A DNA stretch of 64,000 bases from a virus. Of the stretch, positions 1 to 64,000 are shown piece after piece. The stretch is taken from IMG/VR virus record IMGVR_UViG_3300045988_166055, positions 32,001 through 96,000 of that record, one strand, 5' to 3'. The notes under the pieces are model-generated. The model made no database searches and was not told where the DNA came from. It saw only the letters and a program-made list of their open reading frames with translations. Positions within the stretch are counted from its first letter, which is position 1; each line of letters begins with the position of its first letter. A program made the position numbers and the translations under genes.

Positions 1-129
1 AATCTTCTTCAATTCGTGTTTGCATAACAATGCACGCAATTAGAGAGATGGTTGAGGGAGATTTTAAGTATAACGGTAACAATGTTTTGAAGTCAAAGAA
101 GCTTTTTAGTTTCCAGTGAGGAAAATTCT

Positions 130-687
130 ATGGAAGAAATTTGGAAGGATATTCCTGGATATGAAGGACTATATCAAGCATCTAATCTTGGACAAATAAG
201 AAGCCTAGATAGGGTTGTTGAATATGTTAAACATTATTCAGATAGAGATGTAAAAGCTGTTCACAAATTCAAGGGGAAGGTTCTTAAGCAAACATTTACC
301 TCTGGTTATCTGGGAGTACTTCTTAGTATAGATGGAAAAACAAAAGATGCTCTTGTTCACAGATTGGTTGCATGTACTTTTGTTGATAATCCTGGCAATA
401 AACCTCAGGTAGATCATAAAGATGGTGATAGAACTAACAACAATGCTGAAAATCTTGTTTGGGTAACTAGCAGAGAAAATCACGCCAGCACAATTTCTAG
501 AGGTGCACACACTTGTCAAAAGTTATTCAAACAGAAAATGATAATTGATGTTGATACGGGTGAAATTTTTGATTCAATGCTTTCGGCAGAAACAATGTAT
601 GGTATTCCTAGGGGCAGAATTTCGTCTGCTATAAAATCTAATCAAAGAGTATACGGGCACAAATTTGAATTGTACAAAGGAGGTTGA
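130..687 (+). CDS. HNH homing endonuclease (NUMOD4-like N-terminus + HNH_3-type core)
   Basis: 185-aa ORF. 'WKDIPGYEGLYQASNLGQIRS' is NUMOD4-like and 'VDHKDGDRTNNNAENLVWVTSRENH' is an HNH motif, both read from the translation. Confidence 0.85.
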   Translation: MEEIWKDIPGYEGLYQASNLGQIRSLDRVVEYVKHYSDRDVKAVHKFKGKVLKQTFTSGYLGVLLSIDGKTKDALVHRLVACTFVDNPGNKPQVDHKDGDRTNNNAENLVWVTSRENHASTISRGAHTCQKLFKQKMIIDVDTGEIFDSMLSAETMYGIPRGRISSAIKSNQRVYGHKFELYKGG

Positions 688-692
688 CTCAA

Positions 693-1328
693 ATGACTGA
701 TATTAAAGACAGCGGAAAAAGAACAGATTTCGAAAACGGCGCTGTGAGAGAAATAAGAGAAGAAAACGGAAGGTGCGATCTTTTACCTCTAAAGCAAGTT
801 GCAATGCTTTTTGACAATGATTACATAGTTAAAAAAGCTCTTGAAGGAATCGATGACTATATTTACAATGGTAATAAAGATGGAATCATCTACGCTCTTA
901 AATCTTTCTGTAAAATGCAGTGTAGAGATTCAATGCCTGAGATGATTCTCATGGTTTCTCATCATTATAAGGATGCTCTTTCAAAGTATCCCGAAAGAAA
1001 CTGGGAGAAGGGACTTCCTACGCATTCATTTGTCGATTCCGGTGTAAGACATCTTCTTAAACTCGCAAGAGGAGACCAAGACGAACCGCATAACAATGCT
1101 TTTGTTTGGAATATGCTTGGAATCCTATGGAATGATGAGCATCATCCAGAATTAGTTGATATGCCATTTGTGGATAAGCTTGTTAGCCCTAACAAATATA
1201 GACCTGAATGTGACTTGTCTACTGCTTCAGATACAATTTCTGATAAGTCGACTGTTGCTCATAATATAAATCCGCCTAAGGGTAGACAGTGGTCATATGT
1301 AAACAGATCATCAACTAAAAATTTTTGA
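693..1328 (+). CDS. DUF5664 / MazZ-N-terminal-like putative dNTP diphosphohydrolase
   Basis: AAGGAGG at 676-682 lies 10 nt before ATG 693; the track start TTG 684 is too close to the SD. 'DSGKRTDFENGAVREIREENGRCDLLP' and 'KYPERNWEKGLPTHSFVDSGVRHLLKLARGDQDEPHNNAFVWN' match my memory of the DUF5664 (dATP/dGTP diphosphohydrolase N-terminal) family. No search run. Confidence 0.5.
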   Translation: MTDIKDSGKRTDFENGAVREIREENGRCDLLPLKQVAMLFDNDYIVKKALEGIDDYIYNGNKDGIIYALKSFCKMQCRDSMPEMILMVSHHYKDALSKYPERNWEKGLPTHSFVDSGVRHLLKLARGDQDEPHNNAFVWNMLGILWNDEHHPELVDMPFVDKLVSPNKYRPECDLSTASDTISDKSTVAHNINPPKGRQWSYVNRSSTKNF

Positions 1329-1347
1329 TTTCAAAAAGGTTGTGAGT

Positions 1348-1376
1348 GAAAATACCGCTCACAACCTTGTATACTT
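1348..1376 (+). terminator. Hairpin after the MazZ-like gene (weak terminator candidate)
   Basis: GGTTGTGAG-N11-CTCACAACC gives a 9-bp perfect stem. Only TT follows, and the 3' arm overlaps motif B. Confidence 0.3.
1363..1374 (+). promoter_or_regulatory. Motif B copy (AACCTTGTATAC), putative phage promoter element
   Basis: Exact 12-mer shared with 12473 and 32753. Intergenic, 35 nt upstream of ATG 1409. Confidence 0.4.
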
Positions 1377-1408
1377 CCAGAATCGACATGAAATTGGAGG
1401 AATTCACA

Positions 1409-1675
1409 ATGTCTCTAATTCCTAGAGAAGAGTTAACAACTCTTAAACCAGCTAATGATGTCCGAATTGTTGCGGATGGTGCATATGAAATTCATGAAGA
1501 AATGTCAGTAGCACATGATATAAATACAGCAGCTAACTCAGGTGAAAAGTCTGTTGCAATTGTTAGAAAGCTATCAGATAATTTAGCAAAAAAGCTGAAA
1601 GCACAGGGATATACAATTACAGATGCATCTGAAAACTATCCTGAACCTTACTGTTATGTAATTTCCTGGATGTGA
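1409..1675 (+). CDS. hypothetical protein
   Basis: GGAGG at 1396-1400 precedes ATG 1409 (internal Met of track ORF 1346..1675). No motif recognised. Confidence 0.55.
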   Translation: MSLIPREELTTLKPANDVRIVADGAYEIHEEMSVAHDINTAANSGEKSVAIVRKLSDNLAKKLKAQGYTITDASENYPEPYCYVISWM

Positions 1676-1679
1676 TACA

Positions 1680-2048
1680 ATGAGATATGAAAATGTATTC
1701 TGCTTGAAGGCAGCATCATATCCTGAGTTGATATCTAATCGTCGTGTATTCAATTTAGGAGAAGTTAATGACATTCTTGAAGTTTGCTTTCCACATGGAA
1801 TAAAGTCAATATATGAAATAAAGCACATATCAAATCCCGAATATGAAGTAGATATATCTATTTATCTAAAGCCTACATGCAGCTGTTGGAAACAGATAAT
1901 GAAAGAAGGTCTATGCCTAACTCCAGGTCAGCATGATTACAGAGTCAAGTATTATGACTCAGTTATTCGTACAACTCGTTACATGTACTTCGGATACATT
2001 ATTCAAGATAACAATCCAGATAAACCGTATGTTTATATGAGCAGGTGA
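1680..2048 (+). CDS. hypothetical protein
   Basis: 122-aa ORF in the co-oriented array. No motif recognised. Confidence 0.55.
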   Translation: MRYENVFCLKAASYPELISNRRVFNLGEVNDILEVCFPHGIKSIYEIKHISNPEYEVDISIYLKPTCSCWKQIMKEGLCLTPGQHDYRVKYYDSVIRTTRYMYFGYIIQDNNPDKPYVYMSR

Positions 2049-2052
2049 ATAC

Positions 2053-3129
2053 ATGAAGATATTGGCTAAACTATACAAGTACAATGCAAACACTAATAAT
2101 AAAAATACAGGTGACTGCGTAGCTAGGTCAATATCATTAGCTCTAGGTATGGACTATGACGAAGTAAAACGCGGTCTCAAAAAAGTAGGTCACGAAATGA
2201 ATCTTCCTGGATGGAATTATTTTAGAGGATTCACAAGGTATATTCGTGAACAAGTTGGATATGATATATCATGGAGAAAACCTGTTGAAGTTTTCAACCA
2301 GACAATGACGGTAGAAGAATTTTCTCAAGAACTTGATACTGGAACCTATCTTTTACTTTGTGGAAAAGTAGAAGGTTCTACAAATCATATGGTTGCTTTA
2401 ATAGATGGTAACTACTATGACTCATGGGACAGCTCAAACAGAATTGTTTCATATTTCATGGTGATAGATGACGAAGGTCAATCTATTTCAGACGGTGTAG
2501 ATGTAAATGACATCTCAATGAGAATATTGGATGAGGTAGATAAGTACATTGAAAAGTTAAACAGCAAGTGTGCATATTTTCATCTTGATTGCGGAGGGTT
2601 GAAATCATCTACCGATGATTACACCAGGTCTTTTACTGTAGTAAACTACATTCACAAAGAAAGTTTCCCTGAAGAAGTTAAACCTTATTCAAACAGATAC
2701 AGGGATAGAGTAAGTAAGACATTTTATATCAAGATGAATCCTCATATGTCATATGATGTGAATTTTCAAAAGAATGTTGAAAGACTCCGTTACCAGATAA
2801 GAGAATGGAATTACGCGAACCGGAAAACAGTAGAAGATAAAGTAAAGGAAGTTCAAACTTCTAGGACAATGAACAAGGAGTTTAGAGGAGATCTTCAACT
2901 TCTTTCTAAGATTCCTAAGGAGTACCAGAAATATATAATTAGAGCAGAAGATAACGGAACATCTTATTATACAGATAGATATAGTGTTTCGTTGTATGCT
3001 TTGCCAAATGACCCGAATTACAATGACAGAGATAAGTGGGTTACATGCTACGGTGACAGCATTAGAGAGCTTATATCTAATTTGAAATATTATTTCATTG
3101 ACTTTCAAAGGTTTGGATACGACTACTAA
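2053..3129 (+). CDS. hypothetical protein with possible N-terminal papain-like Cys/His peptidase domain
   Basis: AGGTGA RBS. 'TGDCVARSISLALG' (Cys) and 'STNHMVALIDGNYYDSWDS' (His, Asp) are spaced as in C39-like peptidases. Weak by-eye call. Confidence 0.6.
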   Translation: MKILAKLYKYNANTNNKNTGDCVARSISLALGMDYDEVKRGLKKVGHEMNLPGWNYFRGFTRYIREQVGYDISWRKPVEVFNQTMTVEEFSQELDTGTYLLLCGKVEGSTNHMVALIDGNYYDSWDSSNRIVSYFMVIDDEGQSISDGVDVNDISMRILDEVDKYIEKLNSKCAYFHLDCGGLKSSTDDYTRSFTVVNYIHKESFPEEVKPYSNRYRDRVSKTFYIKMNPHMSYDVNFQKNVERLRYQIREWNYANRKTVEDKVKEVQTSRTMNKEFRGDLQLLSKIPKEYQKYIIRAEDNGTSYYTDRYSVSLYALPNDPNYNDRDKWVTCYGDSIRELISNLKYYFIDFQRFGYDY

Positions 3130-3143
3130 GGAGGGAGATCCTT

Positions 3144-3800
3144 TTGAATTACATATATGGTTGTAAGATGTTTAGATCAAGCTCAAGAAAAGATCACATA
3201 AGGGCAAATATTGCCAATCCTATCAATGTTGAGCTTGTTCAGCAAATTCAAGATCTTACTGATGATGAAGATACCGTAACTAATTCACCATCTGAAGGAA
3301 GTTCTGCTAACAATAAAGAACGAAAGATATTGAAGGGTCCTTCATCTTCTCCATCTGGTGGATCTTATTCTCCTTCGTTTAATGATAATTCAGAACCTTC
3401 TGATGAAGATATTTTCATTCCTGATGATGAAAAAAATAATGATTCAATTGACTCAGAGCAGATAGATGAGTCACCGGAATCAGACGATAATGTTGATGAC
3501 GGATCTTCTGATGATGAAGTAGAATCTTCTGAAGAAATTACTGCAGTAGTAGAAGATGAATTAGACATAAATCAGCTGAAAAGCATATTGAACAACAGCT
3601 ATTTAACTTACGGAGTTTCAAGAATATCTGAAAGAAAAAATGAAGTTTGGGTTTACTACAATGATGATATAAACTTGAATCCAATGCTATCTGACATAAT
3701 ATATTCAGTTGAATCTTCAAAATTCAAGAATCTTGAATTCAACAGAATAGCGAGATCAGATAACGCTGTAGTTTTTGAGAAGGTAGATAACGATGGTTAA
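3144..3800 (+). CDS. acidic Ser/Asp/Glu-rich low-complexity protein
   Basis: GGAGGGAG sits 9 nt before TTG 3144; ATG 3168 is an alternative start. The central ~100 aa are almost entirely S/D/E/N. Confidence 0.6.
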   Translation: MNYIYGCKMFRSSSRKDHIRANIANPINVELVQQIQDLTDDEDTVTNSPSEGSSANNKERKILKGPSSSPSGGSYSPSFNDNSEPSDEDIFIPDDEKNNDSIDSEQIDESPESDDNVDDGSSDDEVESSEEITAVVEDELDINQLKSILNNSYLTYGVSRISERKNEVWVYYNDDINLNPMLSDIIYSVESSKFKNLEFNRIARSDNAVVFEKVDNDG

Positions 3801-4113
3801 GCGAAAGCTTCCATTAACTGAAGAATTAGATTTTCATTATCTTCTTACTTTACTTCCTCCATTAAAAGATGAGCCTGAATTTTCTTGGCTTCCTGAATTG
3901 TTTAGCATAATAGGGCATGAAAAGTTATTGCTTTTATGTAAGTATGCAGGTGGAGAGAAAATAAGAATTCCTACTCTTGATGAACTAAATTTCAGCATAA
4001 ATTCATTACAATGGTTCTATGATGTTGAAATAAAGCGTTCAAAGCAATCCTCGGACATACCTTCTATATATTTAGAAGAAATTAAAAAGATTGGTGACAA
4101 ATACTTTGCTTGA
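3793..4113 (+). CDS. hypothetical protein
   Basis: 106-aa ORF overlapping the upstream stop. 'KYAGGEKIRIPTLDEL' faintly recalls the Mor-family GG..(I/Y)IP motif. Not relied on. Confidence 0.55.
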   Translation: MVKRKLPLTEELDFHYLLTLLPPLKDEPEFSWLPELFSIIGHEKLLLLCKYAGGEKIRIPTLDELNFSINSLQWFYDVEIKRSKQSSDIPSIYLEEIKKIGDKYFA

Positions 4114-4306
4114 AACTGTTAAACAAAGAATATCGTCGCTTCCTGCTAAGAGCTTCAAAGCTTTCTACAATGACTATTTGTATGAAATGCAGGATAGAGC
4201 AATAGATCAAGAAATGAATTATCTTGTTACTTATAATCAACTTGATATATTGAGTCTTGACAGATTGATACAAGATTATGTAAGTAAGATGGTGATTGAG
4301 AGATGA
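4091..4306 (+). CDS. hypothetical protein
   Basis: 71-aa ORF with a non-ATG start and weak RBS. Retained because it fills the array without gaps. Confidence 0.4.
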   Translation: MVTNTLLETVKQRISSLPAKSFKAFYNDYLYEMQDRAIDQEMNYLVTYNQLDILSLDRLIQDYVSKMVIER

Positions 4307-4626
4307 TTACAACAAATGATCTTCAAAGATTGTATGTTGATATGTATAAACAGATAAGAGAATATCTTTGGCCGTTCAGAATTGTTGAAGCACTCGCAGA
4401 TCTTGAAATAGCTTGTTACAAAGCATTTCCCGATATTGATGAGGTGAAAACATTTTTCAGACGACTTTCATCTGAAATACGGTTTCAAGCAGATAAAGAA
4501 GATGATGAAGATCTTCTTAAATCAATTGAAAAATTTCAGACATTTTTAGACGATGAAGATAAAATTGATGGAGTTTACTCAAAACTAAATAGCGTCAGAG
4601 AGGTGAAGGACAATGAGGATAAATAA
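4303..4626 (+). CDS. hypothetical protein
   Basis: 107-aa ORF with start overlapping the upstream stop (ATGA). Confidence 0.6.
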   Translation: MITTNDLQRLYVDMYKQIREYLWPFRIVEALADLEIACYKAFPDIDEVKTFFRRLSSEIRFQADKEDDEDLLKSIEKFQTFLDDEDKIDGVYSKLNSVREVKDNEDK

Positions 4627-4813
4627 GAACACGAAGCAAGCTGAAATTATTGATAACAAAGACCCAGTTCTTTGCAAAAATTCTAATTGTAGGGAAGACG
4701 CTATCATTAAAATAAGAGAAGCTATCTCTTGTTTATCGCCTATTGCTAAACAAGATGATATTGCAAGAGAATCAATAGCTAACTTAAGTGTAATTCTTTT
4801 TGACCTTCAGTAA
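4613..4813 (+). CDS. hypothetical protein
   Basis: 66-aa ORF with a GAGGTGAAGG RBS. Confidence 0.5.
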   Translation: MRINKNTKQAEIIDNKDPVLCKNSNCREDAIIKIREAISCLSPIAKQDDIARESIANLSVILFDLQ

Positions 4814-4826
4814 CAGGAGGTAGCAT

Positions 4827-5363
4827 ATGAAGGACCTCAAAACCGTTGAGGATCTGAATGATATTAAAATTCAAGATCCACTATCAAATTTTCAAAGGGA
4901 GGGCGTTTCTCGTATGCGCACCTCCCTACTGTCATGTACAATGGATTCTACAGGAAATACTGCTAAGCAAGCACTTCAGCAGATAACTGTGATGAGAATA
5001 TACCATCAAATAAGCAGAGTAATCAAATACTTAGATTTGATGGATAAGTTAGAAGATAAGCTATATTCATCTATCGAAAAGTCAATAGACAACATGGCTG
5101 AAGCAAATCCTTCTACGTGGGCAATGCTGCTTAGAATTCAATCCCAGCTACAGGACAATATGTTGCAGTCGCAGAAATTACTTGCGCCATACATGAACAT
5201 AGATTCATTTTCATTACCTGAAATAGTTGAAAACAGTAAGCAAGCCGATTCTACAGCTTATCTCATTCCACAAGAATCAAGAGAAAAACTTAGAACTAGC
5301 GCTCAAGCTATATTAGTTGAATTAGAGGCAGGTGATGAAATTGACGAAGATTCAGAATCTTGA
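4827..5363 (+). CDS. putative terminase small subunit (by position only)
   Basis: 178-aa coiled-coil-like protein with an AGGAGG RBS. It lies immediately upstream of, and overlaps, the large terminase gene. Confidence 0.3.
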   Translation: MKDLKTVEDLNDIKIQDPLSNFQREGVSRMRTSLLSCTMDSTGNTAKQALQQITVMRIYHQISRVIKYLDLMDKLEDKLYSSIEKSIDNMAEANPSTWAMLLRIQSQLQDNMLQSQKLLAPYMNIDSFSLPEIVENSKQADSTAYLIPQESREKLRTSAQAILVELEAGDEIDEDSES

Positions 5364-7251
5364 CAACCTTCCAGAAAGAATAAAATCAATTTATTCATCT
5401 GTTTCAAAAGAAGAGCAGAGGTACTTAAAACAGATTTTGATTGAGCTGTCAACAACAGGCACATCTCCTACATATGAAAACATATGGCTTGCAGACTTCA
5501 AAGAAGTCCCAGTAAGTATTGATACTTTTATATGCGATCCATATTATTTAGGGTCTGTAAACCGAAACGGAGAAGCTGTGTACCCATTTTGGCGCGAAAC
5601 GCTTAGAGATATATTTAATTCCGGAAATAAGTACAACGAAATAATACTTAGCGGAGCAACTCGTATAGGTAAAACATCTACCGCAGTAATTATATTAGCG
5701 TATATGCTGTACAGACTTATGCTATACAGAGACCCACATTCATATTTCAAAAAGAAACAAGTATCAAAATTCACTATAATATTTGCAAACTTGACAAAAG
5801 AGCTTGCAGAAGGTGTTGCGTACAGAGAATTTAATGATACACTTAAGGCGTCTCCATTTTTCAATGACCACGGAAAATTTTCTAGAAGTGACAGAAAATT
5901 TTATTATATTCCAGAAGGAGATAACATAGACATAATAGCTGTTTCAGATGCATCACAGGCGCTTGGAATGCAGTCATGGGCGGTCATGATGGACGAAACT
6001 AACTTCGCTAAGGCTGGCGTAAAGGACATAAATAAAGCGAAGGCACATATGAAAGCATTGTACGATACTGTCAATGCTCGTATCTCTGGTACATTTAGAA
6101 TAGGTGGCGAAGTTTATGGTAAGCTCATAGCTGCTTCCTCAAAGAATACCGATTCTGATTTTCTTAGTGATCATATTGAAAAACAGCTTAATTCTGGAAA
6201 TACACATTTATACTTAGTAGACGAACCTCAATGGAGAATACTTCCAAAATCTATGTTTTCAGATGAGCGATTTTATTTCACAGTTGGCGACAGATATAAG
6301 AGAGGTTTTGTAGTCCCAAAGGAGAATGAAGACGAAGCTCATCTTCAAGAATATCGTGAACAAGGTTATCAAGTAATCGAAGCTCCTGCAGAACTAAGAA
6401 AGAATTTTCTTGCAGATTATGACATATCTTTAAGAGATATAGCAGGCATATCTGTTGTAGGATCAATGGGCTTCATAACTCAGGAAGCAATAACTCCTGT
6501 AGTGTCTCAAGATAGAAAAAATCCATTCTTTACGGACACTATTCAGATTGGCTCAAAGGATAATGCCACAATACAGCAATATTTTCATATGGAAGTTGTT
6601 CCTAGTAACTTAAAAAGCTGCTACATGTCTATACATCTTGACTTAGCCGAAGTAAACGATAGACAAGGAATTGTAGGGAGCTGTGTAGACGGATCAAAGA
6701 TAGTGGAAGATATAAACGGAAGAAAGCTTTCTCTTCCATTTTTCAGAGAAGTATTTGCTGTAGGAATAGAAGCTCCTAGAGGAGACAGAATGTCTTTTCA
6801 GAAGGTGATAAATTTCTTAGTTTGGTTAAGACGATCCGGCTTCAACATAGGCGTAGTTTCAACTGACCAATTTCAGTCAAGTTACGTCAGGGAAATGCTT
6901 TCTCAACAAGGATTCAACACTAAGAAGATATCTGTTGATAGATCAGAAGAACCATACATAGGTTTGAAGAACGTAATATATGACCAAAGAATTGAGTTAG
7001 TTAAGAATCAGCTTCAAGAAGATGAATTAGTAAATCTTCAGAGAATAAACAATCGCATAGATCACCCGTCTGACGGATCAAAAGATATTTCGGATGGATT
7101 GTGTGGATCTATTTGGAATCTTGTTGAAGATCAAGTTTTACCGCAGCCTAAACCTAAATCAGTTGCTTCTGTAATTGCTTCTGTAAATTCAGGACAGAGG
7201 CAATACAGTAGAAATAATATGCCAGGATTTAATTTTCCTACAAAAAGATAA
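5335..7251 (+). CDS. terL: terminase large subunit
   Basis: Walker A-like 'LSGATRIGKTSTAV' and Walker B-like 'WAVMMDETNF'. About 640 aa, and a portal-like gene follows. Confidence 0.8.
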   Translation: MKLTKIQNLDNLPERIKSIYSSVSKEEQRYLKQILIELSTTGTSPTYENIWLADFKEVPVSIDTFICDPYYLGSVNRNGEAVYPFWRETLRDIFNSGNKYNEIILSGATRIGKTSTAVIILAYMLYRLMLYRDPHSYFKKKQVSKFTIIFANLTKELAEGVAYREFNDTLKASPFFNDHGKFSRSDRKFYYIPEGDNIDIIAVSDASQALGMQSWAVMMDETNFAKAGVKDINKAKAHMKALYDTVNARISGTFRIGGEVYGKLIAASSKNTDSDFLSDHIEKQLNSGNTHLYLVDEPQWRILPKSMFSDERFYFTVGDRYKRGFVVPKENEDEAHLQEYREQGYQVIEAPAELRKNFLADYDISLRDIAGISVVGSMGFITQEAITPVVSQDRKNPFFTDTIQIGSKDNATIQQYFHMEVVPSNLKSCYMSIHLDLAEVNDRQGIVGSCVDGSKIVEDINGRKLSLPFFREVFAVGIEAPRGDRMSFQKVINFLVWLRRSGFNIGVVSTDQFQSSYVREMLSQQGFNTKKISVDRSEEPYIGLKNVIYDQRIELVKNQLQEDELVNLQRINNRIDHPSDGSKDISDGLCGSIWNLVEDQVLPQPKPKSVASVIASVNSGQRQYSRNNMPGFNFPTKR

Positions 7252-7301
7252 TCAACTGCATTGCAGATGATATATTAAAAAAATTAAGGAGTCGATAAAA
7301 T

Positions 7302-8849
7302 ATGTTCGTAAGAAACTGTCTACGTGCAGGGGACTACCTTGTTCCTGTTCCTGTTGGAGTTCCTGTTACTCTTGAATACAACGATGGGTGGCTTTCAAAG
7401 GTTTATCTTAACTATGATAATCATAAAACTATCTTAGAGAGCCCGTTTTTTGAGATTGTAAAATCGGAAACAGACGTTCCCTCTAAGGTTCCTATCAAGA
7501 TTGGTATGACATGGGTGAAAGGTGTTCTATATTCAGGAACTCATATTTCATGCGATGGGTTTGTTTTCAATGAAGTTGTAAATAAGATGATAACTGACTT
7601 CTTGAGTAATTCAAGAACATACAGATTCTTTGCAGTTGATGTAGAAAGTAATGCAACAATGTTCCATGGGGCTGGTCCTGTGAGACAATGGCTAAAGATG
7701 AATGGATTCAAAGTTATAATGGGACAACTTGTTCCTGCTACGATAAATGAGAAAACATTCAATACAATGTGGAATGAAAAATATCAATTTGAATATCCTC
7801 TGATGATGTATTATTTCATTTGGAGAGGTTCAGAAAAGATAGTAAGAAATACACTTATGATTCAACATACTTGTAAGCGAGTGTCTAAAAATCTTCTTGA
7901 TAACGGATCTGTTCAAGCTATAATTTTCACAGAGTCAGATGAGAAAGTAGAAGTTGATTACTACGATGTAACAGCTAATGAATTGAGAGCAGGTAGTCTA
8001 TTCTACATTGATGATAATAACCATATTATCTATTCTTGGAATGATAATGCAAAATCTAAATTCAACGCAGAAATAACTTGTCCTGTATGCGGTAAAACAT
8101 ATGTTCCTAAGAAGTACACACATTGTGATGATGATAACTGTCTTTCATTGAAATACTTTACTGCTAACAACATTCTAAGATCATTTGGAATGCATGAAAT
8201 ATCTTTCAAAGATTACATCAAAAAGGTTAAGAATAATGAAATTCTCTCAGTTGGGGACATTCTTAATTGCGACGAATATCTAGATTACACTTTGAACGCA
8301 TCGTTGTACTCAGTTCTTAGAGCGCTTATTCCTCTTTCGGCTGCTAGAAGCGATGACAATATTTCGTCATTTGTTAACAGATGCAATAACAATGTAGATA
8401 GCTTGAAGTATTATATATCAAATCCTTCTAGAGCAAAAGTCGATTTTGAAATTACAGATCCGAAGTTCGATGATATGCTTGACTGGTTAAGTAAGAACGA
8501 AAATGTAGCGGATATTATCAACATTCTTGATAACCCTAGGTACAACCCTTCTTACAAAGATAAGCTTTTTGACGGACCTCCTATTTTCCGTGATAAAAAG
8601 ATTTATCTAACTGGAAGATTCAAGCACGGTGATATGAATTCTGTAATAAGTATTCTTCAAAGTTACTGTGCAGAAGTTACTGATAAATTTGGATCTGACA
8701 TTGATTGCGTTGTCATTGGTGATATCTTAGAGAATATAAACGCAAGAAACGTAAAAGCTGCTAAAAATATGCGTATTCCTGTTATGGACGAATCAACATT
8801 TTTTGATACTTATGATATTGATTCTGACATACAGCAGAACCTTCAATAA
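7302..8849 (+). CDS. NAD-dependent DNA ligase (LigA)-like protein with Zn finger and BRCT domain; adenylation lysine apparently absent
   Basis: 'TLEYNDGWLSKVYL' aligns by eye to the LigA segment following KxDG. Also present: 'WLKMNGFKV', the Cys4 finger 'CPVCGKTYVPKKYTHCDDDNC', and the C-terminal BRCT-like 'KIYLTGRFKHGDMNSVISILQSYCAEVTDKFGSDIDCVVIGD'. No KxDG motif is present. Confidence 0.55.
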   Translation: MFVRNCLRAGDYLVPVPVGVPVTLEYNDGWLSKVYLNYDNHKTILESPFFEIVKSETDVPSKVPIKIGMTWVKGVLYSGTHISCDGFVFNEVVNKMITDFLSNSRTYRFFAVDVESNATMFHGAGPVRQWLKMNGFKVIMGQLVPATINEKTFNTMWNEKYQFEYPLMMYYFIWRGSEKIVRNTLMIQHTCKRVSKNLLDNGSVQAIIFTESDEKVEVDYYDVTANELRAGSLFYIDDNNHIIYSWNDNAKSKFNAEITCPVCGKTYVPKKYTHCDDDNCLSLKYFTANNILRSFGMHEISFKDYIKKVKNNEILSVGDILNCDEYLDYTLNASLYSVLRALIPLSAARSDDNISSFVNRCNNNVDSLKYYISNPSRAKVDFEITDPKFDDMLDWLSKNENVADIINILDNPRYNPSYKDKLFDGPPIFRDKKIYLTGRFKHGDMNSVISILQSYCAEVTDKFGSDIDCVVIGDILENINARNVKAAKNMRIPVMDESTFFDTYDIDSDIQQNLQ

Positions 8850-8869
8850 GTTTGATGGAGGTGAAATAG

Positions 8870-10357
8870 ATGCCTAACAGATGGATAGATAAACTGTTAC
8901 CTAGGCCCAAGAAACAACTTTCGTATCTCCGGAACATGGTTGCAGGTTCGTTATACAGGATTTCTGACATTCGAGGAAATTCTTCTTTTTCAGACATAAA
9001 AACTCAGATTGATGCCATGAGAGCCCTTGCAAGAGATTCTCAAGTAGCTACTGCTCTTTCCTACTATGCTACAGATGCCACTGTAACAAACAGTGACGGG
9101 CAGATAATTTGGGCTGTGCCTGTTGATAAGAATAAGAAAGAAGTAGCAGAGGTAATAAATGCTCTTTTCAAGCGATGGGAAATAAATAGCTATGCTAGAG
9201 ATCATATTTTAGAACTTGCCACTATTGGTAATCTATATATTCCTACGACCGATCTATACAAAGAGCCTATAGGAAATTACAATAGAGCAAACATAGCTCT
9301 TGATAACAATACAATTCCAAATGCGGAGTTTGATATTGTCCCTTCATATAAGATTCCTCCTGAGGACATTGTACATTTATTCAAGGAAGGTAGAGATGAA
9401 GGATATATTCTTCAGCCAGATGAACAAACAACTACTTATGTAAGATATCCTTCATCATCTGTTATACATTTTTCTCTTGGTGGATTGCTTGGAGATTATA
9501 CAATTGATGCTCAAGGTAAGAACAATGATGTAGACACTTACGATATCAAGTTTGCAAAGCCACTTATGGAACAAGCTGTTCAACCGACACAGACATTAGG
9601 TCTTCTAGAAGATGCATTACTTCTTTCTTCTTTGTCAAGAGTTGTAAGATTCATAAATGTCGAATGCGGAAATGCTGAGGAGGATGAACAAAGGGATACT
9701 CTTCAGATGATAAAAGATGCTATTGAGCAGCAGCTCTCTATAAATACTCTAAACGGAGACGCTCAAAGCTTTGTCAACCCACAGTCACCTAACAATTTAA
9801 TTTATCTTCCTAGGATAAATGGTCAAGACCCAATTTCAATAACAGATTTGAATATGTCAGATGCAACAGAGTCTGATTCAAAGTTGCTTGATCATTATCA
9901 AGATAAGAAGCTCTCAGTTCTAGGTGTTCCTAAAGAAGCAATGAACTTCTCATCAAATGAAGGTCTAGGCGGTGCTGGTTCTGTTCTTTCTCAAAGATCA
10001 GCATTGTATGCTAACTCTTTGCAAAGACTTGAAACAGCTTATATTTCAGGCTGGACAGATGCAATAAACAAGTATTTTGAAGCAAGAAACATGAATGGAT
10101 TTGTAGATCAATTCAAGCTTCAGATGCAGCCGATTGTTACAAATATGTCAACAGTTGTTTCTGAAAAGCGTGATGCTTCTGTAAGTCAAGCGCAAAGCTT
10201 GATAGATATGCTCAAAAATCTTGGAGTAACAGACAAAGAGCCTTACATGAAAGCTGTCCAAGAAGCACTGAAGGAGACATTCCCTCAGTTAGGATCAGAA
10301 ACAATGACATGGAACATTGATGTAACAGAAAGCGAGGGTGGAGACAGTGGCTTCTAA
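8870..10357 (+). CDS. putative portal protein
   Basis: 495 aa with a GGAGGTG RBS, located in the packaging block after TerL, with an acidic C-terminus. Called by position and size. Confidence 0.55.
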   Translation: MPNRWIDKLLPRPKKQLSYLRNMVAGSLYRISDIRGNSSFSDIKTQIDAMRALARDSQVATALSYYATDATVTNSDGQIIWAVPVDKNKKEVAEVINALFKRWEINSYARDHILELATIGNLYIPTTDLYKEPIGNYNRANIALDNNTIPNAEFDIVPSYKIPPEDIVHLFKEGRDEGYILQPDEQTTTYVRYPSSSVIHFSLGGLLGDYTIDAQGKNNDVDTYDIKFAKPLMEQAVQPTQTLGLLEDALLLSSLSRVVRFINVECGNAEEDEQRDTLQMIKDAIEQQLSINTLNGDAQSFVNPQSPNNLIYLPRINGQDPISITDLNMSDATESDSKLLDHYQDKKLSVLGVPKEAMNFSSNEGLGGAGSVLSQRSALYANSLQRLETAYISGWTDAINKYFEARNMNGFVDQFKLQMQPIVTNMSTVVSEKRDASVSQAQSLIDMLKNLGVTDKEPYMKAVQEALKETFPQLGSETMTWNIDVTESEGGDSGF

Positions 10358-10691
10358 TTCAGAACTAATTTCTCTATTCTTTAGCGATCTAAAGAATTAT
10401 AATTCTAATAATTTTAGAATAATTGAAAAAGCTGATCTTAGCAAAGAAGATGCAAGAGTATTTAAGTCTTGTAGTAGCGTAGTTACTAGGTATTTCATAT
10501 TTAGAGAAAGACATCCCGAAGTTTCTGATCAAGATATGAAGATACTTTACTACAGACTTGGAATTGATCAAATTGCTAGATATTTTTCAGAATATCCATC
10601 AGCTTGTGTTGAAGACCTAAAGCCTTTTCAGCAGCAACTAATATGCCATGTTGAAAGAGAAAAACGAAATAAACCAGAAGCTATTGGTTAA
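10338..10691 (+). CDS. hypothetical protein
   Basis: 117-aa ORF with an uncertain GTG start (10338 or 10347). Confidence 0.45.
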   Translation: METVASNSELISLFFSDLKNYNSNNFRIIEKADLSKEDARVFKSCSSVVTRYFIFRERHPEVSDQDMKILYYRLGIDQIARYFSEYPSACVEDLKPFQQQLICHVEREKRNKPEAIG

Positions 10692-10702
10692 GAGGTGATA
10701 AT

Positions 10703-11329
10703 ATGTCTGCACCTTTGAGATATAGAATATCAGATTGGCACCAAGCTAATAAATGTTTATCAAATAACAGCAGAGATTTATGGATATCTGTTACTGATAT
10801 TATAAACAATGATATGCTAACTGGAGTAAGAATCGCTGTGTGTCATAGGCAGTTCGGAACGCTATTTTCTACAGTTATAAAGAGCAAAGGAAACTTGGTT
10901 TCTAAGTTTGAGGAAAAAATAGATCCAGATATGGATAAAGAAACAGTTCTTAAGGAAATGGCCAAATACGGATTCTTGATTGACTACAGGCCTGAATCAA
11001 ATCTTCCCGGTTCTCAGATATCTTATCTAATGTCTGTCGCAGGATTGAATTTTGATAAGATAAGAATAATGAGTGTGTATGAATATGACTCAAACGGAAG
11101 AAAACATTCTGATAATTACGTAGTTGCATTCATGTCTGCATATAACCCATACTGGTTGAACGCAAACTATTCTTGCTCTATGAAAGAATTCAAAGAAAGA
11201 CTTGCAAGCGGTTCTGTAACTAATCTTTCTAAAGTTAGCGAACAAAGAAGTTTCGATTGGTCATGGTTATACAACAACATATCAAATATTGACGATATAT
11301 TGAAAAGTTGTTCGAGGTGTTGCCAATGA
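10703..11329 (+). CDS. hypothetical protein
   Basis: 208-aa ORF with a GAGGTGA RBS. Confidence 0.65.
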   Translation: MSAPLRYRISDWHQANKCLSNNSRDLWISVTDIINNDMLTGVRIAVCHRQFGTLFSTVIKSKGNLVSKFEEKIDPDMDKETVLKEMAKYGFLIDYRPESNLPGSQISYLMSVAGLNFDKIRIMSVYEYDSNGRKHSDNYVVAFMSAYNPYWLNANYSCSMKEFKERLASGSVTNLSKVSEQRSFDWSWLYNNISNIDDILKSCSRCCQ

Positions 11330-11862
11330 GCACTAACCTTATAGGCAGAGATATAATCATAATGCGAAAGCGTTATGACGAAGCATTGCAGATGCAAGGT
11401 GTACCTTGTAGGTATCAGTTTCCTAATCTAGCTTCGACAAACACTAGCGGTGAACCTGTTGTAGACAGTTATTCTGATATGATAGATACTCATGTATTTT
11501 TTGAAGGCTCACCTAAAGTGAAGACATTCAAACGAATGGGATGGGTTGTTGAAAATGATAAAGAGCTTCCATTTTTGATTCATTGCAGTTTTAATTTGCC
11601 TAATCTTCAGAAAGATAGCGTATTTAGAATATCAGGTCAATACGCGGATGTAGATGAAAGAGTATTCAGAGTAACTGAGATATCATATGATTTGCAAGCT
11701 GCTGATCATCTGGTTTGTCAAGTAGTACCTGTGTACGAAAAACAGATAGTAGGTAGAACAGACAAAGAAATTGAGCGAACCTTCAACAAGTCAAATCATT
11801 TCATGAAGTCGCCTACCGATTACAGAGGGAAGTACATTTCAGAACAATCAGGAGAGAGGTGA
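11326..11862 (+). CDS. putative neck / head-tail joining protein (by position)
   Basis: ATG 11326 overlaps the upstream stop (ATGA) and follows GAGGTG. Lies between portal and sheath. Confidence 0.4.
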   Translation: MSTNLIGRDIIIMRKRYDEALQMQGVPCRYQFPNLASTNTSGEPVVDSYSDMIDTHVFFEGSPKVKTFKRMGWVVENDKELPFLIHCSFNLPNLQKDSVFRISGQYADVDERVFRVTEISYDLQAADHLVCQVVPVYEKQIVGRTDKEIERTFNKSNHFMKSPTDYRGKYISEQSGER

Positions 11863-12473
11863 AAAATTTGATTTATCTTTATGACAAGTCAATAGCCGAT
11901 GATCTAAGAAAATCTTTCAATCCTGAAAACATGCCTGATCCTTATGTTAAAGTAGTTGATGTTGAAAGCTTTATGAACATTGGTGCTCAAGTAAAAGACG
12001 ATCAGCTTACATTTCCTATAGTAGGATTGAACAGGCCTGACAACTATTCTATCGACACTGATAGAACAAACTTCACGCTTATTCATAAAGGTGTTCCTGT
12101 AGCTGTAGATGACAAAGAGAACGAATTTTACAACGAAAAAGTAATTCCTATAAAGCAGTCATACGATATACATGTTCTTACTACAAATCAAGCTGATATG
12201 GATGAGATGATAAGAGAAATAATATTTAAGTATACTAATATGTATTTCCTTACTATAAATTTACCTTATGAAGTAAAAAGAAAAATCAGGTTTGGAATAT
12301 GCATAGATGGTGAAATAGAAAGAACATCTGGTTATTCGCAATATGCAGAATCTGGAACACTATATGAATCAATAATTCCTGTTAGAACAGAGGGAATGGT
12401 AATAGTAAGTTACACTCCTGTAAGGATAAGACGAACAGAATTCGTCACAGAGATAGAAAATCCTAAATGCTGA
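11859..12473 (+). CDS. putative neck / tail completion protein (by position)
   Basis: 204-aa ORF. The likelier start is TTG 11868, 9 nt after GGAGAGAGG. Lies directly upstream of the sheath operon. Confidence 0.4.
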   Translation: MKNLIYLYDKSIADDLRKSFNPENMPDPYVKVVDVESFMNIGAQVKDDQLTFPIVGLNRPDNYSIDTDRTNFTLIHKGVPVAVDDKENEFYNEKVIPIKQSYDIHVLTTNQADMDEMIREIIFKYTNMYFLTINLPYEVKRKIRFGICIDGEIERTSGYSQYAESGTLYESIIPVRTEGMVIVSYTPVRIRRTEFVTEIENPKC

Positions 12474-12484
12474 ACCTTGTATAC
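12473..12484 (+). promoter_or_regulatory. Motif B copy (AACCTTGTATAC)
   Basis: Exact 12-mer, preceded by G, 24 nt upstream of GTG 12508. It heads the sheath operon. Confidence 0.45.
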
Positions 12485-12507
12485 TTTTAGAAAGAGGTGA
12501 GGAAATA

Positions 12508-12744
12508 GTGATATATTATAAAAATACATCATCTAGGAAGCTCACATTTCATGGTGTAGAATTTGGTCCAGGAGAAATAAAGCCTGTTCCAGATTTTATA
12601 AATACATTGTGCATGGTTCGTTGCGATAAGCCATCTGAGCCTGTCAGACGAATTGATCATGTTAAGCAGGAAAAGAAAGCACAATCTACACCTGCTATTA
12701 AAGTAAATAATGAGCAAGGAGGAATTACTGATGGCTCAGATTAA
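12508..12744 (+). CDS. hypothetical protein
   Basis: 78-aa ORF with an AGAGGTGAGG RBS before GTG 12508. Confidence 0.5.
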   Translation: MIYYKNTSSRKLTFHGVEFGPGEIKPVPDFINTLCMVRCDKPSEPVRRIDHVKQEKKAQSTPAIKVNNEQGGITDGSD

Positions 12745-14602
12745 CATCAATGAGATAAGCCAAAGCTACAGCTATAATATCGGTACTAACGCTTATTGCA
12801 CAGTTGCAATGCCTATTACTTCCTGCTGGGGTCCCGGATACTTTGATAAAGAAAAACAAGGTCTTACAGAGGATGATATTCTAGAGAATCTTCGTTGGGA
12901 GCATTTCGCTGCTACTCAAGAAGGCTTAGAGAGTTTCGTATCTACTTATAGAGGCCCTGCTTCTAATTATCGTTCAGCAAAAGATTTCTCATATCAGATG
13001 GCCATGACTCTTCTTACTGCAGGCTACGATGTTCTTGCATGCAGAGTTTGCCCTGGTACTCCTTCCGGAGGTACACTTAAGATTGACGATAGCAACAATC
13101 TTATCATCAAATCAAAGTACCCTGGAACTTTTGGAAACAATCTTCGTTGTGCGTTTAAGAAAGCTCGTTCAGTTTTCTTGGTTGATGGAAAGACTAAGCA
13201 AGTTGATTACTGGAACATGATTGTTTATGTCCTGGATGCGTCTGGAGTAAAAACAGCCGTAGAGAATTTGAACTTTGTTTTCGAAGTCGCAAATTCAAAT
13301 GATTCACTCTACCATATTTCCGAGATTGAGTCTAATTTCGTACAATTTTCTGGCTATGATGCCCTTACAGATGCGCTTTCATTATCCGGTACAGTGAACG
13401 TAGATCTTGCTGGAGGACACGACGCATCTGCAAACGGTGAAAGCGCTGCTATGCTGAAAGAAGCAGCAGATCTCGCTACTCTTCGTTATAAAACAGCTCT
13501 TGGGTCTGCCGACGGAGTAGCTTATGTAGCCAGACTATCTGAATTAACTACATCTGATGAAAACAAAGCAGCTATCATTCGTTATAAAGAATGGGTTTAC
13601 AACGCTGCATACTCTGCAATGGATAAGCTGAAGGATAAACTGTCTTATAACTACAACAGAATTGTTATGCCAGGCTGGGACGATCAAGATTTCTCGTCTG
13701 TAGTTGAAAATTATTCATATGATGATACCAACACAAAATTTGTCATTTCACCTCTGCACATTAGAATGATGGATGTAGCATATAACAGTCGTTGTGGTAC
13801 TGCTTACATTGACATTCCTAAGAGCCTTCCTCGTTCTAAGGTATGGAACGAGAAGGATGGTCAGGAAGGATACTCTCAGATGCTTGCAAGATTCCAGCCG
13901 GACAACACAAGCTTTGATCTAAATGCAAGCCTTTATACATCTCATTCTGCTCTATTTGCTCCTTGGGGCAATTACATCTATGTTGGAACTTCTAAGCAGA
14001 ATGAAGCTTCTCCTTCTTTCATGGCATTGATGATAGAAAGAGCGATGATCCTGAATCAGTCAAGTCAGTATGAATGGGCTCTGCCTACTACTCGTAGACA
14101 TAACCTGAAGATAGGAAAGCTTGCTTACAGTGTAAACAAGCATCTTCTAGATGATTGGCAGGGTACAGAAGGCGTAGGAGTCAATGTTATTACAGACATT
14201 CCTGACATGGGCATGAGCTTATGGGGCAATAGTACTCTATTTGAGGTGCCTGTAGCAACATATCAAGCTCTTGCTAATCTTTCTACTAGAAAGCTTGTCA
14301 ATGCTGTCGAGGATCAAGCATACAGATGCGGAATTAACATCACCTTCCAGTACAACAACGAGGATGCTTATAGTAGTTTCTACGCTGGTATGACTCCGTT
14401 ACTCGATACAATGAAGTATCAAGGAGCTATCGAGGACTACTATATCAAGATGGCAGCCGATGTAAACGGTCTTGATAGGGTGAATATCAACTCTGTCATC
14501 GGAAAAATCTATTTAACTGTCAACGGAGTTATAAACGACATAAACATCGATCTTATTGCTCTTCCTAGTTCTGTTGATCTCGATGAGTACAAAGCAGAAT
14601 AA
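12731..14602 (+). CDS. tail sheath protein
   Basis: AGGAGG lies 8 nt before ATG 12731. About 620 aa. 'FAPWGNYIY' and 'GVNVITDIPDMGMSLWGNSTL' resemble conserved sheath C-terminal motifs. A strong terminator follows. Confidence 0.75.
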   Translation: MAQININEISQSYSYNIGTNAYCTVAMPITSCWGPGYFDKEKQGLTEDDILENLRWEHFAATQEGLESFVSTYRGPASNYRSAKDFSYQMAMTLLTAGYDVLACRVCPGTPSGGTLKIDDSNNLIIKSKYPGTFGNNLRCAFKKARSVFLVDGKTKQVDYWNMIVYVLDASGVKTAVENLNFVFEVANSNDSLYHISEIESNFVQFSGYDALTDALSLSGTVNVDLAGGHDASANGESAAMLKEAADLATLRYKTALGSADGVAYVARLSELTTSDENKAAIIRYKEWVYNAAYSAMDKLKDKLSYNYNRIVMPGWDDQDFSSVVENYSYDDTNTKFVISPLHIRMMDVAYNSRCGTAYIDIPKSLPRSKVWNEKDGQEGYSQMLARFQPDNTSFDLNASLYTSHSALFAPWGNYIYVGTSKQNEASPSFMALMIERAMILNQSSQYEWALPTTRRHNLKIGKLAYSVNKHLLDDWQGTEGVGVNVITDIPDMGMSLWGNSTLFEVPVATYQALANLSTRKLVNAVEDQAYRCGINITFQYNNEDAYSSFYAGMTPLLDTMKYQGAIEDYYIKMAADVNGLDRVNINSVIGKIYLTVNGVINDINIDLIALPSSVDLDEYKAE

Positions 14603-14611
14603 ATAAACAAA

Positions 14612-14634
14612 AATCGTTATAATCAGTGTAGATA
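14612..14634 (+). promoter_or_regulatory. Motif A copy (AATCGTTAT-N6-TGTAGATA)
   Basis: Full bipartite motif. It contains TATAAT (14617-14622), and its 3' half forms the 5' arm of the terminator hairpin. Confidence 0.45.
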
Positions 14635-14662
14635 TCAATTTAGATATCTACACTGATTTTTT
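14622..14662 (+). terminator. Rho-independent terminator after the sheath gene
   Basis: 15-bp perfect stem ATCAGTGTAGATATC / GATATCTACACTGAT, 6-nt loop, then a T6 run. Confidence 0.85.
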
Positions 14663-14685
14663 AATTTTGTTCGGAGGTTCATTAT

Positions 14686-15096
14686 ATGGATGTTAAGATG
14701 AATTTTGGTCATGGTGGAATTGGATGGTGGGCTTTCGTCCTTGAAGATGACGACCTTGTCATTGGTTATCAGTCAGAAGAAAAGTATGATGAAATGTATA
14801 GAGGTAACTTCAAAGGTGTTGATACTCCTCACATTTTTGATATCATGCGCGATGATATTGAAATGTTCTTAAAAATCATAAAGTATTATAAGTGGAGTGC
14901 TGTTCCTTTCCTTAATAATGTTGCCTGTGAAGGATATACTAGAGCAATTGGAGATGTCGTCAAGCTTCTGCCTATGGATATCTATACAGATGCTATTATT
15001 GACGCAGTTAAAAACAATGATACTGATTTGAACAAAGTTGTTCTAAAAGTTGTTGAAAATATTTCAAACTACTATTCTCTTATGCATAAGGGGTGA
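14686..15096 (+). CDS. hypothetical protein
   Basis: 136-aa ORF with a GGAGGT RBS. Confidence 0.65.
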   Translation: MDVKMNFGHGGIGWWAFVLEDDDLVIGYQSEEKYDEMYRGNFKGVDTPHIFDIMRDDIEMFLKIIKYYKWSAVPFLNNVACEGYTRAIGDVVKLLPMDIYTDAIIDAVKNNDTDLNKVVLKVVENISNYYSLMHKG

Positions 15097-15100
15097 TAAT

Positions 15101-15293
15101 ATGACTGTATATGATATGCTTGTTCATAGCAAGAATGTTTATGATGTAGAATTTCGAGATAGCAGGGGGAGTTATTTTTCATAGGATGGACATTGCAAAG
15201 GCAATTACAAGTCAATATCAAAATATGAATGTCATGCAATTTATGCCATTTCTGCTTTCTAATGGATCAATTAAACTAATCATATACGTGTAA
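15101..15293 (+). pseudogene. small gene split by a 1-nt frame change at a T5 run (or two micro-ORFs)
   Basis: ATG 15101 (AAGGGGTG RBS) encodes 27 aa ending at TAG 15182. ATG 15186..15293 encodes 35 aa in the +1 frame. Removing one T from T5 (15175-15179) joins them into one 62-aa ORF. Confidence 0.35.
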
Positions 15294-15302
15294 AGGAAAG
15301 AT

Positions 15303-15512
15303 ATGAAAATTCCTAAGTATGTCCTTGACCTAATCATAAAAAGACAGCGATATGCTGAAAAAGTTATGGATTCAGCTTTCTCTCTTCAAGAATGGCTTGA
15401 TAAGAATGAAATATATGTTGAAGACTATGATCAGATTGGAGGATCAGAAATGTTTGTAAACCCAGATGAATCTGCACGCAGAGTTTTGAAAGCAATCATA
15501 GAAAAGAGGTAA
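15303..15512 (+). CDS. hypothetical protein
   Basis: 69-aa ORF in the array. Confidence 0.55.
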   Translation: MKIPKYVLDLIIKRQRYAEKVMDSAFSLQEWLDKNEIYVEDYDQIGGSEMFVNPDESARRVLKAIIEKR

Positions 15513-15514
15513 CT

Positions 15515-15889
15515 ATGGGCGAATTTCACAAGTGGCCTTCAGGTTATCTTTCATATAACGGATATTTCTACGAAGCGCCATACTATTCTCATATGGCAAC
15601 AGCTACTAAGATAGTTAATATGTATGAGTTACCTAGACCTAGAAATGCAAATTTAGATGAAGATATACTTCTACTATACGGATTCATATGTATTCGTACT
15701 TCGGATGTTTACAAAAGAGCACGGGACTGGGAAGGTAAAATTCTTCTGATTTCCGATAAACAGCAGAAATACTTATCTGACAACTGGAATGAATTCAACG
15801 ATAATCAAAAGAATTGCATTCTAGACTTGATTTCGGATTTCGGCTTGCTGAATAAATTTTACAAGGAGATAGGTGAATGTTCAAAATAA
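15515..15889 (+). CDS. hypothetical protein
   Basis: 124-aa ORF with an AGAGGT RBS. Confidence 0.6.
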   Translation: MGEFHKWPSGYLSYNGYFYEAPYYSHMATATKIVNMYELPRPRNANLDEDILLLYGFICIRTSDVYKRARDWEGKILLISDKQQKYLSDNWNEFNDNQKNCILDLISDFGLLNKFYKEIGECSK

Positions 15890-16098
15890 CAATGACTGTG
15901 AATTTAATCCATTTGAAAGACGGTTACCAGTATCAATATAAGAGAACATACTACAGAAAAACGAGACCTACTGTAAAAGAAATGGGCGCAAGATTAAATA
16001 AGTACGCCTATTCTATCATTTATCAGCTACAGAAAAAGGGAAGAACATGTGTATTTGCAGGTAGACGATGGATCAAGGAGGAAATAGTTGATGATTGA
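15877..16098 (+). CDS. hypothetical protein
   Basis: 73-aa basic protein with an AAGGAG RBS. Confidence 0.55.
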   Translation: MFKITMTVNLIHLKDGYQYQYKRTYYRKTRPTVKEMGARLNKYAYSIIYQLQKKGRTCVFAGRRWIKEEIVDD

Positions 16099-16384
16099 AG
16101 TTGGGCTGCTCATAGTAAATACATTCAAATGTTTTGGAGTAGAATTCAAGCAAACAAATTATAATTCATTTGAAGACGTAATTGAAATTAAAGTTACTGT
16201 TCCCAAAGATAGCGAAATTAAACATTCAAACGGAAAAATCATGGCCGGAAAATTTCTAGCTGAATTACTACGAGATAAAATTAGAGAACGTGGAGTTAAT
16301 TGCAGAGTAGCATACAAAGAAAGAGACGAAACTTGGAATGAATTCAAATACGAGAAGATGAGTAAGGAGATTTACGGTGTTTGA
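16088..16384 (+). CDS. hypothetical protein
   Basis: 98-aa ORF with an AAGGAGG RBS. Confidence 0.6.
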   Translation: MMIEVGLLIVNTFKCFGVEFKQTNYNSFEDVIEIKVTVPKDSEIKHSNGKIMAGKFLAELLRDKIRERGVNCRVAYKERDETWNEFKYEKMSKEIYGV

Positions 16385-16562
16385 ATATAGATATTGTTTC
16401 TTTGAATCAGAAAGTTTTAAGATTGAGGAATTAGTTGATTCTGAAACAAATGAACCTGAATTTGCATTTTACGCTAATAACAAGCTACTTTTTACAACGG
16501 ACAAATACGGGATCAAGGAGATTTGGAATCAGTTAGATAAATTTCTAAAGGAGATTGAATAA
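16377..16562 (+). CDS. hypothetical protein
   Basis: 61-aa ORF with a GTG start 8 nt after AAGGAG. Confidence 0.5.
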   Translation: MFEYRYCFFESESFKIEELVDSETNEPEFAFYANNKLLFTTDKYGIKEIWNQLDKFLKEIE

Positions 16563-16930
16563 TGGGATTATTTGACAAAAAAGGAACAGTAGTATTTGAT
16601 TTTGATGGAGTAATCCATTCGTATACATCAGGTTGGCAAGGTGAAGGTGTAGCAAATGATCCTATTGTTCCAGGAATGGCTGAGGAGCTAAAACGAATTT
16701 ATACTTCTGGATACAAAGTAGTTGTCGTATCAACTAGATGCAATTCAAGAAAAGGAATGGATTGCGTAAATGATTATCTACTAAATAATGGTGTGCTCAA
16801 GTATGTAGACCTAATTACTGCAAAGAAGCCTCCTGCAATATGTTATATTGATGATAGAGCTATTTGTTTTGATGATCATCCTGAAGGGCTTCTTGAGAAG
16901 ATTCAAAATTTCAAACCATGGAACAAATAA
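16562..16930 (+). CDS. small HAD-superfamily phosphatase (nucleotidase-like)
   Basis: HAD motif I 'VVFDFDGVIH', motif II-like 'VVVVSTR', and C-terminal 'CYIDDRAICFDD'. 122 aa. Confidence 0.6.
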   Translation: MGLFDKKGTVVFDFDGVIHSYTSGWQGEGVANDPIVPGMAEELKRIYTSGYKVVVVSTRCNSRKGMDCVNDYLLNNGVLKYVDLITAKKPPAICYIDDRAICFDDHPEGLLEKIQNFKPWNK

Positions 16931-16932
16931 AG

Positions 16933-16956
16933 GCGTCAGAAATATTCTGACGCTTT
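16933..16956 (+). terminator. Rho-independent terminator
   Basis: GCGTCAGAA-ATA-TTCTGACGC gives a 9-bp stem, followed by TTT. Confidence 0.6.
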
Positions 16957-17003
16957 CTATGCGCAACCTTCATTATTGATGATAATTTTATTATTAGTAT
17001 TGA

Positions 17004-17351
17004 GTGGTGATGAAATTGAAAAGAGTTATACTTGCAAGTCTTACTTCTTATTCTTATGTTCTTAAGTTAATATTGAATGACTTATTATCAGAAGGTAAGA
17101 AAGCAGAGATAAGCCCAGATCATAAATGTGTAAATGAATATGATAATGATGGATTCATTATAGGTCAGCAGTATCCTAGAGAAACTGAGCCTACAAAATC
17201 TACTAGGGGAAGATTTGTAAAAGTTCCTGAGGGTAAAGGCAACTACATAATGGTTACATCTGAATATAAGAAACGAAATTTTACAAATGATGATCATTTA
17301 ATAAAACATGTAGATAAAACAAATAAAGACAGCAGATGGAATAAAAAATAA
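17004..17351 (+). CDS. hypothetical protein
   Basis: 115-aa ORF with uncertain start (GTG 17004, GTG 17007 or ATG 17010). Confidence 0.5.
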   Translation: MVMKLKRVILASLTSYSYVLKLILNDLLSEGKKAEISPDHKCVNEYDNDGFIIGQQYPRETEPTKSTRGRFVKVPEGKGNYIMVTSEYKKRNFTNDDHLIKHVDKTNKDSRWNKK

Positions 17352-17517
17352 TCAATTGTGGATTTGAAATAATATGAAAAGATATGTAAGAAGCGATACT
17401 GATAGTCGAAACACTGATTTTGAAATAAAAGAAGGAATTGAATCTGGTTCGGCATCAACAGATACTCCTACGCTCTAACTAAATTCCTTAAATAAAAAGA
17501 GACGACACTGGAGGTAC

Positions 17518-17531
17518 ATATATATATATAT
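17518..17531 (+). repeat. (AT)7 dinucleotide microsatellite between the SD and start codon
   Basis: ATATATATATATAT runs into the ATG at 17530. GGAGG at 17510-17514 is therefore 15 nt from the start codon. Confidence 0.9.
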
Positions 17532-17814
17532 GAAATATTTGATTGCGTATATTCCTTATACCAGATTACCTGAGAATATTGATATTGTATTTTTCGAAAA
17601 TGAAAAAGAACTGCTCCAATTTATTGTAGAATATATTAGATGTGCTCCTGTACAATACGAAGACGGAGTTTTCTACGATTACGACGGATATGAAGTTGAT
17701 TTCTCGTTACGGTCTTGCTTGTCTTATTTAGAATCAAATTTCGTAGGTGATGGATCTTACGGTGCTACTTTGCTAACTATCACAAAAGGTAAAAATGTTC
17801 TGTTCCAAGGCTGA
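17530..17814 (+). CDS. hypothetical protein
   Basis: 94-aa ORF. The SD is present but with unusually long spacing. Confidence 0.55.
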   Translation: MKYLIAYIPYTRLPENIDIVFFENEKELLQFIVEYIRCAPVQYEDGVFYDYDGYEVDFSLRSCLSYLESNFVGDGSYGATLLTITKGKNVLFQG

Positions 17815-17880
17815 TAGATGGGACAATTAAAATATTCAAAGATGGAATCTGCACAATCCTGAAGATGAATTGAAAAAATA

Positions 17881-17919
17881 AATAGAAAGAGCAGACATTA
17901 GTTGTCTGCTCTTTCTATT
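17881..17919. terminator. Bidirectional terminator between convergent genes
   Basis: 17-bp perfect stem AATAGAAAGAGCAGACA / TGTCTGCTCTTTCTATT with a 5-nt loop. It is flanked by an A-run upstream and a T-rich run downstream, so a U-tract follows in both orientations. Confidence 0.85.
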
Positions 17920-17921
17920 TA

Positions 17922-18578
17922 TTATTTGAATTCATATACAGCCGTACCAAGGTCATGATATGGAGAATATCCTAAATTTATCATGTCTGATTCTGTCCAG
18001 TTACTTTGTCTTCTAGAATCATTTGATATGAAATTTACTCCGTTCCACCACCATTTCTTTCTTTGAGTATCTCTTTCAGATTTCATTCCAATTTCCTCGT
18101 AGTCCTCAAAATTATCAAAACAAAAATTTACATAGGAAACAATATTGTACAGACCATAATCAGATGCAAACTTTGATAATATAGAAAATCCATTCTTAAC
18201 ATAGTATCCCGGAAGCATATACATTCTAGATAGTTCAGCATAGTATCGTTTATCTTTTGATTTTTTGAAAGTCATCATGCAGTATATTACACTATCCTTA
18301 ACTAACCCTATAGCTAGAACTGTTCCTTTTGCAGCCTTTAGCGGATAGTACTCATTCATCCAATTATCTGAAATATCTTTATTCAATCTGTATATCTTCA
18401 AATCTTCACCATTTATAATAGTATGATATTCTGGTTTCTTGTAGTAATATCCTAAGAAATTTCTTTTCTTTTCATAAGAAGTCAATCTTTTTGCTTGAAC
18501 CCAATCTAATTTTGAAACATTGTCTACCCCATATCTACCCAAGTTTGTTTGTATTCGTTTATCATTTGATGTGTTCAT
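17922..18578 (-). CDS. free-standing gene related to the C-terminal half of the 56278..58092 endonuclease-like protein
   Basis: This is the only minus-strand gene. GGAGG lies 10 nt before the ATG at 18578 (track ORF trimmed by 13 aa). It has an N-terminal 'LGRYGVDNVSK' repeat-type motif. 'LAIGLVKDSVIYCMMTFKKSK...AELSRMY...NGFSILSKFASDYGLYNIVSY' aligns by eye to 'IKLGLTYNDELVSLMTFGKLR...WELVRFC...GGASKLFKYFVDNYNPEEIRSF'. Confidence 0.6.
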   Translation of the reverse strand: MNTSNDKRIQTNLGRYGVDNVSKLDWVQAKRLTSYEKKRNFLGYYYKKPEYHTIINGEDLKIYRLNKDISDNWMNEYYPLKAAKGTVLAIGLVKDSVIYCMMTFKKSKDKRYYAELSRMYMLPGYYVKNGFSILSKFASDYGLYNIVSYVNFCFDNFEDYEEIGMKSERDTQRKKWWWNGVNFISNDSRRQSNWTESDMINLGYSPYHDLGTAVYEFK

Positions 18579-18692
18579 ACGAAAACTACCTCCTTGTAGA
18601 AAAATATAAGGTATCAATTAGAACATAGTTATATTATCAATCTTTTATTAAATTGCGAAAGCAAATAAACTCGATATAAGGAGGAAGTGTAT

Positions 18693-19238
18693 ATGTTTAC
18701 ACCGCTCAAGCTTGGTACAAACCACATGTTAGGTGTTGATAATTTTATTCCATTGACATCGAATAACTTTGAAATTCGCATATACAACATGGATGGAAGT
18801 GCACCTACTGAGTTCTCAGACCTGCTAACACTTTCAACAGATGAAGTAGGCGAAGTGGTTGAGGAACAGGATTCAATTGTTGTCCATTACGGCAACGGTC
18901 TAATCAAATTCCCGAGTAAGGTTGATTATTCCGATGTTGAATGGACTCTTAACTGCTACTGCAGCCCGAATGTTCTTGAGGCTCTTCGTGAATGGCGTCG
19001 TAAGGTTTATGATCCTGATACCGAAAAAATGGGATTACCATCTGAGTACATGCGTCAGGTATATTTCATCAAGTATGATGGCCAGGGCAATGTTAGAGAT
19101 GTGATCCGTTGCCCCGGTACTTGGATCAAAGGACTAAGCAATGGAGCCCACAATCAAACAGGTGGGGAAGTAGTTAAGGTAAAAACCACGCTCGTTATTT
19201 CAAAAGCAATTTATCTGAAACCTTCTGATCTGCAGTGA
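18693..19238 (+). CDS. tail tube protein (T4 gp19-like fold)
   Basis: GGAGG at 18680-18684 lies 8 nt before ATG 18693. The pattern 'NNFEIRIYN...FPSKVDYSDVEWTLNCY...EALREWRRKV...EYMRQVYFIKYD...VKVKTTLVISKAIY' parallels T4 gp19 'NLFQVEISY...TFDDWTVTVMND...KFVDWQ...EYKKSAIVRQY...FEVTLALDY' by eye. GC-rich codon usage. Confidence 0.6.
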   Translation: MFTPLKLGTNHMLGVDNFIPLTSNNFEIRIYNMDGSAPTEFSDLLTLSTDEVGEVVEEQDSIVVHYGNGLIKFPSKVDYSDVEWTLNCYCSPNVLEALREWRRKVYDPDTEKMGLPSEYMRQVYFIKYDGQGNVRDVIRCPGTWIKGLSNGAHNQTGGEVVKVKTTLVISKAIYLKPSDLQ

Positions 19239-19257
19239 TTGTTCATCAAATTTAACA

Positions 19258-19281
19258 GCTGGTTCGCCAGCCGTTATTTTT
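19258..19281 (+). terminator. weak terminator candidate after the tube gene
   Basis: GCTGG-TTCG-CCAGC (5-bp stem with a UUCG loop), then a T5 run five nt later. Confidence 0.35.
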
Positions 19282-19304
19282 CTACAACCTTCAATTATTT
19301 TGAA

Positions 19305-19313
19305 AATCGTTAT
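19305..19313 (+). promoter_or_regulatory. Motif A copy (AATCGTTAT)
   Basis: Exact 9-mer, intergenic, 31 nt upstream of ATG 19344. Confidence 0.4.
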
Positions 19314-19343
19314 TGAAATTAAGTAAAGATATGAGGTGTAGTT

Positions 19344-19541
19344 ATGAAGAAAACATTCTATCCTGTTTTATGTTCTAAAGATGACATTGAGACATCTGGA
19401 TATGATTTTCACGGATATAGGATAACTAATTCAGGTAGCGGTTGGGTTGTTAGAGGTGGAGGACAGCGAGTCTCTCCCTATTTTGCAACTTCGGATGAAG
19501 CTGAGGAATTTATTCTTGACATGGAGAATGACGATGATTGA
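19344..19541 (+). CDS. hypothetical protein
   Basis: 65-aa ORF with a GAGGTG RBS. 'GWVVRGGGQRVSPYFATSDEAEEF' is reminiscent of DUF2188-type small proteins (weak). Confidence 0.55.
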   Translation: MKKTFYPVLCSKDDIETSGYDFHGYRITNSGSGWVVRGGGQRVSPYFATSDEAEEFILDMENDDD

Positions 19542-19716
19542 TGACATCATTGAAGGATTGCTTGGAGTACTATCTTTACTAATCACTTTAATTGGATACA
19601 TAGTATTATTTGTTATCTTTTTGATAATGATTCTAGTAGGAGTACCTATTTTATTTGTAACTTCTCCTATTTGGATAATACTATTACTTATTGATAGGAA
19701 GGAGAATAAACTTTGA
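19528..19716 (+). CDS. small membrane protein (two predicted TM helices)
   Basis: An internal ATG of track ORF 19447..19716 overlaps the upstream gene end. 'LLGVLSLLITLIGYIVLFVIFLIMILVGVPILFVTSPIWIILLLI' is strongly hydrophobic. Confidence 0.55.
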   Translation: MTMIDDIIEGLLGVLSLLITLIGYIVLFVIFLIMILVGVPILFVTSPIWIILLLIDRKENKL

Positions 19717-19958
19717 AAAGAGTAGTTAGATGTTCAGCTGAAAATACTTTATCTGGTAAATACGTTAAAGATATTTTGAAGAAGATGTCTTTCAAAGATA
19801 AAGTTCGTGTTCAGATGAATAAAGATTCTGTAACGAAGTACGATTTACCTTATGGAGGATTTAGCGGTAAGGTGATTGAAGTTCCTTGGTTCTTCTCTGA
19901 TCTTGCTGTATATTCTGTTAAAAATGATGGAAGCGAAGTAAGGATTCAGGTTAAGTAA
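19713..19958 (+). CDS. hypothetical protein
   Basis: 81-aa ORF with a TTG start after AGGAAGGAG. Confidence 0.5.
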   Translation: MKRVVRCSAENTLSGKYVKDILKKMSFKDKVRVQMNKDSVTKYDLPYGGFSGKVIEVPWFFSDLAVYSVKNDGSEVRIQVK

Positions 19959-19970
19959 ATACAAATTTGA

Positions 19971-20000
19971 ATGACGAGTCTTTCAGGCTCGTCATTTTTT
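19971..20000 (+). terminator. Rho-independent terminator
   Basis: ATGACGAG-N9-CTCGTCAT stem followed by a T6 run. Confidence 0.75.
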
Positions 20001-20013
20001 ATGTTTATTTAAG

Positions 20014-20022
20014 AATCGTTAT
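20014..20022 (+). promoter_or_regulatory. Motif A copy (AATCGTTAT)
   Basis: Exact 9-mer directly after a terminator and 54 nt upstream of ATG 20076. Confidence 0.4.
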
Positions 20023-20075
20023 TATGATTGTAATCAAAATAGATAGACAAAGATCAATTTTAGGAGGTCACCCAA

Positions 20076-20561
20076 ATGTCTTGGATCAATGTAAATGAGC
20101 AGGGAGTTCCTGTAAATGATGAAAGATATCACAACAGATTCAGTTTGTCTTTAGAGTACAAGCCTACTTATGGGCACGCTCTTTGTGTAGAGAAGGAGGA
20201 CGTCATTGCAAGATACAATCGACCCGATGATACCTTCTACGAAGAGAAGACAGGAAAGCCGATCAATTACAGTGATATTCAGTCATGGTATTGTTCATTT
20301 GATGACGGTGAAATCGGAATGAAAATTATTCACCAGGCTGAATTCAAAGTCAAAGGTCTTATGAATGAAATTGTAGTTTGCTACTACATGTTTGGTTATT
20401 ATCTAGTCGATGTTTGGTTTCAGACAGAAGAAACAGATGACAACTCTCCTACTAGAATTAACTACATTAAAACTAAATATTTTACAGTCGCAGAGAAAAA
20501 ATATTATCAGAAGCTGTCTGACCTAAACAAGACAATAGAGGAAAGAGAAAATGTTTGCTGA
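20076..20561 (+). CDS. hypothetical protein
   Basis: 161-aa ORF with an AGGAGGT RBS. Confidence 0.65.
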   Translation: MSWINVNEQGVPVNDERYHNRFSLSLEYKPTYGHALCVEKEDVIARYNRPDDTFYEEKTGKPINYSDIQSWYCSFDDGEIGMKIIHQAEFKVKGLMNEIVVCYYMFGYYLVDVWFQTEETDDNSPTRINYIKTKYFTVAEKKYYQKLSDLNKTIEERENVC

Positions 20562-20952
20562 ACTTAAGAGCAAGGAAGATATTCAGAAAGCTATTGTCGA
20601 ATACTTAGGAGAGGGTGAAAAAGATACTAGAAGAATTGAATTTTCTAAGATCTATGATAAAATTCCTACTTCATTTTTTGACAATGGTGGTATTGTAGCT
20701 TATCACAAAGTTGATTACAACAATGATATTAAAATGCGTGTTTTTCATTGTGACTGGTTCATTGTACCTGAAATTTTCTTCGAATATATTCAGGAAGATA
20801 TGTTTTACCCGGGTCAATGGAGAAGACAATATCGGTCTGGAACTAAAGTTAGTTCTGGATTTGTTTCTAGCTGTTGTGATATGTGGTCGCAAAGATATTC
20901 AAGATTCTGTCCTGACTGCGGAAGAATGATGAAAAGCTACATTGAATATTGA
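20551..20952 (+). CDS. hypothetical protein with C-terminal zinc ribbon
   Basis: 133-aa ORF with 'SSCCDMWSQRYSRFCPDCG' near the C-terminus. Confidence 0.6.
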   Translation: MFAELKSKEDIQKAIVEYLGEGEKDTRRIEFSKIYDKIPTSFFDNGGIVAYHKVDYNNDIKMRVFHCDWFIVPEIFFEYIQEDMFYPGQWRRQYRSGTKVSSGFVSSCCDMWSQRYSRFCPDCGRMMKSYIEY

Positions 20953-20964
20953 TAGGAGCAAATT

Positions 20965-21195
20965 ATGACACTGATTGAACTTCAGAATAAACTTGGAGAG
21001 CAGATTGAAGCTCTAACTAATCCCGAAGCATCAAATGAAACTAGGAAGCAGGCAGCAGAAATTGCTGCTGTTATCTCTAGTTTAGCGAAGCAGATGATAA
21101 ACAATGCAGACATTGTTCTTAGACGCGATAAGATGATTTCTGAAGGTAAGCTTAAGAACTCTGCAATCAATAGTATGATCGGTGATGAGAGGTAA
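20965..21195 (+). CDS. hypothetical coiled-coil protein
   Basis: 76-aa ORF with a TAGGAG RBS. Confidence 0.55.
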   Translation: MTLIELQNKLGEQIEALTNPEASNETRKQAAEIAAVISSLAKQMINNADIVLRRDKMISEGKLKNSAINSMIGDER

Positions 21196-21724
21196 AAGAT
21201 ATTTTACAAAAGAGCAAGAATACTGGTTAGTAGAAAACTTCAACAGATTTTCCTGCTATAGAGATATGGCTGACTGCTTTAACAAATCTTTTCATGAAAC
21301 ACGGTCTTTCGAGTCTATACGAGAAAAATGTAATAAAAGACTTCATCTTAAAGGAAAGCCTAGCGTAACTAGATACGGATCAAAGCGAAAGGAGCAGCTT
21401 CCTATAGGTACAATTAGAAAATCACAAACTAGTACTTTCATAAAAGTTAGAGAGGTTCCAGAAAAAAGCGATATTAGTGGATACATGCGCCCATATTGGA
21501 TTCCTCTTCAAGAAAAAATATATTCCGATAACTTTGGACCTGTGCCAGAGGGGAATATGGTATGTTTCTTAGATAATGATAGAAATAATTTCAACATAGC
21601 GAATTTATTCATGATAGATAGGAAGATATCCGCTATCATGTCAAGTAATCAATGGTGGTCAACTAATCCAGAGTTTACAAAAACTGCTATTCTATGGTGT
21701 AAATTGTACTATGCTATTCGATAA
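21182..21724 (+). CDS. HNH_3-like homing endonuclease (degenerate)
   Basis: 'GNMVCFLDNDRNNFNIANLFMIDRK' matches the HNH_3 pattern (x-F/H-x-D-G-x-x-x-N-N-x-x-x-N-L). The first His is replaced, so nuclease activity is uncertain. Confidence 0.5.
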   Translation: MMRGKRYFTKEQEYWLVENFNRFSCYRDMADCFNKSFHETRSFESIREKCNKRLHLKGKPSVTRYGSKRKEQLPIGTIRKSQTSTFIKVREVPEKSDISGYMRPYWIPLQEKIYSDNFGPVPEGNMVCFLDNDRNNFNIANLFMIDRKISAIMSSNQWWSTNPEFTKTAILWCKLYYAIR

Positions 21725-21740
21725 ATAAAAATTAAATAAG

Positions 21741-21763
21741 AATCGTTATATTGAATGTAGATA
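21741..21763 (+). promoter_or_regulatory. Motif A copy (AATCGTTAT-N6-TGTAGATA)
   Basis: Full bipartite motif, intergenic, 23 nt upstream of ATG 21786. Confidence 0.45.
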
Positions 21764-21785
21764 AATTTTGATGGAGGTAACAAAT

Positions 21786-22730
21786 ATGCCTGCTAATGTT
21801 GAAACAATGTTTAGCGTACGTGAGGTTCCTTGGCACGGTCTTGGAACTATTGTCCAGGAAGCTCCTACTTTTAAAGATGCACTTCACCTTGCTGGTCTAG
21901 ATTGGAATGTAATTTCTAATCCTATTTTCACTGCAGAGGGGAAGGAAATTGAAGGTTGGAAATCAAATGTTAGAGACTCTGACAACACTGTTTTAGGAAT
22001 TGTTTCTAACAAGTACAAGATTGTTCAGAATGCTGAAGCTTTCGAATTCACTGACGAGCTCATTTCTGACGATGTAAAGTATGAGACAGCAGGATCTCTT
22101 AGAAACGGAAAGCAGATTTGGCTTCTTGCTAAGATGCCTAAGGTTAAGGTAGTTGGAGACGATGTTGATCCGTATGTTTGCTTCACTAACAGCCATGATG
22201 GCCTAGGATCTATTAAAGTTTGCATGACGCCTGTTCGTGTTGTTTGCAATAACACACTTAACCTTGCTCTTAGCAATACACGGCGCTGCTGGACGACTCG
22301 TCATGTTGGAGATATCAATAGTAAGCTAGAAGAGGCAAGGCGTACGCTGGCGCTCGCTAACAGCTACATGGAAGATCTAAGCGTTGTAGGGGATAGACTT
22401 GCTAATCTTACTTTCAATCAGTCTGAAGTAGAGCAGTTTGTTGATCTTCTTTTCAAAGTTGACGACGATGCAAGTGATAGGGTCAAGAACAACGCTCAGG
22501 ACATGAAAGACGGATTTATGTATTGTTACTTCGCTCCTGACATCTTGAAGTTCAAAGATACTGCATGGGGAGTTGTAAATGCTGCTGCTGATTTTGCAGG
22601 GCATGCTCGCCCTAGAAGAGTTACTGCTAAGACAAATGAAACTCGTTGGGCAAATACAATGAATGGTAACATCATTGTTGACACTACTTTCCTTCACATG
22701 ATGAAGCTTCTCAATAAGGAGGTCGGTTGA
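21786..22730 (+). CDS. DUF932 (phage/plasmid-like protein, TIGR03299-type)
   Basis: GGAGGT RBS before ATG 21786. 'ETMFSVREVPWHGLGTIV', 'GLDWNV' and 'NSHDGLGSIKVCMTPVRVVCNNTL' match my memory of DUF932. Confidence 0.7.
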   Translation: MPANVETMFSVREVPWHGLGTIVQEAPTFKDALHLAGLDWNVISNPIFTAEGKEIEGWKSNVRDSDNTVLGIVSNKYKIVQNAEAFEFTDELISDDVKYETAGSLRNGKQIWLLAKMPKVKVVGDDVDPYVCFTNSHDGLGSIKVCMTPVRVVCNNTLNLALSNTRRCWTTRHVGDINSKLEEARRTLALANSYMEDLSVVGDRLANLTFNQSEVEQFVDLLFKVDDDASDRVKNNAQDMKDGFMYCYFAPDILKFKDTAWGVVNAAADFAGHARPRRVTAKTNETRWANTMNGNIIVDTTFLHMMKLLNKEVG

Positions 22731-22731
22731 T

Positions 22732-23001
22732 ATGGATTTGAAGGCTACAATGGTTTATGATGAAGTAAATGATAAGTATACCTACTTCGACAGGAATGGA
22801 GTCATGCTTCAGGATGGGGACATTGTCGTATATTCTGATGGTAGAGAAGAGAAGTTGTATGAAACTACTGACGGACGCCTAGGCACAGACGCAACTAACA
22901 GGCATTGGATTGAGACAGGTCGTGCAGCTCCTTGCGAGTATGGAATTTATCCTCTTGAATATATTGATCTGAAGGAAGTAACCAAGAAGGGAGATAAGTG
23001 A
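22732..23001 (+). CDS. hypothetical protein
   Basis: 89-aa ORF with an AAGGAGGT RBS. Confidence 0.6.
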   Translation: MDLKATMVYDEVNDKYTYFDRNGVMLQDGDIVVYSDGREEKLYETTDGRLGTDATNRHWIETGRAAPCEYGIYPLEYIDLKEVTKKGDK

Positions 23002-23002
23002 T

Positions 23003-23710
23003 ATGAGTACTATCAACTGGGCTGAAAACGAAATTGAGATTGTAAGAAACCGTCTCAAGTCTTCGCCTGAAGAAGAAGGAGGCGAAAATGATTACATTTT
23101 AGGATGCTATGAATCCGCATTTAAGGCATTCAAGTCCCTACTCGAGGATGGTCATTCAGGAATGTCTATTTCTATAACTAAATCAATTTTGATTCGTCTA
23201 ATTGATGGACGTCCTCTTAACGACATTCAGGATACAGAAGACGTATGGAATGAAGTTTCAGGATTGAGCAAGGATGTGAAAGAATATCAATGCTCTAGAA
23301 TGTCTTCGCTGTTCAAGAAAGTGTATCCTGATGGGTCTGTTAAGTACAACGATATTTACCGATCTGTCTGCGTCAATGTAGACGATCCGAGAAATGTGTT
23401 CAACGGATATGGATGCAGAATTCTAGACGAGATGCTTCCTATTGAGATGCCTTATTCTCCTTCGTCTAAACAGTATAAAATTTACTGCAAAGAATTCCTT
23501 TATGACGAAGACGGAGGGGATTTCGACACGCTTGGAGTACTTTACGCAATTTCTCCTGAAGGTGAAAAAATCAATATCGAAAGATACTTCAAGGATGTTA
23601 AAGGTACTCCAGGTTGGGTAGAAATCAATTCAGATGAATATTTATACAGAATGTATCATCAATTTAGAACAAATCCGGTTTCTGAGATGATGGATGACTC
23701 TAAAAATTAA
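23003..23710 (+). CDS. hypothetical protein
   Basis: 235-aa ORF with a GGGAGA RBS. Confidence 0.65.
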   Translation: MSTINWAENEIEIVRNRLKSSPEEEGGENDYILGCYESAFKAFKSLLEDGHSGMSISITKSILIRLIDGRPLNDIQDTEDVWNEVSGLSKDVKEYQCSRMSSLFKKVYPDGSVKYNDIYRSVCVNVDDPRNVFNGYGCRILDEMLPIEMPYSPSSKQYKIYCKEFLYDEDGGDFDTLGVLYAISPEGEKINIERYFKDVKGTPGWVEINSDEYLYRMYHQFRTNPVSEMMDDSKN

Positions 23711-23735
23711 ATTTCGTCTATTCAGGAGATAAAAG

Positions 23736-24080
23736 ATGATAAAGTTTAATGGAATTCATGTCTTTCCTGATGGATCGGTTTTCATAAATGCAAATTTTTA
23801 TGAAACTCCATATTCAGTTGCAATTTTTTCTAGTGAAGAGAGCATTGGCCTATATAACCTTGAAACAGAGAAAATGCTGATCCATGACGAAGATGGATTC
23901 AAATGGATACCTATTGACTTCGCTATTCACGATAATTTCTATAAGTGCTCAGAAGTTGTTAAAAGACTAATGAAGATTAAAGTAGCAGATCTGATGGTTG
24001 ATGACAAAAAGGGTGACTACTTTAGAACTTTCGTAGAAAATCTTATCAAACAATCTGATCCGGATTTCGACGAAGATTGA
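23736..24080 (+). CDS. hypothetical protein
   Basis: 114-aa ORF with a CAGGAGA RBS. Confidence 0.6.
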   Translation: MIKFNGIHVFPDGSVFINANFYETPYSVAIFSSEESIGLYNLETEKMLIHDEDGFKWIPIDFAIHDNFYKCSEVVKRLMKIKVADLMVDDKKGDYFRTFVENLIKQSDPDFDED

Positions 24081-24128
24081 ATTGTAATAAGTAAATATTA
24101 TATCTTCAAGGCAAGATCTTGTGTCTAT

Positions 24129-24157
24129 AGGCTGGTCAAATAACCCTTGACCAGCCT
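24129..24157 (+). promoter_or_regulatory. stable hairpin in the nrdD leader (no U-tract)
   Basis: AGGCTGGTCAA-N7-TTGACCAGCCT gives an 11-bp perfect stem. TATATAC follows rather than a T-run. Confidence 0.5.
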
Positions 24158-24199
24158 TATATACATATACAACGATACTAACTAGGAGGTAGTTGCTAA

Positions 24200-26431
24200 A
24201 TGAGAATAATTAAACGAAGCGGAGTAGAGGAAGATTTCAACTCCGCTAAAATTATATCTGCGTTAAATAGAGCAAATGCAGAGGTTGAGGGTGACGACAA
24301 GTTATTTCAATATGACGTCGAAGGAATTGCAAGGGCAATAGAGCAAGAAGCAAAGACATGCGACAAACCTCTAAATGTAGAAGAAATTCAAGATATGGTA
24401 GAAGATAGCATAATGTCTTTAGGAAAGTACGCATTGGCTAGAAAGTACATTAAATATCGTCAAGTTCATTCAATGAGTAGAGACAAGTATGATGACTTGA
24501 TGAAAGCAGTTGCAGACAAACTGCTTGGAAGAAAAATTGACAATCAGAATGCAAATGTAGACGAACATTCTTTCGGGGGAAGAATGGGAGAAGCTAACGA
24601 TGTAGTTTGCAGACAATTTGCACTTGACTTTCTTGTTTCTGAAAAGGCAAAGAAGAATCATATTGACAATCGTGTATACATCCATGACCTTAACAGCTAT
24701 GCTGTGGGAAATCATAATTGTCTTAGCGTACCATTTGACGATTTGCTTGCAAACGGATTCATTGTAAAGCAGACAGATGTTAGACCTGCAGGGTCATTGA
24801 ATACAGCTTTTCAGCTTGTAGCAGTCATATTTCAGTTGCAATCTTTGCAGCAGTTTGGCGGAGTTAGCTCAACGCATCTTGACTGGACAATGGTTCCTTA
24901 TTTAAGAAAGTCTTTCTATAAGCACTTCATCAAAGGTGTAAAATATATTGAAAATTTTAGGGGCAAAGGCTTAGACATATATAACAAAGAGATGTCAATT
25001 GACGACAAAGCTTACCACCATTTTCCAAAGGCTTATCAATATGCTATGGACATGACAAAAGAAGAATGTCATCAAGCAGTAGAGGGAATGTACCACAACT
25101 TAAATACACTTCAAAGTAGATCGGGAAACCAGTTGCCGTTTACATCTATCAATTACGGTACATGTACTTTGCCAGAAGGAAGAATGGTAACAAAGGCTGT
25201 TCTTGATCTGTCAATTGAAGGCCTAGGTAAATTAAATAGAACATCTATTTTCCCTTGCGGAATATTTCAGTGTATGAAGGGTGTAAATAGACATCCTGGA
25301 GATCCAAATTATGACCTATTCAGACTTGCATTGAAGTCTACAGCATTAAGACTGTATCCAAATTATTGTAATGTAGACTGGTCTGGAAATGCAGGATATG
25401 ACGTAAATGATCCTAGAACATATTTTTCTACGATGGGCTGTCGAACAGCTAACGGATACGACATAAACGGATTAGGGCAGCTAAAAGATGGAAGAGGAAA
25501 TATTTGCCCTACAACTATAATTCTTCCTACTTTGGCTATGGAAGCTAAAAAGAAAATAGAAAAATTAGCTTATTTGTCAAATTCTTCAGCATCTGAATAT
25601 GATTTGAAATCAGAATTCCTTTCTATTTTAGATGAAGCAATATCAGATGCAAGAGATTCATTGATTGAAAGATACAAATGGATTTGCAGTCAATCTCCGG
25701 ATTCAGCTAAGTTCATGTATGAAAACAATTTGATGGCAGGATATGTTCCAGAAGAAGGAATTGAATCAGCGCTTAAACATGGGACTCTTGCCATTGGGCA
25801 AATTGGACTTGCCGAAACTCTTCAGATACTGATTGGATGCGACCATACAACTAGAGAAGGTATGGAGTTTGCACAAGAAATTGAGTATCTTTTCAACAAA
25901 CGATGCAAGGAATTCAAAGAGGGTTATCACCTTAACTTTGGAGTTTATTATACACCTGCTGAAAATCTTTGTTACACCGCAATGAAGAAGTTCAAGGAAA
26001 AGTATGGCGTAATAAAAGATGTATCTGATAAGGAATTCTTTACTAATTCTATACATGTTCCTGTTTGGAAGCATATTGATCCATTTGAAAAAATAGACAT
26101 AGAATCACAGCTTACTGGATATTCAAATGCTGGATGTATAACTTATGTAGAGTTAGGAAGCAGCTGTAAACACAATCTAGATGCTCTTGAGACGCTTGTC
26201 AATTACGCAATGGATAAAGATATTCCTTATTTCGCAATAAATGTACCAAATGATCAATGTATGGAATGCGGATATTGCGATGAAATGAATGATACTTGCC
26301 CTAAATGCGGTAGCAAGGATATCAAGAGGCTGAGAAGAGTAACTGGCTATCTAACCAACGATTACAAAACATCTTTCAATAAGGGTAAGCAGCAAGAAGT
26401 AGAAATGAGAGTAAAACACGATTCCTTCTAA
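24200..26431 (+). CDS. nrdD: anaerobic ribonucleoside-triphosphate reductase (class III RNR)
   Basis: N-terminal ATP-cone ('IIKRSGVEEDFNSAKIISAL'), 743 aa, C-terminal Zn site 'CMECGYCDEMNDTCPKCG' and glycyl-radical motif 'RLRRVTGYL'. The activase gene is adjacent. Confidence 0.92.
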   Translation: MRIIKRSGVEEDFNSAKIISALNRANAEVEGDDKLFQYDVEGIARAIEQEAKTCDKPLNVEEIQDMVEDSIMSLGKYALARKYIKYRQVHSMSRDKYDDLMKAVADKLLGRKIDNQNANVDEHSFGGRMGEANDVVCRQFALDFLVSEKAKKNHIDNRVYIHDLNSYAVGNHNCLSVPFDDLLANGFIVKQTDVRPAGSLNTAFQLVAVIFQLQSLQQFGGVSSTHLDWTMVPYLRKSFYKHFIKGVKYIENFRGKGLDIYNKEMSIDDKAYHHFPKAYQYAMDMTKEECHQAVEGMYHNLNTLQSRSGNQLPFTSINYGTCTLPEGRMVTKAVLDLSIEGLGKLNRTSIFPCGIFQCMKGVNRHPGDPNYDLFRLALKSTALRLYPNYCNVDWSGNAGYDVNDPRTYFSTMGCRTANGYDINGLGQLKDGRGNICPTTIILPTLAMEAKKKIEKLAYLSNSSASEYDLKSEFLSILDEAISDARDSLIERYKWICSQSPDSAKFMYENNLMAGYVPEEGIESALKHGTLAIGQIGLAETLQILIGCDHTTREGMEFAQEIEYLFNKRCKEFKEGYHLNFGVYYTPAENLCYTAMKKFKEKYGVIKDVSDKEFFTNSIHVPVWKHIDPFEKIDIESQLTGYSNAGCITYVELGSSCKHNLDALETLVNYAMDKDIPYFAINVPNDQCMECGYCDEMNDTCPKCGSKDIKRLRRVTGYLTNDYKTSFNKGKQQEVEMRVKHDSF

Positions 26432-26445
26432 GGTGGTACTGATAT

Positions 26446-26958
26446 ATGAATTATATTAAAATATCTAAATGCGACATTGCAAATGGACTAGGATTCAGAG
26501 TTGTCCTTTGGGTATCAGGATGTAATCATAATTGTAAAGGCTGTCATAATCCTCAGACCCATGACTATTCAGCTGGAAAAGTATTTGATAACGATGCTTT
26601 AGAATATCTTATCAAATGCCTTTCAAAGCCTTATATCAGAGGCCTAACTATTTCTGGAGGCGATCCAATGTCTCCTAGAAATAGATCAAAAGTGATTGAT
26701 ATATGCAGAGCAGTAAAGCATGATTTTGGAAGTAAGAAAGATATCTGGATATACACCGGAAACGAGTTTAACTTGAGAGAATATTTCTTTCCCGTAGATG
26801 TAGTAGTTGATGGACCATATATAGAAAGCCTTCGTGACATTTCGCTTCCTTTTAGAGGTAGCTCAAACCAAAGGATAATTGATGTGAAGAAGACACATGA
26901 GGAAACGAACACACTTCTAGATCAGAGAATCGTTATTTACAATGTAGACAATAATTAA
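26446..26958 (+). CDS. nrdG: anaerobic RNR activating protein (radical SAM)
   Basis: 'GCNHNCKGCHN' CxxxCxxC cluster motif and 'GLTISGGDP'. 170 aa, immediately downstream of nrdD. Confidence 0.9.
   Translation: MNYIKISKCDIANGLGFRVVLWVSGCNHNCKGCHNPQTHDYSAGKVFDNDALEYLIKCLSKPYIRGLTISGGDPMSPRNRSKVIDICRAVKHDFGSKKDIWIYTGNEFNLREYFFPVDVVVDGPYIESLRDISLPFRGSSNQRIIDVKKTHEETNTLLDQRIVIYNVDNN
26928..26950 (+). promoter_or_regulatory. Motif A copy (AATCGTTAT-N6-TGTAGACA) inside the 3' end of nrdG
   Basis: Bipartite motif with one mismatch in the second box. It lies 43 nt upstream of ATG 26993. Confidence 0.4.
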
Positions 26959-26987
26959 CACATCAATAGAATTCAAATTCGGAGGTA
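26952..26987 (+). repeat. 36-nt perfect direct repeat, copy 1
   Basis: TAATTAACACATCAATAGAATTCAAATTCGGAGGTA is identical to 31548..31583. It spans the upstream stop codon through the SD of the next gene. Confidence 0.95.
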
Positions 26988-26992
26988 TCCTA

Positions 26993-27196
26993 ATGAGAAA
27001 TATTATTGATAGAATCTATCGTATCCTGAATGCCTGCAAAGGTTTTGACGTAGGTTACAGCTCAGGAACAGTTTCCGATGGTTATTTCTACATTGAGTAC
27101 GAAGGCAAGGCTTACGCAGTGAAGATAGCAGAAATGCCGATGAAGGAGAATGAGAACATCTTTTCTCGTGTGGGTAAGGTACAGTACTACATTTAA
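26993..27196 (+). CDS. hypothetical protein
   Basis: 67-aa ORF using the SD contained in repeat copy 1. Confidence 0.6.
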   Translation: MRNIIDRIYRILNACKGFDVGYSSGTVSDGYFYIEYEGKAYAVKIAEMPMKENENIFSRVGKVQYYI

Positions 27197-27237
27197 GATT
27201 GATGTAATTGATCTGTATTGAGAAAGGAGAACTTACT

Positions 27238-27480
27238 ATGAAGAAGTATAACTATTTTGAGGTTCCTACCCAGGTAAAGTTTTGGGATTACACCAATGGG
27301 CGCTACCATGGCGGTATTGCTTATAGAGATGAGATTATCTGCGGGTGTTGCGGAGGTGCTTTCAATATTAGCAAAATCTATAAGGTTGCACCCGATACGC
27401 TTTTAGAAGACCCTATCATCGTCTATAATAATTGGGTATGTATTAGCTCTGCGATTTGTGGAGATGAATCAATAGAATGA
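27238..27480 (+). CDS. hypothetical Cys-rich protein
   Basis: AAGGAGA RBS before ATG 27238 (internal Met of the track ORF). Contains 'IICGCCGGAF'. Confidence 0.55.
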   Translation: MKKYNYFEVPTQVKFWDYTNGRYHGGIAYRDEIICGCCGGAFNISKIYKVAPDTLLEDPIIVYNNWVCISSAICGDESIE

Positions 27481-27483
27481 AAA

Positions 27484-27744
27484 ATGACTAAAGTAGAACT
27501 GACAAATGTGGTAGAAGTGACTTATTGCAAAGATACAAATAGGAATAATTCTTGTAGTACTTTGCTAACTGCTATGGTTCATGTGCCTGAAGAGTCCTTA
27601 CCTCCTATGAGTGAAGAAGAAAAGAAATATGGCCGTCTTCTTGATGTGTACTTTAAGAAAGCTTCCGATATTCTGGAAAATGAAGTTGGACCAGTTGAAA
27701 TTTACCCATTTCGTTTCATGGGACAAGTAACTGTGGTAAATTAA
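27484..27744 (+). CDS. hypothetical protein
   Basis: 86-aa ORF with a weak RBS. Confidence 0.5.
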   Translation: MTKVELTNVVEVTYCKDTNRNNSCSTLLTAMVHVPEESLPPMSEEEKKYGRLLDVYFKKASDILENEVGPVEIYPFRFMGQVTVVN

Positions 27745-27797
27745 AAATACTTCAGCTACTTAGTTAAGCTGTGGTAGGAATAACGCAAGGAGGAGTT

Positions 27798-27956
27798 ATG
27801 GTAAAGAATGCAAGGTACATTATGCTGGCAACAAATGCAATGATCAATGATTTTAAGAGTTGTGAAAACGAAGTATTTGTTGATATGATTAAGAATCATA
27901 TTATAGACGGTGTACCTTTTGAGGAAGAAGACATTATGCAGTGGGATAAGGAGTAG
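27798..27956 (+). CDS. hypothetical protein
   Basis: AAGGAGG lies 5 nt before ATG 27798. 52 aa. Confidence 0.5.
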   Translation: MVKNARYIMLATNAMINDFKSCENEVFVDMIKNHIIDGVPFEEEDIMQWDKE

Positions 27957-27967
27957 GAGGTTGAATA

Positions 27968-28183
27968 ATGGGTCAGGTTGTCGAAAATCGGTTTCAAGAG
28001 AATCATCGCAAAACTCGGCAAGATTTAGTCTTGGAGCAATGGCCTAATGCTCATACTTGTAATGACAACGTGTTGAGTGCATGTCCTAAGGTTTTTGACA
28101 GTAATTTTGTTTGTCATTTTGACTTTTGGCATAATAATTGCAATGATTGTCGACGTAATTTTTGGATGCAGAAGGTGGATTGA
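27968..28183 (+). CDS. hypothetical Cys/His-rich protein
   Basis: 71-aa ORF with a TAGGAGGT RBS. Contains 'CPKVFDSNFVCHFDFWHNNCNDCRRNFW'. Confidence 0.55.
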   Translation: MGQVVENRFQENHRKTRQDLVLEQWPNAHTCNDNVLSACPKVFDSNFVCHFDFWHNNCNDCRRNFWMQKVD

Positions 28184-28374
28184 TGCGGTTAACCATTATC
28201 TTCAAGGACGAATTTGAGGAATACATGAAAAAGCAATTCGGAAATTTCACGAATCCGCAAGTCTATGGCGTGAAATCTGTACACATAGAAGATGGGTATC
28301 TTTGTTCCACGGTTTTTGAAACGAAAAGGTGGAACTTGGCTAATATTTCCAGATTTTACTGTGAGGAGGGCTGA
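28183..28374 (+). CDS. hypothetical protein
   Basis: ATG 28183 overlaps the upstream stop (TGATG) and follows AAGGTGG. Confidence 0.5.
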   Translation: MRLTIIFKDEFEEYMKKQFGNFTNPQVYGVKSVHIEDGYLCSTVFETKRWNLANISRFYCEEG

Positions 28375-28376
28375 CA

Positions 28377-28553
28377 ATGGCTGAATTGAAGTCTTGTCCA
28401 TTCTGCGGAGCAGAAGCTAAACCGATGGGTGAAATTTTAAGAACTCAGAATTCCGGAGAATGGAAGCATTCGTATAACGGGTGCATTCTTTCTGGTTATG
28501 TGATTAGAGAAAATAAGATAGAAGCATGGAACAGGAGGGCTAGCAATCGCTGA
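28377..28553 (+). CDS. Lar-family-like zinc-ribbon protein (restriction alleviation family)
   Basis: 58-aa ORF, below the ORF-track cutoff, translated by hand: MAELKSCPFCGAEAKPMGEILRTQNSGEWKHSYNGCILSGYVIRENKIEAWNRRASNR. 'CPFCG' near the N-terminus plus C-terminal 'EAWNRR' is the Lar-family signature as I recall it. GAGGAGGG RBS. Confidence 0.55.
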   Translation: MAELKSCPFCGAEAKPMGEILRTQNSGEWKHSYNGCILSGYVIRENKIEAWNRRASNR

Positions 28554-28606
28554 ATACATCTATCGTCCGGATGCATCTATGTCTCGTCAAGTGAGGGAAC
28601 TGAGAT

Positions 28607-28936
28607 ATGAAAATGAAGAAAGTATACAAATATGAATGCTCAAACTGGTTCAATCCTTATAGCAGACAGCGTTACCCTGTGTCCATCAATAGTGTTAAGT
28701 ACATCGAAATTGTAGGAAAGAAAACTCCAAACGGAATGCTGTGTGTATCTGCCGAGGATGTGGATGGGCATTTCTGCACTATTCTGAAGTGCTATAAGAG
28801 CACCAAGGGTAAGCGCTATTGCGTCTTTGGTAAGCATCGCCTTTATGAAGGCTATTATGGTCCTGTCCAACTTGTGGGCGTGCCCATTAGCGTTCGTTCG
28901 GCCATTGTTGGCTGCGGTGCAAGGATTGAAGATTAG
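28607..28936 (+). CDS. hypothetical protein
   Basis: 109-aa ORF with a GAGGGA RBS. The segment is GC-richer and has a mirror antisense ORF. Confidence 0.55.
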   Translation: MKMKKVYKYECSNWFNPYSRQRYPVSINSVKYIEIVGKKTPNGMLCVSAEDVDGHFCTILKCYKSTKGKRYCVFGKHRLYEGYYGPVQLVGVPISVRSAIVGCGARIED

Positions 28937-29040
28937 AGAGGGAGGGATGTGCGCCATCATTGAATTGAAACCGTTTCCGAAGTGTAGACTTAGGCCGTAT
29001 ATTCCTTATTATGAGTTTAGATTTTATGTTGAGGTGCAAA

Positions 29041-29310
29041 ATGTGGATCAAACGAAGAGATTATGAAAAGCTGAAAGAGGTTAGTGGTAAATATTCTGAT
29101 GTTATGAAAGCAATTCATAACGCAGAAAATGGATCGGTAACATTTTGTAATTTTGGAGTGTTTATGCCTGATAGTGTTTATAATTCCTATTCCGATCTTA
29201 TTGCTAGTCGTACGAAAGAAGTTAGCAACCTAAAAGAAAAAATATTGGATTTACAGGCAGGTTTTGAATACTATAAGAATAAGTGCGGAGAACTGATGGC
29301 TGATGAATGA
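29041..29310 (+). CDS. hypothetical protein
   Basis: An internal ATG of track ORF 29011..29310 follows GAGGTG. The C-terminus is coiled-coil-like. Confidence 0.5.
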   Translation: MWIKRRDYEKLKEVSGKYSDVMKAIHNAENGSVTFCNFGVFMPDSVYNSYSDLIASRTKEVSNLKEKILDLQAGFEYYKNKCGELMADE

Positions 29311-29956
29311 TATTAGAGTTTTTAAGCCATGCACCTTAATGCCATGTAAAAAATGCGGCTATGATAATGGTAGAATAATACCATACGGACATTTTCAAAG
29401 CAATCAAACTACATATCGTATTTCTTGTCCAAGATGCAGTTATTGCACAAAAGAAAAAGCAACATTGAAAGAAGCAACCGAAGCATGGAACAGGAGGACT
29501 ATAATGAGTTGTAATTGTAATAAAATTCAGAATTTAAGAATCAAGAAAATGTTTCATGATGCTATTGAGCCTAAAAGAGGGACAGACGGATCAGCAGGTT
29601 ATGATCTATTTGCTTGTGATGCAACATTGATCCTTCCTGGTAAGTCTTGTATGATTACTACAGGAATTGCAATGGAAATTCCTAATGGATATGTAGGGCT
29701 TGTTTTTGCAAGATCTGGACTTGCAACAAAGCAAGGTCTTCGTCCTGCTAATTGTGTTGGCGTAATCGACAGTGATTATAGAGGAGAAATTAAGGTCTGC
29801 TTGTATAATGATTCATATGATGTCAGAGAAGTTAACTTCGGAGATAGAATTGCACAAATTGTAATTGTACCATATATTTATCCAAATCTTGAAGTAGTAG
29901 AAAACTTATCCGATACTGAACGCGGTGATGGTGGATTTGGATCGACTGGTAAGTAA
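29303..29956 (+). CDS. in-frame Lar-like zinc ribbon + dUTPase fusion reading frame
   Basis: The first 67 aa carry 'CKKCG...CPRCSYC...TEAWNRR' (second Lar-like domain). No stop codon separates it from the dUTPase domain. Confidence 0.5.
   Translation: MNDIRVFKPCTLMPCKKCGYDNGRIIPYGHFQSNQTTYRISCPRCSYCTKEKATLKEATEAWNRRTIMSCNCNKIQNLRIKKMFHDAIEPKRGTDGSAGYDLFACDATLILPGKSCMITTGIAMEIPNGYVGLVFARSGLATKQGLRPANCVGVIDSDYRGEIKVCLYNDSYDVREVNFGDRIAQIVIVPYIYPNLEVVENLSDTERGDGGFGSTGK
29504..29956 (+). CDS. dut: dUTP diphosphatase (trimeric dUTPase)
   Basis: All five dUTPase motifs are present: 'GSAGYDL', 'ARSGLA', 'GVIDSDYRGEI', 'DRIAQIV', 'RGDGGFGSTG'. AGGAGG (29492-29497) lies 6 nt before the internal ATG 29504. 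Confidence 0.9.
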   Translation: MSCNCNKIQNLRIKKMFHDAIEPKRGTDGSAGYDLFACDATLILPGKSCMITTGIAMEIPNGYVGLVFARSGLATKQGLRPANCVGVIDSDYRGEIKVCLYNDSYDVREVNFGDRIAQIVIVPYIYPNLEVVENLSDTERGDGGFGSTGK

Positions 29957-29963
29957 ATTTGAA

Positions 29964-29987
29964 GGGGCAGAGAAATCTGCTCCTTTT
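29964..29987 (+). terminator. terminator candidate after dut
   Basis: GGGGCAG-AGAAAT-CTGCTCC gives a 7-bp stem including one G-U pair, followed by TTTT. Confidence 0.5.
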
Positions 29988-30029
29988 CTATGTAAATTAT
30001 TAAGAAATTATTAACGAAGGTCAACCCTA

Positions 30030-30058
30030 TTGACTTTTCAAAAGAATAGTTATATAAT
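30030..30058 (+). promoter_or_regulatory. canonical sigma-A/sigma-70-type promoter
   Basis: TTGACT (30030-30035), a 17-nt spacer, then TATAAT (30053-30058). Located 59 nt upstream of ATG 30117. Confidence 0.65.
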
Positions 30059-30116
30059 ATACACAATAACAAAGGCCCTCAACACATCAAGAAGGTTCAA
30101 ACCTGGAGGTAACAAA

Positions 30117-31307
30117 ATGGCTCAGTACGCAATTTACGAAGAGAATTTCGATCGTCTTCAGAAGAAGATCACGACAATCGCAAACAAGTGCAAGAAGTTC
30201 GGATGTGATTTCAAGTTTGAGGTAGTCGGAAGTGAAATACGAAAGGTAACAGATGACGAAGGAAATCAGAGAAACTGCAGATTCATTCTTGTAGAAGCCG
30301 AAGGAACTGCTAAGCTCAATGATTGGGAGTTCATCGCATCTATCGAACATAAGGAAGGCGGAAACATCATCCGTACTTTCAACAAAGACGCAGAGATTCC
30401 TACTCGTTACTTCAATTCGGATCCGATTTGCGAACATTGCAACAGTAAGCGTCGTCGTAGCAAGACCTGCCTCGTTCGTAACACTGTCACAGGTGAGTGG
30501 AAGCAGGTAGGCCTTTCTTGTCTGAAGGATTTCACTTGTGGGCTCAGCGCAGAAAATGTAACAAGATACATTAGCTTCTTCGATAACTTGATCGAAGGTC
30601 AGGCTCCTTATTCCGGAAGTTGGGGCAAGCCTTATTGGTACATTTCTCAGTATCTTCCTTACGTAGCAGAATGCGTCAAGCGTTTTGGATACTTCAACAG
30701 CTACAGCAACTATCCTACTTCAACCAGAGCTTTCACCTACTTCGAGGTTGACGCATTAGATAGAAAGTTCATGGGTAGCGAATCCATCAAGCAGGAGATG
30801 ATGGATTGCGATTTTGAAGTTACCGAAGAAAGCAAGAAGCTTGCAGAAGAAACTATCAATTGGTGCAAGCACCTTTCTAACGAGACTGATCCTTACATGC
30901 ACAACCTGGAGGTTATCTTTTTCAACGATTACTTCGCAAGAAGTGAGCTCGGATTCGTTACTTCTTCAATCAAGGCCTACATGCGTCACAAAGATATCGA
31001 AGACAAGAAGCGCAAAGAGGCTGCTGAAAGAGCAAAGGCTGCTCAGAAGTCTTCTCATAAGTACAACGAAGGCGACAAGGTACAATTTGAAGTTGTCAAC
31101 TTCAAGTACATTACTTCTTTCGATAACATGTACGGAACCACTCATCTTTACAAGTTTGAAGACAAAGAAGGTAACGTCTACTCTTGGTTCGCTTCTTCTG
31201 GGTGTGATGAAGAAAAAGTAAAGTCTATCAAGGGTACAGTTAAGTCCAACGGCGAATACAACGGAGTAAAGGAAACTTGCCTTACTCGTTGTAGAGTTAG
31301 CTACTAA
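30117..31307 (+). CDS. hypothetical protein with central zinc ribbon, K/E-rich linker and C-terminal OB-fold-like domain
   Basis: GGAGGT RBS before ATG 30117; the track start TTG 30030 is actually the -35 box. Contains 'CEHCNSKRRRSKTCLV...VGLSCLKDF'. The C-terminal 'GDKVQFEVVNFKYITSFDNMYGTTHLYKFEDKEGNVYSWFASS...IKGTVKSNGEYNGVKETCLTRCRV' has an OB-like pattern. GC-rich codon usage. Confidence 0.65.
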   Translation: MAQYAIYEENFDRLQKKITTIANKCKKFGCDFKFEVVGSEIRKVTDDEGNQRNCRFILVEAEGTAKLNDWEFIASIEHKEGGNIIRTFNKDAEIPTRYFNSDPICEHCNSKRRRSKTCLVRNTVTGEWKQVGLSCLKDFTCGLSAENVTRYISFFDNLIEGQAPYSGSWGKPYWYISQYLPYVAECVKRFGYFNSYSNYPTSTRAFTYFEVDALDRKFMGSESIKQEMMDCDFEVTEESKKLAEETINWCKHLSNETDPYMHNLEVIFFNDYFARSELGFVTSSIKAYMRHKDIEDKKRKEAAERAKAAQKSSHKYNEGDKVQFEVVNFKYITSFDNMYGTTHLYKFEDKEGNVYSWFASSGCDEEKVKSIKGTVKSNGEYNGVKETCLTRCRVSY

Positions 31308-31331
31308 GAGGTTAGAAAGGAAGGTAAAAAC

Positions 31332-31550
31332 ATGACTCGTTATCACTATATAAAGAAGATTATGTATCTCCAGTACCGGTTGCTGATGCTCCCTACTTGT
31401 ATGAACCGCCATTACTGTACTTCATATGCCAAGTGGAACTCTCGGATTCCTTATCTTCCTTTTCCAAATGGCTCTCAGACTTATCAGGAGGATTGGGACA
31501 GAACTTGTAAAGAGATCAGACGTATTAAAGGATTGAAAGATCTAAAGTAA
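31332..31550 (+). CDS. hypothetical protein
   Basis: 72-aa ORF with a GAAAGGAAGG RBS. Confidence 0.5.
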   Translation: MTRYHYIKKIMYLQYRLLMLPTCMNRHYCTSYAKWNSRIPYLPFPNGSQTYQEDWDRTCKEIRRIKGLKDLK

Positions 31551-31583
31551 TTAACACATCAATAGAATTCAAATTCGGAGGTA
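31548..31583 (+). repeat. 36-nt perfect direct repeat, copy 2
   Basis: Identical to 26952..26987. It again spans a stop codon through the SD of the next gene. Confidence 0.95.
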
Positions 31584-31588
31584 ATATT

Positions 31589-32125
31589 ATGTCTAACGGA
31601 TTTTCTGTTTATCCTTGCAGATGTGGTCGTATTCATATGATTAGTTGGGGCCTTGTCGATGAGGCTTGCGAAAAGAATATGGATATCATCCATATTTGTC
31701 AGCGATGCGGAAGAATGATTAGGATTGGTGGAGATTCGTTCTATGACGAATACGAAAAAGTATACGGATACTCTGTATACTCGTATGACATGACTTTGAA
31801 TGATCATGTAGTAAACATTGATCCGTCTTCTGACTATTCCAGCGAATGCAAACCTATTCTGAAAATCATTTCCGAGCCCGGAATTTGCATACCTATGGAG
31901 ACAGGCGGATATGCAACCGAATACTTCTCCGGAATTTTTAGAGATGGAACTAGGCCTTATTTCAGTCGAAAGGATCCGAATGAAACTTACGAAGATTTCA
32001 TCCGAAAGTGGGACATTGATGCCTCAACTGTCAACATGAATCTTTTGAAGAGATTGAATGATAAAGAAAAGTTAGACTACATCAAGAAACATATTCGTTT
32101 TGATCAGTTCGACTGGAGTAAGTGA
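31589..32125 (+). CDS. hypothetical protein with N-terminal zinc ribbon
   Basis: 178-aa ORF using the SD in repeat copy 2. Contains 'CRCGRIH...CQRCGRM'. Confidence 0.65.
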   Translation: MSNGFSVYPCRCGRIHMISWGLVDEACEKNMDIIHICQRCGRMIRIGGDSFYDEYEKVYGYSVYSYDMTLNDHVVNIDPSSDYSSECKPILKIISEPGICIPMETGGYATEYFSGIFRDGTRPYFSRKDPNETYEDFIRKWDIDASTVNMNLLKRLNDKEKLDYIKKHIRFDQFDWSK

Positions 32126-32166
32126 ATACAATATATCACACGGTTCACGACAGGAGGTAAAATTAA

Positions 32167-32445
32167 ATGATCATCAATGCTTCTAAAGCAAAACAACTTT
32201 CTAATGACGCTAACAGCTACGAACCTTACTGTGAAATTGCTGATGCTATAAGAGATGCGGCTGAATCCGGAGAATACAGCTGCCGAGTTATATTATCTGA
32301 ACAGTGCACAAAGGACGCAAAGAAGAAATATCGTGAAATTCTCGAAGAATTGGGTTACAAGGTAGAAGTAGAAAGGCATCTTGAAACGGATGACTTTGGC
32401 CAAGGTTACTACAACATATCTGTTAAGATTAGGTGGGATGAATGA
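32167..32445 (+). CDS. hypothetical protein (tandem paralog 1)
   Basis: 92-aa ORF with an AGGAGGT RBS. Shares the pattern A..A...G.Y...(30 aa)..LE.LGY....(I/V).I.W.E with the next gene. Confidence 0.6.
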   Translation: MIINASKAKQLSNDANSYEPYCEIADAIRDAAESGEYSCRVILSEQCTKDAKKKYREILEELGYKVEVERHLETDDFGQGYYNISVKIRWDE

Positions 32446-32713
32446 TATGGAAAATACTATTTACTCAGCTGAATTTGCAAGGAAACTTTGCGATGATTAT
32501 AATTCATTAACGAATACGATCAATCGATACATAAAAGAAGCTGTAAACACTGGAAGATATCAAACAGATTTTGTTGTAACAAAAGCTTGTTCAGATTATG
32601 ACAAACTTGTAGAATGCCTTAATCAATTTGAAGACCTAGGTTATTGTATTTCTATTCGAAATGAGAATCTTTTCAACAACGATTCTGTTAGGATTTCAAT
32701 TTCGTGGGAATAA
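32438..32713 (+). CDS. hypothetical protein (tandem paralog 2)
   Basis: Start at ATG 32438 or 32447 (the track ORF begins earlier at 32381). By-eye similarity to 32167..32445. Confidence 0.55.
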   Translation: MNDMENTIYSAEFARKLCDDYNSLTNTINRYIKEAVNTGRYQTDFVVTKACSDYDKLVECLNQFEDLGYCISIRNENLFNNDSVRISISWE

Positions 32714-32718
32714 GAATT

Positions 32719-32751
32719 ATGAGCAGCTATAACTTAGCTGCTCATCATTTT
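32719..32751 (+). terminator. Rho-independent terminator
   Basis: ATGAGCAGCT-N7-AGCTGCTCAT gives a 10-bp stem, followed by CATTTT. Confidence 0.75.
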
Positions 32752-32752
32752 G

Positions 32753-32764
32753 AACCTTGTATAC
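32753..32764 (+). promoter_or_regulatory. Motif B copy (AACCTTGTATAC)
   Basis: Exact 12-mer preceded by G, directly after a terminator. It heads the tail and baseplate block. Confidence 0.45.
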
Positions 32765-32824
32765 AAATGAAGGTGAGTCATAAAATTCACCATAACCAAA
32801 CAAAACTTTTGGAGGTTTTACTTT

Positions 32825-33607
32825 ATGGCGCTATCTGAAAAGATACAGCTTCTAGGCGCGGGGCTGTATAAAAACATTCCAGATGAACTTACACTTAAGA
32901 ACATTCCAACAGCATCTGAATTAGATTATGTAGGGAGTGAAGATTTTGATCAAACAATGATCGACAAAATCCTTCCTTCAGCAATTGAAGAGAAAATCGA
33001 TACAAAAGAACTTCTCGAAATTGATTACCAGTGGATTTGCAGATGCTTAAGACTGCTAAACTACGGACCATATTTCACAACAAATTCTATCTTCTGTGAT
33101 AAATGCGGACAGATGTACGGAGAATACAGAGTAAACTTAACATCTGTAGAATGCAAACCACTTCCAGAAAACTTCAAGAATAAACTTAAGATCAAGGCCG
33201 ATGAATTTCTTGATTTTAACGGTGATGTAGAGCTACATCTGCTGACGATGCAGCAAGCATTAAATTCATATAAAGACAAACAATTTATCAGTCCTACTGG
33301 AAAACCTAACAGAGAGCTTTCAAGAATCTGCTACATGATTACATCAATGGGAGATGAAAAGAACATGACTCCTATTGATGTAAGAGTATCAATTAAGAAT
33401 AAGCTATCGTCCGCTGATTACATTGTCCTAAAGGACAGAGTAGCAGAGCTTACAGACTACGGTCTAAGAGCTGGAGGTAGCTGCAATTGTCCTAGATGCG
33501 GAAGCAATGGGGCAGCATTTTTAGCTCTGGTTGACGAAAGATTTTTTCGCCCAACCTTGGACGATCTACGGCAATGGAAGCACGATAGAAGTAAACGGCC
33601 AGAATAA
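32825..33607 (+). CDS. putative tail assembly chaperone (upstream ORF of the pair preceding the tape measure)
   Basis: 260-aa ORF with a GGAGGT RBS and two zinc-ribbon motifs ('CDKCGQ', 'CNCPRCGS'). Called by position immediately upstream of the tape measure gene. Confidence 0.45.
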   Translation: MALSEKIQLLGAGLYKNIPDELTLKNIPTASELDYVGSEDFDQTMIDKILPSAIEEKIDTKELLEIDYQWICRCLRLLNYGPYFTTNSIFCDKCGQMYGEYRVNLTSVECKPLPENFKNKLKIKADEFLDFNGDVELHLLTMQQALNSYKDKQFISPTGKPNRELSRICYMITSMGDEKNMTPIDVRVSIKNKLSSADYIVLKDRVAELTDYGLRAGGSCNCPRCGSNGAAFLALVDERFFRPTLDDLRQWKHDRSKRPE

Positions 33608-33809
33608 AACATACATGGAGATTCGTCAACAAATGTATGAAAACATAATTGACGAAACATTATTTATCTCAAGAGCTTCTGAAGGAGCTGTTTCTGCTGA
33701 ATGGCTCATGGATCAACCAATATTCGTGAGAAAGAAATATGTAGAGTCATTTGAAAAAGAGCTTCGAGAAAGAGAAAAGAGACTAAATCAAGGTAAGAAA
33801 CCAAAATAG
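33531..33809 (+). CDS. overlapping +1-frame ORF, candidate frameshift extension of the chaperone
   Basis: It overlaps 32825..33607 by 77 nt and has no SD before any of its potential starts. A T6 run (33542-33547) lies at the beginning of the overlap. Confidence 0.4.
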   Translation: MTKDFFAQPWTIYGNGSTIEVNGQNKTYMEIRQQMYENIIDETLFISRASEGAVSAEWLMDQPIFVRKKYVESFEKELREREKRLNQGKKPK

Positions 33810-33826
33810 ATATTTTCCTCCAATAA

Positions 33827-33858
33827 GGGACGGGATGTAAAAGTCCCGTCTCTAATTT
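33827..33858 (+). terminator. hairpin / weak terminator
   Basis: GGGACGGGA-N8-TCCCGTCTC gives a 9-bp stem with one G-U pair, followed by TAATTT. Confidence 0.4.
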
Positions 33859-33944
33859 AATATCCAGAAATCTTATATAATATCATAAAACAGAAATTCT
33901 GAATATGATAACTAGAAAAGAAGATTGAGAGGTGAAGAAACAAT

Positions 33945-36900
33945 ATGGCTGATAACAACAAGCAAAATAAAACATCAAGATTTGTTTCTGAATCTCAAGG
34001 ATTACAGGATGAAAATCAGCAACAGCAAAATCAGAACAACCAAGGTAATCTAAACTCAGTAAAAGATTATCTTAAGTCTATAGATCAAACAACAAAGCAG
34101 ATCCTTCAGAAAGCAAATGGTTTCTCTCAATCATCTGCTCGTGATCAATTTGGTCAGAAAAAGGGATACTTTGGAGATCAATACGCTCAGAACGCAGGAA
34201 GTAGAAAGTCAGGAAAGAAATCATACGGTAGCTTCAGCGATGGATTTGAAGACGCATTCTGGGAAGGTATTCTAGGAAAAGACTTCAAAGATCAAATGGC
34301 GAGTGTTGTTCAAGGCTTCGCAAAGGACTTTGGAGTAAGCGTACAAGACCTACCCGGTGAGCTTGGAAACCAACTCGGAAAAGTTGGTATGAACGCATTT
34401 AAGAGCACAAAGCTTGGAAAGAAAGTAACCGGTAAGCTCGACAATGCAAAACAGAAGATATTTGAGTCTGCTTCTAATGCTTTTCAACAAGGTGCAGACA
34501 AATACGGCGGTAAATCTGCAGCAGGTGATGCGATAAAAAACTTAGCTGGTAAGTTCAAAGGTCAGTCAGCTGTACAAACAGCTTCTGGAACATCTTCTAT
34601 ATTAGGAAAAGCGGGAAATATAATAAACAGCGTCTTTGGATCAAGCCAAGGAGCTGCCTCAGCTGCCGGAGCTGGAGAGGCTGCTGCAACTGCTGCAGCT
34701 ACAATGGCTGAAGGTGCAGCAACTGCTGGAACAGCTGCTCAAGCAGGTGCAACAGCAATGGCCACAATGACATCTTCTGCTGCTGCAGCAACAAGCGGAA
34801 TTGCTTCAATGGCTGCCGCTGCAGGACCTGCAGGCATTGCTATTGTTGCAGGAATGGTAGCAGTAGAACTATTCTCAGAAGCACTTGGACCTGCAATTGA
34901 AGGTGCAAAGAAATTCGGCAAAGCGCTGAAAGATAGTGCAAAAAGAGATCAAGCTTCTGAAGATAGAAGAGCTGAACTTGCAAAAGACCGTCTTAAGCAA
35001 GATGTAGAAACCATCATAACTCAGCCTTTCAAGATTCTAGAAGAAGCTGCTCAAAAGATTTATGACGCTTGGGACGCAAATCTAAGAACAATAAACCAAA
35101 CACAAGGTTACACAAAATCAGATCTTCAAGATCTGATGGCTTCGTATGCTGAAAGACTTAGACAAGAAGGTCTAGCGAAATACGTAAGCGGTTCTGATAT
35201 AACAACAAACCTAACAAAAGTTCTTGAATCGGGGCTAAGCGGTAAAGTAGCAGAAGAGTTTGCATATCTAGCAACAAAGCTAAATGCTGCAATACCTACA
35301 GAAGATTTCTTCCAGTATTCATCAACATATGCTTCTCTTGCAGCTAATGCAATAAAGAATGGAAAGTCTGAAACAGAAGCAATATCTTATGCAACATCTG
35401 AGCTAGAAAACTTTGCAAGTAATCTACTTTATTCTAGTAGACAGCTTGCAGGAGGATTTAGTACTGGATTAAAGAATGCTTCGTCTCTATTTGAAGAAGC
35501 TGTAAAGATTACAACAGCAGCTAAACAAGGAGACGCAGGTCAGCTGTCATCTGTGCTAACCGCAGTATCTGCTGTAACGGGAGCAATTGCTCCTGACCTT
35601 GCATCTTCAATGACTGATGCAATAGTAAAAGCAGCGACAGGTGGTAATTCTTCTCAAATTGTTGCATTAAGATCGCTTGCGGGAATCAACGCAGGAAATA
35701 CTGAGTTCCTAAAAGCTCTGGTAAATAACCCTCAACAAGTATTCTCAACACTCTTCACTAATTTAGCGAAGATGCAGAATATGTCCAATGACAACTTCAT
35801 GGAAGTTGCAGAAGGACTTTCAGATGTATTCGGAGTATCAATGGATGCTTTCGCAAGAGTTGATTTCAACTATCTTGCAAAAGCAATCACAAACATGAAT
35901 ACATCAAATGCTTCTCTCAATGAGAACATTTCTAATCTACAATCTGGTCAGTCTACAACAAATGCTGATATTCTTAGAAACCAGCAAGTAAACCAATATA
36001 TGATAGAGAACGGTCTATCACTTGTAATGGACAACGAAGCTGCAAGAGCTATTCAGCAGCATATGTGGGATGAACAGAGACTTCAACAGCTTCAAGAAAC
36101 TACTTACGGAGTAGAAATCCAAGGTTCAGCATTAGAGTTCTTAGCTGGTATCAAAAATACTATCAAGAACATAATGAATATCCTCAACCCGGTAAGATGG
36201 TTGATTACTACTGTATCTAATGTAGCACAATCTACTGCCGAAGGAAATGCTCTAAAAGATGATGTTGCAAAAGTTCTTGCACTTGGAAAAGTCGGTCAAG
36301 GAAATGCAAAATCTTTCTACAATCTGACAACAAGAGGAAAAGAGCTTAATTTAACACCTAACCTTGTTCAACTTCTAGGCGGAGAGTCATCATATTACAA
36401 AGCTCAAGCTGTTGGCAGAACTGCATACGCAATAGGTGACCTAACATCTGCGATTCTTTCTCCTGGTGCATACTTGAGTCAGCTTGCAACACAAGGCATA
36501 GCAAGCTTTCTTCTTTCTAGAACAGATAGCAAGAATCCGAACAAATATGGAGTAGGCGGTAAATCTTCGTCATATGGTCCATCAAGCAATTATCAATGGG
36601 GCACAGTAGGAAAGAGTCAAGGTTACGGTCTTAAAGTAAAGAATACAGCAATGTCTGTATCCTCTGGAAGTTCTACTTCTTCTAATGAACAATCCGCAGA
36701 AGAAAGGAACAAGCAGATTCTTCAATCAAACTTCGATAGAATGATGAATACTATCGACAGTTTTGTTGACCAAGGTAAGACATATGATGAGTGGGCAGCA
36801 ACTGCAAGAAACTTCGGAATATCTGACTATCAAAAAGCGCTGAATACTTTAGGATATTCAGAAGCAGACCTTCAAGGCTACTTTGAAGCAAAAGAAGGAG

Positions 36901-37385
36901 TTAAGGGCGGACAAGAACAAGCAAGAAAAGCAAAGAAAGAAGAAACCTTCTGGGATAAAGGTCTAGAATACTTCGATACATTCTCATTGAACTCAGACAG
37001 TCAAATGCAGAGTATGATAGACCTAACCACATCAGGAAACGATCTAATTTCTAAGATACTTGCGAAGAATACAGAGTTCAAACAAGCCTTTGATGATTAC
37101 TTCGTGAATCATATTCTATATAGTAAATCGTATGATCACGCAGCTGTAACAAAAATACAGAACGATGAGAAGTATAAATCTTCTGATGCTATTTATGCAC
37201 TTGCAGATGCACTAACAGCTGCAACAGACCTGACTGATCCTACATTGCAAACAAATGCAATACTGAGCCAGATTCTAATCGTTGTTCAGAGCATAATGCA
37301 GCAGAATAACACATCTGGTAGGCTTACACTTCCCGATGCAATCGCAGCAATGGCAACAGGTACATTTAATTATGAATCCACTTGA
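33945..37385 (+). CDS. tail tape measure protein
   Basis: 1146 aa with a GAGAGGTGA RBS. It has an Ala/Gly-rich hydrophobic segment (aa ~230-310), long helical repeats, and lies between the chaperone pair and the baseplate genes. Confidence 0.8.
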   Translation: MADNNKQNKTSRFVSESQGLQDENQQQQNQNNQGNLNSVKDYLKSIDQTTKQILQKANGFSQSSARDQFGQKKGYFGDQYAQNAGSRKSGKKSYGSFSDGFEDAFWEGILGKDFKDQMASVVQGFAKDFGVSVQDLPGELGNQLGKVGMNAFKSTKLGKKVTGKLDNAKQKIFESASNAFQQGADKYGGKSAAGDAIKNLAGKFKGQSAVQTASGTSSILGKAGNIINSVFGSSQGAASAAGAGEAAATAAATMAEGAATAGTAAQAGATAMATMTSSAAAATSGIASMAAAAGPAGIAIVAGMVAVELFSEALGPAIEGAKKFGKALKDSAKRDQASEDRRAELAKDRLKQDVETIITQPFKILEEAAQKIYDAWDANLRTINQTQGYTKSDLQDLMASYAERLRQEGLAKYVSGSDITTNLTKVLESGLSGKVAEEFAYLATKLNAAIPTEDFFQYSSTYASLAANAIKNGKSETEAISYATSELENFASNLLYSSRQLAGGFSTGLKNASSLFEEAVKITTAAKQGDAGQLSSVLTAVSAVTGAIAPDLASSMTDAIVKAATGGNSSQIVALRSLAGINAGNTEFLKALVNNPQQVFSTLFTNLAKMQNMSNDNFMEVAEGLSDVFGVSMDAFARVDFNYLAKAITNMNTSNASLNENISNLQSGQSTTNADILRNQQVNQYMIENGLSLVMDNEAARAIQQHMWDEQRLQQLQETTYGVEIQGSALEFLAGIKNTIKNIMNILNPVRWLITTVSNVAQSTAEGNALKDDVAKVLALGKVGQGNAKSFYNLTTRGKELNLTPNLVQLLGGESSYYKAQAVGRTAYAIGDLTSAILSPGAYLSQLATQGIASFLLSRTDSKNPNKYGVGGKSSSYGPSSNYQWGTVGKSQGYGLKVKNTAMSVSSGSSTSSNEQSAEERNKQILQSNFDRMMNTIDSFVDQGKTYDEWAATARNFGISDYQKALNTLGYSEADLQGYFEAKEGVKGGQEQARKAKKEETFWDKGLEYFDTFSLNSDSQMQSMIDLTTSGNDLISKILAKNTEFKQAFDDYFVNHILYSKSYDHAAVTKIQNDEKYKSSDAIYALADALTAATDLTDPTLQTNAILSQILIVVQSIMQQNNTSGRLTLPDAIAAMATGTFNYEST

Positions 37386-37401
37386 TAGGAGAGTGCGATA
37401 A

Positions 37402-40071
37402 ATGAATTTCATAAGATTCTCAACAGGAACAACAAACATATTCCCATTAGCTAACTCTAAGACAGGCGGTCAGCTAATGACTGAATTCAACCTTCGTTCT
37501 AGAGAAAGTGTTGAAGTAGGCCCTATTCAGAGTAATAAGCGAATCCATTATATGGTTGGTCAGTCTTTTGTTAATTCAGAAGATGATTTTAAGCTGGTTG
37601 GAACTACAACAAGCTCTGGACAGATAGCTTCCGGTGACAGCCAAGTTCTAATGATAACAGAAGGTAGAGCTGTCATCAACGGTCACTACTTTGAATCACT
37701 TGTACCTGTAAAGATTGATATAGGTGAAGCAAATCAGAAGTTAAGAAAGAATTCTATGCAACCACTTCTAGGAGAGCTCTCTGTTGGTCTTCGTGCAATG
37801 TATAGCACAACAGAAACAATGGCCGGAGCCATGATTGCAGAAGAGAAAAACTACTTTGAAGGAGTTCAGGTAGTTATTCTGCCTAAATCAGAATTCAAAC
37901 TTCCTATTGACTGCAAAGATGATCAAGGGCAAGTTACAGCTCACATCAAGCTAGGTGACATCATTTATCAGAATGGTAGAATAACAAACATATCTCAGAA
38001 TTATCCTGATAAGTGTAGATATCTAGATGCTGATAGAATTACAAATATCAGTAAGCTCATGTCTGATAACTATATCAATCGAGATGGATTGAATCCGGGA
38101 TACATATACGGATTCTCTGGTAAGGGTTCATCAACAAAGGACACCTGGTGCAACATAACAGATAGCTTGATTGTATGGGATAAGAGTTACAACAAGGCTA
38201 CAACCGAAAAGCCTTCTGTAACTAATGCAAACTTCGGAACTGACACAAACGGAAATGTAGTTCTAGCTCTTCCTCATAAACAAATTGATGGGATGATGAA
38301 TACAGACGGTAAACAGCTTTACTATCAGCCCAGAATAATGAAGTTACCTAAAGCTGATTACTCATCTGGATCTTCCGGTACTGTTGATCATGCTTACACT
38401 CAGAAGATAAAAGATGCTTTTGAGAAGATCCATACAAAGATTCTAGAAGGAAAACAAAGAGCATACATTGATATTATAACTGATGAAAAACGAAAAGAGC
38501 TGCCCCCTATAAGTTCTAGCTGGAGCATTGGCGATTATGTAGTAGTAGGAACGGATAACTCAGTTGTTGCTTCTTCTGATTCAACCAAATCTCCTTCTAC
38601 ATTGTACATAATCATTGATGGAACTGTTACACAATTTAAGTTCAAAACAAGTAACAAGAATGGAGATGTTCCTTCTGGGCTTGATCTGCAGATAACCAAG
38701 TTTGAATGGTCGTCCGATAAGAATGATCCAATTCCGGAAACAGGTTCTTCTGATGAATCTGTAGAGAAGTACAACAATCAACTTCAAGTAGCTACAAGCA
38801 ACTACAGAGGAGCAATTGGCACATCTTACATCGTAATAAAATATGACCAGGTAGATAAGGATACACAAGCAGTAGATACAACATATTATTTCTACACCGT
38901 TTCAGCAAAGAATGCAGATAAGATGTATTCAGATCCTATTTGGTTAACTGGAGAAATCAATCTAGCAACAGAAGAATCAATTGGAGGGTTCTTAAATGTA
39001 CCTGACACGAAACTAGATGGTGGATATGTTTACAGAGACGAGAATGGTAATCTTAGACTGCTAGATTATGCTCTACTTCGTACAGGCACGCTCGCCTATC
39101 AGCTTGGCGCAGATCAAGAGTTCGGAAATGGGCTTACAACAGAGTCCATTCAAGAACAACTTGATGAATACGTAAACGATCGTGTAGCATTTCCTACTTC
39201 TGATACATTGAACGATAGTAAGTATAACGGTATGATAAATATCACCTTAGAGCTACCTAAAGAAGATGAAGCATCAATAGTTACTATTCGAAACATTGAC
39301 AGCAGATTCGGAACTGGTGTAAATATAAATCTTTCAGGTGAAGCAGATTCAAATACAATTATCAATATAGTAAATTGCGAGAAAATAAAGATAAATTCTA
39401 CATTAGCTCTTAGCAAGGATAAAGGTCCAGCTATAAATTTGTCTAATTGTAGTCTATGGTATGATTCAGAGGTAATTGAGAATCTAACATACATTTATGG
39501 ATTGAAGTTATGGTACAGACAGTTTGATGAATCCGATAACAACTTAACTGTTTCTGGTATGACTGTCATGTCTCTTGATTCAATATCGCAAACAAACGAC
39601 ATAGACTATTGGAATGAAGCGGTAGATAATGACATACATTATCTATACGCTCTTCAAAGTTTAACATTCAATACAGATGGAACTATCTTAGGAGCCGGAA
39701 TTCTATTAAAGAATAGAACTACTGGAAATGTGTCAAATGGTAAATCAATAATTGTTTCAAGTTTCCAATTACCAAACAACTCGTTACTACAGTATCCTAA
39801 GAATAGATTGACAAAGCAATTGAAGATAGATGGCCAATTCATTTCTGCTTATGCGTCGGATGAACCTGAAGGATATATAGTAATAGATACAAAATTCACA
39901 GCTTTATCACAGAAATGGAATACAAATGATGAGGATGTTGAGCCTGGAACAATTTCATTCCTCGCAAATGTCGAGCACATTACAAATGTTGTCGGTGTAA
40001 GCTATGGTACAGAGATTGATGGTTGGGCAACTGAATCCTTCCATCCTTTTGAAGGGAAGATAATCGGATGA
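37402..40071 (+). CDS. large tail / baseplate structural protein
   Basis: 889-aa ORF with a TAGGAGAG RBS, directly after the tape measure. No motif recognised. Confidence 0.55.
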   Translation: MNFIRFSTGTTNIFPLANSKTGGQLMTEFNLRSRESVEVGPIQSNKRIHYMVGQSFVNSEDDFKLVGTTTSSGQIASGDSQVLMITEGRAVINGHYFESLVPVKIDIGEANQKLRKNSMQPLLGELSVGLRAMYSTTETMAGAMIAEEKNYFEGVQVVILPKSEFKLPIDCKDDQGQVTAHIKLGDIIYQNGRITNISQNYPDKCRYLDADRITNISKLMSDNYINRDGLNPGYIYGFSGKGSSTKDTWCNITDSLIVWDKSYNKATTEKPSVTNANFGTDTNGNVVLALPHKQIDGMMNTDGKQLYYQPRIMKLPKADYSSGSSGTVDHAYTQKIKDAFEKIHTKILEGKQRAYIDIITDEKRKELPPISSSWSIGDYVVVGTDNSVVASSDSTKSPSTLYIIIDGTVTQFKFKTSNKNGDVPSGLDLQITKFEWSSDKNDPIPETGSSDESVEKYNNQLQVATSNYRGAIGTSYIVIKYDQVDKDTQAVDTTYYFYTVSAKNADKMYSDPIWLTGEINLATEESIGGFLNVPDTKLDGGYVYRDENGNLRLLDYALLRTGTLAYQLGADQEFGNGLTTESIQEQLDEYVNDRVAFPTSDTLNDSKYNGMINITLELPKEDEASIVTIRNIDSRFGTGVNINLSGEADSNTIINIVNCEKIKINSTLALSKDKGPAINLSNCSLWYDSEVIENLTYIYGLKLWYRQFDESDNNLTVSGMTVMSLDSISQTNDIDYWNEAVDNDIHYLYALQSLTFNTDGTILGAGILLKNRTTGNVSNGKSIIVSSFQLPNNSLLQYPKNRLTKQLKIDGQFISAYASDEPEGYIVIDTKFTALSQKWNTNDEDVEPGTISFLANVEHITNVVGVSYGTEIDGWATESFHPFEGKIIG

Positions 40072-40622
40072 GTTTAGTTCACGACTACATCAAGATAAAG
40101 TATACTCGGGAAGGTTATCTTCCCGACTATCCTTATCATATGATATCAGATGATGAAATGATAGAAGCATTCATGAAATCTGATTCCGATGAGGGATTCT
40201 TCTTTGACAACTATTATGTTAAAGACGAATCACTTAAAGAGCAATATGCAACCCTTGTCCGGACAATACGATTTCATATTGACATCTTCAAGAAATCTAA
40301 AGAAGATAAGAAGGTTCTACCAGATTGGGTGTATTCATATATGCTCGGTGTAGTTGTTTCAGAACATTCTTCAGATATTGACAGACACGACCTTTTGGTC
40401 TTGTTAGATTTAGATAATGTAGATGATGACTTCACTGAACAAGCTAAGAAAAAATGCTTGTCTATCAGCAAGCAGTGGATAAAGAAAATAACAGAAGACA
40501 ACAGATATGTTAAAATCCTTAATCCAAACGGAACATATTCTAGATATGACGGAAGACCTGCAACCATGTTCGGAGAACCTCATGTTATAAAGAGTTTGAG
40601 ACTTGAATCCGCAGGTGTTTAA
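40068..40622 (+). CDS. hypothetical protein
   Basis: 184-aa ORF with an ATGA start/stop overlap. Confidence 0.6.
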   Translation: MSLVHDYIKIKYTREGYLPDYPYHMISDDEMIEAFMKSDSDEGFFFDNYYVKDESLKEQYATLVRTIRFHIDIFKKSKEDKKVLPDWVYSYMLGVVVSEHSSDIDRHDLLVLLDLDNVDDDFTEQAKKKCLSISKQWIKKITEDNRYVKILNPNGTYSRYDGRPATMFGEPHVIKSLRLESAGV

Positions 40623-40636
40623 GAAGGTGAAAGTGA

Positions 40637-41644
40637 ATGAAGTATCTACAACTTACCAATGATACAAAGCTAAAAGATGTCGCATCTATTGTTGGAGATT
40701 CAAATGTAGAAAGATTACTAGTTGCAAACGACATTGAACGAACTCCTAATATCGGAAAGTCTTTTATTGCTAAGTGCAATAAGACAGTTTCTGATACATC
40801 TAAGTTAGTAACATGGCAAAGGAAGTCAACAATACTCAATGGCATGACGAGTGATTCTGATGTATTTGAAAAAGCGTCTATTCAGAGTGATGATGATTGG
40901 AAAGTTCTAGACACTTTAGGAACATTCCCCGGAATGCTCAAAATTCCCGATTCGATGGAAGTTCCTACATCTTACAGCATATTGGGAAATAATGAAGGAG
41001 TAAAGAAAACAGTATACAACAAAGCCATGACAATGCTTTCTAACCCTCCGCATTACATTGATCCTTCAATATTTAACGAAGTAAGTAACATACGGAATTC
41101 TAAAATAGTTAGCGGATACAGATCTAACGGTAGCAATACACAGTTCTTCAATTTACCTTGGGGAGATATAACATTGTATTCTTCTCTTGAGCCAACTGGA
41201 ATTGATATTCCGGCGTATCCTGAAGAATATAATGATAGCAGAAAAGCTAACTATACTCAAATGCCTGATATGCTCTATCAATATGAGCCATGGCAGCTAT
41301 ACGAAAGTTCTGGTCCTAGAACAAATCAGTTTGAATTCCAACTTCATAGAGATATGTGGACAACAGACCATAGAGACGGTAAAGCAAATGATCTGATACG
41401 CTATTGTCAATCAAATTGCTATCCTGATTTCAATGGGTCTGCTGTAAATTGTCCAATAGTTTCCTTATATATTATGGGCAAATGTTTAATACGAGGAGTA
41501 ATGACAGATTGCTCTGTTAGCTGGAATGGACCAATTGGATTAGATGGTTGGTATCTTGCTTTTAAGCTTTCCTTCAACATAACAGAAGTTTCTGAAATTG
41601 CTCTAAATCATAGCGTAATTAGAAACAAACCATTGATTGGATAA
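40637..41644 (+). CDS. tail protein with N-terminal LysM-like domain
   Basis: 'LQLTNDTKLKDVASIVGDSNVERLLVANDI' is LysM-like. 335 aa, in the baseplate block. Confidence 0.45.
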   Translation: MKYLQLTNDTKLKDVASIVGDSNVERLLVANDIERTPNIGKSFIAKCNKTVSDTSKLVTWQRKSTILNGMTSDSDVFEKASIQSDDDWKVLDTLGTFPGMLKIPDSMEVPTSYSILGNNEGVKKTVYNKAMTMLSNPPHYIDPSIFNEVSNIRNSKIVSGYRSNGSNTQFFNLPWGDITLYSSLEPTGIDIPAYPEEYNDSRKANYTQMPDMLYQYEPWQLYESSGPRTNQFEFQLHRDMWTTDHRDGKANDLIRYCQSNCYPDFNGSAVNCPIVSLYIMGKCLIRGVMTDCSVSWNGPIGLDGWYLAFKLSFNITEVSEIALNHSVIRNKPLIG

Positions 41645-41669
41645 TATCAAATCGTATATTTATAATCTT

Positions 41670-41755
41670 GTTTCGTATAATTATTTGAGAAAGTGTTTTT
41701 CTCGCATATGCGAAACACAAACAAATCCAGAAAATCAATAATATTTATACGAAAC
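41670..41755 (+). promoter_or_regulatory. operator-like repeat cluster in a 118-bp intergenic gap
   Basis: The 10-mer TAT(A/G)CGAAAC occurs three times: reverse at 41670-41679, forward at 41707-41716 and 41746-41755. A perfect 12-bp palindrome TCGCATATGCGA lies at 41702-41713. Confidence 0.5.
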
Positions 41756-41765
41756 AGGTGATTTG

Positions 41766-42188
41766 ATGTACATACAAAATACATTGATACCTTATCAGGT
41801 CATTGAAAAACGAGGAATAGAATACAGTGTATGTAAAGACTACAGTCATGTATCTAGATACAGGGGGCTAAGACAAGTTATTCATCTTCCTACATCAAAC
41901 GATAGAATAACAACTCTTGAAACTCCAAATGCTTTTGTAACTAATTTGAATGTAAAGTACTATGAAGTACCTAATAAGTATGAAAATAGATTAGACCTCA
42001 TTGCAAGAGATACATTAGGGTCAGCTGAATATTCATGGGTCATTTCATACTTCAATAGGATAGAAGATGGGTTTACTGTCAAAGAAGGACAAAAATTGAT
42101 GATACCTACATCATTCTACGACTTGTTCAAAACAGGCGAAATCCTTCAGTCCATTCCAGCAACTTCATTGAATCTAGGACAGGAGTAA
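41766..42188 (+). CDS. LysM-domain tail protein (P2 gpX-like)
   Basis: AGGTGA RBS before ATG 41766. The C-terminal 'YENRLDLIARDTLGSAEYSWVISYFNRIEDGFTVKEGQKLMIP' fits the LysM consensus. Confidence 0.5.
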   Translation: MYIQNTLIPYQVIEKRGIEYSVCKDYSHVSRYRGLRQVIHLPTSNDRITTLETPNAFVTNLNVKYYEVPNKYENRLDLIARDTLGSAEYSWVISYFNRIEDGFTVKEGQKLMIPTSFYDLFKTGEILQSIPATSLNLGQE

Positions 42189-42194
42189 CTACAC

Positions 42195-42731
42195 ATGAAA
42201 AGATACATCAGAGCATCTTCTAATCTTCGTCAGTCAGAATACAACGAGTATCTTATGAAGCACATAAACGGAGTAAATACAGCGTGGCGTGATATTCTGT
42301 ATCCTGCTATCCTTACCGATAGTGACGAAGATGTTGATCAGATTACAAAGGTAATTGATTTGGTTGCTAATCATGATAAGTCAAAATATCAGAAGGATGA
42401 ATATGATGCGTATCTGAATTACTTTTATCCTGATAGAAACAACAAGAAAGATTCAAACGCATTTGATATGGCTTTACTACTGCATCAAAAGCGAAACCAT
42501 CATCATTGGCAGTATTGGTGCCTTATTAGAGATGAAGGCGAAGTCAAAGCAATGGATATGCCTTTTGAGTATATTTGCGAAATGTTGTGTGACTGGAGTT
42601 CGTTTCAATTTGTATTTGATCCAAAGTCAACTGCAAACAAATGGTATAAAGATAATAAGAATAAGATGATTCTATCTGATAATACTAGAAAGGAAGTTGA
42701 AAGACTTCTTTCAATAGCACCTGAACTGTAA
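42195..42731 (+). CDS. DUF5662-like (HD-fold-like) protein
   Basis: 'VANHDKSKYQKDEYDAY', 'HQKRNHHHWQYW' and 'EMLCDWSSF' match my memory of DUF5662. Confidence 0.5.
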   Translation: MKRYIRASSNLRQSEYNEYLMKHINGVNTAWRDILYPAILTDSDEDVDQITKVIDLVANHDKSKYQKDEYDAYLNYFYPDRNNKKDSNAFDMALLLHQKRNHHHWQYWCLIRDEGEVKAMDMPFEYICEMLCDWSSFQFVFDPKSTANKWYKDNKNKMILSDNTRKEVERLLSIAPEL

Positions 42732-42744
42732 GGTGGTGTCATAA

Positions 42745-44205
42745 TTGGCTAAACATTGTTTTTGCAACTTTTTTCTTGCAGGAGTGGCTATTACAGACTT
42801 TGGGCTTGTAATCCCTTCTCCATTTACATCATTATCATTAAGTAACAGCGAGATATCATCAATGACTCAATGGACTCTTGATTGCATTGTTGGAGGAGAT
42901 GACAAAAGAAGAATAAACATTTCAGCTTTTGAAGCTCTTCTATACACATCAGCACAGAATGCAAGCAACTATTCAAATTCATCTGGAATACCTGTTTCAT
43001 TCCTGTTCGGATGGTTAGATGAAAATGGGAGTGTATTAGAATCTCTTTCTTATCAAGGCTTTACATTAACCTTCAAAGTTTCCACATCTGGTAGATACAT
43101 GAAATATTCCATTACGGGTTATGCTTCGCTTGCTATACAAACAAGTTTACCTGTATTAAGAGTTCCAGAGCTTTCTGGGATAGTACAACCATCAGCAGTT
43201 GTTGAGGGGCTAGCAGTAGCAGTGAAAGCTACTAACTACTATGATCTAGATATTGATCATTGCGATCAACCTACACTCGTTAATCACGGAGCAATGACAA
43301 CATCATTCAATAGTTATGTTAGAGGAACCTATTCAGGAAAAGACGATTACGAAACGTTTCCAGGGTTACTTAAACTGTCAAAATCTTACAATGCTTCTAG
43401 AGATTCTGCAGGTCTTGATAGCTACAAAGTTAGAAAACTAAGTCAAGCTATCAACAACAGAAAAGTAAGTCCGCTTTCAAATTTCTTGAAAACAAGTTTT
43501 ACAGATACAAAGCCACAAAGTTCGTCTTTCTCTTATTGGGTAGACGAACCAACTATGACAATCAGAGGTTGTATACATTATAAGAGCAACGCAGGTCTCC
43601 TTGGCACATACACAAAAGATACTCTTGAGTATGGTACAGCTAACACAAATGTTCTTACATTGTCAGGTTCATACAATGGTGTCGCTTATAACATGACTGA
43701 TATGAACTATACACAAGTTGGGTTCAATGTTGATGGCAGCGGTAACACTATTGCTCAAGATTATCAAGTTGTCAATAGCTGGAGTAGTACACTTGCAGAT
43801 GTATTTCAATCTGCTAACATCATAAATGATGTGAATGCAATTGCTTCTCAATTCAGTGGAGACTTTACAGTAACTATTCCTGGTAGCACAAATAAGTACA
43901 ATATTGCTCAGCCTATATCCTTACTTGTAATGTCAGGGAACACAATATCTCCTATAACCGGAGTATACAACATAATTTCTGTATCACATGATATCAGTTC
44001 GACATTCGTTACAACATTAAAGCTCCAAAGACTTGTTATGAGCTCAGCTAATCAGGTTGCAGCTCAGCAAGGAATATTGATAAGAGGAAGTTCATCATAT
44101 CCTAAACTTTCGTACTCAAAAACAAAAAACATAGTATCTACTTCAAAAGTTGATTTCGGAACAATTTATCCTGACTTCACATATATGTCAGGGACATATA
44201 TCTAA
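42745..44205 (+). CDS. putative baseplate hub protein (gpD / Mu gp44 position)
   Basis: 486-aa ORF with a TTG start 6 nt after AAGGTGGTG. Called by synteny only. Confidence 0.35.
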   Translation: MAKHCFCNFFLAGVAITDFGLVIPSPFTSLSLSNSEISSMTQWTLDCIVGGDDKRRINISAFEALLYTSAQNASNYSNSSGIPVSFLFGWLDENGSVLESLSYQGFTLTFKVSTSGRYMKYSITGYASLAIQTSLPVLRVPELSGIVQPSAVVEGLAVAVKATNYYDLDIDHCDQPTLVNHGAMTTSFNSYVRGTYSGKDDYETFPGLLKLSKSYNASRDSAGLDSYKVRKLSQAINNRKVSPLSNFLKTSFTDTKPQSSSFSYWVDEPTMTIRGCIHYKSNAGLLGTYTKDTLEYGTANTNVLTLSGSYNGVAYNMTDMNYTQVGFNVDGSGNTIAQDYQVVNSWSSTLADVFQSANIINDVNAIASQFSGDFTVTIPGSTNKYNIAQPISLLVMSGNTISPITGVYNIISVSHDISSTFVTTLKLQRLVMSSANQVAAQQGILIRGSSSYPKLSYSKTKNIVSTSKVDFGTIYPDFTYMSGTYI

Positions 44206-44765
44206 TGGTGACAAAAATGAAAATACTGAACTGCATTCTTACAAACAATGATATAGAATATCCTGAAGTAGGAACAAAGTATGGATTTGGGAGAACCGAA
44301 GACGATATTCACACAGGAGTAAATATAAAGTGTAAAAATGTTTACTCTATATGCGACGGTGTTGTTATTGATTCGGCAAAGTATAAAAATGGATATCTGG
44401 TTTTGATTCAATATGACAATACAATTTGTTTGTTGTACAGTATGCTTCGAGAGTCGTTTGTTGTTCCTGGGCAACTTATCCGAAAGGGTACAATTTTAGG
44501 AACAACAGACGACTTTGTCCATTTTGAATATTTGAGAACAGATAAAAATCCTCTTAGTTTAACATTTATATATAAATCAATAGCACTACATCCTAACGAA
44601 CCTAAAGAAGTTCTTGACGGCTCATACAATTTCTATTCATCAATAGAGACAAGATACAGCAACTATTCTCTAGAAGGAGATTATTCTACTGAAATTATTA
44701 CAGATTTTAGCAAGCTTCCTCCTTCATTTTTGGCAGAAACTGCAAGCATGGGAGAGGGTGAGTAA
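44205..44765 (+). CDS. M23/LytM-like domain protein with degenerate metal-binding motifs
   Basis: 'DIHTGVNIK' replaces HxGxD, 'LLYSML' replaces Y.HL, and 'FVHFEYL' replaces HLHFE. The overall spacing is M23-like. Confidence 0.5.
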   Translation: MVTKMKILNCILTNNDIEYPEVGTKYGFGRTEDDIHTGVNIKCKNVYSICDGVVIDSAKYKNGYLVLIQYDNTICLLYSMLRESFVVPGQLIRKGTILGTTDDFVHFEYLRTDKNPLSLTFIYKSIALHPNEPKEVLDGSYNFYSSIETRYSNYSLEGDYSTEIITDFSKLPPSFLAETASMGEGE

Positions 44766-44767
44766 GG

Positions 44768-45973
44768 TTGCCTAGTTACTCAAATAGTAGTTTAGCTACA
44801 GTGAAGATACTAACAAAAAATTATGGAAGCAGAACAGATAGCAGATTCAATAATCCATCTGGAGTAATTGATCATATTGTTATTCACCACATGGCAGGTG
44901 TAATGTCTGCAGAAAGTTGTGGTAACTGGTTCAAATATGGTACCGATGGAGCATCCTCAAATTATGGAATAGGAAGAGATGGAGATATTGGACTATATGT
45001 AGAGGAAAAGAATAGGTCATGGGCAACATCGAGTGGAAAGATTGATTGCAGAGCAGTAACAATAGAAGTTTCAAATAGTGTTGCCGGTGGTGAATGGCCT
45101 GTAAGTGATGCGTCATATAAATCGCTGATAAAACTTGTTGCAGATATTTGCAAGAGAAACGGAATAAAACGATTGAACTATACAGGTGACAAATCTGGAA
45201 ACTTACATATGCACAAATGGTATGCTTCTACAGCCTGCCCTGGACCATATTTAGAAGCAAGATTTCCTGATATAGCTAATCAAGTAAATAATATTTTATC
45301 AAATCCTTCATATAATCCTACTAGGTCACCGTCGTCGGTAAACATAAGTATAGATTCAAGTATACCTGCTGATACAACAACTGCTTATGCTTTAGCTGTA
45401 AATGGAGGAATACTTCCATCACCTGAACAAATAGACCCATATGTAATAACAATAAATAGAAAAGTAAAATCAGTAGACTTCAAGAAGATAAAAGAACTTG
45501 GAGTAATAGGGGTAGTTGTTGAATTAGGTTTCCTATTTGATTCAACGCATTCAAAAGTTGAATTTAGAAATCCTAATTTAATAAATCAGATACATATGAT
45601 TCAGGACGAAAATCTTCTATACGGTATGTATTTCAACGGAAGAGCAAGAACATTACAAGAAGCTAAAGAAGAAATGTATGAAGTGTATCTTGCTGTAAAA
45701 TCATTTCATCCTAATTTAGGGTTCTGGGTAGTTCCGTCATTCACATTCAACAAAACAAAAAATGATGAAATACTAAAGTTATACAAAGAGACATTAGAAG
45801 AACTCGGACTTAAGGGTCAGATAGGTCTATACACTAAACGTGAAGAATTAAAGAAGATAGACTGGGAAAAGGATTCGGAAGATTGGTTGCTTTGGATTGA
45901 CGATCATATTGATGCTTTTAACAACATAACTGAACTTCTTACACCTATGTTCTTTGCATACAATAATCAATGA
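44768..45973 (+). CDS. N-acetylmuramoyl-L-alanine amidase (Amidase_2/PGRP type) with C-terminal GH25-like domain
   Basis: 'IDHIVIHHMAG', 'AVTIEVSN' and 'HKWYASTACPG' are amidase_2 motifs. The C-terminal 'VDFKKIKELGVIGVVVELG...YGMYFNGRA' resembles a GH25 barrel but lacks an obvious DxS/DxE start. Confidence 0.75.
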   Translation: MPSYSNSSLATVKILTKNYGSRTDSRFNNPSGVIDHIVIHHMAGVMSAESCGNWFKYGTDGASSNYGIGRDGDIGLYVEEKNRSWATSSGKIDCRAVTIEVSNSVAGGEWPVSDASYKSLIKLVADICKRNGIKRLNYTGDKSGNLHMHKWYASTACPGPYLEARFPDIANQVNNILSNPSYNPTRSPSSVNISIDSSIPADTTTAYALAVNGGILPSPEQIDPYVITINRKVKSVDFKKIKELGVIGVVVELGFLFDSTHSKVEFRNPNLINQIHMIQDENLLYGMYFNGRARTLQEAKEEMYEVYLAVKSFHPNLGFWVVPSFTFNKTKNDEILKLYKETLEELGLKGQIGLYTKREELKKIDWEKDSEDWLLWIDDHIDAFNNITELLTPMFFAYNNQ

Positions 45974-45984
45974 GGTGATTATTT

Positions 45985-47670
45985 ATGGCCTTCAAGCCTA
46001 GGACAACTGCACCGAATAAAGGGGACTACTATTGGTACGGAGGTAGCCCATTCTATCCTTCATATGGTATGCCAAACTGTACAACATATGCTTGGGGCAG
46101 GTTCTGGGAGATACTAGGAGAAAGACCTAAACTTTGTACAGGTAATGCCGGAACATGGTACAGCTACACTCAGGATGGATACAAAAGAGGAAGTAAACCT
46201 GCATTAGGCGCTGTAGCTTGTTGGGCAAAACCGGGAGCAGCCGGTCATGTAGCAATAGTCGAGAAAATAAACTCAGATGGTTCTATTGTTACTTCTGAAA
46301 GCGGTTGGAAATCGTCTACCTTTTGGTGGACATCCACAAGGTGGCCAAATAATTATGCAAATAACGCATACACATTTCAAGGATTTATATACAATCCGGC
46401 TGTAAGCTCATCATCTAATTCAGAAGATAATGTACTAGCAAAATTCTTACAAGCTGCTAGATCAAAGATAGGTCAAGATGGAACATGGGCATGGTCTACA
46501 TCTGGATTATCAAAACCTCAACCATGGTGTGCAGCATTTGTTGTAGCTTGTGCAAAAGCTGTAGGAGTATTAGGAAAAATAATTCCTACTGACTATGGTG
46601 CTGGAAGTTTATGTAGAACAGGCGTAGCAAACGGCTGGGGAAAGTTCTATACAGGTCCTTGGCATGGAACAAATTTCAAACCTCAGCCCGGTGACATGAT
46701 TGTATATAGATGGGACAGTAGGTCATCCTATTCAGGGCATGACAAATACTATTCAGATCATATAGGTATTGTAGAGTCATTTGACGGATCGGTTGTTCAT
46801 ACAATAGAAGGAAACTCGGGTCCTGGAGGAAGCAATGAAAAAAGAAAAGTTGTTACGCATAATTATGATTATACATATAGTTGTATAAACGGATACTACA
46901 GACCTGATTGGGAGAAAGTAGGAGGATTTGTTGGCGGGCTAGGCAGTGGATCATCAGGGTACATTGGTCCTCTATATGATTACCAAAACACAAAGCAAGA
47001 TTCAATAATAAGAGAGATAGGATACTTGAATTCCTCATCAGAACCTTCTATAAAAACATCTGATATTAAATTATCTGTAGTTAACTATACATCATTGTTC
47101 ACTGCAATGTATAATTCTGCTGCTTCTAGTGTTTTAGGTTCGTCAAGATACATTGTTTCTTCAGATTTAGATCTAAGCAATGTTGAATCTGTTGCAAGAG
47201 AGATAGTTAAGTTCTGTATGACGAAGGGTCTCCCATCTTCATCTGGCGTAGGAATTGTAGCTAATATATACGCGGAATGCTCATTGAATATATCGTTAGG
47301 GCCAATAATGGACAGTAACGGTCAGTATTCTGGTGGTATGTGTATGTGGAATGGAGATAACTGGAGAGCTTTCTTACAATTTGTTGGAAGTGATTGGAAG
47401 ACAGATTTATCAGGACAATGTGAATTTTTATTTCATTACATTGATCAAAACTATTCTTGGTACAAGAGTCTTGTAAAGCGGTACTACGGATCAAATCTTG
47501 GATTAGTTGAATATCTTTCTCAGCTTCCAAATACAGAAGAAGGCGCTAAGAAAGCTGCAGATGTCTTTGTAAGATGCTATGAAAGACCTGCAAACATGGA
47601 TTATCAATCTTCTAAGCGTCAAGGCTTTGCATCAGACTTCTGGAAGAAACTGACACCAATATTGAGGTAG
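45985..47670 (+). CDS. tail-associated multidomain peptidoglycan hydrolase (CHAP + second CHAP/NlpC-like + phage tail lysozyme-like)
   Basis: 'PNCTTYAWGRF...GHVAIVEK' is CHAP. 'PWCAAFVVACAK...SDHIGIVES...TIEGNSG' is a second Cys/His domain. 'GIVANIYAECSLN...GGMCMWNGDNW' is phage tail lysozyme-like. Confidence 0.75.
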   Translation: MAFKPRTTAPNKGDYYWYGGSPFYPSYGMPNCTTYAWGRFWEILGERPKLCTGNAGTWYSYTQDGYKRGSKPALGAVACWAKPGAAGHVAIVEKINSDGSIVTSESGWKSSTFWWTSTRWPNNYANNAYTFQGFIYNPAVSSSSNSEDNVLAKFLQAARSKIGQDGTWAWSTSGLSKPQPWCAAFVVACAKAVGVLGKIIPTDYGAGSLCRTGVANGWGKFYTGPWHGTNFKPQPGDMIVYRWDSRSSYSGHDKYYSDHIGIVESFDGSVVHTIEGNSGPGGSNEKRKVVTHNYDYTYSCINGYYRPDWEKVGGFVGGLGSGSSGYIGPLYDYQNTKQDSIIREIGYLNSSSEPSIKTSDIKLSVVNYTSLFTAMYNSAASSVLGSSRYIVSSDLDLSNVESVAREIVKFCMTKGLPSSSGVGIVANIYAECSLNISLGPIMDSNGQYSGGMCMWNGDNWRAFLQFVGSDWKTDLSGQCEFLFHYIDQNYSWYKSLVKRYYGSNLGLVEYLSQLPNTEEGAKKAADVFVRCYERPANMDYQSSKRQGFASDFWKKLTPILR

Positions 47671-47677
47671 ATGAATT

Positions 47678-47977
47678 ATGATAGTATACGGATACGCAAT
47701 GAACTATCAATATACAAACGAGGGAACAATGCTCATTCAAGTAAGGATTCCTGCTATACATGGTCCTATGAATAAGAAGGAATACAAGGGTGCTAACATA
47801 CGAAATTACGTTAATGAGGAAAACCTCCCTTGGTATCAATCATTGTTATTGCCTAACAATCCATTAAGAGGTCAAGTAGTTGCATTATCATCACTAAATG
47901 ATACTCCAAATGATTTTCTTGTTCTAGGATTAACTGGTGGGCAGTATTCACCTGCAGGATTGAATACTATTGATTGA
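47678..47977 (+). CDS. putative baseplate spike / gpV-like OB protein
   Basis: 99 aa. 'LIQVRIPAIHG...LPWYQSLLLPNNPLRGQVVALSSLNDTPNDFLVLG' fits the gpV/gp5 OB pattern. Located before the gp25-like gene. Confidence 0.45.
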   Translation: MIVYGYAMNYQYTNEGTMLIQVRIPAIHGPMNKKEYKGANIRNYVNEENLPWYQSLLLPNNPLRGQVVALSSLNDTPNDFLVLGLTGGQYSPAGLNTID

Positions 47978-47988
47978 GGTGAATTAAG

Positions 47989-48426
47989 ATGTATACAAAT
48001 TCATTAGCTTGGCCGTCAATGTTTGATGTTGCTAGAAACAAAGTTTCTGTTATAGAAGATAATCAATCAGTTGTAAATAGGTCAAAGCTCTTAATATTAA
48101 CTGATCCAACTGAGTTATATATGAATCCAAATTTTGGAGTAGGATTGAAAAAGTACTTATGGCAGTACAACACAGCCAATCAGAAAGAAAGAATAAAAGA
48201 CGATATAGTTTCTCAACTTAGATTACATGAACCGTGTTCAATTCCTGAAGAAACTCAGATTTCAGAAGGCCTCTTGTTTACAGGAACATCTGATGTAGAA
48301 ACAACAAAAGATACTCAGCAGTCACTGAAGATGACTTTAGCAATAAAAACAACATATGGATCTACACTAAATATTGATACAGCTGATTTGCAATCAATAG
48401 TAGATTATTTCAATTCGTTGACATGA
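47989..48426 (+). CDS. baseplate wedge protein, gp25/GPW-like
   Basis: 'EDNQSVVNRSKLLILTDPTELYMNPNFGVGLKKYLW...VSQLRLHEPC' fits the GPW/gp25 pattern. Confidence 0.6.
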   Translation: MYTNSLAWPSMFDVARNKVSVIEDNQSVVNRSKLLILTDPTELYMNPNFGVGLKKYLWQYNTANQKERIKDDIVSQLRLHEPCSIPEETQISEGLLFTGTSDVETTKDTQQSLKMTLAIKTTYGSTLNIDTADLQSIVDYFNSLT

Positions 48427-48444
48427 CGAAGGAGGATACATCAA

Positions 48445-50328
48445 ATGGCGGAAAATGGGCTCATAAGTTACACATCAAGAGATTATAATTCTCTTGTAAA
48501 TGAATTTTGGTCTTTGGTTCCAAAACTAACAGAACTTTGGAAACCCGAAGCTGATGCGGATCCAGGTGTTGTGCTTGGAAAGTATCTCGCTTCTGTTGCT
48601 GATATGCTTGGTGTCAATCTAGACTTTATGGCGAATGAAGTATTTGCTCCTTCAGTTTCTCAACGAAAAAACGCTGAGAAACTTTTCAGTTTGATTGGAT
48701 ATGAATTAGGATTCTATACAGCTGCAAGAACAGAAGTAACTTTCACAAATACTTCTAATGAAACAATGACAATTGATTTTGGATTCAACGGAAGTAACTT
48801 CTGCACTCTTAACGCTTATACAGATATTACAAATCAATCTAGAGTAATAACATACAATATTCTCCCTCTTACAAATAAGTATGGTACAAAGGAAACAAGA
48901 AGTCAGCGAACTGTACTTACTGAAAATATAAATGTGTTTGTTGATTCAGATATTGTTCATCTTGATCCAGGCGAAAGCTGCACAAGAGTAGCAATAGAGG
49001 GAGAGCTTCGTAGTTATAGTGTTTCGGTAGAAAAAATAAAGTCAAGTAACTACATAATAAAGCTTCCGTCGCAGCACATTGATACAACAGCTATTTGGGT
49101 GAAAGCAAAGACAAGCCAAAATGCAGATGATTTCTTGTCTACTCAGTGGATTCAATGCAACAGCCCTGCAGAATTTATTCAGCCTGAACCTAGATTCTCA
49201 GTAACATATGATAATTATTCAAATGCACAGATTCAATTCTCAAACTATCTTAACCAGCTTGAGAACTATGATAAAAACTGGATAACTATTTATTGGATTG
49301 ACTGCTCAGGTGTAATTGGATGCGTAGGTGAAAATGTTTTACAAGATTTCATGCCTGCAAAATCTGGGCAATATATTGATAGCGACTCAGGTGAATTTTC
49401 TATATCAAACTTATCAAATACTGTTGAGCTGCCTCATAGCTATACAGTAACAGGTAAGAGCCCTGAGACAGCTCGTGAAGCGTATTTCAACAGCAGAAAC
49501 TATATCAATACCTTTGACAGCTTAGTAACACTTCCCGACTTCAACAGATTTCTTAATAGAGAACCTGGAGTAGACTGCGGAGTTGTAATTGACTGTCAGA
49601 AAGCGCTTGAAATAAATCTTGCTATATACAATGATAAGAATCTAACAGATTCACAGAAGTCTAAGATGTATCTAACAAAGTATGATTTCCCTGAAGGAGA
49701 TCCAACACTTGATTGGAATTCAGTACTTGGGCTTGGGTTTGATCCATCTGATCCAAACAAGTTTGTATTTGCAACAAACTTCAAGAGGTACACAGCAATG
49801 TGCTTTGCAATACATAATGATTTCTTATCGAGTAATTACGGTTCAGGGCAGATGAATAACTCTCAGATAAAGAGGAAGACAAACTTCATTCAGTATAAAC
49901 CGCCTATTCAGTTCATTGATAATGTTGTAAGAGATTACAAACCGCTGCAAGCAATGACAGTTGATCTTCAGTTTGGCTGGTTAAGAATATTTAACTTCTA
50001 TATTGTTGGAACAATAACACCTAAGAAGTCTCTTGACAAGGATACAGCAGCTGTTATCATCAACAAGGTCAAAGAGAACCTTGCAATTTACTTCTCTCCA
50101 GCAAATAGAAATATCGGAGTCAAACCTACACTAATGGAAATTATAGATGTAGTTGAAAATAGCGATTCTAGAATAAGACATTTTGATCCAGGCAGTGCAA
50201 AGACATTGGGCATTGTTTGGTCTGATTGTGACATTGAATATTTTAACTACATCAGCTTTGCTAGATATACACCAGATGTAGCATCAGCAATGGCAATAAG
50301 GATAAATCCTGAGTATCTAAGTAATTAA
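48445..50328 (+). CDS. baseplate J-like protein (gp6/gpJ family)
   Basis: 627 aa with an AGGAGGA RBS, immediately after the gp25-like gene (conserved W-J order). Confidence 0.55.
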   Translation: MAENGLISYTSRDYNSLVNEFWSLVPKLTELWKPEADADPGVVLGKYLASVADMLGVNLDFMANEVFAPSVSQRKNAEKLFSLIGYELGFYTAARTEVTFTNTSNETMTIDFGFNGSNFCTLNAYTDITNQSRVITYNILPLTNKYGTKETRSQRTVLTENINVFVDSDIVHLDPGESCTRVAIEGELRSYSVSVEKIKSSNYIIKLPSQHIDTTAIWVKAKTSQNADDFLSTQWIQCNSPAEFIQPEPRFSVTYDNYSNAQIQFSNYLNQLENYDKNWITIYWIDCSGVIGCVGENVLQDFMPAKSGQYIDSDSGEFSISNLSNTVELPHSYTVTGKSPETAREAYFNSRNYINTFDSLVTLPDFNRFLNREPGVDCGVVIDCQKALEINLAIYNDKNLTDSQKSKMYLTKYDFPEGDPTLDWNSVLGLGFDPSDPNKFVFATNFKRYTAMCFAIHNDFLSSNYGSGQMNNSQIKRKTNFIQYKPPIQFIDNVVRDYKPLQAMTVDLQFGWLRIFNFYIVGTITPKKSLDKDTAAVIINKVKENLAIYFSPANRNIGVKPTLMEIIDVVENSDSRIRHFDPGSAKTLGIVWSDCDIEYFNYISFARYTPDVASAMAIRINPEYLSN

Positions 50329-50342
50329 GGAGGAATTGATCT

Positions 50343-51461
50343 ATGGACATGAAAAATGTTTCTGTCCCCGAAGTTTATAAGTCCAGTCAGGACTTCAGAT
50401 TCTTCCTAGATTGGTTTGAAAAAGCACTAGGTCAGATAAAGTATGACACAGAAAATCTAATTGACTGCTTTGATCCACTAAGATGCAAAGAGGATCTCTT
50501 GTGGTTACTTGGTGACACCATAGGATTCAAATATGATGATAGATTATCAGCAGCATATAACCGTCTTGTTATGCTCTATTTCATGTCTATGATAAAGAAC
50601 AAGGGATCTAAAGATGGAGTAACATTAGCTGCGGAAGTCAATCTTGCACAATTTAGTGTAATAAATTACGGGAAAGAAAAGGACATTCTTCAAAACAGAC
50701 TGGAAGATACTTCTATTCCTGTAAATGCTGTTTATGTATCTAGCGATGTAGAAAATGGGTTCATTGATATAGTTTATTTTACATCAAACGATGTTCCAAT
50801 TGACGCTTGTATAGAGTATGTAAGGCCATTAGGTATGTACTGCTTCCAGCATTCAGGTGTTAGGTTCGACGGAAGAACAAAAATATCAATTGATGCAAGA
50901 CTTACAAATGAGAATGAGAAAAGTAAACTTTCTAACTTTGTTACTCATGTAGGACATTACAGTAGAAATGATTATGCAAGAATGCAGAAGATGAAAAACG
51001 AATATCTTCACGAAGTTAACAAAGACGATAAAAGAAGGTACGCATGGTACCGAAATTCTGATGTTGAAGATAGACCAGATGAAGAAATTGATCCAGGGTA
51101 CAGATCTCTTTATTCGCTTCAGATGGCCAACAACGAACACATAGTTAAGTCACTGCTTGAACCTATATTTGGTCTAGGTAAGGAACCGCTCAAGGTAGAA
51201 ACTACTGTACCTGATAATTATGTTATAAGTAATGATGAGCCTCCTTACAATCTAAGATATGATAAAGATAAAGAAGAATCAGTTTCAAAGGATATTTATA
51301 CAATTGATCAAGATCGATCTGAAAATATCCTCAATCCTCGTCCTGCTGTAAGCCCTATAATGTCCGAGCTAGGTTCAGCAGTTTTCTTAGACGATGGAAA
51401 GACATATCTTGTTAGGGATGAAAATGGAAACATAATTAAGAAAACACTTCCAGAAGAATGA
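50343..51461 (+). CDS. baseplate protein, P2 gpI-like
   Basis: 'FFLDWFEKALGQIKYDTENLIDCFDPLRCKEDLLWLLGDTIGF' fits the tail-protein-I N-terminal pattern. It follows baseplate J. Confidence 0.45.
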   Translation: MDMKNVSVPEVYKSSQDFRFFLDWFEKALGQIKYDTENLIDCFDPLRCKEDLLWLLGDTIGFKYDDRLSAAYNRLVMLYFMSMIKNKGSKDGVTLAAEVNLAQFSVINYGKEKDILQNRLEDTSIPVNAVYVSSDVENGFIDIVYFTSNDVPIDACIEYVRPLGMYCFQHSGVRFDGRTKISIDARLTNENEKSKLSNFVTHVGHYSRNDYARMQKMKNEYLHEVNKDDKRRYAWYRNSDVEDRPDEEIDPGYRSLYSLQMANNEHIVKSLLEPIFGLGKEPLKVETTVPDNYVISNDEPPYNLRYDKDKEESVSKDIYTIDQDRSENILNPRPAVSPIMSELGSAVFLDDGKTYLVRDENGNIIKKTLPEE

Positions 51462-51464
51462 TGA

Positions 51465-51475
51465 GAACCTTGTAT
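51465..51475 (+). promoter_or_regulatory. Motif B variant (AACCTTGTATC)
   Basis: 11 of 12 positions match motif B. Intergenic, 21 nt upstream of GTG 51496. Confidence 0.35.
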
Positions 51476-51495
51476 CTTTATGAATCTTAAAGGAT

Positions 51496-51750
51496 GTGAT
51501 TTCATTGGCTGAAGATATCAAACGGATGGGAAATGGTCCGTGGAAGGAAGCTTCAGATGAAGATGTAGCTAAAGACGAAAAAGGATTTACAATGCCAAAT
51601 CTTCACAGAAGATTAGATCCTCAACAGCCTACGTCTTTATATGAAGTAGCTCCCAGAGAATATCAAATAGGTGTATACGAAAAAGATTCATACAGAACAA
51701 CAACAATAAATACTCATGATGAAGAATCTGAGTATGATGAGATTCCATAA
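51496..51750 (+). CDS. hypothetical protein
   Basis: 84-aa ORF with a GTG start. Confidence 0.5.
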   Translation: MISLAEDIKRMGNGPWKEASDEDVAKDEKGFTMPNLHRRLDPQQPTSLYEVAPREYQIGVYEKDSYRTTTINTHDEESEYDEIP

Positions 51751-51762
51751 GGAGATGATTAC

Positions 51763-52965
51763 TTGGATCAGCTTAAGAAAGTTGCAAAACAAATACCTAT
51801 AAGACACAATGTATCTATCCGAGTAATTGATCCTACTTCCGGAAATGTTGTATCCGAGCATACAGGTCACAATGCTGCAACTAATTCATTAGTTACCGGA
51901 ATTGCTCACTACTTAAAGGGCGACGGTGTCCTTAACCAAGGGTATCATATGCTAAGTTCGTATGTCCCAATGTACATATCATTAGGTACAATGGGATTGA
52001 TAAATCAAGAATCAGATTCTGAAGGGCTTCCGTCAGGTCTAGGAGTTATAAGCTATAAAGATAAGTATCCAAATGATCCAGATCTAGAGGAAGCAAACAG
52101 ATTTGTTGATTATCTAACACAGACTCCTGGATACGGTGCAGACGGATACGACCCAAATGAAAATAATGGTCGAGAATATCTAGGTCTAGGTCCTGTGTTC
52201 GAAAAAAGAGTGCATAAAGAAATAAAACAAGAAATCCTACAGATTGGTGATATAAACTTTGATGGTAAAGTAGACTATCAAGATGTTATGCTACTAGTTG
52301 ATTACAATTGCGGTGTTAAACAGCTTTCTGAAAAGCAACTTTTCGTTGCTCAAGCAGACGAAAACGGATCTGTATCTTGTGAAACTGTTCAGAAGGTAAA
52401 AGATTGTGCAGAAGGAAAGATACTTCCATCCGAACTAGGTACAGCTATTTATCAGCCTAAGAGTGCTCCAACAGTAAATTGCGAGCTTATATCTGAATCA
52501 TTTCCAAGAGCTAAAATTGCATTCAGAGATATTGTACCTGAAACGGAAGCAGAATTTCCTCAAACAGTTGATGTTGTGTATAGTGCAATGATATCTACAG
52601 GAGCACTTTCGCAATTTAGAGAAACAGATAAGGATTATATCTACATTACAGAGGCTGGTCTTTGGTCTAAGCCTGATTGGTCAGACGGAGGCGACAACGG
52701 ATTGCTTGCCGGTTACAGAATATCTCCTCCTAACTCTAACAATTGGAAGATGGCTGAATGGGATACACAGAGACATGTTTATTTTGATTCACCAGAATGC
52801 AAAGAAAACAGACGAATTCTAAAACAAAATATAATCAAAGTTAAACGAAATCAAATAGTACAAGTTGTGTGGAAGATACAGATAGGCGGAATGGATCAGC
52901 TTGGAGGAATAATGAGCCTGTACCCGCACTACTCACCGACTCTTAAATGGATAAATTGGGAATAA
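51763..52965 (+). CDS. putative tail fibre / distal tail protein carrying a dockerin-like Ca-binding module
   Basis: 400 aa with a TTG start 9 nt after AAGGAG, at the last position of the baseplate block. 'GDINFDGKVDYQDVMLLVDY' is a canonical dockerin/EF-hand loop, and a degenerate second copy 'ADENGSVSCETVQKV' lies 23 aa later. Confidence 0.5.
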   Translation: MDQLKKVAKQIPIRHNVSIRVIDPTSGNVVSEHTGHNAATNSLVTGIAHYLKGDGVLNQGYHMLSSYVPMYISLGTMGLINQESDSEGLPSGLGVISYKDKYPNDPDLEEANRFVDYLTQTPGYGADGYDPNENNGREYLGLGPVFEKRVHKEIKQEILQIGDINFDGKVDYQDVMLLVDYNCGVKQLSEKQLFVAQADENGSVSCETVQKVKDCAEGKILPSELGTAIYQPKSAPTVNCELISESFPRAKIAFRDIVPETEAEFPQTVDVVYSAMISTGALSQFRETDKDYIYITEAGLWSKPDWSDGGDNGLLAGYRISPPNSNNWKMAEWDTQRHVYFDSPECKENRRILKQNIIKVKRNQIVQVVWKIQIGGMDQLGGIMSLYPHYSPTLKWINWE

Positions 52966-52977
52966 GGAGTGATAGAT

Positions 52978-53355
52978 TTGAAGAAGGTAATACATGCTGC
53001 TGAAGAAGAATACAGTCAGATTCTATTTACTCCTTCATCTCTAGTTGATTTCTTAACTCAAGTAGACGAGCTTAAAGATGTCAACATAGGCGTAAATGAT
53101 GACGGAGAAAATGTTTCAATCTCTATCGGGGATTCAACATATCAAATAAATCCTAAGTCAGTTACAAATATTGATGTATCTGATGATGATCTAGATCAAG
53201 CTTGTCAAGCGAACGAAAGTAATTATGACGAGCTTGAAGAGTCAGGTTCAATTGAAGTGAATGATTCAGTTGAATCGGGAATCATAAAACAGCTATTAAA
53301 GACCTTAGCAATAGGCGGAATAGTACGTTTAGCTGCTAAGGAATTGAAAAATTGA
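52978..53355 (+). CDS. acidic protein with amphipathic basic C-terminus
   Basis: TTG 52978 lies 8 nt after AAGGAG; the track GTG 52969 abuts the SD. It is D/E-rich and ends with 'ESGIIKQLLKTLAIGGIVRLAAKELKN'. Confidence 0.5.
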   Translation: MKKVIHAAEEEYSQILFTPSSLVDFLTQVDELKDVNIGVNDDGENVSISIGDSTYQINPKSVTNIDVSDDDLDQACQANESNYDELEESGSIEVNDSVESGIIKQLLKTLAIGGIVRLAAKELKN

Positions 53356-53366
53356 GGTATTGGAAT

Positions 53367-54752
53367 ATGAAAGATACTAGAAAGAAGATTGTATCTGATA
53401 TAGAATCAGAAAAGCCCAAGAACCCTGTCATTGGAATATTTGAAGGTGAGTGTGCTGATTCAAACATAACAAATGAGAATGGACTAGATATAACTAGACC
53501 TGTATGGGAAAACATATTTAGTTCTGAATCGTATCAGCAAGCTATTGAACTTGGATGGTACATAGGATTCCTAGGACATCCCGATGATCCTGGATGTATG
53601 GACTTCCGAAATGCTTGTATTGTAATGACAGAAGGACATATAGATGATAACGGAAAAGTATATGGTAAATTTAATCTGATTGATACTCCTGTTGGTAGGA
53701 CAGTTAAAACATTCATAGACGCAGGTGTAACATTCGGAATTTCTGTAAGAGGCGCAGGGGACATTGTAAACAATTCTGTTGATCCTGATACATTTGTATT
53801 TAGAGGATTTGACCTTGTATCGTTTCCTGCGTTTCCTGAAAGCATCCCTACTTTTACATCGATTGCAGCTTCTAGCGATGTAGAGTCCCAGAAGAAGTAT
53901 AAAGCAATTTGTGCAGCAGTTAAAGAGAATCTACCTAACATTGATAGCTGCGAAGCTATTGATATTCTACAGTGTCAGTTTGCTGAACAGTCTGATGAAT
54001 ATAAAGCTTTAGAAGACAGAAAGAAAGAAATAAAAGGATGTAATTTAACTGACGATGATTTAAGTGAATGCGATGATGTAGACATTACAAAAGATAAAGT
54101 AGAGTCAATGACAAAACTTTATCTAGAACAGGTAGAAGCAAACAATCATCTGAAGAAAGAAAATCAAATTCTTTCAAGTAAATTAGCTTCAAACGAAATT
54201 GAAGCAAGACGAAAGATTTCTTCTATTAGTAGAATAACAGCAGATCAGATAAAATGTGCAACAGATGCAAAGGATGCTGCAGAGAAAAGATGCAAGCAAT
54301 TAGTTGCAGCGTCAATCAGAATGAAAGAGACGATTTCGCAAGAAAGATCAAACAACCTTAAATATCTACAGAAGATAAGCGAAAGCAAGAATATTGTTGA
54401 TTCTAAGGATTCTTTAATTTCTTCTCTAAAAACCAGACTCAATGAAACCGTCAATGCTTCTGCTAATGTAGAGAGAAGAACTTCAAACCTTGACGAACAG
54501 TTAAAGCGATCCAAGGCTGAAATAGTAGCTTGCAAAAAGATGCTTAAAGATTATCAGGATGCTTATGCAGAACTGTATTCGCAAGCAGTTGGAGCTGATC
54601 TTCAGAAGGTTAAAGTAACTGAATCAACAAGTGTAGCTTCACTTCGTTCTGCTATTACAAGCTCAATAAGTAGAAAACCATCCTCTATTAGAGAGCCTGA
54701 AGAAATTGATGTAGATGATTGTTACTTTGACGATGACATGGTAACTATTTAA
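53367..54752 (+). CDS. prohead protease (HK97/S78-like) fused to a coiled-coil scaffolding region
   Basis: GAGGT RBS before ATG 53367. 'IGFLGHPDD' (His) and 'GVTFGISVRGAG' (Ser) are spaced as in S78/U35 proteases. The C-terminal ~230 aa are heptad-rich. Located directly upstream of the capsid gene. Confidence 0.5.
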   Translation: MKDTRKKIVSDIESEKPKNPVIGIFEGECADSNITNENGLDITRPVWENIFSSESYQQAIELGWYIGFLGHPDDPGCMDFRNACIVMTEGHIDDNGKVYGKFNLIDTPVGRTVKTFIDAGVTFGISVRGAGDIVNNSVDPDTFVFRGFDLVSFPAFPESIPTFTSIAASSDVESQKKYKAICAAVKENLPNIDSCEAIDILQCQFAEQSDEYKALEDRKKEIKGCNLTDDDLSECDDVDITKDKVESMTKLYLEQVEANNHLKKENQILSSKLASNEIEARRKISSISRITADQIKCATDAKDAAEKRCKQLVAASIRMKETISQERSNNLKYLQKISESKNIVDSKDSLISSLKTRLNETVNASANVERRTSNLDEQLKRSKAEIVACKKMLKDYQDAYAELYSQAVGADLQKVKVTESTSVASLRSAITSSISRKPSSIREPEEIDVDDCYFDDDMVTI

Positions 54753-54783
54753 TTACAAATTTTATATAGGAGAGTGTTTCAAT

Positions 54784-56151
54784 ATGATCACTAAGCGTTC
54801 CACTGCTCCTGCCCGCAGACCTGTCACTGCCGGTCAGAGCATTACTTCTGGCGTTCGTAATCGTAACGCTTCCGCTATTAAGTCCTCAGTAAATCTTACT
54901 CCGTCACAGAGAATGTTCGCTAATCAGATCGCTCGTAACTGTAGAAAGCCTGGCGCTATCATGGCAGCTACAAATACATCAAACATCATGGCTCGTCCCG
55001 ACTTCCTGGACCTGCTGCCTGTGTTTGTTCAGAAGCTGATTGTAACTGACATCTTCGGTTCCGTTGCGATGCGTTCTCGTCAGCAGCTGGTTCCTTACTT
55101 CAAGTTCATTGCTGAGAACACTAAGGGAGAGACCAAGTCTGGTACCGTTATGTCTTCTCCGTTTGCTAACCGCCAGGGCGTTGATCCTAACTTTACTGGT
55201 CGGGTAGTAAAGAACGAAGAGGTTGACGGTCAGCTGATGTATACTCCTGTTCTGCCTGGCACTGTTACCATTAAGAGCGCTCAGGGAGTATTCGTTGATA
55301 AGGGTGACGGCAAGCTGTACAAAGCCGATACTCAGGAAGAATCAGGAACCATTGATTATGCTACCGGCGAGATTGGCACCCTGACAGGTGACATGACTGC
55401 TACCTACCAGTACGACAATGAGACTGTTGGTCCTGACACCAATGGCCAGTACGGTGCTAAGATGGGTAAGGGTTACCTGCAGCTTGATGAGTTCAATCTG
55501 GTCGCTGAGGCCAAGGAGCTCGCTTGCTACTGGAGTATCTATTCTGCATTTGCTGCTCAGCAAGAATATGGTTCCAACATCGCTGACATGGCCAAGGAGG
55601 CCGCTGTTGGTGAGATCACTGCTGAAATCAACACCTCTTGCCTGGATATGCTGATGCAAGCAGCTTCTTACAAGCCTGCTTTCAACTGGGATGCTTCTCC
55701 TGTTCTGTCTGGTGCAGTTGTTCCTTCTGATTACCTGAACATGTTCAAGCTGAAGCTGGGTCAGGCTGCTGCTTCTATCTACCAGCAGACTCGCATGACT
55801 CGCCCGAACCGTCTAGTGGTAGGTACTACCGCAGCTGAGTACATCGGCATGATCAACGGCTTCAAGGGTGACAACATCGATGACACTGTTGGTCCTTACA
55901 AGTTCGGTACTCTTGACCAGTTCGAGATATATGTCAATCCTTCTTACGATCCTGATTCTTGGGTCATGTGCTGCAAGAGTAACGACATTAGAAAGAACAC
56001 GGCTCTGTTCGGCGAGTATATGCCTATCACCAACACTGATGTGGTTGGTCTGGCTAACATGTCCGCGCAGCAAGGCTATGCCACAATGTACGCAAGCAAG
56101 GTCGTCAACCCTGCCACTTGCGTGAAGGGCAAGATCCTAGGCACTTTCTAA
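54784..56151 (+). CDS. major capsid protein
   Basis: 455 aa with a TAGGAGAG RBS, after the protease-scaffold. It has markedly GC-rich codon usage and is followed by the strongest terminator in the window. Confidence 0.7.
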   Translation: MITKRSTAPARRPVTAGQSITSGVRNRNASAIKSSVNLTPSQRMFANQIARNCRKPGAIMAATNTSNIMARPDFLDLLPVFVQKLIVTDIFGSVAMRSRQQLVPYFKFIAENTKGETKSGTVMSSPFANRQGVDPNFTGRVVKNEEVDGQLMYTPVLPGTVTIKSAQGVFVDKGDGKLYKADTQEESGTIDYATGEIGTLTGDMTATYQYDNETVGPDTNGQYGAKMGKGYLQLDEFNLVAEAKELACYWSIYSAFAAQQEYGSNIADMAKEAAVGEITAEINTSCLDMLMQAASYKPAFNWDASPVLSGAVVPSDYLNMFKLKLGQAAASIYQQTRMTRPNRLVVGTTAAEYIGMINGFKGDNIDDTVGPYKFGTLDQFEIYVNPSYDPDSWVMCCKSNDIRKNTALFGEYMPITNTDVVGLANMSAQQGYATMYASKVVNPATCVKGKILGTF

Positions 56152-56187
56152 TCCTTTTAAGGATACTAACTTCATCATTTATCACAG

Positions 56188-56218
56188 CCCGGTCTCGAAA
56201 GAGACCGGGTTTATTTTT
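56188..56218 (+). terminator. Rho-independent terminator after the capsid gene
   Basis: CCCGGTCTC-GAAA-GAGACCGGG (9-bp GC-rich stem with a GNRA loop) followed by TTTATTTTT. Confidence 0.9.
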
Positions 56219-56246
56219 GTATTATTCTATATCATTTCTTTTTCAG

Positions 56247-56255
56247 AATCGTTAT
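56247..56255 (+). promoter_or_regulatory. Motif A copy (AATCGTTAT)
   Basis: Exact 9-mer after the terminator and 23 nt upstream of ATG 56278. Confidence 0.4.
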
Positions 56256-56277
56256 TGTAATTAAGAGGTGATACTAT

Positions 56278-58092
56278 ATGGGTGGACACATAAAGGTGCC
56301 GGATAATGTGTTTAGAAAATGCGAAATTTGCGGAGATACATTTCATCCTAATACATATAGACAAAGAACATGTGGAAAGCCAAAGACAAAAACTTGTCCC
56401 GTTTGCGGAAAACAATTTGAATATTCATGCAAACCCGATTATATTAAAACCACTTGTTCAAGGAAATGCGCGGATATACTTGCTAAGAAAGTTAGAAACG
56501 ACAATTCGGAAAAGCTAACTAGAAAATGTGCATATTGTGGAAAAGAATTTACGCCTAAGACAAAAAAAGATATTTATTGTAGTGGCCCACACTACAAGAA
56601 TTGTGAAGTATGCGGAAAAGAATTCGAGTTTGATGTAAGAGGATATTCTAACATAAAGACTTGTTCTAAAGAATGTAGATATAAATTATCATCTAGAAAC
56701 AAAGACATTGAATCTATGATTCGGAATCATAAGAAAACAATGACTGAAAAGTACGGTGTTGATCAACCTATGCACATTCCTGGAGTAATAGAAAAGATCA
56801 AGGAAACAAATCGAGAAAGGTACGGATCAGATTGGTATACGCAAACTTCGGAATACAAGAAATCAGTTGAAGAAACTTCATTATCCAGATATGGAGTAAA
56901 ACATTTTCTTTCAAGCGAAGATGTTAAGAATAAAAGAAGAGATACATGTAAAGAAAAATATGGATTCAGCAACTATGCTTTTCTTATGGTTGATCACCCT
57001 GAAAAACTTGAAAAATGGATTGAATTCAGAAAAGACGGAAAGAAGTACATATCAGAGAACTATTCAGAAAAGCCTACTAGAAATCAGCTATCAGAAGATT
57101 TAGGAGTATCATATTCTACTATTTCTCAAGAAATACGACTGAAGGGCTTAGATGATTATGTAATGTGTAATGTATCTTACATGGAAGACGAAATAGTAGA
57201 CGAGCTGAGGAAACTGATTCCTGATGTTCAAATCATTCGAAGATGTAAGAATTTAATAACACCGTATGAATTAGATATTTATCTACCTGAATATGAAGTT
57301 GCAATAGAATGCAATCCAACTTATACGCATAATTCGTCTACAAGTAGTTTCACAAATAAACCAAAGCCTATTAGATACCATCAAATGAAAACAGAAATGT
57401 GCGAAAGAAAAGGTGTATTTCTTTTTCATGTATTTGGTTATGAATGGTACAGCAGAAAAGAAATCCTACTTAGTATGATAGGTAATCTTTTAAGATGTAA
57501 TAGAAATAGGGTATATGCTCGAAAATGCAAACTAATTGATGTTTCGTCTAATGAATCTAGATCATTCCTAGAATGTAATCATAGACAAGGAGAAGCGTCA
57601 GCATCAATTAAGCTAGGACTAACTTACAATGACGAGTTAGTTAGTTTGATGACATTTGGAAAGCTAAGAGGAACAATTGGCACAGATAAATCGGATACAT
57701 CTAATTGCTGGGAATTAGTACGGTTTTGTTCTAAGTTAGGCACAAATGTTGTTGGTGGCGCAAGCAAGCTATTCAAATACTTTGTTGATAATTACAATCC
57801 AGAAGAAATAAGATCATTTTCAGATAGGGCTCATACAAAGGGAAATTTGTACTATAAATTAGGATTCCATGAATTGCGAAGATCTGACCCCGGGTATGTT
57901 TGGGTTGAACTTGCTACAGATAATCCTGTTAATAGAGTAACTGTACAGAAATCAAATATAAAATCCTTTCTTCATGATGATTCAATTGACCTTTCTCTTA
58001 GTGAATCGGAAATAATGATTCAACACGGTTTCGTAAAGGTATTTGATTCAGGCACAATAACATGGCAGTTGAATAAACAAAAATCGTTATAA
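56278..58092 (+). CDS. multidomain homing-endonuclease-like protein (4 FCS-type zinc ribbons + YG(V) repeats + PD-(D/E)xK/Vsr-like core + C-terminal domain)
   Basis: Four 'CxxCGxxF...(T/Y)CS..C' units lie in aa 16-135. 'EKYGVDQP', 'RERYGSDWY', 'LSRYGVKHF' and 'KEKYGFSN' are repeats. 'PYELDIYLPEYEVAIECNPTYTHNS' resembles the Vsr/DUF559-type endonuclease core. The C-terminus is paralogous to 17922..18578(-). Confidence 0.6.
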   Translation: MGGHIKVPDNVFRKCEICGDTFHPNTYRQRTCGKPKTKTCPVCGKQFEYSCKPDYIKTTCSRKCADILAKKVRNDNSEKLTRKCAYCGKEFTPKTKKDIYCSGPHYKNCEVCGKEFEFDVRGYSNIKTCSKECRYKLSSRNKDIESMIRNHKKTMTEKYGVDQPMHIPGVIEKIKETNRERYGSDWYTQTSEYKKSVEETSLSRYGVKHFLSSEDVKNKRRDTCKEKYGFSNYAFLMVDHPEKLEKWIEFRKDGKKYISENYSEKPTRNQLSEDLGVSYSTISQEIRLKGLDDYVMCNVSYMEDEIVDELRKLIPDVQIIRRCKNLITPYELDIYLPEYEVAIECNPTYTHNSSTSSFTNKPKPIRYHQMKTEMCERKGVFLFHVFGYEWYSRKEILLSMIGNLLRCNRNRVYARKCKLIDVSSNESRSFLECNHRQGEASASIKLGLTYNDELVSLMTFGKLRGTIGTDKSDTSNCWELVRFCSKLGTNVVGGASKLFKYFVDNYNPEEIRSFSDRAHTKGNLYYKLGFHELRRSDPGYVWVELATDNPVNRVTVQKSNIKSFLHDDSIDLSLSESEIMIQHGFVKVFDSGTITWQLNKQKSL

Positions 58093-58104
58093 TAATTGTA
58101 GATA
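58082..58104 (+). promoter_or_regulatory. Motif A copy (AATCGTTAT-N6-TGTAGATA)
   Basis: Full bipartite motif containing TATAAT and overlapping the stop codon of the upstream gene. It lies 41 nt upstream of ATG 58145. Confidence 0.45.
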
Positions 58105-58144
58105 GAAATGACTTATCAAAATTTATCGAAAGGAACAAAGTTTT

Positions 58145-59032
58145 ATGACAAGAGAAGAACAACTTTCTACTATTAAGCAGCTTCGTGATCTTACAGCAGA
58201 TCTTGAATGGCAGCAGGATACACTTGATGAACTTGAATGGAGCAGCTACGATCCTCCTGTAAAGCCTGTTTTGAAAACATATACCAAGCCTGCATACCCT
58301 GAGCCAGAGTCTTCCATGAGGTTCAACTGGAAGGTTTTCAACTACTTTTGGGCTATTACAGCTCTTATTTTTCTTGGCATCTGTAAGCTGTTTGATACAC
58401 CTATTTTTCTGCTTCTTCACGTAGCTATTACCATTGGATACGTCATGAAGTATCGTGAAATGAAAAAGGCTGATGTTGAGAAAGTTAGAAACTCTGCTGA
58501 ATTCAAAGCTAAGTTGAAGCAAATTGATGATGACTACGACAGTCTGGTTTATGCAGCTAAAGCGAAATACGAAAAGGATATGGATGAATGGAAGAATGAT
58601 TTGATGCCTAGATACGAGATCGACAAGGTCAAGTACGAAGCAAAGAAACGTGAAGATATTGCTAACTGCAAAGCCGCTATCACTCATGACAAGCGAGAAA
58701 TTTCTCGTATTTATGGTGAGACTAAAATCCTTCCTACTGCTTACAGGTCTCTTCCTATTCTAGAATACATTGAAGAATTCATGGCTTCTTCTAACTTCGA
58801 TGTAAATCGAGCAATTGAGAACTACGACAGAGAACAGCAGAGATGCATTGATGAAAAGAGGTTCCAGCAGGAGGTTTATTACAATCAGCTTCAGGAGCAA
58901 ATGGTTGATGCTCAGGAAAGAGCAAACAGCATTGCAGATAGAGCTAGACGCGATGCTAACAGAGCAGATTTTGTTGCAGCTGTTCAGCGTCATAACACTA
59001 ATAAGCATTTGAAGAGGATGGCTGAGAAGTAA
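58145..59032 (+). CDS. membrane-anchored coiled-coil protein
   Basis: 295 aa. The hydrophobic stretch 'VFNYFWAITALIFLGICKLFDTPIFLLLHVAITIGYVM' is followed by a long charged helical region. Confidence 0.65.
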   Translation: MTREEQLSTIKQLRDLTADLEWQQDTLDELEWSSYDPPVKPVLKTYTKPAYPEPESSMRFNWKVFNYFWAITALIFLGICKLFDTPIFLLLHVAITIGYVMKYREMKKADVEKVRNSAEFKAKLKQIDDDYDSLVYAAKAKYEKDMDEWKNDLMPRYEIDKVKYEAKKREDIANCKAAITHDKREISRIYGETKILPTAYRSLPILEYIEEFMASSNFDVNRAIENYDREQQRCIDEKRFQQEVYYNQLQEQMVDAQERANSIADRARRDANRADFVAAVQRHNTNKHLKRMAEK

Positions 59033-59033
59033 T

Positions 59034-59426
59034 ATGAAGAGAGAGAAAGGTGTAAGACATTATTGGGAGATTACTCTTGGCACAGAGACATTTCAAGAAA
59101 AATACAAAGGTGGAGTTTTATGGTACTTGAAACACGATTTTAGGGTACCTCCTCTGCATCCTACACTTCATAACTCATCTTTGGAATCATGGCTGAATGA
59201 CATCAAAGATGGAAATGCAGAAAATGTACCAGATTGGCTTATAGAAAATGTCAAATTCGTAGAAAGTAAATCGTTCAAATGCGATGATTGTGGGAAGATT
59301 GTTTATGAACCAAATCAAGCAATCATCATTCCGGGATACACATTACATTTCTGCTCATATAAGTGTGCTTGCGATTATGGCTTAGGTTGTTACAGACTTT
59401 CTGTTCAAGATGCACTTGATCTTTGA
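59034..59426 (+). CDS. hypothetical protein with C-terminal FCS-type zinc ribbon
   Basis: Contains 'CDDCGKIVYEPNQAIIIPGYTLHFCSYKCA'. Confidence 0.6.
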   Translation: MKREKGVRHYWEITLGTETFQEKYKGGVLWYLKHDFRVPPLHPTLHNSSLESWLNDIKDGNAENVPDWLIENVKFVESKSFKCDDCGKIVYEPNQAIIIPGYTLHFCSYKCACDYGLGCYRLSVQDALDL

Positions 59427-59430
59427 TAAG

Positions 59431-59439
59431 AATCGTTAT
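59431..59439 (+). promoter_or_regulatory. Motif A copy (AATCGTTAT)
   Basis: Exact 9-mer, intergenic, 47 nt upstream of ATG 59486. Confidence 0.4.
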
Positions 59440-59485
59440 ATTAAGTATCTAACATATCAAAACTTGAATACTAGAGGCTACTAAC

Positions 59486-60052
59486 ATGACAATTGCTTAC
59501 TTTGAAGGAAAGAAATACACTACCTGCAAAGATTTAAGAAAAGCTGTATTTGAATGGTGTATTGAAAAAGACATTATTCTTCCTAGCGGATCCTCTATAG
59601 TAAATCTTTGGAAACACTGGAAGATAACAAACAAATATATAGATGTTTTGTCTAGAATTGATATTGTAGATGATAGAGGTGAATTTAGACCCGATAGAAT
59701 TAGATATGTCATTGATGACAAATTCTTTGACAACACAAGCTCGCTGTATCGATATATTGATTTCTATCACAGAAGAGACATTGAGCGTGTTCGAGAAGAG
59801 AACATCAATATGTATCTTTTCAATTCTAGATTTGATACAAGCAAAATGAATTTGAAGAACAAGGTTAAAGTAGTATTTCTTCCTAAAATTTATTGCCCTA
59901 AATGTCATAGAAAGATTTTCCTTGGTGAAAATGTATTTCACACAGATAAAATGTCTAACTATTGTTCGTATGACTGTTTACCTGAAGGTGAAAGATATAT
60001 TCAGAGAATATTAAGAATGGAGGATTTGCTCTATGCCCCAGCGGTCGTATGA
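59486..60052 (+). CDS. hypothetical protein with C-terminal FCS-type zinc ribbon
   Basis: Contains 'CPKCHRKIFLGENVFHTDKMSNYCSYDCL'. Confidence 0.6.
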   Translation: MTIAYFEGKKYTTCKDLRKAVFEWCIEKDIILPSGSSIVNLWKHWKITNKYIDVLSRIDIVDDRGEFRPDRIRYVIDDKFFDNTSSLYRYIDFYHRRDIERVREENINMYLFNSRFDTSKMNLKNKVKVVFLPKIYCPKCHRKIFLGENVFHTDKMSNYCSYDCLPEGERYIQRILRMEDLLYAPAVV

Positions 60053-60218
60053 ATATAAAGGTGTAACAATCTATCTTTATTACTATGGGTGTTTTCTTTT
60101 CTACGCTGAAAAGAATAAATATGGGCTAAAGCACGGACGGTGGAAATGGATTAGTTTTTGCAATACAGATGAAGCGGAACAATTCATAGACAAGCATATA
60201 GATACTTTCTGTTGGTGA
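60033..60218 (+). CDS. hypothetical protein
   Basis: 61-aa ORF with a GGAGGA RBS. Confidence 0.5.
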   Translation: MPQRSYEYKGVTIYLYYYGCFLFYAEKNKYGLKHGRWKWISFCNTDEAEQFIDKHIDTFCW

Positions 60219-60227
60219 ACCTTATAT
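60218..60227 (+). promoter_or_regulatory. Motif B variant (GAACCTTATAT)
   Basis: Intergenic. Shares GAACCTT-TAT with motif B. Located 95 nt upstream of ATG 60322. Confidence 0.3.
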
Positions 60228-60321
60228 TTTTATGTGATAGGCGGGAGATACTATATCTTTCGTTGTATGATGAAGTTAATAAAAAACAAAGATCACATAA
60301 ATCATTTTGGAGGTTATCTAA

Positions 60322-60726
60322 ATGAGTTACAAGATTACTATTAAGTTCACCAAGCCTGTTAAGGTTGAAGCATCTATTCCTACTTATCCAATTGCCCCTG
60401 AATTTGTTCTGGGTCAGTCTTATGTGGATGAGAAGGCTTTCCGTGACCAGGCAGGCGATACCGCTTATTCCAAGAACATTTGGGAGAAGGGTGAGTTCCT
60501 GATGGCTCAGGACCTGTCTGAGTTCCTAGGTGAAGTTTCTGTCCATCCTGGTGTTGTTCTTGCTTGCAAGTCCGCTATTCTGGCTGCTGAGGCTGCCGAA
60601 GCTTCTTCTGGTGAGAATGCTGGTTATGAGTTCATAACTGATGACTACAAAGACAAGATGCTGTACGAAGAGATCGGTCGTGCTCTTGCCGGTCAGGGAT
60701 TCGAGGTAACTGTCGACCCTACGTAA
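60322..60726 (+). CDS. small, probably abundant structural protein
   Basis: 134 aa with a GGAGGT RBS. GC-rich codon usage like the capsid and tube genes. Confidence 0.65.
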   Translation: MSYKITIKFTKPVKVEASIPTYPIAPEFVLGQSYVDEKAFRDQAGDTAYSKNIWEKGEFLMAQDLSEFLGEVSVHPGVVLACKSAILAAEAAEASSGENAGYEFITDDYKDKMLYEEIGRALAGQGFEVTVDPT

Positions 60727-61403
60727 AGGGTCAGGTTGATATTTCAGCTTCTGACGGAGAGGATGCTATCCAGAAAGCCATTTCAGCTAATCCGTCAGGA
60801 GCTTATATCAAGCTGGCCCAGAATGTCTACCAAGGTGGCATTCAGGCAGAAGCTGGATCAAACATCACTATTGATCTAAATGGACATGAGCTAAAATGCG
60901 TGCCTCCATTTGTCGGATCTGATAGTAGCTATTCAAACGGATTGAGATTCATGAAGGGTTCAAAAGTTCTAATTAAGAACGGAACTGTCAAAACATCTTC
61001 TCCGGAGTTAGCTATTCTTATTCAGAACTTCGCAGACGAGTTGATTCTAGATAATGTAACATTGTCTGGAAAGCTTTCTACTCAGTACATTCTATCAAAT
61101 AACTTCGGAAATGTTGTTATGAAGAATGGAACTACTGTAAAAGCATCTGGTGGTCATGTAGCATTTGATGCTCATTACGGCTTATCTCCTGAATATGACG
61201 ATGGTGTTACAGTAAATATTGCGGATGACACTGTTAAGATAATTGGACTTGTAGAATATACTAAGCAGGAAGGAAAGTCAGATGAAGATTTCCTATCAAG
61301 GACACATATCTACATACCTGTTGGATATGACCTTACTGCTCCAGAGGGATACAAGTTCCAGTTAACAGAAGATAAAACAAGACAAGAACTAGTTAAAGCG
61401 TGA
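60726..61403 (+). CDS. beta-helix-like ORF without its own start codon, in the -1 frame relative to 60322..60726
   Basis: The frame is open from 60645. Hand translation from 60720 gives YVKGQVDISASDGEDAIQKAISANPSGAYIKLAQNVYQGGIQAEAGSNITIDLNGHELKCVPPFVG..., continuous with track ORF 60900..61403. No ATG, GTG or TTG occurs in frame before 60900. Confidence 0.5.
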   Translation, partial: KGQVDISASDGEDAIQKAISANPSGAYIKLAQNVYQGGIQAEAGSNITIDLNGHELKCVPPFVGSDSSYSNGLRFMKGSKVLIKNGTVKTSSPELAILIQNFADELILDNVTLSGKLSTQYILSNNFGNVVMKNGTTVKASGGHVAFDAHYGLSPEYDDGVTVNIADDTVKIIGLVEYTKQEGKSDEDFLSRTHIYIPVGYDLTAPEGYKFQLTEDKTRQELVKA

Positions 61404-61425
61404 TAGAGAGGAGGCCTAGTAAGAT

Positions 61426-62136
61426 ATGACTATGGATGAAGTAACTGCTCAAGTTGGATTCTTACTAGGCTTTCCTACTAACGAGAATGTAGAAGAGGTT
61501 GATCTAAGGCAAGCAGTATTGATTGCATTTAGAGAACTAAAAAGATACATTCGTCAGTCAGTGGAAAAGACTGTCCCGTTTCAAACTAGAATAGACTTGC
61601 TCAAGCAAGATATCCATACAAACAAAGTTCTCAATGTTCAAGCTGCCTATCCTAGAATAGGCCTTACAATGAGTAACATAGACAGTGGTAATGTTTTCCA
61701 GGTTGCTGCCGCTGTAAACGCCTATAGTACGATAGGCAACACAAGTTCAATCAACATAGATCCTATAATGTCTGAACTTGCAATGGCTCAAGTCCGTAAC
61801 ACAATTTCTACTGATTTTCAATGGAAATATGATCCGTATAATCAAGTAGTTTATGTTACGCACAGAGATCCATTACCTGCAATGGTAACTATACGATATG
61901 TTCCAGATTTGCAGGATGTATCAGAGATTCAAGGAACAACCTGGATTGACTACTTAGTCCGGATGAGCCTAGCATTCGCAAAAATATCGTTAGGCAGATC
62001 TCGGTCAAAATATACAATTGAGGGCTCTAATGTAACACTTGACGGTGATACACTTCTTCAAGAAGCTAACGCAGAGTTAGAAGCTATAAGAGGTGAACTT
62101 GAGCCTAAGAAAAGTAGACTTGTTGTTTTGAACTAA
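61426..62136 (+). CDS. hypothetical (probably structural) protein
   Basis: 236-aa ORF with a GAGGAGG RBS. Confidence 0.65.
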   Translation: MTMDEVTAQVGFLLGFPTNENVEEVDLRQAVLIAFRELKRYIRQSVEKTVPFQTRIDLLKQDIHTNKVLNVQAAYPRIGLTMSNIDSGNVFQVAAAVNAYSTIGNTSSINIDPIMSELAMAQVRNTISTDFQWKYDPYNQVVYVTHRDPLPAMVTIRYVPDLQDVSEIQGTTWIDYLVRMSLAFAKISLGRSRSKYTIEGSNVTLDGDTLLQEANAELEAIRGELEPKKSRLVVLN

Positions 62137-62161
62137 AATTTTATGAAAAGGAGTCTCTTAC

Positions 62162-62563
62162 ATGTTTGTTTCTAAGAAAAACACTAAGAAGGTAACTGCT
62201 AGCGACGATCTGGATACCGAAGTGATTGAGCCCGAAATGGATGAAGATGTTGTCGATGACACTCCTGATGCTGATGAAGATGTAAATGTTGCCCCTGAGG
62301 CAACTGATCTTCTATTTGAAGCAGAGGATGTAGCGCAGCTGGTTGCAGAAGTGACTGGTCAGCCTGTCGATGTTGACACAGCTGAAGATGGTAATTCTGT
62401 TGAATTCACTGTCGGTGAAGATGTTTTCACTGTTACTGCTGAAGGTGACGAGGAAGTTCTGGAAGCTGTTCGAAAGCCACTGAAGAAAAAGAAGCCTGTG
62501 TCTGCTTCTACTAATAGAAAGCCTGCTGGTAAGACCGTTCGCAAGCTGCCTAGCAAGAAGTAA
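62162..62563 (+). CDS. bipartite acidic/basic protein
   Basis: 133 aa with an AAGGAG RBS. The first ~100 aa are D/E/V-rich, and the tail 'RKPLKKKKPVSASTNRKPAGKTVRKLPSKK' is strongly basic. Confidence 0.6.
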   Translation: MFVSKKNTKKVTASDDLDTEVIEPEMDEDVVDDTPDADEDVNVAPEATDLLFEAEDVAQLVAEVTGQPVDVDTAEDGNSVEFTVGEDVFTVTAEGDEEVLEAVRKPLKKKKPVSASTNRKPAGKTVRKLPSKK

Positions 62564-62643
62564 GATAAATACTATGAAAAAAGAGCTGGTCGTGTCTTAT
62601 CAACATTGATCAGCTCTTTGATTTGTATGAAAGGATTGTTTGT

Positions 62644-63702
62644 ATGGAAAATGTAGAAGCTGGAATCATTGCTAAGCTACTTAAATCACTGCCCAAGTAC
62701 TTAGGCAACGGAATCAATGAGGTAGTTAAGAGAGGAATCAAAGTAGAAGAGTCCAAGCCAGTTGATGGAAAGAATTATGACAGTGGTATCATCTTCGTAG
62801 CTACAAGCGGAAAGGGCACTGTAATTAAGTGTAAGGTTGTACCCGTTCCTGAGAGAAAAGGTAGATTCAACATGTACATCAAGTCCAAGGATGGGAAGAA
62901 AGCATCGTATCCTTCTATAAGTCAAGATCAGATGGATGATAAGATCACTGAATTCTTTGATAAGTTTTATGGTGAAGCTTTTGAAGATGCAGATAACAAT
63001 GAAGATGATTTCAACATGGAAGAGTTCAATGAGGATGAAGACGCAAAGAATCAGTCAGCTGATAACGATGACGCAAGTTCTTCTTCAAAGTTATTCATGA
63101 AGCTGTCTAAAGTTACATCGGGAACAGATTTTCATGTCAATCTAGAGTCTGTTATGGCGAACTATAACACAGTTTCAGCTCTTGCAGATATGACTGCAGT
63201 TGTTAACAACGATGACTTTGTTTCTCTTCTAAGCGAAACTCCTAAATGTTATGAAGTTACAACAGTTGATGGACAACTAGATGTAGCTGATAGTGAAGAT
63301 ATGCCACAATTCAATCCATTTGCTGAACTGCTGAAGGGATATTATGTAGCTACGCTGAATCTAGATTATCTTTCAACGAACTACTCTGGTAGCTCTATGA
63401 ATAGATTAGATCCATATTACATGTCAAGCGACATAAGATATTGGATTCACAATATTGTAACTATAGCAAAGGTGTCAGGTTGCTGCACACCTAATCCCAT
63501 TGACCTTCTTCAAGGGCAAGTAGGAATTGTTTGCGATCAAAACCAGCAAGGATCTTGCTGTATGAAATCTGTTCTAGAAACATTGCTTGCAACAATTGAG
63601 CTATATTATGCAAATTTTTCTCATGACATACAATCTATTCTAGATGATAACATAATCCAGATTAAGACATATATCATGAATATAGGAGTTGCTCAATGTT
63701 AA
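62644..63702 (+). CDS. hypothetical protein
   Basis: ATG 62644 follows AAAGGA (the track start TTG 62623 is less likely). The N-terminus 'MENVEAGIIAKLLKSL' resembles the C-terminus of 52978..53355. Confidence 0.6.
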   Translation: MENVEAGIIAKLLKSLPKYLGNGINEVVKRGIKVEESKPVDGKNYDSGIIFVATSGKGTVIKCKVVPVPERKGRFNMYIKSKDGKKASYPSISQDQMDDKITEFFDKFYGEAFEDADNNEDDFNMEEFNEDEDAKNQSADNDDASSSSKLFMKLSKVTSGTDFHVNLESVMANYNTVSALADMTAVVNNDDFVSLLSETPKCYEVTTVDGQLDVADSEDMPQFNPFAELLKGYYVATLNLDYLSTNYSGSSMNRLDPYYMSSDIRYWIHNIVTIAKVSGCCTPNPIDLLQGQVGIVCDQNQQGSCCMKSVLETLLATIELYYANFSHDIQSILDDNIIQIKTYIMNIGVAQC

Positions 63703-63741
63703 GATAGTAATTCGTTTATTGCATAAAAGTATTTGAAAATT

Positions 63742-63790
63742 ACCTCCTTGAATCGTTATTGTATTTGATATACAATACCTTCAAGGAGGT
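63742..63790 (+). promoter_or_regulatory. hairpin pairing an anti-SD with the SD of the next gene
   Basis: ACCTCCTTGAA (63742-63752) is the perfect complement of TTCAAGGAGGT (63780-63790, which contains the GGAGG SD for ATG 63797). An inner stem ATTGTAT/ATACAAT lies within the loop. Confidence 0.6.
63751..63759 (+). promoter_or_regulatory. Motif A copy (AATCGTTAT)
   Basis: Exact 9-mer located between the two arms of the SD-sequestering hairpin. Confidence 0.4.
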
Positions 63791-63796
63791 TAAAAT

Positions 63797-64000
63797 ATGA
63801 AAACAGGAAATAGAACATATGGAAAACAATTTAGAACATATCAAGATTCTTCATGCGAAATCACAGATACTTCTATTCTTCACGAATACATAAATAATGG
63901 TTGTGGAGTAGTTACTCTTGAAAATCCTGAAACTAAAAAGTACAGAACATATGCTTTTAATCTTCCTAGATATGATAAGTTCAATGAACCTACCATCTTT
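63797..64000 (+). CDS. hypothetical protein (5' partial, runs off the window)
   Basis: ATG 63797 lies 7 nt after GGAGGT. The frame is open for 68 codons to the window end (MKTGNRTYGKQFRTYQDSSCEI...). Confidence 0.55.
   Translation, partial: MKTGNRTYGKQFRTYQDSSCEITDTSILHEYINNGCGVVTLENPETKKYRTYAFNLPRYDKFNEPTIF

Follow-up and report, generated by a model that had tools for sequence, protein, structure and literature searches.

The window analyzed here is a 64,000-nt stretch of the IMG/VR virus record IMGVR_UViG_3300045988_166055, and the features described below all lie on its plus strand. Open reading frame (ORF) calling and translation place gene A at 60322..60726, where it encodes a 134-aa protein in the zero frame, with the C-terminus ...GFEVTVDPT directly before the stop TAA 60724-60726. 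A Shine-Dalgarno (SD) sequence, GGAGG, is read directly from the DNA at 60309..60313, 8 nt 5' of ATG 60322. A sequence-only reading of this DNA had described the same gene with the same length, ribosome binding site, and stop codon, and our check of the sequence agrees. The homologues of A form a small family of proteins of 112-157 aa. Searches with A against Pfam, PHROGs, and PDB sequences returned nothing above threshold and thus no known domain or family.

The frame numbered 0 in the window is the -1 frame of A; it stays open over 60645..61403 and reads ...CRPYVKGQVDISASDGEDAIQKAISANPSGAYIKLAQ... in translation, in agreement with the earlier claim for this frame. Its distal part, B, spans 60720..61403 and comprises 227 codons from Tyr 60720 to the stop TGA 61401-61403, encoding a predicted beta-helix-like module. 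No ATG, GTG, or TTG is present in this frame within 60645..60899, and the first canonical start is GTG 60900. The sequence-only reading had made the same statement and it held on checking; its ATG at 60948 did not, and the first in-frame ATG is actually at 60951. Public records call B as a truncated hypothetical protein of 150-209 aa.

We compared the three frames downstream of A among related sequences. In the 57 codons after A's stop, ten related sequences hold no stops at all in the -1 frame and 31 and 52 stops in the other two. The variable columns among ten related sequences are distributed over codon positions 1/2/3 of the -1 frame as 34/18/51. Over 60729..60899, dN/dS is 0.07-0.13 in the -1 frame, similar to the rest of B, and exceeds 2 in the other frames. 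Judging from this purifying selection and the absence of stops, the start-less -1 ORF is translated. We rejected GTG 60900 and ATG 60951 as the true starts because the GTG is not conserved (two close relatives have GTA or GTC there) and because the 57 codons 5' are under the same selection as the remainder of B.

Genomic context and composition give some indication of the role of A. In relatives, A sits between a T4 gp23-like major capsid gene and a T4 gp13-like neck gene; the syntenic gp064 of Bacillus phage vB_BceM-HSE3 has no similarity to A. The GC3 is 0.44 for A, 0.55 for the major capsid gene, about 0.30 for the neighbors, and 0.31 for B. An earlier remark that A resembles the capsid gene in codon usage is therefore upheld in the sense that A is shifted towards the capsid value, with B at the level of ordinary genes, and the drop in GC3 from A to B is expected if B is read by few ribosomes. 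Two members of the A family, P0117 and P0136, carry in-frame C-terminal Big_2 Ig-like domains, scoring 23.8 bits and 21.4 bits, respectively, against a profile cut-off of 22.8 bits, so that P0136 falls just below it. On the basis of synteny, codon bias, and this fusion pattern, we consider it most likely that A is a virion protein associated with the head or neck, abundant and exposed on the surface, with its C-terminus facing outward. DNA searches against cultured phages gave no match, the nearest capsid genes are those of Bacillus, Listeria, and Streptococcus phages, and the host, which is not E. coli, is probably a gut Firmicute.

The sequence-only reading had suggested aligning homologous phages for the two-frame arrangement. 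We found the layout, including the stop and the offset, kept without indels over 60600..60960 in independent assemblies from IMG/VR, ENA, and Logan, amounting to more than 20 contigs. An assembly or sequencing indel, in which case A and B would truly be one ORF or B an unexpressed, decaying remnant, could produce the same picture in one contig through one single-base error, and the homologous protein P0027 (see below) does come from a single ORF. However, the contigs derive from different samples and assemblers, lineages with as little as 44% identity retain the frame offset, and a B with a dN/dS of about 0.1 and no stops does not resemble a decaying sequence. We consider an origin of this kind exceedingly improbable.

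More distant loci, in which B is 44-64% identical to that of the window, also have B in the -1 frame, and in seven of them a canonical heptamer lies shortly before A's stop. The motif is A_AAA_AAA in L042, L043, L056, and L063, A_AAA_AAC in L045 and L058, and G_GGA_AAC in L044. The -1 overlap in the seven loci is 16-76 nt. Six of them have no canonical start until 39-150 nt further downstream, within the conserved domain, and in L042 a GTG overlaps A's stop. Exactly one codon separates the shift position from the stop in five of the seven loci, as it does in the clades of the window.

Other relatives hold the module in other states. In P0027, a natural protein of 339 aa, homologues of A and B are fused in frame through the junction ...FEVEVLPYSD.... 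In a BLASTP comparison, residues 67-351 of the predicted A-B product of the window align to P0027 (E 1e-48) without a gap at the junction (GFEVTVDPYVKGQV in the window product vs GFEVEVLPYSDMKF in P0027), and the two junctions share the form ...V-x-P-Y.... The B module is absent from L028. In one remote lineage with a different frame arrangement, B is apparently a separate gene with its own start (L060; P0035 begins with Met), which suggests that B can work unfused to A. An independent start in relatives had been named in the sequence-only reading as evidence against a frameshift; such a start does occur in this remote lineage, and the lineages with the -1 layout are unaffected by it.

In the alignment columns of the relatives' canonical heptamers, the window reads C_GAC_CCU (60714..60720), within which C_CCU (60717-60720) is the usable tetramer. 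In L045, A_AAA_AAC occupies the same columns (10-16 of alignment A4) and lies at the same distance, 7 nt, from a downstream hairpin. The spacer in the window, ACGUAAA (60721..60727), includes the zero-frame stop TAA. There is no canonical X_XXY_YYZ heptamer in the A/B overlap of the window, a point on which the sequence-only reading is confirmed. Because GAC in the P site cannot re-pair with CGA, the site would operate with a single slipping tRNA. C_CCU is among the six Z_ZZN tetramers that are shift-prone in E. coli and are active when a structure follows, and such tetramers shifted only 0.26-5.6% there, even with a pseudoknot (PMC4066793).

The two slip candidates of the sequence-only reading, C_CCU and G_GGA (60696-60699), are both present where it had placed them, and the first fits the geometry described here. 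We rejected the second, because GGA 60697-60699 is GGC in 7/7 close relatives and because clades II/III have a -1-frame TGA just 3' of the equivalent position; in these clades the -1 frame opens only 22 nt before A's stop. Transcriptional slippage was rejected with CCC as the longest homopolymer in the overlap. Bypassing or hopping was rejected as well, since the matching landing codons downstream (ACG or AUG) would, in a by-hand reading, resume in the wrong frame. An SD-like GAGGU at 60703..60707, 9 nt 5' of C_CCU, is found only in the window's own clade and is absent in clades II/III and L045. SD-like elements upstream are stimulators of -1 shifting (PMC4066793), and by analogy with that description GAGGU may be an upstream stimulator.

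A predicted stimulatory hairpin of 92 nt (60728..60819) lies 3' of the site and begins 7 nt after CCU 60718-60720. Its basal helix pairs 60728-60742 with 60805-60819, its second helix pairs 60746-60758 with 60791-60803, and the apical part covers 60759-60790. The minimum free energy is -48.5 kcal/mol (z -5.7), and none of 200 shuffled sequences was equally stable. A short local hairpin, GUCAG/CUGAC, is merely part of this larger structure. Clades I-III share this hairpin, as does L045, where z is -8.7 to -9.0. In the A4 alignment, 85% of cells pair and eight pairs have changed on both sides; 0/500 shuffles reached the observed value, and controls slid along the alignment gave 24-48%. The compensatory changes include 60729/60818, which is U-A in L007, and 60734/60813, which is A-U in six distinct sequences. 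Changes in the 5' arm are nonsynonymous in B for L007 (Gly to Cys) and L006 (Gly to Asp). The L007 change is compensated exactly in the 3' arm; in L006, pairing is restored only through a bulge, with a weaker hairpin (z -3.2). Part of the conservation of the hairpin reflects protein constraint, as the hairpin lies inside conserved coding sequence. A search of Rfam gave chance-level matches only, and a scan for promoters and terminators found nothing specific around the cassette.

The hairpin also bears on whether B could be made as a separate protein, either from the non-canonical start ATT 60741 (after AAGGG or CAGGU) or by re-initiation after TAA 60724. ATT 60741 is invariant in clades I-III with a purine-rich AAGGG or AGGGG about 10 nt upstream, the residues directly after A's stop vary (Lys/Arg, Gly/Asp/Cys) as those of a non-coding spacer might, and the remote lineage described above apparently has B with a start of its own. 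However, the ATT and its SD-like bases fall within the two basal helices of the hairpin, and the variable bases after the stop co-vary with their pairing partners and are thus constrained as RNA. L045 has ATA in place of the ATT, and L042-L044, L056, and L058 lack it; all of these loci carry canonical -1 heptamers instead. In the segment 5' of the ATT, KGQ(V/I)DI is conserved as protein in L045, QVDI forms the first strand of the confident B model, and the P0027 fusion aligns through this segment. Separate initiation of B is, in our judgment, very unlikely.

These observations argue for a programmed -1 ribosomal frameshift at C_CCU (60717-60720), at the 3' end of A, as the likely source of a predicted 360-aa A-B protein. 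In this mechanism, most ribosomes would make the 134-aa A and terminate at TAA 60724. With CCU 60718-60720 in decoding, the mRNA entry site would be occupied by the base of the hairpin, 7 nt downstream, which would resist unwinding. In a minority of ribosomes, tRNA-Pro would slip one base back from CCU to CCC, and reading would continue as UAC GUA AAG... in the -1 frame, past the zero-frame stop, to add the 227 residues of B. The frameshift would thereby set the share of A copies that bear B. We infer CCU as the exact slip codon and a low efficiency for the shift. The predicted transframe product (60322..61403) consists of residues 1-133 of A followed by YVKGQVDI..., with ...GFEVTVDP joined to YVKGQVDISASDG... 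at the junction. The main proposal of the sequence-only reading, a -1 shift from A that gives a sub-stoichiometric A-B and that it likened to T7 10A/10B or frameshift-added Ig domains, thus finds support in the layout, the selection on B, the heptamers of relatives, the P0027 fusion, and the hairpin, a feature which that reading had not noted. A tryptic junction peptide predicted for A-B is ...ALAGQGFEVTVDPYVK.

The position of the slip within this region deserves separate attention. The sequence CCYUAYGUAA is kept in clades I-III except in the variant L059, and UAYGUAA, stop included, is invariant in these clades. Three variants of clade III lack the tetramer, with C_CUU in L018 and L037 and C_UCU in L059; B is intact in all three, and their 22-nt overlap contains no other Z_ZZN motif. 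Loss of the tetramer with B intact would mean that re-pairing is non-essential, that the slip occurs elsewhere (e.g., at U_UCC in clades II/III), or that little A-B is made. These variants, the invariant UAYGUAA, and the recurring single codon between shift position and stop all favor -1 recoding elsewhere than C_CCU, whether by P-site slippage of tRNA-Ser on U_UCC in clades II/III, with the stop in the A site (giving ...DPT joined to VKGQ), or through slippage that the hairpin drives and that involves little re-pairing. However, our reading of the sequence allows no -1 re-pairing for GAC, ACG, or AUG, and the 7-nt spacing places CCU, and not the stop, where the second codon of the L045 heptamer sits. 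Where sequences differ by C or U at 60719 and 60722, the -1 frame keeps its Pro and Tyr but the zero frame changes its amino acids, and the P0027 junction is also Pro-Tyr. We therefore regard a shift away from C_CCU as decidedly unlikely. It is also rather unlikely, though it would be of mechanistic interest, that the strong hairpin by the zero-frame stop drives a -1 shift that needs little or no tRNA re-pairing and evolved from an ancestral A_AAA_AAC. This idea is suggested by the inability of GAC to re-pair, by the selection on B in the C_CUU and C_UCU variants, and by the invariance of UAYGUAA. If true, such a structure-dominated, stop-proximal -1 shift would be a mechanism outside the standard slippery-motif rule.

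Returning to the protein that would result from a shift at C_CCU, we modeled both B and the A-B fusion. The AlphaFold2 model of B has a pLDDT of 96.2 and a pTM of 0.92. Its best Foldseek matches are right-handed beta-helix proteins, all of them weak (E at least 0.13, TM 0.35-0.44), with pectin methylesterases, PL3 pectate lyases, autotransporters, and tailspikes at the top; BFVD gave similar results. Foldseek and profile searches identified no close structural relative and no Ig-like match. Nothing scored above threshold for B in PHROGs, Pfam, or PDB sequence searches, and this includes the Pfam beta-helix-type profiles; NPCBM reached 20.5 bits against a cut-off of 23.9. The relative P0046 has a sub-threshold match to Beta_helix (13.4 bits). 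The confident model and its matches are consistent with the earlier guess of a beta-helix, and B is probably a short right-handed beta-helix-like module as modeled. In the fusion model, a strand at 127-134 runs on to 138-141, where B has its first strand, and residues 13-80 of the A part have a pLDDT below 50, too uncertain for a fold search. B is also present in large secreted proteins of metagenome-assembled genomes (MAGs) of gut Clostridia, in which Pfam found no partner domains. Because of this occurrence, B probably binds or cleaves a cell-surface polymer. Several polar residues are conserved in B.

Several consequences follow if this cassette works as proposed. Current records would miss about 76 residues of B (60720-60950 in the 150-aa calls) and its link to A, and the same annotation error is expected to recur across a group of 75-160 kb uncultured gut phages. 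Within one family, B is absent, separate, -1-shifted at three canonical heptamers or a tetramer, or fused, with Big_2 as an alternative cargo. With these states side by side, nature provides a clean test of whether display modules insert in a random frame and are afterwards rescued through frameshifting. The lineages that have lost the heptamer, and sometimes the tetramer, and have retained the hairpin make it possible to test how far a bacterial -1 shift depends on re-pairing. With B on display, the phage particle may attach to a polymer of the host or the mucosa, and this could be of use in tracing the host of this uncultured group.

Phage virion proteins with a C-terminal extension added by frameshifting are known from T7 (10A/10B), the T3 coat, Lactobacillus phage A2, and the Listeria phages A118, A500, and PSA (PMC5009743). 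Judging from the sequence evidence, A-B is very likely a new example of the trick known from T7, T3, and Listeria phages. As in the T7 10A/10B group, a major short and a minor longer product would arise from a shift at the very 3' end of the gene, and the extra domain would be a surface module. The occurrence of the same module in frame, out of frame, or as a separate gene in different relatives has been termed 'indifference' (Atkins et al., 2016; PMC5009743), and the relatives of A-B follow the T7/T3/A2/Listeria group in this respect: the module is in frame in P0027, in the -1 frame in many loci, and has a separate start in L060. In-frame Ig-like cargo on virion proteins is likewise a pattern described by Atkins et al. 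(2016; PMC5009743), and the extension of T7 itself is not Ig-like (PMC5009743). The cassette differs from the Fraser-type Ig cases (about 80-100 aa) in that B is a beta-helix-like module whose 227 residues exceed the 134 aa of A. It differs from the T7/T3/A2/Listeria group in that the base protein belongs to a small family beside the capsid gene and is not a major capsid or tail protein, and in that the motif of the window's clade is a tetramer with a long hairpin.

The predicted signal itself resembles the Z_ZZN motifs with a 3' structure found in insertion sequence (IS) elements and E. coli reporters (PMC4066793), as a stable structure lies 7 nt downstream. The distant loci have heptamers, A_AAA_AAA, A_AAA_AAC, and G_GGA_AAC, that rank with the most frequent ones of IS elements (Sharma et al., 2014; PMC4066793). 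Unlike the IS3 pseudoknot or the IS911 three-way junction, the structure here is a 92-nt irregular hairpin within coding sequence. In the lambda G/GT system, too, a small gene has a conserved -1 shift close to its end, and the long product is made at a fixed low ratio to the short one; for A-B, the shift and such a ratio are predictions. PHROGs and Pfam profile searches gave no sequence similarity of the cassette to G/GT-type chaperones, and unlike lambda G/GT, which lies between tail tube and tape measure genes, the A-B cassette is located between the capsid-gene region and a gp13-like neck gene.

The small gene A (60322..60726) encodes 134 amino acids with the C-terminal end ...GFEVTVDPT, has a GGAGG 8 nt 5' of its ATG, and stops at TAA 60724-60726. 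Translation showed that the -1 frame relative to A is open from 60645 to a TGA at 61401-61403 and yields the peptide ...CRPYVKGQVDISASDGEDAIQKAISANPSGAYIKLAQNVYQGG...; this frame encodes the beta-helix-like extension termed B here. The first canonical starts of this frame are, in order, GTG 60900, TTG 60942, and ATG 60951. An earlier sequence-only reading had thus described A and the open frame accurately, and our listing confirms its statement that no ATG, GTG, or TTG precedes GTG 60900; only the ATG it placed at 60948 was off by three nucleotides. Public records (A0A8S5UCI6 and the homologous proteins P0001 and P0005) annotate B as a 150-aa hypothetical protein from the first ATG (60951..61403), and further gene calls of 191-209 aa use a TTG, GTG, or ATG within the frame as their start, so that every one of these annotations lacks part of the N-terminus.

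The same locus was found in seven IMG/VR contigs (75-148 kb) and in additional ENA, Logan, and other assemblies. Alignment of homologues, proposed earlier as a check on the two-frame arrangement, found the layout kept, with zero indels across 60600..60960 and the TAA retained. Variable columns fall at third positions of A's frame before the stop and at third positions of the -1 frame after it. Within the 57 post-stop codons of 10 sequences, representing the window's own clade I, its nearer relatives in clades II and III, and the distant locus L045, the -1 frame is free of stops (0), against 31 and 52 in the other frames. The dN/dS (Nei-Gojobori) of 60729..60899 in the -1 frame was 0.07 vs L007 and 0.13 vs L016, equal to that of the rest of B (0.10-0.12), and exceeded 2 in the remaining two frames. 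The indel-free layout, the absence of stops, and the low dN/dS therefore rule out that the layout is an assembly artefact or that B is a remnant in decay. Because GTG 60900 is GTA in L002 and GTC in L007, it was rejected as a start. Judged from these alignments, about 57 codons appear to be translated without any canonical start.

Every A homologue with 62-96% identity has a length of 127-135 aa, which shows that A's stop is retained. In clades II and III (including L016, L018, L023, and L024, with A 65-71% identical to the window's), the -1 frame is open only from 22 nt before A's stop and its first canonical start lies 87-216 nt downstream; this late opening confines the shift to the equivalent of 60705..60731. 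Seven distant loci, with B 44-64% identical to the window's, retain the -1 layout and carry a canonical slippery heptamer immediately 5' of A's stop. The pattern of heptamer, one codon, and stop, with the same one-codon gap as in the window, occurs in five of them: L043 and L056 (ACA AAA AAA GCA/TCA TAG/TAA), L063 (GTA AAA AAA GCC TAA), L045 (GTA AAA AAC GCA TAA), and L058 (TCA AAA AAC GCG TAA). The stop directly follows the heptamer in L042 (ACA AAA AAA TAG) and L044 (GAG GGA AAC TAG). L063 (CAVKXW010000001.1, 141,940 nt), a 'Bacteroidaceae bacterium' MAG contig with the A/B cassette and an A_AAA_AAA heptamer, matches the phage genomes in size, so that a phage has probably been mis-binned there as bacterial. 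In P0027 (339 aa), which follows a holin gene on a 2-kb Logan contig, a single ORF encodes both an A and a B homologue. The hypothetical window fusion and P0027 gave one BLASTP alignment (residues 67-351, E 1e-48) that is gap-free at the A-B junction, with GFEVTVDPYVKGQV opposite GFEVEVLPYSDMKF.

In the alignment spanning the shift site and hairpin of relatives (A4), the A_AAA_AAC of L045 shares columns with the window's C_GAC_CCU (60714-60720). A -1 shift leaves the codon GAC without re-pairing, but moving from CCU to CCC gives a cognate match, which makes C_CCU (60717-60720) a shift-prone tetramer of the Z_ZZN type. All 16 such tetramers have been measured in E. coli, where six showed activity of 0.26-5.6% when the IS3 pseudoknot followed (A_AAG >> U_UUC > U_UUU > C_CCU = C_CCC > A_AAA); the study also notes that A_AAA_AAC and G_GGA_AAC have low efficiency yet are frequent in IS elements (Sharma et al., 2014; PMC4066793). 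Two slip sites had been suggested from the sequence alone, and C_CCU, with its match to the heptamer columns of L045 and its cognate re-pairing, is the one that held up. The other, G_GGA (60696-60699), was discarded, being GGC in every close relative and lying upstream of the region left open in clades II and III, outside the equivalent of 60705..60731. Two inter-clade C/U differences fit Pro-Tyr translation in the -1 frame: at 60719 they are synonymous there (CCC/CCU, Pro) and exchange Pro for Leu in the frame of A (CCU/CUU), and at 60722 they are again synonymous (UAC/UAU, Tyr) and exchange Thr for Met in the frame of A (ACG/AUG). Pro-Tyr is also found at the junction of P0027. A -1 slip at CCU 60718-60720 to CCC would pass the stop of A and is predicted to give a 360-aa protein in which A(1-133) continues into YVKGQ.... 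We assign CCU as the exact slip codon with modest confidence. An SD-like GAGGU (60703-60707) lies 9 nt 5' of C_CCU in clade I only and, speculatively, could be an upstream element.

Some variants fit this less easily. C_CCU is replaced by C_CUU in L018 and L037 (tcc ctt atg TAA) and by C_UCU in L059 (1890..1902; tcc tct atg TAA), and no Z_ZZN motif was found anywhere in the 22-nt overlap of these three, in which B and the hairpin are nonetheless intact. A simple slip model does not explain them; near-cognate slippage (in clades II and III, e.g., by tRNA-Ser at U_UCC), structure-dominated shifting, or lowered expression in those variants are possible readings.

The RNA of 60710-60830 is predicted to fold into one long irregular hairpin (MFE -48.5 kcal/mol; shuffles -29.3 +/- 3.4 kcal/mol, z -5.7, 0/200 as stable), in which a basal helix pairs 60728-60742 with 60805-60819 and a second helix pairs 60746-60758 with 60791-60803. 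It begins 3 nt past the stop of A, or 7 nt past CCU, and could act as the frameshift stimulator. This hairpin is also predicted, with its register unchanged, for clades I-III and L045, where its z is -8.7 to -9.0 and the heptamer-to-hairpin spacing is likewise 7 nt; stable hairpins lie downstream in other heptamer-bearing lineages too, 6-9 nt away in L044, L058, and L042 and 18-19 nt away in L043 and L056. In an alignment of 21 sequences, of which 17 are distinct, 85% of cells pair in the named structure, vs 24-48% when it is slid by 1-3 columns, and eight pairs have two-sided changes, values reached by 0/500 column shuffles; these numbers are somewhat inflated, as the arms also code conserved peptide (KGQVDI, YIKLAQ) and the window itself supplied the sequence from which the structure was predicted. 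Pair 60729/60818 is U-A in L007, the 5' change being Gly to Cys in B, and six distinct sequences have A-U at 60734/60813. L006 has changes at 60730 and 60818, keeps pairing only via a bulge, and has a weaker hairpin (z -3.2), while L001 and L003 have one uncompensated mismatch each. A small alternative hairpin enclosing the stop codon can also form between GACCC 60715-60719 and GGGUC 60728-60732, with weaker CCCC/GGGG and CCCU/AGGG pairings in clades II and III; it may be a coincidence or a switch competing with the base of the large hairpin.

Independent initiation of B at ATT 60741 is unlikely. This codon and the purine-rich stretch preceding it are buried within the large hairpin, and the ATT is conserved only in clades I-III. 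The residues ahead of it show protein-level conservation, make up the first strand in the model of B, and are spanned by the in-frame P0027. Selection, the heptamers in relatives, P0027, and the conserved hairpin instead support the frameshift interpretation of the sequence-only reading, and a programmed -1 frameshift very probably extends A with B. The putative cassette comprises the tetramer C_CCU (60717-60720), a 7-nt stop-containing spacer, and the 92-nt hairpin (60728-60819), and would extend a small capsid-proximal protein by a beta-helix-like module.

The B model, built with 67 homologues, is an all-beta stack (pLDDT 96.2, pTM 0.92). Its top PDB Foldseek matches were weak (E at least 0.13, TM 0.35-0.44) and all right-handed beta-helix proteins, including pectin methylesterase 8tne, PL3 pectate lyase 4yzx, autotransporters, and tailspikes. 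A BFVD search returned A0A8S5UCI6 first (150 aa, 94% identical, the N-terminally incomplete public annotation), followed by weak matches, many to beta-helix or tail proteins. B may serve in binding or as a depolymerase. B is also found fused to different N-terminal domains, still just 5' of the gp13-like neck gene in L062; one homologue, P0035, begins with Met, and B is absent from L028, L040, and L041. In a remote lineage (L057 1394..2702, L060 5577..6810), B is in the +1 frame relative to an A-like gene and overlaps its end. The B gene of L060 has AAGGAG 4 nt 5' of its GTG and appears to be separately started. In L057, a Pro/Gly/Glu-rich linker, DDPTPGPDPGPGPEPEPEPG, comes almost directly after the sole nearby ATG and would be easier to understand with B tethered to A; L057 may thus use a +1 frameshift.

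In MAGs of Ruminococcaceae, Oscillospiraceae, and other Clostridia (contigs L064, L065, L066, L067, and L069), B also forms part of large proteins of secreted or lipoprotein-like type, encoded by complete ORFs of 479-1100 aa and partial ones of at least 1640 and at least 1856 aa. Some have signal-peptide or lipoprotein-like N-termini, and Pfam recognised no partner domains in these large bacterial proteins. The module seems to be common to these phages and surface proteins of their likely host bacteria. P0071 (386 aa, 4-kb ENA contig) joins an N-terminal Queuosine_synth (QueA) domain to a B-like module in a single ORF, which represents an unusual fusion or else an assembly chimera.

For gene A, sequence searches found no Pfam, PHROG, or PDB relative, and when 1.84 billion representative proteins were searched with its profile, the family numbered only 31 members, nearly all 112-157 aa. 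P0117 (223 aa) and P0136 (217 aa) carry the A domain, an acidic linker, and then a Big_2 Ig-like domain in frame (23.8 bits vs a cut-off of 22.8, and 21.4 bits, respectively); Big_2 is an alternative cargo at B's attachment point on A. The GC3 of A is 0.44, that of the capsid gene 0.55, that of ordinary genes ~0.30, and that of B 0.31. We infer that A may be an abundant, surface-exposed virion protein with its C-terminus pointing outward. In L028 (A = 1498..1884), L040, and L041, A shares 42-43% identity with that of the window and the gp13-like gene comes directly after it; in L040 a premature TAA replaces a GAG of L028.

The neighbouring phage head and neck genes are T4-type: a prohead protease-like gene (53352..54752), a Gp23-family capsid gene (ORF 54784..56151, homology ~54988..56148), and a gp13-like/Ad2 neck gene (61426..62136). 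The closest cultured capsid genes, at 26-28% identity, are from Bacillus, Listeria, and Streptococcus myoviruses. The capsid ORF starts at 54784, ~68 codons 5' of the onset of homology to the L028 capsid protein (~54988); the extra N-terminus could be a propeptide, or the true start could lie later. Capsid GC3 is far over the window mean GC of 0.37. Relatives have the order capsid gene, A, B where present, and neck gene, some with an inserted gene between the capsid gene and A. A directly follows the capsid gene in L028 and L044. The spot between them holds a NUMOD4/HNH endonuclease in L060, a 562-aa gene in L043, and in the window ~4 kb with five ORFs (56278..60218), including a 604-aa zinc-ribbon protein with DUF7487 and small Cys-rich proteins; it resembles a hot spot at which mobile or accessory genes insert.

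A G/GT tail-chaperone frameshift was rejected because the location is wrong. C-terminal domains added by frameshifting are known from coat and tail proteins of T3, T7 (10B), Lactobacillus A2, and Listeria A118, A500, and PSA; they are often Ig-like, arise by -1 or +1 shifts, and are in frame in relatives, a pattern that the review ascribes to recombination, by which a module may land in frame or out of it (Atkins et al., 2016; PMC5009743). The putative cassette shares with these phage cases the logic of a C-terminal module added by frameshift. It differs from them in that its cargo is beta-helix-like and bigger than its carrier, the carrier is an uncharacterised small protein, and the window's own clade would use a tetramer-type site.
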